IMG/VR virus record: IMGVR_UViG_2706794683_000007
Reading direction: 5' to 3' (one strand)
Length of the DNA stretch: 4,136 nt
From: a virus
Taxonomy: Duplodnaviria; Heunggongvirae; Uroviricota; Caudoviricetes
Shown here: positions 1 to 4,136 of the stretch, in pieces
How positions within the stretch are numbered: the first letter of the stretch is position 1
Layout of the letters: every line of letters begins with the position of its first letter
Notes under the pieces: generated by a model
The model's input: the letters and a program-made list of their open reading frames with translations, nothing else
The model's database searches: none
Told to the model about the DNA's origin: nothing
Position numbers and translations under genes: made by a program

Positions 1-51
1 GGGGAATATCTCCCCGGCAGCCTTCAGGGAAAAATATCATCAGATGGCTGC

Positions 52-447
52 TTAAAAAAAGAACAAATGGTAGTGTCCGCTATTGCCAGTACACCTCAAT
101 TGCTCTGCGGCTTCGCTCAGAGCTGGCGTATGTTCCCGGCCTACTGATTCACACAGGTAATCAACGAAACCGGACACCAGTTTTCGTTCGCGAGGCGTGA
201 TCGCCCCACCGACCGGAGTCCAGTAATCGAAACCCAGTTGCAGGAGTTTGAAAAAACGCTTGTGGAATGCGTAGTTACACACACGCTTAAAGTCTGCGTG
301 TATCCACTCACCTATTTTGATTTGATGCAGAAAATCGCAACTCTCCGGCGTCGCCGGGAGAAGTAATCCGGAAGAGGTTTGTTTGACCAGTTGTATATGT
401 GCCATCGGCTTTCTCCGGTGGCACGGTGTTACACAGCAGGAGTTCAA
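52..447 (-). CDS. Hypothetical phage protein (117-131 aa); family not recognised
   Basis: Open minus-strand frame with TAA stop at 52-54. The ATG at 447-445 overlaps the upstream stop (ATGA, 444-447). An internal ATG at 405-403 is preceded by GGAGAAAGCCG, a plausible RBS, so the true start may be 405 (product MAHIQLVKQ...). Same orientation and tight spacing with the upstream gene. Confidence 0.6.
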   Translation of the reverse strand: MNSCCVTPCHRRKPMAHIQLVKQTSSGLLLPATPESCDFLHQIKIGEWIHADFKRVCNYAFHKRFFKLLQLGFDYWTPVGGAITPRERKLVSGFVDYLCESVGREHTPALSEAAEQLRCTGNSGHYHLFFF

Positions 448-731
448 TCCTGCTCAAGATTGTAGATGAGTTTATTCTTCAGCAAAAGCAGAAAACCAGC
501 CTTAAAACCAATCTCTTTCAAAACCCGTAATGATGTGACAAATTCGTCCTCACGCAAAATAAAACCGTCCGTCAGAAGTCCATTACAAAAATAAAATAAC
601 ACAGCACCGCTCTTCCTTTGTTGAGATTGCAAACATCTAATGCGGCAATGGCTGACAATCGCTCCATTCTCAACGCGCACAGCATAGAGGCCATTTTCAC
701 TAAAAATTTCACGCAATTCTTCGATTTTCAT
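444..731 (-). CDS. Hypothetical protein (95 aa); family not recognised
   Basis: ATG at 731-729 preceded by GGAAGGATTCTGAAG (SD-like GGAAGGA, about 8 nt spacing). Stop overlaps the start of the next gene (ATGA). Confidence 0.6.
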   Translation of the reverse strand: MKIEELREIFSENGLYAVRVENGAIVSHCRIRCLQSQQRKSGAVLFYFCNGLLTDGFILREDEFVTSLRVLKEIGFKAGFLLLLKNKLIYNLEQD

Positions 732-812
732 CTTCAGAATCCTTCCAGATAAATAGCTCTCCCCTGTTCGGGGTCCATCCCTCTTCTCCCTGCGCGCTAC
801 TTAAGTGAGTCG

Positions 813-840
813 ATTCTATCTGCGAAGGTGCGCGAATCAA
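813..840 (-). promoter_or_regulatory. Candidate sigma70 promoter for the two-gene operon starting at 731
   Basis: Minus strand reads TTGATT (plus 840-835), a 16 nt spacer, then TAGAAT (plus 818-813). It lies just downstream of the hok terminator and about 80 nt upstream of the ATG at 731. Hexamer match only. Confidence 0.3.
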
Positions 841-849
841 ATTCACCGG

Positions 850-905
850 AAATAAACAACAAAAAACCCGCCGAAACGCTGAGAGATCACAGCGATGGGC
901 GGGTT
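850..905 (-). terminator. Rho-independent terminator at the 3' end of the hok transcript
   Basis: Minus-strand RNA: AACCCGCC (rc of 898-905) pairs with GGCGGGUU (rc of 865-872), an 8 bp GC-rich stem. The loop holds an inner 5 bp stem (877-881 / 890-894). The stem is followed directly by a U-rich tract UUUUGUUGUUUAUUU (rc of 850-864). Confidence 0.6.
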
Positions 906-909
906 AAGT

Positions 910-972
910 GCGGGTGCGTTGAGGATGCCTGACACATCAGAGGTGGGCGGGGATGGGATCAGCTCCCCGCCC
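910..972 (-). promoter_or_regulatory. hok mRNA 3' UTR elements: fbi-like sequence complementary to the mRNA 5' end, plus a GC hairpin
   Basis: Plus 910-924 (GCGGGTGCGTTGAGG) is the inverted complement of plus 1295-1308 (CCTCAAGCACCCGC): 8 + 6 bp with a 1 nt bulge, about 385 nt apart, both inside the predicted hok transcript. A perfect 8 bp inverted repeat GGGCGGGG (945-952) / CCCCGCCC (965-972) sits just 3' of the hok stop. Both resemble the fold-back-inhibition architecture of plasmid R1 hok mRNA. Confidence 0.45.
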
Positions 973-980
973 GGTCACTC

Positions 981-1136
981 TTACTTCCTGGATTCGTAGT
1001 CTACGAAGACAGCGACCTCCGTCTGGCCGGTTCGGATTCGTACCTCACAGAGGTCTTTCCTCGTTACCAGTGCCGTCACTATGACGGTTAAACAGATGAC
1101 GATCAGGGCGATTAACATCGCCTTTTGCTGCTTCAT
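981..1136 (-). CDS. hok: Hok/Gef-family type I toxin (51 aa small membrane protein)
   Basis: Translation is MKQQKAMLIALIVICLTVIVTALVTRKDLCEVRIRTGQTEVAVFVDYESRK: a hydrophobic transmembrane segment followed by the conserved C-x(n)-C periplasmic tail typical of Hok/Gef/RelF. From memory it closely resembles E. coli HokD. AAGGAG lies 9 nt upstream of the ATG at 1136-1134. The ORF track extends the same frame to an ATG at 1193 (70 aa), which I read as leader sequence. Confidence 0.85.
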   Translation of the reverse strand: MKQQKAMLIALIVICLTVIVTALVTRKDLCEVRIRTGQTEVAVFVDYESRK

Positions 1137-1149
1137 AGCCTGCTTCTCC

Positions 1150-1255
1150 TTGCCTTTCGGCATGTAAGAGGCTAACCTACATGTGCAAAGCATGAAATTG
1201 GCCTCAGATTAATGTTAAGCGTCTTGCCGGACGCGTAATGTTAACTGGGGCTTTT
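1150..1255 (+). ncRNA. sok: Putative Sok-like antisense RNA region (position inferred, boundaries uncertain)
   Basis: By analogy with hok/sok loci, a short antisense RNA should be encoded opposite the hok leader. A weak plus-strand promoter candidate is TTGCCT (1150-1155), 17 nt spacer, TAACCT (1173-1178). A transcript from about 1185 would be antisense to the upstream in-frame ATG at 1193 and its SD-like GAGG. No clean terminator was found. Confidence 0.25.
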
Positions 1256-1294
1256 CTCTATCTGCCTTTTGGTGTTCATGCCTGAAGCAGATAG

Positions 1295-1342
1295 CCTCAA
1301 GCACCCGCAGTCATTCTACTTACCTCGCCAATATGAAATCAA
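1295..1342 (-). promoter_or_regulatory. hok promoter and mRNA 5' end (tac-like element)
   Basis: Minus strand reads TTGATT (plus 1342-1337), 18 nt spacer, TAGAAT (plus 1318-1313), giving a predicted start near 1306-1309. The predicted 5' end GCGGGUGCUUGAGGCU resembles the start of R1 hok mRNA as I recall it, and is complementary to the 3' element at 910-924. Confidence 0.45.
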
Positions 1343-1363
1343 TCAGAAAGGTGCCCCATAAAA

Positions 1364-2050
1364 TCACTCCTTCTCTTCTTTACCGTAGTGGAGTTGACCA
1401 ATTTTGATAAGAGGGCGTCCCTGAGATTTGCGGTGTAGATTGGTATCGCGCAGAGAATACACACAGCCACAATATTCCTGCTGATAGAATTTTTCGCGCT
1501 TGCTGATTTCAATCATACGGGACGAGCCGCCCTGCTTGCGCCAGTTATAATCCCAGTACACCATGCCCGGATAATGCGCGACGGCTCGCCGCCCACAGTC
1601 GTTAACCTGCTGCATATTTTTCCAGCGTGAAATGCCCAGTGAACTGCTGATCACACTGAAACCATTTTCAGCGGCGTACAGCGCTGTCCGCTCAAAACGC
1701 ATGTCAAAACACATGGTGCAACGGATCCCTCGTTCGGGCTCCCATTCCATTCCTTTGGCTCGTTCAAACCAGTTGTCTGTGTCGTAATCAGCATCAATAA
1801 ACGGCACGCCGTGTTGTTCAGCAAAGCGAATATTCTCATCCTTACGAATTAAATACTCTTTCTGAGGATGAATGTTCGGGTTGTAGAAAAAGATGGTGTA
1901 GTCGATTCCCGAGGCCTGAAGCGCCTCCATCACCTCACCGGAACATGGAGCACAGCAAGAGTGCAGTAGTAGTTTGTTTGCCCCGTTTGGGAGCTCCAAT
2001 TTGGGCCGTTTGAAATCAGCAACTGTCATAAATATGTTTATTGGGGTCAT
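1364..2050 (-). CDS. queH: QueH-like (DUF208) putative epoxyqueuosine reductase / Fe-S enzyme homolog
   Basis: 228 aa ORF with [11 protein letters not shown] near the N-terminus (Cys32/33/36), CTMC (Cys111/114) and EYCGCVYS near the C-terminus (Cys194/196), which match my recollection of DUF208/QueH conserved cysteine motifs. There is no obvious SD before either the ATG at 2050 or the in-frame ATG at 2029, so the start is uncertain. Family call is from recalled motifs only. Confidence 0.7.
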
Positions 2051-2197
2051 AAAAATATCAAAGAGTGTAGCATTAGAACGGGGCTATCGGAAACAGATGT
2101 GTGACTGCTCCCCGCCCTTTCGGGTGGTCTCCTGATGATTTGAGGGTGCAGAAATCCCTCCGGTTAAGGATTAAATTTTTAACAGTGCTAAATTTAA

Positions 2198-2554
2198 TTA
2201 TTCAGTTCTGGATTTTGTCGCCCTGCGTATCCGCGCTTTCGCGTTACGCTCAATCTGTATCAGCTTTTCTATATTTCTCCGCCTTTCCTGTTCCTCCTGG
2301 CGCAATAGCCTTACATCATCTGCCAGTCTGGTTTCTCTTTTTGCCACAGAGAGCATCCAGTCAAACGGCTCCACAACCGCACCGCAGATTTTACAGCGGA
2401 CCTGACGCTCTTTTTCGTCAACCCGTACAGAGGCGTGATGGCAATATGGTCTTTCCGATGGCTCATAAAGAAAATTAACCTGATTACGAGGGTCATCCTC
2501 TTTTACCGGAAATAAAACGATATTGCTTAACTCATCTTCTGGTTTTATTTCCAT
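2198..2554 (-). CDS. Hypothetical small Zn-ribbon-like protein with basic coiled-coil C-terminus (118 aa)
   Basis: ATG at 2554-2552 is preceded by AAGGAGAGGAGC, a strong SD. Product starts MEIKPEDEL and contains C-H-H ... C-x-x-C (YCHHASVRVDEKERQVRCKICG) followed by an Arg/Glu-rich helical tail. The ORF track's longer form starts at 2611, where ATG abuts the upstream TGA (TGAATG); either start is possible. Confidence 0.7.
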   Translation of the reverse strand: MEIKPEDELSNIVLFPVKEDDPRNQVNFLYEPSERPYCHHASVRVDEKERQVRCKICGAVVEPFDWMLSVAKRETRLADDVRLLRQEEQERRRNIEKLIQIERNAKARIRRATKSRTE

Positions 2555-2611
2555 GCTCCTCTCCTTTGATGCGAATGCCAGCGGTAATTGAAGCCTGATA
2601 GCTAATTTCAT

Positions 2612-3034
2612 TCACAGTATCGCCTCCTGAAAATTACCCTGATAGAAAGCCAGTACACGCTGCATAGCTTCGCTCTTCCGGCACTCGCGACAGATTATAT
2701 TCAGGCGCCTGTCGTAGCGGCGTATTTCTCCGTCAGGTAATGACCAGATAAGGTCCGGATCAACAACAACCGGTTTCCTCACCTTTACTCTCGAGAGTTT
2801 TTTGCGGGCGCTTTGCCAGTCCTTGCGAGCCTGTTCAGACGGGAATAAGCCGTAGCCAGAATTATATACATCACCACTTGCGACCAGTTCTATGCATAAG
2901 CGACCGACAGACGCACGACTGATACCTGTTTCATCTGACAACTGCCGAATCGTGACCCGACCGTCCTGATGCACGAGTTCCACAATTCGCGTCTTCAGTT
3001 CTTCCCGCTGTTCGGGAGTAAAAGGTTTCGCCAT
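2612..3034 (-). CDS. Hypothetical phage protein with N-terminal helix-turn-helix / winged-helix-like segment (140 aa)
   Basis: ATG at 3034-3032 is preceded by CAGGAGGATTT (strong SD), 14 nt after the DnaC-like stop. The segment VTIRQLSDETGISRASVGRLCIELVASG looks like an HTH. The C-terminal half is basic and carries a CRECRK motif. Confidence 0.75.
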   Translation of the reverse strand: MAKPFTPEQREELKTRIVELVHQDGRVTIRQLSDETGISRASVGRLCIELVASGDVYNSGYGLFPSEQARKDWQSARKKLSRVKVRKPVVVDPDLIWSLPDGEIRRYDRRLNIICRECRKSEAMQRVLAFYQGNFQEAIL

Positions 3035-3048
3035 AAATCCTCCTGAAA

Positions 3049-3666
3049 CTACTTAACAACCCTCGAATGGCTAACATTCGGACGCCAGCTCTCCCAGTTA
3101 AAATTCACCCAGCGNNNNNNNNNNNNNNNNNNNNNNNNNNNNNNNNNNNNNNNNNNNNNNNNNNNNNNNNNNNNNNNNNNNNNNNNNNNNNNNNNNNNNN
3201 NNNNNNNGATAGCTGCCGCTAAGTGATTCTTCCCGGTACCAGGTTTTCCGCTGAACGCAAAATTTGTACACCCGGTCATCAGTTCATCGGCGATGGATTT
3301 CGCCTGGCTTAACGCGTATCGCTGGCCGTCGTTCTGCACCTGGTAATTCGCAAACGAGCATTTACGGTGCAACGGCTGGATGCCTGAGCGATTCAGAATT
3401 TTTTCCACCCGCAACTGGCGNNNNNNNNNNNNNNNNNNNNNNNNNNNNNNNNNNNNNNNNNNNNNNNNNNNNNNNNNNNNNNNNNNNNNNNNNNNNNNNN
3501 NNNATTCATTGGCGATGCTGTGTCGAATCACCTGCTCAGGTGTAAAACCCTGCTGACGGAATTTTTCCAGTTCCCGTATCGCCCCGTTAGCGCCCTGCTC
3601 CGTTCGAATCGGTTTTCGCAATGCCTGTCTGAACCGGACCCACTCATGCCAGAGTGTTTCCGGCAA
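3049..3666 (-). CDS. DnaC-like (AAA+, IstB/DnaC family) helicase loader, phage-type; interrupted by two N runs, 5' boundary unresolved
   Basis: Walker A FAFSGKPGTGKNHLAAAI is encoded at about 3208-3261. NRSGIQPLH...CSFANY and the C-terminal WVNFNW both parallel E. coli DnaC as I recall it (NRSGIRPLH, GKPGTGKNHLAAAI, WVIFNW). The ORF-track start at 3666 is a TTG, and the frame is open upstream to a stop at 3733-3735, so the 5' part may belong to the upstream replication gene. N runs at 3115-3207 and 3421-3503 are translated as X. Confidence 0.75.
   Translation of the reverse strand: MPETLWHEWVRFRQALRKPIRTEQGANGAIRELEKFRQQGFTPEQVIRHSIANEXXXXXXXXXXXXXXXXXXXXXXXXXXXXRQLRVEKILNRSGIQPLHRKCSFANYQVQNDGQRYALSQAKSIADELMTGCTNFAFSGKPGTGKNHLAAAIXXXXXXXXXXXXXXXXXXXXXXXXXXXXXXXRWVNFNWESWRPNVSHSRVVK
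3115..3207. other. Run of 93 N (unresolved or masked bases) inside the DnaC-like ORF
   Basis: Directly visible. It replaces the region where Walker B, sensor and arginine-finger motifs would be expected. Confidence 0.99.
3421..3503. other. Run of 83 N (unresolved or masked bases)
   Basis: Directly visible. It lies at the probable junction between the replication-initiator C-terminal region and the DnaC-like N-terminus. Confidence 0.99.
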
Positions 3667-3745
3667 CCAATCGGGCAGCTCAATAGCCTCCGGCTCGAAT
3701 TTTTTAGACGCTCGTTTTTGGCGAGGGGGAGATCAGTATTTAGAT

Positions 3746-3765
3746 CTTCCTCTTCCTCTTCCTCT
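3746..3765. repeat. Hexanucleotide tandem repeat (CTTCCT)x3, encoding poly-Glu on the minus strand
   Basis: Plus 3746-3765 is cttcct cttcct cttcct ct; on the minus strand this is GAG GAA x3 (EEEEEE) in the open linker frame. Confidence 0.8.
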
Positions 3766-3766
3766 G

Positions 3767-3857
3767 GTAACGCTTTTTGATCCGTTTGTGTAACGCTGGC
3801 AGCGTTACCTTTTCGTTTCAGTTCGCGTATTTTTGTTACTCGCTCGTTTGTAACCGC
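3767..3857. repeat. Iteron-like repeat cluster and 19 bp palindrome; candidate phage replication origin inside the initiator gene
   Basis: CGTTTG/CGTTTC occurs at 3783, 3814 and 3845, exactly 31 bp apart. Associated GTAAC(C)GC / GCGTTAC motifs occur at 3767, 3790, 3802, 3835 and 3850. A 9+1+9 palindrome GTAACGCTGGCAGCGTTAC spans 3790-3808. Three GATC sites fall within 3731-3782. Confidence 0.25.
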
Positions 3858-4136
3858 CCGTTTTTTTTAGAGCTTTTTCCGTTATGACGTTCAAAGTTAG
3901 GTAGAGAAAGCCCTCCGTCATTTTCGACCAGCCATCCAACCTGAATTAACGCATCAGCAAAACCAGACATAAAAGTGATGCGATCTATTGCACTTTTTGT
4001 AACGCCGCGAGCGTTACAATCTGCATTACCGTCTATCATTTGTTGATCCGCCCATGCCCAGAAGCGAATAACCTGAGGTAGCCTGAGTTTAACGGACACT
4101 CCTTCCTGAAATAGAATGGCATCAGAAGGAGCTAAT
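3836..4136 (-). CDS. Phage replication-initiation protein, N-terminal domain (possibly DUF1376/YdaU-like); 5' partial
   Basis: ORF 3836-4099 (GTG at 4099) translates to MSVKLRLPQVIRFWAWADQQMIDG...GWLVENDGGLSLPNFERHNGKSSKKNGRLQTSE. The frame stays open upstream to the window edge (4136), and the SD-like AGGAAGGA abuts the GTG with no spacing, so the true start is probably outside the window. It sits directly upstream of a DnaC-like gene, as in Rac-type replication modules. Confidence 0.55.
   Translation of the reverse strand, partial: LAPSDAILFQEGVSVKLRLPQVIRFWAWADQQMIDGNADCNARGVTKSAIDRITFMSGFADALIQVGWLVENDGGLSLPNFERHNGKSSKKNGRLQTSE

Follow-up and report, generated by a model that had tools for sequence, protein, structure and literature searches.

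Genes and regulatory elements of the locus

Judging from the sequence, positions 861-1342 of the window (the whole stretch of 4,136 nt that was analysed) very probably harbour a full hok/mok/sok cassette (type I toxin-antitoxin) with hok and mok on the minus strand, a member of the hokW/hokD lineage carried by prophages (Table 1). The Rfam sok model RF01794 matched 1306-1131 on the strand of the hok mRNA over its full length (model positions 1-157 of 157), with 117 bits (gathering score 59; E = 3.6e-27). An end-to-end alignment was also obtained with hokW/mokW/sokW as annotated in phage 933W, the two loci being colinear from the −10 element to fbi.

The 51-aa reading frame which the earlier note assigned to the Hok/Gef family indeed belongs there. 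It scored 81.1 bits with Pfam HOK_GEF (cut-off 22; 42 of 42 profile positions) and 112 bits with phrog_251 ('MokW-like host killing'), and the alignment shows both cysteines and the TRK motif to be conserved. The protein differs from HokW in a single residue (R50 for E50). It forms part of the longer mok frame, whose 70-aa product is 96% identical to MokW (three differences in all). The strong Shine-Dalgarno (SD) sequence claimed for hok is likewise present. Two NCBIfam models stayed below their curated cut-offs, the Hok subfamily NF007279 (55 bits, cut-off 73) and the HokA equivalog NF007290 (38.9 bits, cut-off 89). Both are centred on other Hok branches; RefSeq nonetheless names the identical protein HokD (WP_014532198.1), and the identical DNA is annotated hokD there.

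Table 1 Features of the hok/mok/sok locus, with positions in the window
Feature	Position	Strand	Basis or remark
hok/mok promoter-like site: −35 TTGATT (1342-1337), 18-nt spacer, −10 TAGAAT (1318-1313)	1313-1342	−	promoter scan
Predicted full-length hok mRNA, 446 nt	861-1306	−	5' end by homology, 3' end from the terminator
tac element, 5' GGGUGCUUGAGG	1295-1306	−	pairs with 924-912 in the MFE fold; conserved in 28 loci
Partner of tac in the predicted local 'metastable' 5' hairpin (1304-1294 with 1288-1278)	1278-1288	−	MFE folds of 5' and truncated RNAs
Putative ucb (anti-SD box), AAGCCCC	1247-1253	−	homology to the R1 model described in PMC9841398
mok Shine-Dalgarno sequence GAGG, 8 nt before the mok AUG	1202-1205	−	sequence; paired in the full-length MFE fold
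mok reading frame, 70 codons, in frame and co-terminal with hok	981-1193	−	ORF list; layout as in mokW (AF125520)
hok Shine-Dalgarno sequence AAGGAG (1151-1146), 9 nt before the AUG at 1136	1146-1151	−	sequence; invariant alignment block
hok toxin gene, 51 aa	981-1136	−	Pfam HOK_GEF, phrog_251, comparison with HokW
GC-rich hairpin just 3' of the hok stop codon	945-972	−	MFE fold, alignment; part of the consensus structure
3' arm of a second predicted long-range helix, partner the mok start-codon region 1193-1181	925-937	−	MFE fold of the window sequence
fbi element, CCUCAACGCACCC	912-924	−	pairs with tac; unique in the window; compensatory change across loci
Intrinsic terminator: hairpin 905-865 with internal loops, then U6 (866-861)	861-905	−	folds, alignment
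Sok promoter: −35 TTGCCT (1150-1155), 17-nt spacer, −10 TAACCT (1173-1178)	1150-1178	+	hexamers identical to those of 933W
Predicted Sok antisense RNA, about 71 nt	1185-1255	+	positional homologue of the sokW misc_RNA (AF125520)

Promoter, transcript and terminator

A σ70-like promoter had been proposed at 1313-1342, and the promoter scan did find a candidate site there, with 9 of 12 consensus matches. Since the scan returned 2 sites in the 800-base region and 0.8 were expected from shuffled sequences, this hit is weak on its own. The −10 position is conserved in the relatives, as a −10-like hexamer lies 6-7 nt upstream of the conserved 5' sequence GGGYGCUUGAG in 26 of 29 related loci. A 10-bp deletion upstream of the −10 element sets the −35 element apart from that of 933W and HannyBb; it removes the ancestral −35 position and leaves TTGATT at the 18-nt spacing. 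Transcription probably starts at 1306, where the Rfam model begins and to which homology with R1 also points.

At the other end of the transcript, the intrinsic terminator expected within 850-905 was borne out by folding: the segment 912-858 gave the hairpin listed in Table 1 with −24.7 kcal/mol (z = −5.65). A simple consensus terminator scan reported no terminator at 850-905, because the stem has internal loops and exceeds the length which the scan allows. According to the alignment, the terminator exceeds those of K-12 and HannyBb by about 24 nt, and the hairpin behind the hok stop codon is 7 nt longer than in the relatives.

Predicted folding of the hok mRNA

The complementarity between 1295-1308 and 910-924, on which the fold-back argument of the earlier note rested, is real. 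In DNA it comprises 14 bp with one bulged base (C918), of which 12 bp are left in the RNA helix if transcription starts at 1306, as is probable. A single occurrence of the complement pattern CCTCAANGCACCC was found in the window (912-924, minus strand), where 0.02 would be expected by chance. When the predicted mRNA (1306-861) was folded, all 12 tac/fbi pairs were present in the minimum-free-energy (MFE) structure with probabilities of 0.97-1.00, and the fold reached −189.6 kcal/mol compared with −137.9 kcal/mol for shuffled sequences (z = −8.4).

Comparative evidence points the same way. RNAalifold predicted the 5'/3' helix independently from 28 hok loci, nine of which show a U-A to C-G exchange. 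In this alignment, 91.6% of the cells of the tac/fbi helix are paired, whereas only 33-57% are paired when the partners are slid against each other. These alignment-based pair counts were used in place of an RNAduplex scan, which was run with 95-nt upstream and 180-nt downstream segments of about 33 loci and yielded over-extended duplexes and uninformative z-scores (from about +3 to −6), with the tac/fbi core visible inside the duplexes.

These data bear on the alternative that both the reading frame and the complementarity arose in prophage DNA by chance. Small ORFs and hexamers resembling promoter elements occur often, and the promoter scan with its 2 sites against 0.8 expected would fit such a view. 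The Rfam, Pfam and PHROG matches lie far above threshold, however, chance would yield the fbi pattern only 0.02 times, the mRNA fold has a z-score of −8.4, and the 5'/3' helix is conserved with covariation across genera. The chance explanation is already refuted and retains next to no probability.

The 5' end of the mRNA can adopt other predicted structures. The local 5' hairpin is the MFE structure of the first 35-50 nt and also of the RNA truncated at 925 or 930, i.e. the 5' end is predicted to refold locally when fbi is removed. In the full-length fold the ucb box is paired to the region of the mok SD, and in the truncated RNA it is able to pair with tac; the tac/ucb stem is the MFE structure of the 70- and 110-nt 5' fragments. 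In the MFE structure of the truncated RNA the mok SD is still paired. It is opened only in the form with an enforced tac/ucb stem, which lies 5.6 kcal/mol above the MFE in the RNA truncated at 925.

The second predicted long-range helix, between 1193-1181 and 937-925, is only 62% paired when counted by alignment column, compared with 27-50% for slid controls. The label 'ucb-dcb' was considered for this helix and rejected; ucb is the anti-SD box near nucleotide 70 of the mRNA (PMC9841398).

The Sok antisense gene

At the level of sequence, the putative Sok gene possesses a promoter, a terminator hairpin and complementarity to the mok region. The predicted RNA has a single-stranded 5' tail complementary to the mok start region, followed by a long hairpin and a U tail, and its fold has −30.2 kcal/mol (z = −5.5). 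The Sok promoter fell below the threshold of the consensus scan, and its −10 hexamer TAACCT is poor by consensus. The −10 element of sokW is the site that was mutated in the 'pro-less' construct, as can be seen from primer YO-421 (PMC8621323).

Comparison with known hok/sok systems

The closest characterised relative is hokW-mokW-sokW of the Stx2 (Shiga-toxin) phages 933W and Sp5 (= VT2-Sakai; AF125520/AP000422); from the −10 element up to and including fbi, its DNA is about 92% identical. It has the same 70-codon mok in frame with a 51-aa hok and the same Sok promoter hexamers, and the hairpin of both sokW and the Sok RNA of the window is 16 nt longer than the Rfam consensus. The two loci differ in the −35 element and the 10-bp deletion described above, at several positions of the mok start region (which corresponds to the Sok 5' tail) and in the hairpin behind the stop codon, which is 7 nt longer in the window. 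The 933W sequence diverges after fbi and has no terminator hairpin at the homologous position, whereas that of the window is extended. QueH is encoded upstream in the window, L0139/L0140 in 933W; the host element of the former is an IS600-bounded remnant and that of the latter an inducible phage. Takada et al. 2021 (PMC8621323) demonstrated that hokW-sokW functions as a type I toxin-antitoxin pair. Expression of HokW led to growth arrest, which sokW counteracted, and the sokW −10 mutant lost this protection; the demonstrated role of the system is to help phage release after induction (PMC8621323).

The prototype hok/sok (parB) of plasmid R1, whose regulatory model is summarised in PMC9841398, shows the same order of elements: tac, its metastable partner, the anti-SD box (ucb), the mok SD, mok in frame with hok, the Sok promoter inside the leader, fbi and the terminator. 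The tac/fbi pairing is conserved between the two, although the helix is bulged in the window and its register is another one in R1. The two Hok proteins share only 45% identity, and the DNA is alignable in blocks only. In contrast to the prophage-borne locus, R1 hok/sok is plasmid-borne and its post-segregational killing is proven.

The hokD (relF) gene of the K-12 Qin prophage, in a similar lambdoid prophage position, is about 91% identical to the window in the hok coding region, the post-stop hairpin, fbi and the terminator, and its name is also the one that RefSeq gives to the protein of the window. The C-termini differ (FTAYEPEE in K-12 HokD, FVDYESRK in the window). The earlier note was right that K-12 hokD lacks the regulatory leader. 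Its similarity covers only 899-1150 of the window and starts about 20 nt upstream of the hok ATG; tac, ucb, the mok start and the Sok gene are missing, and relBE, with relE adjacent, lies directly upstream. The same defect, an absent mok/sokT region, would have spoken against an intact locus here, but the window contains the full leader.

The hokC (gef)/mokC/sokC chromosomal loci of Escherichia share the leader architecture and the tac/fbi pairing with the window and encode a toxin about 80% identical. They differ in a shorter Sok hairpin, a different 3' UTR and a location in the core chromosome instead of a prophage. In E. coli ECDA1023 (L019) the hokC-type copy no longer contains the fbi region, which presumably matches the IS186 insertion downstream of K-12 hokC.

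The view of an apparently intact hok/sok-type locus with fold-back 5'/3' pairing is upheld.

Proposed mode of regulation

From the R1 model and hokW-sokW we infer the following course of events. A weak constitutive promoter would give rise to a stable mRNA, about 446 nt long, whose 5' end would be kept in the local hairpin during synthesis. Once the mRNA is complete, tac at the 5' end would pair with fbi at the 3' end; in this state the upstream anti-SD box would sequester the mok ribosome-binding site, and both ribosomes and Sok would be excluded. Slow trimming from the 3' end would remove fbi, upon which the 5' end would switch to the anti-SD box and the mok site would open. As long as the short-lived Sok RNA (about 71 nt, from the opposite strand) is present, it would pair with the mok start region and the duplex would be destroyed by RNase III cleavage. 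After the decay of Sok, mok would be translated together with the coupled hok, and the 51-aa membrane peptide would damage the inner membrane.

Distribution among E. coli genomes

The earlier note implied that intact copies are rare, a suggestion which the genomes contradict: a copy covering at least 80% of 861-1318, leader included, is present in 3889 of the 5426 complete E. coli genomes (~72%). The locus is thus real but ordinary. Leader-containing loci of the hokD/hokW type are the norm in E. coli and the leaderless K-12 hokD is the exception, which corrects the perspective gained from the inactivated K-12 loci, as these are unrepresentative.

The sequence of FDAARGOS_943 is identical over 800-1400 and lacks the IS600 junctions. 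Its prophage is fuller, yet it also contains IS insertions and pseudogenes. The copies in E. coli ECMA0423 (L006) and Shigella flexneri SFBU1023 (L007) are 99.6% identical over 2.5 kb. Neither IS600 junction of the window was found in any complete E. coli genome. Visibly decaying sister copies occur in related genomes: one (L010) has no tac, another (L045) encodes a truncated Hok, and those of K-12 and L039 have no leader.

Prophage setting and possible role

The locus lies on a lambdoid prophage remnant of about 4 kb with IS600 ends on both sides, which cut an O-like gene at 4074 and a NinB-like gene at 99. The fragment also contains QueH, a Ren-like protein and replication genes. In terms of lambdoid gene order this is the early-right region: the cassette has the replication genes on one side and the nin genes on the other, and it shares their strand. 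No lysis, immunity (repressor) or structural genes were found on the prophage fragment in the window. PADLOC gave no family match for Hok or its immediate neighbours and only faint hits for the Ren-like protein; assignment to a catalogued anti-phage defence system is unsupported by this search.

Because the IS600-flanked remnant carries neither lysis nor immunity genes in the window, the cassette is most likely a selfish stabilising passenger of the addiction type here, instead of serving the phage-release function of hokW-sokW. As a lysis helper, the role shown for hokW-sokW in Sp5, it would act when prophage induction depletes Sok: Hok would be made, and membrane damage would speed the release of progeny. 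This would be exactly the role of the closest characterised homologue (PMC8621323), and the lambdoid early-right position and the strand are the same. The segment, however, ends in IS600 on both sides with its O-like and NinB-like genes cut, and induction-coupled expression is unlikely for this copy since the fragment has no repressor, lysis or structural genes. We consider such a role improbable in the window, while it may apply to the fuller prophage of FDAARGOS_943.

A more serious objection to an addiction-type role is that the locus might have all its parts and yet be functionally silent, carried neutrally on a decaying remnant as neither an active addiction nor a defence module, with a toxin that is never released, for example due to a rearranged promoter that is too weak or to a constant excess of Sok. 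The deletion that replaced the −35 element of the hok promoter, the reduction of the prophage to about 4 kb between IS600 ends and the visible decay of the sister copies all fit this possibility, and a preprint (bioRxiv 10.1101/2025.08.07.668861) recounts earlier tests in which the chromosomal hokA, hokB and hokC loci gave no post-segregational killing. On the other hand, none of the 15 mapped elements shows a disabling mutation, the toxin is one residue away from the toxic HokW, an alternative −35 hexamer stands at acceptable spacing, and the S. flexneri and E. coli ECMA0423 copies are nearly identical over 2.5 kb. Silence of the locus therefore appears rather unlikely, though clearly less so than a part in lysis, and the addiction-type passenger remains our preferred reading.

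The cassette might even be the reason why the 4-kb fragment survives between two directly oriented IS600 copies, either by addiction against IS600-mediated deletion or as composite-transposon-like cargo together with queH; we regard this extension as improbable. Through the fast divergence of the Sok 5' tail and the mok start region, each prophage copy might also acquire an antitoxin specificity of its own, and several hok/sok loci within one genome would then not cross-protect.

The cassette adds little that is new; it represents a textbook RNA-regulated toxin-antitoxin system in a good state of preservation. The RefSeq records of the identical sequence carry the hokD CDS only, without mok, Sok RNA or mRNA features, and the elements in Table 1 can be of use for their annotation. 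If this copy is active, it would represent one more self-stabilising element on a decayed prophage remnant.

Identity of the locus

The locus carries a full hok/mok/sok cassette, which belongs to the prophage-borne hokW/hokD lineage. The product of the 51-aa Hok/Gef-type frame named in the earlier note, which appears in the ORF list as part of a 70-aa frame, matched Pfam HOK_GEF with 81.1 bits (cut-off 22) over the entire 42-position profile and PHROG 251 'MokW-like host killing' with 112 bits. The Rfam sok model (RF01794, gathering score 59 bits) matched 1306-1131 (-) over 157/157 model positions (117 bits, E = 3.6e-27). Since this match has the strand of the hok mRNA and stops at the hok AUG, it certifies the Sok-encoding leader and not the antisense RNA as such. 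An annotator taking the strand of the 'sok' match (1131-1306, -) at face value would put Sok on the wrong strand. The apparently intact hok/sok-type locus of the earlier note was correctly identified, all regulatory elements of the family being in place; the system type, the nearest relative and this very allele are known from earlier publications and database records.

Features of the cassette and its upstream neighbour
Feature	Position	Strand	Basis
mok-type frame, 70 aa	1193-981	-	ORF list
Proposed toxin (Hok), 51 aa	1136-981	-	Last 51 codons of the 70-aa frame
hok promoter-like site, TTGATT-18-TAGAAT	1342..1313	-	Promoter scan
Sok promoter, TTGCCT (1150-1155), 17-nt spacer, TAACCT (1173-1178)	1150-1178	+	Both hexamers identical in 933W
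Sok RNA	1185-1255	+	Homology to the annotated 71-nt sokW
QueH (epoxyqueuosine reductase homologue)	1364-2050	-	Pfam, 220 bits; PHROG 3217, function unknown

Across 601 bases spanning the locus, two E. coli chromosomes (FDAARGOS_943 and 944) showed 100% identity; in both, the ORF is annotated as hokD (WP_014532198.1) downstream of the QueH gene in a lambdoid prophage. The nearest phage matches, 933W and VT2-Sakai among them, were 90-92% identical; the records of these two phages carry mokW (70 aa, with the stop common to hokW), hokW and the sokW antisense RNA. Compared with HokW, Hok has a single substitution (R50 for E50), and two further differences fall in the Mok leader. In a five-way alignment, 933W and phage HannyBb were colinear with the window between the −10 hexamer and the 3' element fbi, both included, and the R1-type hok/sok locus aligned in blocks with the element order kept. 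The leader is thus present, unlike in K-12 hokD, where the alignment begins only about 20 nt before the hok ATG and extends to the terminator, and where relE and relB sit immediately upstream; the statement that K-12 hokD lacks the regulatory leader was therefore right.

Transcript ends

The σ70-like promoter proposed at 1313-1342 was also reported by the promoter scan. In comparison with 933W and HannyBb, the window lacks 10 bp directly upstream of the −10 hexamer; with this deletion the ancestral −35 position (TTGGCG or TTTGCG, 17 nt) is gone, and TTGATT stands at 18 nt instead. A second promoter-like site with the same hexamers (TTGATT-16-TAGAAT, 813-840, -) closely follows the hok terminator and precedes a 95-aa PHROG 340 ORF (731-444). 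The hok transcript most likely starts at 1306, because the Rfam model begins there and because the conserved GGGYGCUUGAG is placed 6-7 nt past the −10-like hexamer in R1 and 26/29 related loci.

The intrinsic terminator suggested at 850-905 was supported by folding, which gave a hairpin with internal loops (905-865) and a run of six U behind it (866-861; −24.7 kcal/mol, z = −5.65), but a terminator scan of the hok locus reported nothing. Relative to 933W and HannyBb, the terminator loop contains an extra mini-hairpin of about 24 nt, and the post-stop hairpin exceeds theirs by 7 nt. Past fbi, the 933W sequence (L001:1440-1500) departs from that of the window, K-12 and HannyBb, and it has no terminator hairpin at the position homologous to the window terminator; the 3' end of hokW mRNA must therefore form differently.

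Pairing of the mRNA ends

The 14-nt complementarity of the earlier note holds for the DNA (1295-1308 with 910-924, one bulged base), but with a start at 1306 probably 12 pairs remain in the RNA. With the bulge position left free, the window contains a single exact complement, at 912-924 (-), where 0.02 were expected. The fold of the full-length mRNA (1306-861, 446 nt) reached −189.6 kcal/mol compared with −137.9 ± 6.2 for shuffles (z = −8.4), and the proposed pairing of the 5' element tac (1295-1306) with fbi was present in both the minimum-free-energy (MFE) and centroid structures (12/12 pairs, probabilities 0.97-1.00). A second long-range helix of the MFE structure (1193-1181 with 937-925) was not clearly conserved by column.

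A homologue scan with one genome per species yielded 47 hok loci, in Escherichia, Shigella, Kluyvera, Photorhabdus, Pantoea, Citrobacter, Erwinia and others. RNAalifold predicted the terminal helix unprompted on 28 aligned mRNAs, in which U-A was replaced by C-G in nine sequences and by U-G in one. In the 12-pair helix 91.6% of cells were paired, versus 33-57% with partners slid by 1-3 columns, and 0/500 shuffles equalled its pairing or covariation score; the paired-cell count is lowered because bulge-free loci are out of register in the distal half.

In the R1 model, tac pairs in turn with a metastable local hairpin, with fbi in full-length RNA and with the anti-SD box ucb after 3' trimming (PMC9841398). 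All three partners are available in the predicted folds. The first 35-50 nt fold as 1304-1294/1288-1278, and this hairpin is again the MFE structure of RNA cut at 925 or 930; in 70- and 110-nt fragments tac folds onto AAGCCCC (1253-1247). Enforcing the latter stem cost 16 kcal/mol in full-length RNA and 5.6 kcal/mol in RNA truncated at 925, where it left the mok SD (1205-1202) unpaired; the MFE structure of truncated RNA keeps this SD closed. The predicted switching is consistent with the R1 model.

Sok gene

At its 5' end the predicted Sok RNA carries a tail that is complementary to the mok start codon and to the adjoining upstream spacer; a long hairpin over the mok SD follows, and then CUUUU (−30.2 kcal/mol, z = −5.5). 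The Sok −10 is weak by consensus, and the consensus promoter scan did not report the Sok promoter. A mutagenic primer (YO-421) changing exactly this −10 abolished sokW expression, and protection against HokW was lost (Takada et al. 2021; PMC8621323).

Prophage context

The same-strand genes are a replication-initiator fragment, a DnaC-like ATPase (partly N-masked), a Ren-like DUF977 protein, a zinc-ribbon protein, QueH, hok, a PHROG 340 protein and a NinB/DUF1367 fragment; repressor, lysis and structural genes were absent from the fragment. Two N runs (3115-3207 and 3421-3503) fall within the DnaC/YdaV-like ATPase gene, and FDAARGOS_943 contains stretches matching both. The QueH stop lies only about 20 nt before the hok −35; a tRNA-modification enzyme is curious as lambdoid prophage cargo.

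Positions 1-98 and 4074-4136 match the two ends of IS600 (IS3 family) with 100% identity and in the same orientation, so that only 99-4073 (3975 bp) is prophage DNA. IS600 interrupts the NinB/DUF1367 and replication-initiator genes, and the window may be a whole contig breaking in IS600 repeats. Neither junction was found in the complete E. coli genomes of the collection; a segment of 99.6% identity is present in S. flexneri and E. coli ECMA0423, where IS600 lies 62 nt farther outward.

Distribution and divergence

The premise that chromosomes rarely carry intact copies describes K-12 rather than the species. The mRNA region 861-1318 was matched in 4713/5426 complete E. coli genomes (median two places per genome), and 3889/5426 had one place with at least 80% coverage, which therefore includes the leader; in K-12 derivatives only 55%, the ORF and 3' UTR, was covered. 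According to a recent survey (bioRxiv 10.1101/2025.08.07.668861), Hok homologues number 44,248 and are enriched in prophages.

Sister loci decay by several routes. Three are in the same genome as the ECMA0423 near-match or in related ones: one in ECMA0423 has lost most of tac (L010:1270-1400), L045 encodes Hok residues 5-38 only, and one in Kluyvera shows the relE-hokD junction of K-12 (L039:1270-1500). A hokC-type locus of E. coli ECDA1023 (L019) has lost fbi. Short contigs labelled Acinetobacter idrijaensis, Xanthomonas pisi and 'Candidatus Scatousia' (L018, L023, L052) carry hok 85-93% identical to the window, likely as enterobacterial DNA contaminating those assemblies.

By analogy, the cassette would work as R1 and hokW-sokW do, and this copy is likely to be active, the altered promoter being the main doubt. 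Conservation of the leader within the hokD/hokW clade is lowest at 1202-1178 (columns 121-150 of the 28-mRNA alignment), the mok start region corresponding to the Sok 5' tail, with a mean pairwise identity of 0.62-0.67 versus about 0.9 on either side. This would fit diverging antitoxin specificity among coexisting copies.

Follow-up and report, generated by a model that had tools for sequence, protein, structure and literature searches.

QueH is a [4Fe-4S]/iron-dependent epoxyqueuosine reductase, which turns oQ34 into Q34 in tRNA-Asp, tRNA-Asn, tRNA-His and tRNA-Tyr. It reportedly needs no cobalamin, which E. coli is incapable of synthesizing de novo. QueG (E. coli yjeS) has a fold unrelated to that of QueH, uses cobalamin and two [4Fe-4S] clusters as cofactors and is encoded by a core chromosomal gene. 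It acts at the same pathway step and on the same tRNAs as QueH (PMC4646009, PMC12632869) and has been described as a cobalamin and [4Fe-4S] enzyme (PMC4646009); the two enzymes are non-orthologous, and some streptococci have both (PMC12632869). In E. coli and Salmonella, the oQ-to-Q step was shown to be cobamide-dependent (PMC4646009, citing Frey et al. 1988). Deletion of queG caused no growth defect in a ΔmetE background with cobamides (PMC11841063).

Among described proteins, the QueH of T. maritima (DUF208, PF02677, COG1636; PDB 7lc5) resembles the phage protein studied here in its full-length domain, cysteine positions, fold and predicted cobalamin-free reaction. It differs in one ligand-motif residue, with Asp13 at the third motif position where the phage protein has Cys (CCAPC). 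Lambdoid morons, the lysogenic-conversion cargo of the ren/nin region, provide the closest genomic parallel: like phage queH, they are discrete variable inserts with sharp edges and hok/sok or restriction-modification genes for company, and the promoter predicted for phage queH would be a further likeness. Such morons usually have a terminator, whereas none was detected flanking phage queH, and lambdoid cargo encodes virulence, exclusion or defence factors, in contrast to a tRNA-modification enzyme. Phage 7-deazaguanine clusters (DpdA with FolE, QueD, QueE and QueC) belong to the same broad metabolic pathway as QueH; their defining genes are not annotated in the four queH-carrying prophage or phage regions inspected. 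A survey of viral queuosine/7-deazaguanine genes reported that the viruses it covered had no homologs of QueA, QueG or QueH (PMC6884629), and the phage context described below is at odds with that report.

Here we analysed a 4,136-nt stretch of a Caudoviricetes genome (IMG/VR record IMGVR_UViG_2706794683_000007), hereafter referred to as the window. Taking sequence, structural prediction and genome comparison together, we consider it probable that the window encodes a functional QueH, captured along with its promoter as prophage cargo, which would convert oQ to Q independently of cobalamin.

Reading frame, neighbourhood and enzyme identity

The gene lies on the minus strand, the 'rightward' direction of the phage. 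An initial annotation of the window, made from sequence, had placed an open reading frame with CCAPC and CGC motifs at 1364..2050. Both the coordinates and the motifs proved correct: the minus-strand frame spans exactly 1364..2050, begins with ATG and encodes 228 amino acids (long form), with CCAPC at residues 32–36 and CGC at residues 194–196 within YCGCVYS (228-aa numbering). The true queH start is likely the ATG at 2029. The RefSeq CDS in a 100% identical record begins at the ATG matching this position, giving 221 residues, and the orthologs of Enterobacter, Scandinavium, Kluyvera and Proteus begin at the equivalent ATG. From this conserved start (M8 of the long frame) to the stop, the CDS occupies 1364..2029 on the minus strand, and its product is identical to WP_012421537.1, 'epoxyqueuosine reductase QueH'. 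The seven in-frame codons that follow the upstream ATG at 2050 (2030..2050, minus strand) are missing from the same four groups of orthologs and probably belong to the 5′ leader, not to the coding sequence. Public databases hold both versions of the protein; the 228-residue one appears in earlier GenBank entries, for example that of S. sonnei Ss046 (AAZ87471.1), where it is labelled conserved hypothetical.

The neighbours, all on the minus strand, were assigned with Pfam, PHROGs, the RefSeq annotation of the identical record and Rfam. Upstream of queH lie a replication-initiator-like gene (3836–4099 and beyond), a partly N-masked gene for a DnaC/YdaV-like ATPase (3049–3666), a DUF977/Ren-like gene (2612–3034) and, directly upstream, a gene for a zinc-ribbon protein to which no function was assigned (2198–2611). 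Downstream, the hok/mok toxin frames and the sok/hok-leader RNA occupy 981..1306 (hok 981–1136; mok to 1193; RNA 1131–1306), followed by a phrog_340 protein (444–731) and, last in gene order, NinB/DUF1367 (52–447). The hok frame matched Pfam HOK_GEF at E = 1e-22 and carries the RefSeq label hokD, and the sok RNA element matched Rfam RF01794 with 117 bits. The phage setting first described, with replication genes on one side and hok on the other, is thus borne out. The hok/sok locus is neighbouring cargo, the usual downstream companion of queH, and not part of the enzyme.

The match of the protein to Pfam PF02677 (QueH) spans profile positions 1–174 of 175 and is far beyond chance, with an E-value of 1.9e-65 and a score of 220.6 bits (cutoff 23.5). 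The crystal structures of T. maritima QueH (PDB 7lc5 and others) were matched at E = 5e-22 over residues 27–203, with a sequence identity to 7lc5 of ~30%. The NCBIfam HMMs gave no match for QueH, despite the RefSeq name. An AlphaFold model, built on an alignment here termed A2, had a mean pLDDT of 95.7 and a pTM of 0.91, and superposed on 7lc5 with a target-normalised TM-score of 0.92 and an rmsd of 1.3 Å over 179 columns. Next in rank came TtuA and other distant enzymes of the adenine-nucleotide alpha-hydrolase fold, with query-normalised TM-scores of at most 0.53.

We further aligned 60 near-full-length, diverse QueH representatives drawn from 4,755 clusters (50% identity; E up to 1e-3). The phage protein keeps all seven family-conserved cysteines, C32, C33, C36, C111, C114, C194 and C196; each of these columns is at least 90% Cys among the 60 representatives, and the columns are invariant in A2. 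This cysteine set, CCxPC ... CxxC ... CxC, presumably binds a [4Fe-4S] cluster and an adjacent iron, as the corresponding residues reportedly do in 7lc5. CCAPC is the family norm, present in 56 of the 60 rows, and T. maritima is exceptional in this respect; its equivalent cysteines are C9, C10, C87, C90, C169 and C171. The PDB holds C9S and D13N mutants of T. maritima QueH, at the positions of C32 and C36 here, which suggests that the depositors regard those positions as functionally important. The DUF208/QueH assignment made at the outset is therefore upheld by the strongly positive HMM check, by the cysteine ligands, none of which was lost in the comparison with the family, and by the predicted fold. 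The encoded enzyme is very probably QueH.

Cassette boundaries, origin and expression signals

The upstream edge of the queH cassette lies at 2100, where homology ends both among phages and to chromosomal orthologs. Among the best 80 of 188 IMG/VR loci, homology to the window was lost at exactly this position in 61. DNA homology to the nearest chromosomal queH genes (Scandinavium, Enterobacter) runs from ~2093/2077 to ~1357, that is, over the reading frame and 50–65 nt upstream of it. On the downstream side, 13 phage loci end their homology at 1201; most run on through hok, which was detected in 66 of the same best 80. One O157:H7 prophage has genes for a Dcm methyltransferase and an NgoMIV-family restriction enzyme in the place of hok, and across phages the neighbours of queH vary on both its upstream and its downstream side. 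The gene is thus a discrete, variably present insert with a sharp boundary amid conserved phage genes, as morons are. These boundaries and neighbour swaps indicate a discrete cassette in a cargo hotspot that extends from the DUF977/Ren-like gene to the nin region.

Outside Escherichia/Shigella, the closest proteins are those of Enterobacter hormaechei (92% amino acid identity) and of Scandinavium and Kluyvera (91%), followed by those of Erwinia, Serratia, Proteus, Providencia, Pectobacterium, Rahnella and others at 79–87%. The chromosomal Enterobacterales genes resemble the phage copy in sequence (79–92% identity), in length and in the position of a −10 element, and the closest relatives also in a leader devoid of a Shine-Dalgarno site. 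They differ from it in their neighbours, which are not those of a phage: DUF977 and hok, as found in the window, were absent from the queH loci of other genera and present only at loci of E. albertii, S. flexneri and E. coli. In Serratia, queH is flanked by yciI-like and tonB-like frames, as judged from their N-termini only, and the flanks of other Enterobacterales queH genes look like ordinary chromosomal genes. These comparisons place the origin of the cassette in a chromosomal queH of a related Enterobacteriaceae, which probably supplied the promoter as well.

The nearest upstream frame on the same strand stops at 2198, leaving a gap of 147 nt before the 228-codon frame, and no AGGAG-like Shine-Dalgarno site precedes either in-frame ATG (2050 or 2029). 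Both features had been pointed out in the initial annotation and were confirmed. When 900–2700 was scanned for consensus promoters, the coding strand of the 147-nt gap showed no σ70 site, so the promoter proposed below rests on conservation across species. It consists of a predicted extended −10 element, TGCTACACT, at 2064..2072 (minus strand), with TG at 2072–2071 and the hexamer TACACT at 2069–2064. A weak −35-like hexamer, TTCCGA, can be read at 2087..2092 (minus strand), 17 nt upstream of the −10 hexamer. It shares only three of six bases with TTGACA and is polymorphic among phage copies at 2091; the promoter would therefore rely on the extended −10.

Supporting such an element, TGCTACA(C/A)T is invariant ~35–43 nt before the shared ATG, amid diverged flanks, in the phage, E. 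albertii, two Enterobacter, Scandinavium and Kluyvera. Of 80 genome loci, 23 have the pattern TGnTAnnnT equally far from the ATG, whereas shuffled sequences lead one to expect 3.8 (maximum 11). At the corresponding location, Erwinia, Serratia and Rahnella have classical −35/−10 pairs such as GTGACA-17-TAAACT. Additionally, none of the 83 phage-context copies departs from the 9-nt −10 element, with 13 of 71 upstream positions variable. This invariance among phage copies is not significant alone (about 0.16 by chance); it adds to the cross-genus conservation.

The element implies a transcription start near 2057 and a predicted AU-rich leader of ~28 nt without a Shine-Dalgarno site. A leader of this kind is also found in the closest chromosomal relatives, and more distant orthologs have GGAG-like sites; the cassette would thus have brought along its ancestral promoter together with its AU-rich leader. 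Given the missing Shine-Dalgarno site, translation of queH may be weak. Neither RNA search pointed to a further signal: the fold computed for the gap and leader (2000–2200, minus strand) had a z-score of −1.8 and contained nothing convincing, and an Rfam search of the whole window at E up to 0.1 returned sok/hok only, with no match in the gap. A small GC hairpin lacking a U-tract lies at ~2110–2128. The suggestion that the gene has an unusual expression signal of its own was not sustained in that form; the simplest account is an ordinary extended −10 σ70 promoter with a leader devoid of a Shine-Dalgarno site, inherited from chromosomal queH. Scanning 900–2700 for intrinsic terminators found none, and so none flanking queH or between queH and the replication genes. 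Since queH points the same way as the early-right operon and no terminator intervenes, read-through transcription of queH on induction is also likely.

Occurrence and selection

By megablast, queH is present in 995 of 5,426 complete E. coli genomes (~18%), in 985 of them with a match covering at least 80% of the query. These copies are nearly all single, chromosomal and annotated 'epoxyqueuosine reductase QueH'. The exact 221-residue protein occurs on at least 1,000 contigs under the name 'MULTISPECIES: epoxyqueuosine reductase QueH [Enterobacteriaceae]'. Calling a phage-borne copy unexpected, as was done initially, was therefore an overstatement. The accompanying remark that Escherichia normally uses QueG holds: queG is present in all 5,426 of these genomes and queA-tgt in 5,425. 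These counts indicate that the hosts make oQ-tRNA and already own a reductase. The usual pattern of the family, in which QueH replaces QueG, does not apply here; as a prophage gene, the copy described here comes on top of QueG in all carriers.

In IMG/VR, 188 stretches encode a relative, and the best 80 of these are 99–100% identical. The corresponding PHROGs family, phrog_3217, is labelled 'unknown function', and its profile begins at residue 41, past the CCAPC motif. Among cultured phages, only Escherichia phage HannyBb, an isolated, complete temperate phage, has a near-identical copy, and the gene is labelled 'hypothetical protein' there. Searches of phage records returned one record by megablast and 25 by tblastn, most of the latter being short unannotated 'Bacteriophage sp.' fragments from faecal metagenomes or oversized assemblies that may not be viral. 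A literature search on QueH/DUF208 with prophage, phage, O157, Shigella and lysogen found no description of this gene. Thus the protein is already known and named in RefSeq, and its phage context is common and apparently undiscussed in the literature searched.

All 83 phage-context copies have an intact 221-residue frame and all seven cysteines. They represent 19 alleles at the nucleotide level and only 5 at the protein level. For pairs of alleles with dS > 0.02, the median dN/dS was 0.020 at a median dS of 0.11, and the maximum ratio was 0.10. Variable sites make up 13% of third codon positions and 0.9% of first and second positions. To judge from these substitution patterns, the QueH protein is clearly under strong purifying selection within phages.

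Candidate roles in lysogens and phages

The explanation that we favour begins with a lambdoid phage capturing, from a relative in the Enterobacteriaceae, a chromosomal queH with ~70 nt of upstream sequence including the promoter. The gene would now be a 'moron', an autonomous cargo gene, in a slot of variable content bounded by the DUF977/Ren-like gene of the replication module on one side and the nin region on the other. Its product would be functional and convert oQ34 to Q34 in tRNA without cobalamin, on a substrate supplied by the host enzymes Tgt and QueA. The host's QueG is present as well but needs a cobamide. The lysogen, and the phage during induction, would thereby gain a B12-independent completion of queuosine. 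Since the host already has queG and queA-tgt, B12 independence is the only biochemical novelty that the prophage gene would bring. Modulation of host tRNA queuosine status, as first suggested, remains the best reading of the gene's role. The analysis establishes the family, the ligand residues, the predicted fold, the edges and origin of the cassette, its purifying selection and its co-occurrence with queG and queA-tgt, and from these we infer promoter use, lysogen expression, activity in E. coli and an advantage when B12 is limiting. For expression in lysogens and a B12-related benefit, the balance is at best close to even. To our knowledge, no strong queG phenotype exists in E. coli, and together with the normal growth of the queG deletion strain (PMC11841063) this weighs against the favoured explanation, as do the lack of a consensus promoter, of a flanking terminator and of a Shine-Dalgarno site.

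A role confined to the lytic phase is one alternative: read-through from the early-right operon would let the phage fully mature Q-tRNA and tune its own translation, and no lysogenic conversion would be involved. The co-orientation of queH with the early-right replication genes, its place directly downstream of them with no terminator between, and its retention in HannyBb fit this account. The cassette nevertheless keeps the promoter element of its chromosomal ancestor and sits in a slot common to lysogen-expressed cargo (hok/sok, restriction-modification genes), and oQ and Q are not known to differ in their effect on decoding. A purely lytic role is thus unlikely. The lytic and lysogenic roles are not mutually exclusive. 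A non-functional passenger hitch-hiking with the prophage might be expected from a gene that repeats a reaction for which the host has QueG and that lacks a Shine-Dalgarno site, but this is contradicted by the selection data. With 83 of 83 frames intact, every ligand cysteine kept and dN/dS of 0.02 at dS of ~0.11, passenger status is highly improbable. The addiction and defence cargo otherwise found in the slot (hok/sok, restriction-modification) would suit a function in defence or counter-defence, for example through an altered Q-tRNA anticodon loop that faces tRNA-targeting toxins. PADLOC, however, gave no match for QueH or its zinc-ribbon neighbour, and for DUF977 only sub-threshold helix-turn-helix noise. 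In addition, no partner gene co-varies with queH, whose neighbours on both sides differ among phages, and its near-identity to chromosomal QueH argues for the ordinary reaction; we regard a defence function as quite improbable.

The initial annotation had also raised a 7-deazaguanine modification of nucleic acid with partner genes nearby. QueH is indeed an enzyme of the queuosine/7-deazaguanine pathway, and 7-deazaguanines occur as DNA modifications in some phages (PMC6884629). In the record annotation of four regions, all of them partial phage stretches and none a complete phage genome, no queC, queD, queE, folE, tgt or dpdA was annotated: a 40.7-kb stretch from integrase to baseplate with an identical copy of queH (L001), the early region of HannyBb, the Z563 prophage stretch of O157:H7, and the surroundings of a plasmid-borne copy on pNR3838_1 (94.5 kb). 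The known phage systems use preQ0-pathway genes and DpdA, without QueA, QueG or QueH (PMC6884629). Moreover, the base that QueH acts on is already part of the tRNA, and the 79–92% identity of the phage protein to proteins encoded among ordinary chromosomal genes makes a change of substrate unlikely. With no partner gene annotated in these four partial regions, modification of phage DNA is scarcely credible as the function of this gene. The prophage tRNA genes seen were those for Gly, Thr, Arg and Ile, which are not queuosine substrates.

The capture of a functional QueH as prophage cargo thus remains the explanation that we prefer. QueH itself is well understood, and the interest lies in its context: a common, strongly constrained phage cargo gene, apparently with its own promoter, that bears on tRNA modification, gut B12 ecology and prophage accessory genes. 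If the gene is active in lysogens, Q versus oQ in tRNA under B12 scarcity would be a strain difference determined by phage. We tentatively propose, at somewhat less than even confidence, that lambdoid prophages are vectors that make queuosine completion B12-independent, through QueH's own predicted promoter, in about one fifth of E. coli and Shigella strains. If this is true, the oQ/Q state of four tRNAs, and hence decoding, would be shifted in B12-poor niches or in btuB-deficient cells, which have lost B12 uptake. It would amount to lysogenic conversion of the epitranscriptome, and the reported viral lack of Q-specific tailoring genes would need revision.

Boundary hairpin and flanking genes of the queH cassette

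Directly outside the upstream cassette boundary at position 2100 lies a short GC-rich hairpin on the minus strand (2103–2130; CCACCC-GAAA-GGGCGG, one mismatch). No U-tract accompanies this hairpin, and it is therefore not a canonical terminator. In three phage loci, homology breaks within it, at position 2124.

Further upstream, a minus-strand gene (2198–2611) encodes a 137-aa zinc-ribbon-like protein with a CxxC...CxxC segment. The protein belongs to phrog_1621, a family of unknown function, and its match to Pfam Zn_Ribbon_TF was weak and sub-threshold. A copy was detected in just 14 of the 80 best phage loci with queH (out of 188), and many of these 80 loci are short; the gene may represent a separate variable module. 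Two stretches of the DnaC/YdaV-like replication gene are hidden by runs of N, one of 93 bases at 3115–3207 and one of 83 at 3421–3503, which explains the long stretches of X in the gene's listed ORF.

On the other side of queH, RF01794, the 'sok' model of Rfam with 157 positions, scored 117 bits at 1131–1306 on the minus strand, which also carries hok/mok. For Sok, an orientation antisense to the hok leader would instead be expected; what RF01794 covers may be the hok mRNA leader region.

Family profile and naming of the QueH protein

The PHROGs profile phrog_3217 has 188 positions, and its alignment is restricted to residues 41–228 of the protein encoded at 1364–2050. Many phage gene calls in this family evidently start at Met41, with loss of the CCAPC metal-binding motif. 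Such starts may account for the 'unknown function' label of phrog_3217 in phage resources, and also for the annotation of the cultured Escherichia phage HannyBb, in which the queH position carries two overlapping calls, both named 'hypothetical protein'. Despite the absence of any HMM in NCBIfam release 20 matching the window's queH protein, RefSeq names the same protein QueH.

queH in other prophages, a putative plasmid and chromosomes

In the E. coli O157:H7 Z563 prophage (11806–13816 of that locus), a type II restriction-modification pair, comprising a DNA cytosine methyltransferase and an NgoMIV-family endonuclease, lies downstream of queH, where hok/sok is found elsewhere. This replacement marks the slot downstream of queH as a cargo hotspot. 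An entire lambdoid early region, including repressor, cro, replication genes, DUF977, queH, hokD, antiterminator and tRNAs, is present in pNR3838_1, a 94.5-kb circular record annotated 'plasmid'. This record may represent a phage-plasmid, or else a prophage that was excised or misassigned.

The closest queH outside Escherichia, with 92% amino-acid identity, is that of Enterobacter hormaechei. Immediately upstream of it is a 200-aa ORF (5283–5885 of that locus) with an N-terminus resembling a tyrosine-recombinase/integrase fragment, and this 'chromosomal' queH may thus reside in a small island. In Serratia proteamaculans, the chromosomal queH is flanked by a yciI-like and a tonB-like ORF (5523–7637 of that locus), as judged by the N-terminal sequences of these neighbours only. 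In E. coli K-12, yciI and tonB are neighbours; if this holds, the interval between the yciI-like and tonB-like ORFs in Serratia could be an ancestral queH site that has been lost from Escherichia.

Follow-up and report, generated by a model that had tools for sequence, protein, structure and literature searches.

The two small genes that follow the helicase loader gene ydaV in this decayed lambdoid prophage, here called gene A and gene B, are probably independent accessory genes of the early operon, apparently co-transcribed with the replication genes and most likely translated separately, which mosaic recombination within the Escherichia/Shigella lineage has brought together. Gene A is, by sequence, the Ren homologue of the prophage, and gene B encodes a predicted zinc-ribbon protein that travels with its own ribosome-binding site. 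The outcome is one of routine prophage annotation and of ordinary phage mosaicism: gene A gains a name, Ren-like, and what had been taken for a coupled module becomes two mosaic neighbours.

Both genes lie in the window (the whole stretch of DNA analysed, 4,136 nt), which belongs to a defective Rac-like lambdoid prophage with IS600 ends on either side, and both ORFs are on the minus strand, as read directly from the sequence and the ORF list (Table 1). Together they share 99.8% DNA identity with the RefSeq-annotated genes for WP_001118169.1 and WP_001343130.1, and because of this, and of the matches of their products to DUF977 and PHROG 1621, respectively, A and B are to be regarded on sequence grounds as genuine genes and no chance ORFs. 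A preliminary description had the anatomy right: a helix-turn-helix (HTH) protein, here of the winged-helix type, precedes a zinc-ribbon protein whose tail is helical. A 140-residue HTH ORF stands, as described there, directly behind a DnaC-like gene; it begins 14 nt after the ydaV stop and has its own AGGAGG, and a 118-residue ORF has the pattern C38-H39-H40 ... C54-x-x-C57, a long charged helix and a Shine-Dalgarno sequence before its ATG at 2554. In ydaV there are two N-masked runs (3115-3207 and 3421-3503), and the homologues of its product have IstB_IS21 and Bac_DnaA domains. The QueH gene downstream of gene B appears to be co-transcribed with it and to lie outside the gene B cassette described below; the region between the two genes has no structure beyond chance (z -0.8). 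A consensus scan of the minus (coding) strand from 1900 to 3110, which is weak evidence, predicted neither a promoter nor a terminator. A search of Rfam returned a sok RNA only, located away from genes A and B.

Table 1. Features of the gene A/gene B locus, in coordinates of the window.
Feature	Position	Strand	Remarks
QueH gene, downstream of gene B	1364..2029	-	Pfam QueH 1.9e-65; RefSeq annotation
Mobile gene B cassette	~2112..2584	-	Extent common to copies with different upstream genes
Gene B, 118 aa, PHROG 1621 zinc-ribbon and long helix	2198..2554	-	ATG 2554; stop 2200-2198
Gene B single helix, 55 residues	2204..2368	-	Residues 63-117; AlphaFold2 pLDDT 80-94
Gene B zinc-ribbon core (predicted)	2384..2443	-	C38-x-H40 ... 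C54-x-x-C57
Gene B N-terminal linear motif	2507..2539	-	E-D-E-L-S-N-I-V-L-F-P, residues 6-16, in acidic tail
30-nt leader moving with gene B	2555..2584	-	Shine-Dalgarno AAAGGAGAGGAG (2567-2556)
Junction-specific 27 nt, gene A to gene B cassette	2585..2611	-	Homology to B copies in other contexts starts only at 2584
Gene A, 140 aa, DUF977/Ren-like winged-helix	2612..3034	-	ATG 3034; stop TGA 2614-2612
C-terminal motif common to gene A and lambda Ren	2642..2716	-	YD..N..C.ECR.SE.M.RVLAFY, residues 107-131
Gene A winged helix-turn-helix	2846..3016	-	Residues ~7-63; Pfam HTH_24, HTH_IclR and MarR_2 matches
ydaV-gene A gap, 14 nt	3035..3048	-	After TAG 3051-3049; Shine-Dalgarno AGGAGG 3044-3039
ydaV, DnaC-like helicase loader, 3' part	3049..3666	-	RefSeq 'ydaV ATP-binding protein' in 99.8%-identical locus

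Gene A is a plain member of DUF977 (PF06163), a family without an assigned function, and shows no feature that distinguishes it from the other members. Its match to the Pfam model (1.1e-33, 116.5 bits against a cut-off of 22.1, residues 1-136) passes the gathering threshold and covers the model whole (positions 1-134 of 134), and its RefSeq counterpart WP_001118169.1 is named 'DUF977 family protein'. The connection to lambda was found through PHROG 142, 'Ren-like exclusion protein', which is matched by gene A at 2.7e-44 and by lambda Ren at 1.6e-41, and through a direct hhalign comparison of the two proteins (probability 95%, E 3e-8, 90 columns). Lambda Ren itself is below the reach of the Pfam DUF977 model, and the identity between gene A and Ren is low except in a C-terminal motif, for which BLASTP aligned 12 identities in 20 positions with Ren residues 73-92. 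The columns of that motif are invariant in DUF977 alignments and are also aligned to Ren by hhalign. Phage records name the family either LygF, a label used in some Salmonella and coliphage records, or 'Ren-like exclusion protein'; a literature search for 'LygF' showed only its use as a gene name in records of Salmonella Enteritidis.

The location of gene A agrees with this homology, as it directly follows the helicase loader gene in the rightward early operon and the order in lambda is O-P-ren, with a DUF1627 gene placed between ydaV and the DUF977 gene in some relatives. The two proteins thus have in common an N-terminal winged helix, the motif N..ECR.S..M.RVLA.Y and a position behind the loader, whereas they differ in length (140 residues in gene A, 96 in lambda Ren), in an insert of ~30 residues in gene A comprising a basic linker and the segment DPDLIWSLPDGEIRRYD, and in the upstream loader, which is DnaC/IstB-like at gene A and lambda P at ren. 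Gene A is therefore best identified, by sequence, as the Ren homologue of this prophage in the ren position, and so as a named lambdoid protein, which the preliminary description had held neither product to be.

Toothman and Herskowitz are said to have reported in 1980 that Ren gives resistance to Rex exclusion. By analogy with lambda Ren, gene A may be a non-essential helper at the replication stage that would protect the phage from Rex-type exclusion, probably through contacts of its winged helix with exclusion or replication proteins, or with DNA. Lambda ren shares its PR transcript with O and P; its product has been described as 'likely involved in DNA replication', and a two-hybrid assay showed it to interact with Rex proteins (bioRxiv 10.1101/2021.04.19.439022). 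Plaque formation does not depend on it (PMC10695390). At the DNA level, some two-thirds of the complete E. coli genomes carry DUF977, and the link to Ren offers a testable function for this very common prophage gene, which may guard against Rex-type exclusion or assist replication.

Alternatively, gene A might encode no Ren-type helper but a conventional transcription factor of the MarR/IclR type, which would bind specific sites and control genes of the phage or the host. The N-terminal domain is consistent with such a role. AlphaFold2 predicted helices at residues 7-24, 29-36 and 40-53 and a beta wing, all with pLDDT >90, and the best Foldseek matches were to the winged-helix domains of IclR, GntR and MarR proteins, in keeping with the winged-helix Pfam matches; a sequence search against solved structures gave weak winged-helix matches only. 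In addition, the HTH occurs in at least two sequence variants in the family while the C-terminal part is near invariant, a pattern that would be expected if DNA specificity varies and which therefore speaks for a transcription factor. The likeness to regulators is, however, confined to the DNA-binding domain of ~65 residues, whereas the homology to Ren runs from end to end and takes in a C-terminal domain absent from regulators of the MarR/IclR type. Gene A as a whole consists of the winged helix, a basic linker helix and the C-terminal part with the Ren motif. Unlike phage regulators, gene A also occupies a fixed slot within the replication module. We thus consider a conventional transcription factor unlikely and retain the identification of gene A as Ren-like.

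YdaW of the E. coli K-12 Rac prophage is, like gene A, a winged-helix protein, and its gene comes right behind ydaV in prophages of the Rac type; in some prophages it lies between ydaV and the DUF977 gene. The notion that K-12 YdaW is itself a DUF977 protein was discarded, as Pfam assigns it to DUF1627 and BLASTP aligns it with gene A only over the HTH and without significance (E 0.05). YdaW was reported to block the toxicity of RcaT of retron-Sen2 in an overexpression screen (bioRxiv 10.1101/2020.06.22.160242), a result that is not transferable to gene A because the two proteins are of different families.

Gene B belongs to a widespread family of strongly conserved zinc-ribbon proteins that lies outside the curated domain databases: no model for it was found in Pfam or NCBIfam, and it comprises ~1,600 sequence clusters at 50% identity. 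All of the 148 homologues are annotated as 'hypothetical', and no paper was found that names the protein accessions or the PHROG numbers. The RefSeq counterpart, WP_001343130.1, has 118 residues, and the PHROG matches were to 1621 (5.1e-56; residues 20-136 of a longer form of the ORF discussed below against profile positions 1-120 of 134), 8538 (6e-11) and 4865 (6e-9). Gene B has three elements in common with this superfamily: an N-terminal linear motif (NVVxFP), the four CHCC ligands and a helix with the ERNAKAR sequence. In the motif, E6, L9, F15 and P16 are invariant and E8 and N11 nearly so among 45 homologues, and distant members retain NV(I/V)xFP; it is located in an acidic, disordered tail that is modelled with low confidence (pLDDT 57-70 for residues 1-40) and has a net charge of -5 over residues 1-36. 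The putative ligands C38, H40, C54 and C57 are invariant in the same 45 homologues and vary little or not at all in distant members, and the model places a beta hairpin at residues 43-61. The long helix that follows is basic and partly amphipathic, with a net charge of +6, a partial a/d heptad pattern and the near-invariant stretch LR.EE..RR.NI.KLIQIERNAKARIR.

The best match of gene B to a known protein is the TFIIB zinc ribbon (PF08271), with which it shares the ligand pattern C-x-H/C-x-x-C, placed on what is modelled as a small beta hairpin. This match is weak, at 21.1 bits against a Pfam cut-off of 29, with similarly weak PF08271-like matches in 6 of 40 distant family members and a Foldseek match to PDB 1pft at E 0.19 over 35 columns, and the acidic tail and the 55-residue helix have no counterpart in TFIIB. 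The likeness would be one of a shared small fold and not of family membership. Fold searches returned no match below E 0.1 in either PDB or BFVD, a sequence search of the gene B profile against solved structures gave nothing even at E 10, and a Pfam scan of the 40 distant members gave weak zinc-ribbon/coiled-coil noise only, plus one fusion to Ead/Ea22. A bZIP-like reading of the ERNAKAR helix was rejected on inspection, as the helix agrees with the bZIP signature only at the N and at one A, and its basic stretch is C-terminal to the coiled-coil part.

In a count of the two nearest ORFs on either side of gene B at 23 loci from non-Escherichia enterobacterial genera, 20 of the upstream ORFs were NinG, YbcO or RusA, and 16 of the downstream ORFs were Q antiterminators, from three Pfam families. 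Gene B usually occupies the final slot of the nin region, between the gene for a Holliday-junction resolvase and that for the Q antiterminator, and the neighbourhoods in Serratia, Yersinia, Klebsiella, Erwinia and Pluralibacter agree with this placement. At 18 of the 23 loci the gene upstream is a different one, with a stop that overlaps the start of gene B. Local alignments to four copies with other upstream genes begin at 2582-2584 and extend to 2112-2157, and matches to phages span 2112-2582. In addition, the leader is identical in copies of gene B that follow an Ead/Ea22-like gene, a gene for a 178-residue protein or a DUF977 gene. From these alignments gene B is best read as an autonomous cassette, that is, one gene and a 30-nt leader with its own ribosome-binding site.

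As its architecture weakly suggests, the product of gene B may dimerise as a small coiled coil and, in the delayed-early phase, bind either nucleic acid or some conserved host protein; it would act without any need of gene A. A bolder proposal is that gene B represents a new class of small phage effector with NVVxFP as a docking peptide, either an inhibitor of a conserved host protein or defence system or, given its usual place just before Q, a modulator of the switch from early to late expression, and that in Escherichia it was recruited beside the Ren-like gene because both counter exclusion by the host or by prophages; we regard this as rather improbable. Since its position before Q is stereotyped and its motifs are invariant, gene B is nonetheless a reasonable target for functional screens.

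Less probable still, and in our judgement very doubtful, is a dedicated module made up of the two proteins (a regulator and anti-regulator, a toxin-antitoxin pair or an anti-defence pair), in which the zinc-ribbon protein would bind or modulate the winged-helix protein. Both proteins are of a size typical of small two-gene modules and one partner has a DNA-binding fold. Moreover, 888 E. coli genomes have the genes side by side at a constant spacing, with the C-terminal two-thirds of A, the spacer and B kept at 90-97% while both flanks vary. As that block is kept while its surroundings change, A and B may have some local functional linkage. Against a dedicated module, DUF977 was not found within 4 kb of gene B at any of the 23 non-Escherichia loci, and in about half of the B-carrying E. 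coli genomes B likewise occurs without an adjacent DUF977 gene; in E. coli the gene upstream of B is Ead/Ea22-like or another about as often as it is DUF977. Conversely, DUF977 occurs mostly without B. Adjacency of A and B is confined to Escherichia and Shigella; even there, a 57-nt spacer lies between them, and B has a Shine-Dalgarno sequence of its own. Neither protein matched a toxin or antitoxin family in Pfam, NCBIfam or PADLOC, and the PADLOC defence models gave no match for gene B and weak, HTH-level matches to Csa3/CARF for gene A (E 0.002 or worse). Type II toxin-antitoxin systems are expected to show co-inheritance and a promoter of their own ahead of coupled genes; A and B show neither, the promoter scan ahead of the pair being weak evidence.

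These results also bear on the roles first suggested for the pair. Co-occurrence across genomes, the absence of which had been named in advance as speaking against a module, is largely lacking, with 888 adjacent pairs set against 1,679 E. coli genomes with B and 3,617 with DUF977-like DNA. A regulator/anti-regulator or toxin-antitoxin pair is thus unsupported, as B stands without DUF977 at all 23 loci outside Escherichia. The suggestion of a replication accessory or anti-defence function fits gene A, as a Ren homologue in the ren position, but not in the form of a coupled pair. Separate accessory genes brought together by recombination accordingly remain our preferred account of A and B.

The junction between the genes does contain the arrangement on which translational coupling had been proposed, with the stop TGA of gene A (2614-2612) directly abutting an ATG (2611-2609) to give TGAATG at 2609-2614. 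The ORF ending at 2198 encodes 137 residues from this ATG and 118 from ATG 2554, the latter directly preceded by AAAGGAGAGGAGC (2567-2555). That gene B is a 137-residue protein whose translation is coupled to the termination of gene A, or that an A-B fusion arises by read-through of the TGA, is scarcely credible, even with an AGGAGG 11 nt upstream of ATG 2611, a single TGA separating gene A from the long form in the same frame, and the choice of the long form by some gene callers (e.g., P0005). The methionine at ATG 2554 is invariant in 45 of 45 gene B homologues, none of which has the 19-residue extension; the match to the PHROG 1621 profile starts only at residue 20 of the 137-residue form, and the RefSeq models of gene B have 118 residues and a 57-nt spacer after gene A. 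In close relatives the junction reads TGAGTG, so that the ATG at 2611 is a GTG, and the upstream AGGAGG is AGGAGA. The extension is partly encoded within the junction-specific DNA, and ATG 2611 lies outside the gene B cassette. By our estimate, a shared frame would arise by chance one time in three, and an open stretch of 19 codons would be expected in ~40% of cases. The predicted start of gene B is consequently ATG 2554, with its own strong ribosome-binding site, rather than the ATG of TGAATG, and the interval 2585..2611, including that ATG, is most likely non-coding. The natural fusion proteins that were found have the order B then A, and not A then B.

In our analysis of the window, we examined two small ORFs on the minus strand behind the DnaC-like helicase-loader gene ydaV: gene A, encoding a 140-residue DUF977 protein, and gene B, encoding a protein of 118 residues. 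A preliminary description had proposed that they are a pair translationally coupled via TGAATG, and it was confirmed for the ORFs and their motifs, but not for the coupling. Gene A lies tightly behind ydaV (14-nt gap, with AGGAGG before the gene) and its TGA stop abuts an ATG. The second ORF can be read as 137 residues from that ATG or as 118 residues from the ATG at 2554, behind a strong Shine-Dalgarno sequence, and its product has a C-H-H...C-x-x-C motif and a charged helix. Judged from sequence, both are genuine genes, each with a clear family match (table below).

Neither gene had been recognised as a named lambdoid protein, which still holds for the uncharacterised gene B but not for gene A, which has a known lambdoid counterpart in Ren. 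Profile comparisons show gene A to encode a Ren-family winged-helix protein, homologous to Ren of phage lambda. Both proteins match PHROG 142, "Ren-like exclusion protein" (gene A, 2.7e-44; lambda Ren, 1.6e-41), and comparison of a profile built from DUF977 proteins with Ren gave a probability of 95% (E 3e-8), aligning gene A residues 14–132 with Ren residues 4–93. BLASTP alone aligned a common C-terminal motif (NIICRECRKSEAMQRVLAFY versus NLVFKECRQSAAMKRVLAVY). As lambda Ren does not reach the threshold of the Pfam DUF977 model, the link between gene A and Ren rests on the PHROG match and profile comparison made here. The AlphaFold2 model of gene A has a confident winged helix (residues 7–63), a linker helix (67–83) and a less confident C-terminal part, and its fold matches, all to IclR, MarR and GntR regulators, extend no further than their winged-helix domain. 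Thousands of E. coli genomes share, at ~90% conservation, the DNA that encodes the C-terminal two-thirds of the gene A protein, and its helix-turn-helix part has at least two variants, a combination that indicates a mosaic joint within the gene.

The classical phenotype of Ren, reportedly described by Toothman and Herskowitz (1980), is resistance to Rex exclusion. In lambda, ren follows P, just as gene A follows its helicase loader. The ren gene is transcribed from PR together with O and P, its product is described as having a likely role in DNA replication, and the Rex proteins interacted with Ren in a two-hybrid assay (bioRxiv 10.1101/2021.04.19.439022). Ren is dispensable, plaque formation being possible without it (PMC10695390). 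Gene A may act in the replication stage or counter Rex-type exclusion. In the Rac locus of E. coli K-12 (L018), the same slot after ydaV is filled by YdaW (5753–6313), a DUF1627 rather than a DUF977 protein that is a reported blocker of retron-Sen2 RcaT toxicity; in some prophages DUF1627 and DUF977 genes stand in tandem after ydaV.

Several lines of evidence place the start of gene B at the ATG at 2554. The methionine encoded there is the first residue in all 45 aligned homologues, which come from a dozen enterobacterial genera, and the 19-residue extension of the long form is present in none of them; likewise, the PHROG profile begins at residue 20 of the long form. RefSeq models from four independent genomes give gene B 118 residues and a 57-nt spacer after gene A, and three relatives (~91% identity) have TGAGTG at the junction, with the upstream AGGAGG changed to AGGAGA. 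Copies of gene B behind other upstream genes resemble the window only from 2584, 30 nt before the gene B ATG, down to 2112–2157, and this shared part includes the Shine-Dalgarno sequence. The ATG of TGAATG therefore sits within 27 junction-specific bases (2585–2611). The long form of gene B shares the reading frame of gene A, from which a single TGA separates it, and a read-through product would be a 278-residue fusion (2198–3034, minus strand). This arrangement is kept in relatives, but any two genes have a one-in-three chance of sharing a frame and relatives show no variation in the spacer, so the frame carries no weight and is wholly accounted for by chance and shared ancestry.

Our results also do not support the interpretation of the two genes as a functional pair, such as a regulator and anti-regulator or a toxin-antitoxin module. 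Of 5,426 complete E. coli genomes, 1,679 had gene B, 3,617 had DUF977-like DNA and 888 had the two side by side in the arrangement of the window; the genes on both outer sides of adjacent copies differ. At none of 23 non-Escherichia loci of gene B did a DUF977 gene lie within 4 kb of it. From ydaV to QueH, the coding strand has no predicted promoter or terminator. Together, the neighbourhoods, genome counts, varying flanks and lack of predicted signals indicate that genes A and B are cargo of the early operon, where they are probably transcribed together. Their adjacency is a mosaic junction that is frequent but confined to Escherichia and Shigella.

Neighbourhoods from Serratia, Yersinia, Klebsiella, Erwinia and Pluralibacter have gene B as the end of the nin region and lack DUF977 in its vicinity. 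When the two ORFs closest to gene B on either side were scanned with Pfam at the 23 loci, those downstream included 16 Q antiterminators of three different Pfam families and those upstream 20 NinG, YbcO or RusA nucleases. Since the Q antiterminators fall into three unrelated families, and the resolvases also into three, the association is most simply positional. At 18 of these loci the preceding gene, whichever it is, has a stop that overlaps the start of gene B. In Salmonella, DUF977 and gene B are ~2.2 kb apart with several ORFs between, and one metagenomic phage carries gene B in its leftward early region, behind genes for Ead/Ea22 and DUF4406. The commonest E. coli variant of gene B follows an Ead/Ea22-like protein or a 178-residue protein, and in some genomes the Ead/Ea22 N-terminal domain is fused in frame to gene B. 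Placement behind Ead/Ea22-like genes recurs in E. coli Stx phages, Enterobacter phage Tyrion and the metagenomic phage (homologues P0002, P0043 and P0242; loci L012 and L055). On E. coli contigs (proteins P0040, P0042 and P0060), the N-terminal 72–86 residues of gene B are joined to the C-terminal part of a DUF977 protein, in the reverse order to the window; these chimeric ORFs probably arose when prophages recombined.

Gene B is an uncharacterised, widespread cassette gene, whose cassette structure, conserved motifs and stereotyped place before Q were demonstrated here. All 148 close homologues, every one of them from Enterobacterales, carry the annotation hypothetical, the family is not covered by any model in Pfam, NCBIfam or PADLOC, and searches of solved and predicted viral structures gave nothing beyond a weak match to a TFIIB-type zinc ribbon. 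Against 1.84 billion representative proteins the profile had 1,586 matches at E<=0.001 and 248 at E<=1e-10, and far more distant, GC-rich members have the same architecture, some with C-terminal extensions. Invariant residues are E6, L9, F15 and P16 (motif E.ELSNVV.FP), C38, H40, C54 and C57, as is much of LR.EE..RR.NI.KLIQIERNAKARIR in the helix. The model (pLDDT 77) comprises an acidic, low-confidence tail (1–40; net charge -5), a beta hairpin with the four ligands and a single helix (63–117; +6) with a partial heptad pattern. Speculatively, the protein might dimerise via the long helix, its zinc ribbon and basic helix might bind nucleic acid or a conserved host protein, and the NVVxFP peptide might be a docking motif. 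The modest value of these findings lies in the DUF977–Ren link and in how large and well conserved the family of gene B is. Near-identical or related copies on short contigs labelled Collinsella sp. MAG, Ursidibacter maritimus and Chitinophagales MAG (L034, L039 and L040) most likely reflect contamination with enterobacterial DNA or mis-binning.

A prophage of E. coli FDAARGOS_943, a Rac-like lambdoid element by its RefSeq annotation, matches the window at 99.8% identity over 99–3114. Its RefSeq gene order is repressor, Cro/CI-type regulator, YdaT, a 260-residue replication protein, DnaC-like ydaV, DUF977, the hypothetical protein of 118 residues, QueH, hokD, a 95-residue protein, DUF1367, DUF1364 and DUF1133, followed by four tRNA genes and lysis genes. 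Both ends of the window match ends of IS600, and thus the prophage fragment is bounded by IS copies, which cut the DUF1367 and replication genes. The latter, 5' of ydaV, has small indels relative to the intact 260-residue reference gene, one being two extra T within a T run, and its broken ORF fits a decaying prophage or sequencing error. From the IS600 ends and these indels, we regard the window as a fragment of a decayed prophage whose source was probably Shigella or E. coli, with genes A and B both still intact.

Features of the window and the matches that identify them
Feature	Position	Strand	Evidence
Two ends of an IS600 (IS3-family) copy	1–98; 4074–4136		as annotated in NZ_CP065615.1
DUF1367 gene, cut	52–447		
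95-residue ORF between hok and DUF1367	444–731	minus	PHROG 340 (unknown function) 6e-20; RefSeq hypothetical; no match in Pfam search
hok/mok/sok type I toxin-antitoxin locus, complete	981–1306	minus	Pfam, Rfam and ORF list
QueH epoxyqueuosine reductase, full length	1364–2050	minus	Pfam 1.9e-65
Gene B	2554–2198	minus	PHROG 1621, 5.1e-56
Gene A	3034–2612	minus	Pfam DUF977, 1.1e-33, whole model covered
N runs in ydaV	3115–3207; 3421–3503		
Indels in replication-initiator-like gene	3731–3745; 3861–3862		intact reference gene

Two N runs mask parts of the ydaV gene, which is otherwise 100% identical to the reference. Directly after gene B, in the prophage nin region, is the QueH gene, listed in PHROG 3217 as of unknown function. 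At the hok locus, Hok has a Pfam match of 1e-22, a 70-residue Mok-type ORF overlaps hok, and sok RNA is matched by Rfam with 117 bits at 1131–1306.

Follow-up and report, generated by a model that had tools for sequence, protein, structure and literature searches.

Shigella genomes contain 229-348 IS copies, with IS600 among five expanded elements, and at least 5% of their coding sequences are pseudogenes, produced by an IS insertion, a nonsense mutation or an indel that shifts the frame (PMC7373316). The locus described here is a textbook instance of this decay. As in the reductive evolution associated with IS1, IS2, IS4, IS600 and IS911 (PMC7373316), a gene is inactivated by an IS together with frameshift indels, and the lesions are common to hundreds of assemblies. 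The window, by which we mean the whole stretch of 4,136 nucleotides that was analysed, also shares with that system the presence of IS600 at both ends and source names that point to S. sonnei. Nothing essential differs, the gene affected here belonging to a cryptic prophage and not to the metabolic or virulence-related genes.

The gene itself is best compared with the initiators of the lambda O/P-type replication module, as in the Rac-type ydaU-ydaV pair and in Escherichia phages vB_EcoS-673R7, -613R10 and -666R9. The gene order is shared, with a cro/cII-like gene (ydaS/ydaT) followed by the initiator and then a DnaC-like loader, and the initiator likewise has two domains with a low-complexity linker between them. 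Palindromic repeats within and upstream of the gene recall the lambda ori inside O, with which they may share a function. The window copy departs from this module in being broken by IS600 and by indels of +2 and -10. Positions 3504-4072, continuing into a block of Ns, are almost certainly a pseudogene of a lambda-O-like initiator in a Rac-type cryptic prophage of Shigella sonnei, carrying three real lesions. A degraded prophage replication gene was the first of three explanations offered by an earlier sequence-only reading of this DNA, and it is borne out by the IS600 insertion and the +2 and -10 indels in the S. sonnei loci.

Every recognisable gene of the window lies on the minus strand. From right to left these are an IS end (4074-4136), the initiator remnant, the DnaC-like gene, a DUF977 gene, a small ORF and queH, and further left a hok/sok toxin-antitoxin locus (Rfam sok match, 117 bits), a Rem-family ORF, a truncated DUF1367 gene and a second IS end (1-98). 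The principal features are as follows.

1-98, plus strand: second IS600 copy, right end, oriented like the other copy and 100% identical to the IS end in L005
52-447, minus strand: DUF1367 gene truncated by the second IS600 (117 aa, versus 199 aa in L019)
3049-3420, minus strand: ydaV, DnaC-like helicase-loader gene, broken in the window by a 93-N block at 3115-3207
3421-3503, no strand: 83-N block, with 263 nt at this place in L005 and L006, both 100% identical on either side
4072 down into the N block at 3421-3503, minus strand: initiator pseudogene, by alignment to intact loci
4071-4073, no strand: 3-bp target-site duplication, ACC on the plus strand and GGT on the gene strand, with the insertion within initiator codons 35/36
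4074-4136, plus strand: left end of IS600, with terminal inverted repeat TGAGGTAGCC... and leader, 100% identical to the full-copy IS ends in L005

The same arrangement is found in E. coli Rac-type prophages by megablast against 5,426 complete E. coli genomes, 681 of which cover at least 80% of the region. In these prophages the initiator is a single 789-nt ORF of 262 aa located 6 nt upstream of ydaV, with RefSeq names of 'hypothetical protein' or 'phage replication initiator YdaU family protein'. The three Escherichia phages also encode a 262-aa single ORF, 96% identical, which carries the annotation 'DNA replication protein O' and precedes a DnaC-like gene, and the initiator is one uninterrupted ORF in the loci L001 and L002 and in vB_EcoS-673R7. 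The S. sonnei copy has a single mismatch in 1485 nt, 12 gapped positions aside, relative to the closest intact E. coli copy (FDAARGOS_944), so the decay is recent, and the out-of-frame stretches have for this reason stayed clean.

The intact homologue at L001:2894-3682 matches phrog_2509 ('replication initiation protein') over residues 1-262 with an E-value of 1.2e-89, parts of it also match O-like and primosomal PHROGs, and the window encodes initiator residues 36-227 at 97-100% identity to L001, distributed over three frames. The window gene is a pseudogene of this lambda-O-like/YdaU-family initiator (PHROG 2509). A functional member is a single uninterrupted ORF with its own start codon, whereas the window copy has the IS600 insertion, the +2 and -10 indels and a premature TAA at 3838-3836. 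Neither the intact 262-aa protein nor the truncated initiator matches a Pfam family at E <= 0.01, and the N-terminal DUF1376 domain of E. coli K-12 YdaU is absent from the intact homologue in the Pfam search, such that this initiator and the DUF1376 YdaU-type protein differ in their N-terminal domains. Only residues 139-262 (the C-terminal 124 aa) align to the 285-aa DUF1376 YdaU-type protein of L009, with 81% identity, and because the resemblance is confined to these residues the initiator is a mosaic of a distinct N-terminal domain and a common C-terminal domain. By analogy with lambda O, the N-terminal domain is presumably origin-binding and the C-terminal domain presumably loader-binding. 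For the last 19 residues NCBIfam gave only a sub-threshold match to the DnaT C-terminus (E 0.006, 16 bits where the cut-off is 201), on which no weight is placed.

A tblastn search of the window with the intact 262-aa homologue, the frameshift-aware comparison that the sequence-only reading had proposed, yields three HSPs in minus-strand frames -2, -1 and -3 (E-values of 8e-63 and 4e-50), and the three-frame layout that had been described is real. The HSP for residues 33-105 has 97% identity and that for residues 152-227 has 98.7%; that for residues 104-162 covers the linker, which had been described correctly as protein-like, with identity to the intact protein complete up to residue 151 (...NTDLPL). 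The layout reflects homology and not chance, and the frames look protein-like because they are near-identical to a known protein.

3863-4072, minus strand, frame -2: pseudogene segment 1, codons 36-105, N-terminal domain (tblastn; alignment to L001 and L002)
3731-3866, minus strand, frame -1: pseudogene segment 2, codons 104-151, basic and acidic linker (tblastn HSP)
3504-3732, minus strand, frame -3: C-terminal domain (codons 153-227) as pseudogene segment 3, which extends into the N block (tblastn HSP)
3836-3838, minus strand: premature TAA closing the N-terminal frame 12 codons past the A8 run (ORF 3836..4099)
3861-3868, minus strand: A8 homopolymer (T8 on the plus strand), +2 relative to A6, the first frameshift (alignment to intact homologues)
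3724-3730, no strand: junction of the 10-bp deletion, the second frameshift, at the sole remaining copy of a 7-bp direct repeat TCCCCCT (AGGGGGA on the plus strand)
3700-3705, minus strand: A6 run (T6 on the plus strand), unmutated and identical in the intact L001 and L002

The N-terminal frame does stop at 3836 as had been stated, with the TAA at 3838-3836 closing the ORF 3836..4099 after the out-of-frame tail NGRLQTSE. The second frame had been given as open from 3866 to about 3700, and although its start holds, beginning right after a TAA at about 3869-3867, it extends further and is open down to 3528. Similarly, the third frame opens at 3732, past a TGA at 3735-3733, but it does not run on into the DnaC-like ORF as had been thought; it reaches the N block at 3503 and ends in that region, where its own stop codon is hidden.

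Alignment of the DNA to the two intact loci L001 and L002 reveals exactly two indels, and neither is the single-base frameshift that had been supposed. The first is a +2 change of A6 to A8, with AAAAAA in the homologues versus AAAAAAAA in the window, and the second is a loss of 10 bp, with GATCTCCCCCTAAATCCCCCTCGCC in the homologues versus GATCTCCCCCTCGCC in the window. The 10 bp lost are TCCCCCTAAA, one unit between two 7-bp direct repeats TCCCCCT, and the site in intact homologues reads TCCCCCTAAATCCCCCT. Both of the homopolymers that had been taken as switch points are present, T8 at 3861-3868 and T6 at 3700-3705, and the T8 indeed marks the first switch, but the T6 is the same in intact genes. 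The run is A6 in L001-L004 and in phage L028 and A8 in 20 of 20 S. sonnei loci (L005-L024), and the 10-bp deletion is present in all of the same S. sonnei loci fetched, with the undeleted form in L001-L004. A 10-bp loss between two 7-bp direct repeats is typical of replication slippage, and we infer that both indels arose by slippage. The three frames are each protein-like because each indel shifts the reading frame by one position (effectively -1, then -1), and as the sum of +2 and -10 is -8, which is not a multiple of three, three frames are used. The same sum and the use of three different frames rule out a pair of compensating frameshifts. We also note a second S. sonnei-labelled allele (L025-L027) with an A9 run, which is in frame and adds one Lys, and which shows that the A tract is truly length-variable; in this allele codon 35 is free of any IS, and the linker is interrupted by an IS600-type element.

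The account of a gene broken by two lesions only had overlooked a third, the cutting of the 5' end by IS600 at 4074-4136. This segment does not align with initiator homologues and has thousands of matches across E. coli genomes and plasmids. Only end pieces of IS600 (63 nt and 98 nt) fall within the window, with the ATG of transposase orfA just past the window end, and a full element is present at L005:4762-6030, about 1.26 kb long and 99.8% identical over 1269 nt to an annotated 'IS3-like element IS600 family transposase'. At this insertion in L005, the upstream part of the gene terminates in ...GGGAAGGT, followed across the junction by TGAGGTG, the downstream part begins with GGTTATTCGC immediately after ...CCTCA of the element, and GGT is duplicated at both junctions; the uninterrupted sequence at the insertion site is GGGAAGGTTATTCGC. 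Initiator codons 1-35 (MASNWIK...AALGK) lie on the far side of the complete IS600 in L005, and because of the insertion the fragment in the window is without its native start codon, with the upstream region beyond the element.

The three mutations are independent and real. IS600, inserted within codons 35/36, has cut the remainder of the gene off from its start codon, its first 35 codons and the regulatory region upstream, the A6 tract has expanded to A8 (+2), and 10 bp have been lost between the two 7-bp direct repeats. In all probability no functional protein is made from the S. sonnei copy. The lesions are lineage-fixed in Shigella, every fetched S. sonnei locus with this allele having them, and constitute ordinary genome decay; the locus matters little in itself, as a further example of prophage and gene decay in S. 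sonnei by IS insertion and slippage indels.

The N blocks are a separate matter, and they are not length-faithful, with 93 and 83 Ns standing for 318 and 263 nt respectively in L005 and L006, both of which match the window at 100% identity wherever it has no Ns. The 263 nt under the 83-N block comprise the last 35 codons of the initiator and its stop, a 6-nt spacer, and the beginning of ydaV from its ATG onward, and in translation they read ...QGLFAPKGVRPETLLRQVNTVSLPDSAIPPGFRG and a stop, then CGGACC, then ATGAAAAAT.... The apparent continuity of the initiator with the DnaC-like ORF is therefore an artefact, because the N run hides the initiator stop and the ydaV start. A single 205-aa ORF at 3049..3666, fusing the initiator C-terminus to DnaC, was rejected as a product of N blocks translated as X. 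ydaV is a gene separate from the initiator and is still intact: it encodes 248 aa in the genomes identical to the window, matches NCBIfam NF009043 over its full length with 510 bits (306 bits for the DnaC model), and is located 6 nt downstream of the initiator in L001, L002, L005 and phage L028, an order that places the initiator, as in its family, just ahead of a DnaC/P-type loader in an early-right operon. S. sonnei also has a paralogous Rac-type module, with 92-97% identity over the stretches hidden by Ns, and repeat-induced gaps are therefore a plausible origin of the N blocks, which could also be deliberate masks. For annotation, ORFs running through N blocks are untrustworthy, and the ORFs of 87 aa and 67 aa that are called in hundreds of assemblies, together with those downstream, are pieces of one pseudogene.

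The 87-aa product of ORF 3836..4099 is useful as a marker in that it requires the IS600 junction and the A8 run together, starting at a GTG within the IS600 end and closing with the out-of-frame tail. The exact product was found in 481 public-assembly blocks, of which 14 have contigs over 1 Mb, and on 492 contigs in a cluster look-up, some of 4.8 Mb; a 67-aa alternative call adds 81 more blocks and is on 73 contigs in the look-up. The source names in the clusters include 'putative bacteriophage protein [Shigella sonnei]', 'hypothetical protein FORC11_0721 [Shigella sonnei]' and UniProt A0A2Y6EAI8_SHISO. Within complete E. coli genomes, the A8 run and the deletion were scored with 131-nt queries read by identity band. 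A8 was present in none of the matches listed, the best having 97.7% identity over 131 nt and the full-length matches spanning 129 nt, and the 10-bp deletion was in none, all full-coverage matches being at or below 94.4%. Shorter megablast queries of 41-42 nt on the A8 run and the deletion junction gave no match in E. coli genomes, a result for which the short length or the low-complexity filter may be responsible by blocking seeding. A pattern scan of genome contigs tolerant of A6 to A8 recovered two A6 alleles only, in S. flexneri SFBU1023 and E. coli ECMA0423, and the run is also A6 in vB_EcoS-673R7, the phage fetched and inspected. As a side observation, the GTG inside the IS600 end that opens the 87-aa ORF may permit some translation of a chimeric fragment.

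There are three other interpretations of this locus to consider. If the homopolymer lengths were miscalled in a draft assembly, as one of the earlier proposals had it ('assembly with homopolymer errors'), the true gene would be intact, and both the presence of one lesion within a homopolymer and the two N blocks, which are 318 and 263 nt long in identical genomes, could be read in this way. The N runs, however, are poor evidence on run lengths, which independent assemblies confirm. The sources are themselves independent (NCBI, ENA, and Logan re-assemblies of raw runs), and we take agreement across assemblies as a proxy for read-level evidence. The frameshifted product is on 492 + 73 contigs from independent projects and assemblers, chromosome-size contigs included, and the A8 run, the 10-bp deletion and the IS junction occur together in 20 of 20 fetched loci (L005-L024), and the lesions are therefore not assembly errors. 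Moreover, a 10-bp deletion is not a homopolymer miscount, and the IS600 junction has a clean 3-bp target duplication. We regard the probability of an artefact as negligible. A second possibility, which had been rated less likely from the start, is that programmed -1 ribosomal frameshifting or transcriptional slippage at A8 and A6 restores a continuous functional initiator. Two successive -1 shifts would connect the three frames, the slippery heptamers A_AAA_AAC at A8 and A_AAA_AAT at the unmutated A6 are both in the incoming frame, and a stem-loop is predicted past A6 (70 nt, -30.6 kcal/mol, z = -2.55, with 4 of 200 shuffles folding at least as well). In enterobacteria, Shigella among them, RNA polymerase is known to slip on runs of about 8-9 A. 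The A-rich heptamers in incoming frames are also a point of similarity with known -1 sites (A_AAA_AAG in dnaX, A_AAA_AAG/C in IS3-family orfAB, and G/GT in phage tail genes), but the window differs from these in that the arrangement is unconserved and made by recent indels, the first site has no stimulatory structure (z = 0.01 in the 71 nt past A8), and the 5' end is gone. In phages and E. coli the homologue is one 262-aa ORF in which the run is A6 and the 10 bp are retained, and the arrangement created by the +2 and -10 indels is seen only in this S. sonnei allele; an uninterrupted ORF in phages and in about 680 E. coli genomes thus argues against programmed frameshifting. Intact genes have the same A6 run, which they read in frame, and the same fold past it, and in the S. 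sonnei copy codons 1-35 and everything upstream have been lost to IS600. A functional initiator restored by such means is very improbable.

It is also conceivable that the fragments are now separate small genes, with the 87-aa ORF (the GTG of IS600, 70 N-terminal codons and a 12-aa tail) acting against related phages as an origin-binding decoy. Hundreds of assemblies have the 87-aa or the 67-aa ORF among their called genes, the 87-aa ORF keeps most of the N-terminal domain, and two conserved palindromes that are candidate binding sites are still in the window. There is, however, no sign of a promoter, ribosome-binding site or expression for the 87-aa ORF, and it is without a Pfam match. S. sonnei is young and clonal, which accounts for the conservation of the ORF (1 mismatch in 1485 nt against an intact E. 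coli copy), and the other S. sonnei-labelled allele, which is broken differently, fits neutral decay and not selection for a fragment. We consider separate small genes, the decoy included, highly unlikely, and favor a pseudogene with three real lesions.

The initiator gene contains several further features, and the palindromes were identified by pattern search.

3745-3765, minus strand: (GAGGAA)n hexamer array encoding an acidic EEEEEE linker, strain-polymorphic in length (Tandem Repeats Finder)
3790-3808, no strand: linker copy of the 19-bp palindrome GTAACGC-N5-GCGTTAC, which may bind the initiator or be an origin site
3999-4017, no strand: second copy of the 19-bp palindrome, within the N-terminal-domain coding region

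The two matches to GTAACGC-N5-GCGTTAC in the window compare with 0 expected, and a third copy is present upstream of the start codon in the intact loci and in phage L028, with the copies about 200 bp apart. On the basis of this pattern, the three conserved palindromes are candidate origin or operator sites, and they offer a testable guess at such sites in a widespread replication module. A broader proposal, that the linker is a true slippage hotspot overlapping the phage origin and still consequential in S. sonnei, for instance through low-level transcriptional slippage at A8 or through the IS600-fused 87-aa N-terminal fragment as an origin-binding decoy against incoming phages with the same replication module, has in our view a slim chance of being correct. 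The linker as a whole brings together the A tract (as A6, A8 or A9), the (GAGGAA)n array, the 7-bp direct repeats and a conserved palindrome. Across L005-L024 the (GAGGAA)n tract is between 20 and 68 nt long (3 to 11 copies), with lengths that always differ by multiples of 6 nt, and this strain variability makes it a possible typing marker.

A second allele of the initiator gene is present in three short contigs labelled S. sonnei (L025-L027), in which the 5' end of the gene is intact and the A tract is nine residues long, a length that keeps the reading frame and adds one lysine. This allele indicates that A6, A8, and A9 are all natural lengths of the tract. It also carries a different IS600-type insertion, situated in the linker after ...CAAAAAGCG, and an IS has thus inserted into the initiator gene on more than one occasion. 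The features considered here are as follows, with window coordinates unless another locus is named.

1-98: a further IS600 end, oriented like the one at 4074-4136
981-1306, minus strand: hok/sok-type type I toxin-antitoxin locus
981..1193: HokD/HOK_GEF open reading frame, part of the hok/sok-type locus
3115-3207: N block (93 N)
3421-3503: N block (83 N)
3745-3765: (GAGGAA)n hexanucleotide array, coding for the acidic linker of the initiator
3790-3808 and 3999-4017: 19-bp palindrome copies, found also at 3695-3718 in L001 (an E. coli locus with an intact initiator) and at 1469, 1661, and 1868 in L028 (the phage vB_EcoS-673R7 locus)

The hexanucleotide array is 20 nt long in the window. Across the S. 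sonnei assemblies (L005-L024) its length runs from 20 nt up to 68 nt, corresponding to about 3 to 11 copies, and the differences among them are 6-nt steps without exception. L003 and L004, which represent S. flexneri and E. coli, have a shorter tract, and the array could find use as a VNTR for strain typing.

The palindrome, GTAACGC-N5-GCGTTAC, occurs in three copies at intervals of about 200 bp: the first is located upstream of the start codon of the initiator, the second falls within the sequence coding for the N domain, and the third belongs to the linker. None is expected by chance, and phage vB_EcoS-673R7 keeps all three. We consider these to be candidate initiator-binding or origin sites, and the location of palindromes in and near the initiator gene is reminiscent of lambda, where ori lies inside gene O. 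The last 19 residues of the intact homologue (residues 244-262; L001:2894-3682) weakly resemble the C-terminal end of the primosomal protein DnaT. This NCBIfam NF002770 match is sub-threshold (E 0.006, 16 bits versus a cut-off of 201), and might reflect a shared short interaction motif, or noise.

The same-orientation ends indicate that the window is a 3.97-kb prophage fragment between two direct IS600 copies, a layout typical of an IS-bounded short-read contig. The IS600 end at the left truncates a DUF1367 gene (52-447, minus strand), with a product of 117-131 aa versus 199 aa in L019, another S. sonnei locus. Among the Sanger-type S. sonnei draft contigs (L009 and L012-L015), some have the IS600 upstream of the initiator pseudogene adjoining a truncated ydaV from a second Rac-type module, which takes the place of the pseudogene's own 5' fragment, and in L012 and L015 the pseudogene is present twice on a single contig. 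The cause is either rearrangement mediated by the IS or an assembly wrongly joined across its copies.

Genomes with 100% identity on both flanks have 318 nt in place of the 93 N and 263 nt in place of the 83 N, and the N blocks are therefore not length-preserving. They may have been masked deliberately or may be gaps in the scaffold. Over these stretches, S. sonnei has a paralogous Rac-type ydaU/ydaV module with 92-97% identity, which could have given rise to repeat-induced gaps.

Within the hok/sok-type locus, the sok antisense RNA is matched by Rfam at 1131-1306 with 117 bits, versus a gathering score of 59.

Follow-up and report, generated by a model that had tools for sequence, protein, structure and literature searches.

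The locus raises the question of whether a short stretch of DNA in the middle of a phage initiator gene is a replication origin, and which of its sequence features would then make up that origin. The window, which is the whole stretch of 4,136 nt analysed here, belongs to a Rac-like prophage in decay, whose genes are read from the minus strand. An earlier note had placed a lambdoid-like origin in the region encoding the linker of the initiator, with an anatomy of 31-bp-spaced repeats and clustered GATC sites. This placement agrees with everything computed here, whereas the proposed anatomy was not supported. We consider it moderately likely that the stretch represents the core of a phage replication origin located inside the coding sequence of its own initiator, as is lambda ori, and that it survives here as a relic in a dead gene.

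The initiator gene is a YdaU-family remnant (3504..4073, minus strand), which was delimited by three-frame translation, alignment to intact 262-aa relatives and blastn to locus L001. Its best PHROG is 2509, 'replication initiation protein', and in annotated relatives the initiator is placed between ydaT and the DnaC-like ydaV. The protein carries a DnaT-like C-domain and is of the phage replisome-organiser type; its N-domain has no match in Pfam or NCBIfam, either in the window remnant or in the intact relatives. The gene is truncated by the left end of an IS600 element (4074..4136, plus strand), which removed initiator codons 1 to ~35 together with an upstream palindrome, P0. This end was recognized from matches in E. 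coli records; it is the sole region of the window matched by thousands of such records, and the match in BL21 stops 2 nt short of the IS600 transposase CDS. The remnant also lacks 10 bp near 3724-3731 and has A8 at 3861-3868 where relatives have A6, equivalent to a +2 frameshift; its 3' end falls in a masked run (3421-3503). Downstream of it, the DnaC-like helicase-loader gene ydaV (3049..3420, minus strand, according to the annotation of the 99.9%-identical L001) is broken by another masked run (3115-3207), and its start also lies within 3421-3503. Because the initiator gene is a pseudogene, the copy of the putative origin in the window is a relic and the element is non-functional in cis. Since the initiator is truncated and frameshifted here, the sites could act only with the protein of an intact homologue supplied in trans by another prophage. 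Taken alone, this instance is of no particular importance.

The features flagged earlier in this region are all present where the note had placed them. CGTTTG at 3783, CGTTTC at 3814 and CGTTTG at 3845 (3783..3850, plus strand) are spaced by exactly 31 bp; GATC occurs at 3731, 3743 and 3779 (3731..3782); the 19-bp palindrome GTAACGCTGGCAGCGTTAC with 9-bp arms and a 1-nt centre lies at 3790-3808; and a (GAGGAA)3 tract at 3745-3765 encodes poly-Glu on the minus strand. The GTAAC(C)GC-type motif said to follow each hexamer is found after the first, approximately after the third (GTAACCGC) and not after the second (AGTTCGCG). An origin built from three CGTTTG/C iterons at 31-bp spacing, with a GATC cluster of the Dam/SeqA type, would account for the exactly equal spacing and for three GATC within 52 bp, but it is extremely unlikely. 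CGTTTS is not enriched (8 in the window vs 5.5 expected), 4.8% of the dinucleotide-shuffled versions of this region contain a 5-mer triple with equal spacing, and at least three GATC per 52 bp are reached in 17% of shuffles. Of the three hexamers, the relatives preserve the middle one (codons K-R) but not the first and third, and their GATC sites vary. The hexamers are therefore not regarded as a functional repeat, nor the GATC sites as a significant cluster. A Dam/SeqA-controlled origin was also considered and rejected, as the GATC sites are neither enriched beyond chance nor conserved.

The real repeat unit is not the 31-bp repeat but the 7-bp half-site GTAACGC, which occurs six times in the window against 0.34 expected, a number reached in 0 of 200 shuffles. 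The half-sites are arranged as palindromes ~200 bp apart and, in relatives, also as tandem copies with a 12-nt period. The palindrome at 3790..3808 (P2), identified from the window scan and the relatives, reads GTAACGC-TGGCA-GCGTTAC and encodes G-N-A-A-S-V-T of the linker on the minus strand; it is proposed as the main initiator-binding site of the putative origin. A second 19-bp palindrome of the same type, outside the region flagged by the earlier note, was found by the same means at 3999..4017 (P1, GTAACGC-CGCGA-GCGTTAC, codons C-N-A-R-G-V-T), in the region coding for the N-domain, where it encodes a low-confidence loop of the protein model. The distance from P1 to P2 is 209 bp in the window and 207 bp in intact relatives. 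An extra half-site, present in the window count and in relatives, lies at 3767..3773, 23 nt downstream of P2; it reads GTAACGC on the plus strand and GCGTTAC in the direction of the gene, where its codons are A-L-P. It adjoins a 21-nt homopurine tract, AGAGGAAGAGGAAGAGGAAGA, on the gene strand (3745..3765, minus, poly-Glu codons), which from the relatives and the lambda comparison is a candidate unwinding or single-strand contact element. Degenerate half-site-like motifs, weak and read from the sequence, are GTTAC at 3835-3839 and GTAACCGC at 3850-3857 (together 3835..3857); some relatives have canonical GCGTTAC where the window has this GTTAC (gene +335).

P2, the extra half-site and the purine tract correspond to residues ~123-145 of the 262-aa protein, within a predicted disordered linker (120-160). 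The linker region thus carries one full 19-bp palindrome and 1-3 half-sites, with more full palindromes at P1 and P0. A linker with a single full site plus half-sites, and with no lambda-like tandem array of four, counts against an origin. No match to the DnaA box TTWTNCACA (up to 1 mismatch) was found between 3548 and 4136, so that the element lacks the boxes of a DnaA-dependent origin, and a simple promoter scan gave no promoter-like site. No clearly AT-rich unwinding element lies beside P2, the GC content around the linker being 40-50%, which is a further point against an origin.

Conservation of these elements was assessed mainly in 50 distinct relatives, ranging from Enterobacterales to metagenomic phages; a first viral scan had yielded nothing but relatives too close (at least 94% identical) to inform on conservation. 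GTAACG-N7-CGTTAC is present at P1 in 41 of the 50 relatives, at P2 in 38 and just upstream of the start (P0) in 16, with 0 occurrences elsewhere in ~120 kb of flanks of these loci. The half-site density is 10.8 per kb in the module vs 0.40 per kb outside. Among 20 loci from diverse species, all 20 carry the palindrome within the part that encodes the N-domain, and it usually recurs in the linker and ahead of the ATG. Across 120 viral contigs (1.2 Mb), 340 sites lie within 700 nt of the gene and one elsewhere, and exactly three sites are present in 105 of the 120; these contigs are pattern-scan loci that carry the initiator, so the counts speak to confinement within the loci and not to other gene families. 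The purine tract is conserved as well, but it is GA-rich. In ~43 of 49 distinct relatives, the interval +369 to +456 contains the gene's longest purine run, with a median length of 21 nt vs 10 for the second longest run, and in about half of the relatives this longest run begins 1 nt after the last half-site.

As judged from these comparisons, the constraint acts on the DNA, beyond what the protein requires. Third-codon positions in the P1 arms are 0.91-1.00 conserved vs a median of ~0.55 (range 0.27-1.00) at other conserved residues; the residue of codon 54 varies (C/G/S), its 'GT' being invariant; and flanking residues are largely confined to NGT and NGC codons among 148 cluster representatives. 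The purine tract is encoded either as (GAGGAA)n, giving EEEEEED, or as the 5-nt repeat (AGAGA)n, giving EKRREEK. Both palindromes of the window lie in one reading frame and encode xNAxxVT peptides, as would be expected if they arose from codon usage or from a recurrent peptide motif and had no role at the DNA level. That explanation is practically negligible, because P2 is kept in two reading frames among the relatives (GNAxSVT and VTxxALQ), synonymous positions are fixed, an identical site occurs in non-coding DNA upstream of the gene, and the model places the encoded peptides in a loop of low confidence and in a disordered linker.

The half-sites also co-vary. Where a gene has a variant half-site (GTGACGC, GTTGCGC), all of its sites show the variant, and the A-L-P half-site follows the class of its locus, with GCGTCAC giving A-S-P and GCGCAAC giving A-Q-P; at the peptide level, this concordance was matched in 0 of 20000 permutations. 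Changes of this kind bear on a possible action at the RNA level, by which the palindromes would fold as hairpins in the mRNA of the initiator or terminate antisense transcripts. The palindromes could give stems of 7-9 bp, both arms change in a complementary manner in some variant classes (L115, L126), and CTTTTCGTTT comes directly after P2 on the antisense strand, where the site scores as terminator-like. However, in the 50 loci it is the arm sequence, not merely the pairing, that is near-invariant; two independent loci carry a variant, GTGACGC...GCGTAAC, that disrupts pairing at position 3 of P1 as well as of P2; and isolated or tandem direct half-sites cannot pair, yet co-vary with the class. 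P0 and P1 lack a T-rich tail, this single terminator-like hit compares with 1.9 expected in shuffles, and no Rfam family matches at the element. An RNA-level role is thus very unlikely.

The sites could also be read by another factor, either a host or another phage protein, or could serve as recombination or module-boundary sequences for swaps of the C-terminal domain. Sites travel with the N-domain and C-domains are mosaic; the junction between the conserved N-domain and the variable C-domains falls right at the purine tract, which would suit a module boundary. Against this, the initiator is the sole protein family common to 48 of 48 loci, each neighbouring family being found in at most 14 of 48, and the hosts span Enterobacterales to contigs assigned to Planctomycetes and Ignavibacteriae. 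Moreover, the motif is confined to the initiator gene in the flanks of the 50 loci and, apart from one site, in the 120 contigs, and joint variation of the half-sites fits a co-evolving cognate protein, which recombination homology would not require. We therefore regard another reader or a recombination role as decidedly improbable. As the sites are inherited with the gene by linkage, their co-occurrence with the N-domain is not enough by itself to tell which protein binds them, and no link between half-site class and recognition-helix residues was visible with the few variant loci.

The position of P0, 15-30 nt upstream of the ATG and next to the ribosome-binding site, bears on whether the palindromes are simply autoregulatory operators. 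Plasmid Rep dimers are known to repress at inverted repeats. Likewise, initiator dimers at P0, P1 and P2 might repress transcription or translation of their own gene, with the origin elsewhere; the palindromic form of the sites suits dimers, and P2 has no AT-rich neighbour. On the other hand, P0 is missing in 34 of the 50 loci, whereas P1 and P2 are nearly universal, and operators 160-400 nt into a coding region would be unusual. The purine tract and tandem half-sites by P2 have no obvious operator role and match the layout of lambda ori, so that a purely regulatory function is unlikely. P0 at the ribosome-binding site suits autoregulation at least as well as replication, which counts against an origin.

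For the origin that we favour, the cis element would have three parts, namely the GTAACGC-N5-GCGTTAC palindromes (P2 in the linker, P1 ~207 bp upstream, and P0 shortly before the ribosome-binding site in intact relatives), further single or tandem half-sites, and a homopurine tract of ~21 nt straight after the last half-site. The comparisons show that the sites are conserved as DNA, vary jointly and are confined to this gene, and that their layout resembles that of lambda; which protein binds, how the DNA is unwound and that the element acts as an origin are inferred. Dimers of the winged-helix-like N-domain of the initiator would bind the palindromes and half-sites; the resulting nucleoprotein complex would destabilise the adjoining purine tract or contact one of its strands; and the DnaT-like C-domain, together with the DnaC-like YdaV, would bring in the host DnaB. 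P0, where present, would probably also be autoregulatory.

A more elaborate possibility is that initiator dimers bridge the three palindromes into one looped complex, which would combine shut-off of the initiator's expression at P0 with strand-specific loading of the protein onto the GA-repeat tract; this is a speculative and rather improbable arrangement. The palindromes lie ~190-230 bp apart, with spacings near whole helical turns, and the P0-P1 and P1-P2 distances cluster with R = 0.72 and 0.91, respectively, at 10.5 bp, which is only a hint of helical phasing because shared ancestry and the 12-nt repeat unit confound the distances. If such a complex did form, it would couple double-strand and single-strand origin recognition, comparable to DnaA boxes and DnaA-trios, and the DNA code would give rise, as by-products, to the xNAxSVT and the EEEEEED or EKRREEK peptides of the loop and linker. 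In polylysogens, intact homologues could then fire relic origins in trans, leading to local over-replication of the chromosome.

The initiator family is very large, comprising 6758 clusters at 50% identity, and its DNA-binding domain has no Pfam model; a confirmed origin would give it a precise origin location together with a recognition sequence made up of the GTAACGC half-site, the 19-bp palindrome and the GA tract. The family includes Rac-like prophages in ~680 of 5426 complete E. coli genomes as well as Uetakevirus podophages. The origin would also offer a clear case of overlapping codes, in which a putative DNA-binding site imposes the peptide sequence in either of two frames and the purine tract translates into an acidic or into a mixed-charge peptide. 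No paper on the function of YdaU or on the GTAACGC motif was found in the literature searched.

Among known systems, the closest layout is that of lambda, whose origin lies in the middle of gene O (PMC7466680). In both cases, the origin or putative origin is located inside the initiator gene, between the N-terminal DNA-binding domain (binding here putative) and a C-terminal domain responsible for recruiting the helicase loader; the binding sites, putative here, have dyad symmetry and span ~18-19 bp; and a homopurine run follows the sites on the coding strand. In lambda O, the iterons span +349 to +433 and the 18-nt purine run spans +453 to +470; here, the sites are at +338 to +413 and the tract at +369 to +456. 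The repeat number of Stx-phage origins varies, adding linker residues (PMC7466680), and the 12-nt half-site units here vary in number with the same effect. Several features differ from lambda, however. The sites have the sequence GTAACGC, the linker contains one palindrome plus half-sites where lambda has four tandem iterons, extra full sites lie ~200 (P1) and ~400 bp (P0) upstream, the tract is GA-rich and not AT-rich, and the partner is the DnaC-like YdaV and not lambda P. The N-domain has no Pfam match, and no homology to lambda O was detected in it. The O-like phrog_678 ('replication initiation O-like') matches residues 77-236, leaving out most of the N-domain; membership in the lambda O family (Phage_rep_O) was rejected, as no homology was found in the N-domain.

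The earlier note had also suggested comparison with Rac, and there the agreement is partial. Like YdaU of K-12 Rac, the initiator occupies the same place in a Rac-like early operon (ydaT, initiator, ydaV), and the two share the YdaU C-terminal domain (hhalign probability 99%, 81% identity over 113 C-terminal columns). The linker-coding region of K-12 ydaU also contains a repeated motif with inverted copies. In contrast, the N-domain of K-12 YdaU is DUF1376, which hits K-12 YdaU only and is not detectably related to the N-domain here. In addition, K-12 ydaU lacks GTAACGC and has its own repeat, TTGAACATCTG, at the same linker position, so that the origin specificity would differ from that of oriJ. 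oriJ was reported as an active origin of Rac (PMC3945230), an activity attributed to Potrykus et al. 2000 in PMC11014345; no paper placing oriJ at the sequence level was found in the open literature. Two 'YdaU family' proteins with the same C-domain thus differ in their N-domain and repeat, a difference of consequence for annotation and for predictions of which prophages are compatible in replication.

In iteron plasmids (F RepE, pPS10 RepA and R6K pi), initiator dimers act at an inverted-repeat operator and monomers at direct iterons. The present locus resembles them in the half-site palindrome P0 just upstream of the initiator and in the tandem direct half-sites with a 12-nt period in the putative origin. 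It differs in that the protein is a phage replisome organiser with a DnaT-like C-domain, the sites lie inside the coding sequence, and no promoter-like site overlaps P0 in the simple scan. In Bacillus phage SPP1, the replisome organiser G38P has oriL inside gene 38, which is followed by the helicase loader gene. Although the hosts are unrelated, no sequence similarity was detected and the repeat architecture is different, the locus shares with SPP1 a replisome organiser with candidate sites in its own gene and a helicase loader gene following it.

The window corresponds to the early region of a Rac-like lambdoid prophage with minus-strand genes, as seen when it was translated in three frames and set beside annotated phages and E. 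coli genomes. In gene order it contains a YdaU family replication initiator, DnaC-like ydaV, a DUF977 protein, a zinc-ribbon ORF, QueH, hokD with sok RNA, and a DUF1367 ORF. Positions 909-3114 match locus L001 of E. coli FDAARGOS_944 at 99.9% identity. Among the other genes, the type I toxin-antitoxin locus hok/sok (981-1306, minus strand; HokD-like toxin ORF, Pfam HOK_GEF, E 1e-22; sok antitoxin RNA, Rfam RF01794, 117 bits) is complete, as is the QueH (epoxyqueuosine reductase) gene (1364-2050, minus strand; Pfam QueH, E 2e-65). Judged from its sequence, the initiator gene, which encodes 262 residues in intact relatives, is dead in the window. The left end of IS600 (4074-4136; the IS runs past the window end) is inserted at about codon 35 and has replaced the first ~35 codons and everything upstream, including the upstream palindrome P0; 10 bp are missing near 3724-3731, and the A-run at 3861-3868 has eight A versus six in relatives. 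The masked N-runs at 3115-3207 (93 N for 319 nt of L001) and 3421-3503 (83 N for 264 nt) are shorter than the original DNA, which breaks the colinearity of coordinates and prevents any reading frame from being traced across either run.

The half-site GTAACGC occurs six times in the window against 0.34 expected, a number reached in 0 of 200 shuffles, and the initiator remnant accounts for five of them. It contains a single half-site (3767-3773), the 19-bp palindrome GTAACGC-N5-GCGTTAC in the linker-coding region (P2, 3790-3808) and, within the N-domain coding sequence, another palindrome of 19 bp (P1, 3999-4017), which was absent from the earlier note. In intact Rac-like copies, a third palindrome (P0, TGTAACGCTGCGAGCGTTACA) adjoins the ribosome-binding site and precedes the start codon by 11 nt. 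In Shigella flexneri SFBU1023 and E. coli ECMA0423 the initiator gene has decayed independently, with a poly-Glu tract shortened to PVEEED and an 11-nt C-domain deletion that introduces a stop codon after residue 210; P0, P1 and P2 are all undamaged.

The earlier note had placed a candidate origin in the linker region, made up of 31-bp-spaced CGTTTG/C hexamers, the P2 palindrome and a GATC cluster. All of these features are present where it located them, but the hexamers and the GATC cluster occur at chance level. CGTTTS is not enriched (8 versus 5.5 expected), some equally spaced 5-mer triple appears in 4.8% of dinucleotide shuffles of the region, and three GATC within 52 bp appear in 17% of shuffles. 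In gene coordinates the three hexamers encode T-N-E, L-K-R and Q-T-D, of which the K-R one alone recurs in relatives, and the GATC sites come and go. The 31-bp iterons and the GATC cluster are thus unsupported as origin parts.

The palindromes, by comparison, recur widely. A scan of species-representative genomes yielded 20 loci (Shigella, Mixta, Erwinia, Yersinia, Serratia, Rouxiella, Rahnella, Pantoea, Pectobacterium, Samsonia, Winslowiella, and contigs assigned to Novipirellula and an Ignavibacteriae MAG), and all 20 carry a palindrome in the N-domain coding region. The Novipirellula rosea and Ignavibacteriae contigs encode initiator homologues of 43-56% protein identity with the same GTAACGC palindromes; the phyla assigned to these contigs are distant from Enterobacterales, which points either to a very widespread family or to foreign contigs in the assemblies. 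When metagenomic viral contigs were added, giving 50 distinct loci, 41 carried canonical GTAACG-N7-CGTTAC at P1, 38 at P2 and 16 at P0, with no further copy in ~120 kb of flanks; half-site density was 10.8 per kb within the module versus 0.40 per kb outside. The linker of relatives contains one to three tandem GTAACGC half-sites with a 12-nt period (peptide xNAx repeated), the full palindrome coming last, and an extra GCGTTAC follows 12 or 23 nt downstream (codons A-L-P). Across the 50 loci, centre-to-centre distances cluster at 182/192/202-204 bp for P0-P1 and at 189/207-210/219/228-231/264 bp for P1-P2; these ~10-12 bp steps may reflect a kept helical phase, a reading that common descent and the 12-nt period of the half-sites confound.

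Several observations indicate that constraint acts on the DNA of the element rather than on the protein. In Uetakevirus podophages and a Klebsiella phage, with just 66-70% DNA identity, P1 and P2 are kept 209 bp apart while P2 is read as V-T-x-x-A-L-Q, not G-N-A-x-S-V-T. Among 22 N-domains aligned by codon (median pairwise DNA identity 67%), the third positions of codons in the P1 arms are 0.91-1.00 conserved, against a median of ~0.55 (range 0.27-1.00) for other conserved-residue columns, and codon 54 encodes C, G or S, yet its second and third bases GT are invariant. Among 148 representatives of 50%-identity clusters, N is preceded without exception by a residue that an NGT codon can encode (G, C, S or R), and V mostly by one that an NGC codon can encode (S, G or C). 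Divergent loci carry a variant half-site at every site of the same gene: GTGACGC...GCGTAAC occupies both P1 and P2, the last half-site then being GCGTCAC (A-S-P), and GTTGCGC/GCGCAAC occurs three times, with A-Q-P. At the peptide level, this P1-P2 concordance of non-canonical variants was unmatched in 20000 permutations. RNA hairpins or an antisense terminator could also give palindromes, and P2 followed by CTTTTCGTTT does score as intrinsic-terminator-like on the strand antisense to the gene (L001 3297-3325 = window 3790-3818, plus strand). However, such matches are not above shuffled expectation in number, the T-rich tail is absent at P0 and P1, the arm sequences do not vary, pairing is lost at both sites in one variant class, and unpaired half-sites co-vary with class. 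In the protein model, the residues that P1 encodes form a low-confidence loop, and those of P2 and the purine tract belong to the disordered linker, regions where a DNA code would cost the protein little.

Directly after the last half-site lies the longest homopurine run of the initiator gene (median 21 nt versus 10 nt for the second longest; +369 to +456 in ~43 of 49 loci). Its sequence takes two forms, (GAGGAA)n with the peptide EEEEEED and (AGAGA)n with EKRREEK; the latter has a 5-nt period, so that the tract is kept while the peptide character changes. In the divergent metagenomic relatives L110-L170, the (AGAGA)n repeat (~+369 to +411, read P-E-K-R-R-E-E-K) is nearly identical in DNA between proteins just 40-60% identical. 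Operators alone would account for the position of P0, but P0 is missing from two thirds of loci, and the purine tract and tandem half-sites would be left unexplained.

The initiator is the sole protein family common to all 48 of 48 loci, any neighbouring family being found in at most 14, and the sites stay with its N-domain, to which at least four unrelated C-terminal domains are joined. We infer that the gene's own initiator is the probable binding protein. Another binding factor, or a role as recombination boundary sequences, is not favoured, given this distribution, the uniformity of variant half-sites across each gene's sites, and a further 120 viral contigs (1.2 Mb) in which 340 sites are no more than 700 nt from the initiator gene and one is elsewhere (exactly three sites in 105 of the 120). 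The similarity of the C-domains to the C-terminal domain of DnaT agrees with a role as replisome organiser. Taken together, a conserved cis-acting DNA element is nearly certain; a replication origin is its best-supported reading, and a reasonably probable one. The linker remains its likely place, as the earlier note had proposed with a different anatomy, and the window copy is a relic.

Lambdoid initiators with different N-domains go with different repeats. K-12 YdaU shares its C-domain with the window-type initiator (81% identity), while its N-domain is DUF1376; K-12 ydaU contains no GTAACGC at all, and has its own repeat TTGAACATCTG with inverted copies, placed at the corresponding point of the linker as well as in the N-domain coding sequence. 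Five copies are present (2293-2364, 2512-2523 and 2597-2608 of the K-12 locus), three of them in the linker-coding region beside perfect 10-11-nt inverted copies ATGTTCAAACA / TGTTTGAACAT. This repeat region is a candidate for the sequence-level location of the Rac origin oriJ. Rac's oriJ is known to be active (PMC3945230; Potrykus 2000, cited in PMC11014345); it goes with the K-12-type N-domain, not the window-type one.

No published work on binding sites of the window-type initiator family was found, nor were DnaA boxes near the element. The lambda origin lies in the middle of gene O, which extra iterons lengthen by added residues (PMC7466680); four 18-bp iterons occupy O +349 to +433, and the coding strand has a run of 18 purines, AAAAGAAAAAAGAAAAGA, at +453 to +470. 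The layout of the window-type element is the same in kind, whereas its N-domain has no detectable relation to lambda O, its site sequence differs, its linker has one full site plus half-sites rather than four iterons, two more full sites lie ~200 and ~400 bp upstream, and its purine tract is GA-rich, not AT-rich. The element would be an origin of a known type, lambda-like and inside the initiator gene, a further member with its own site sequence and N-domain.
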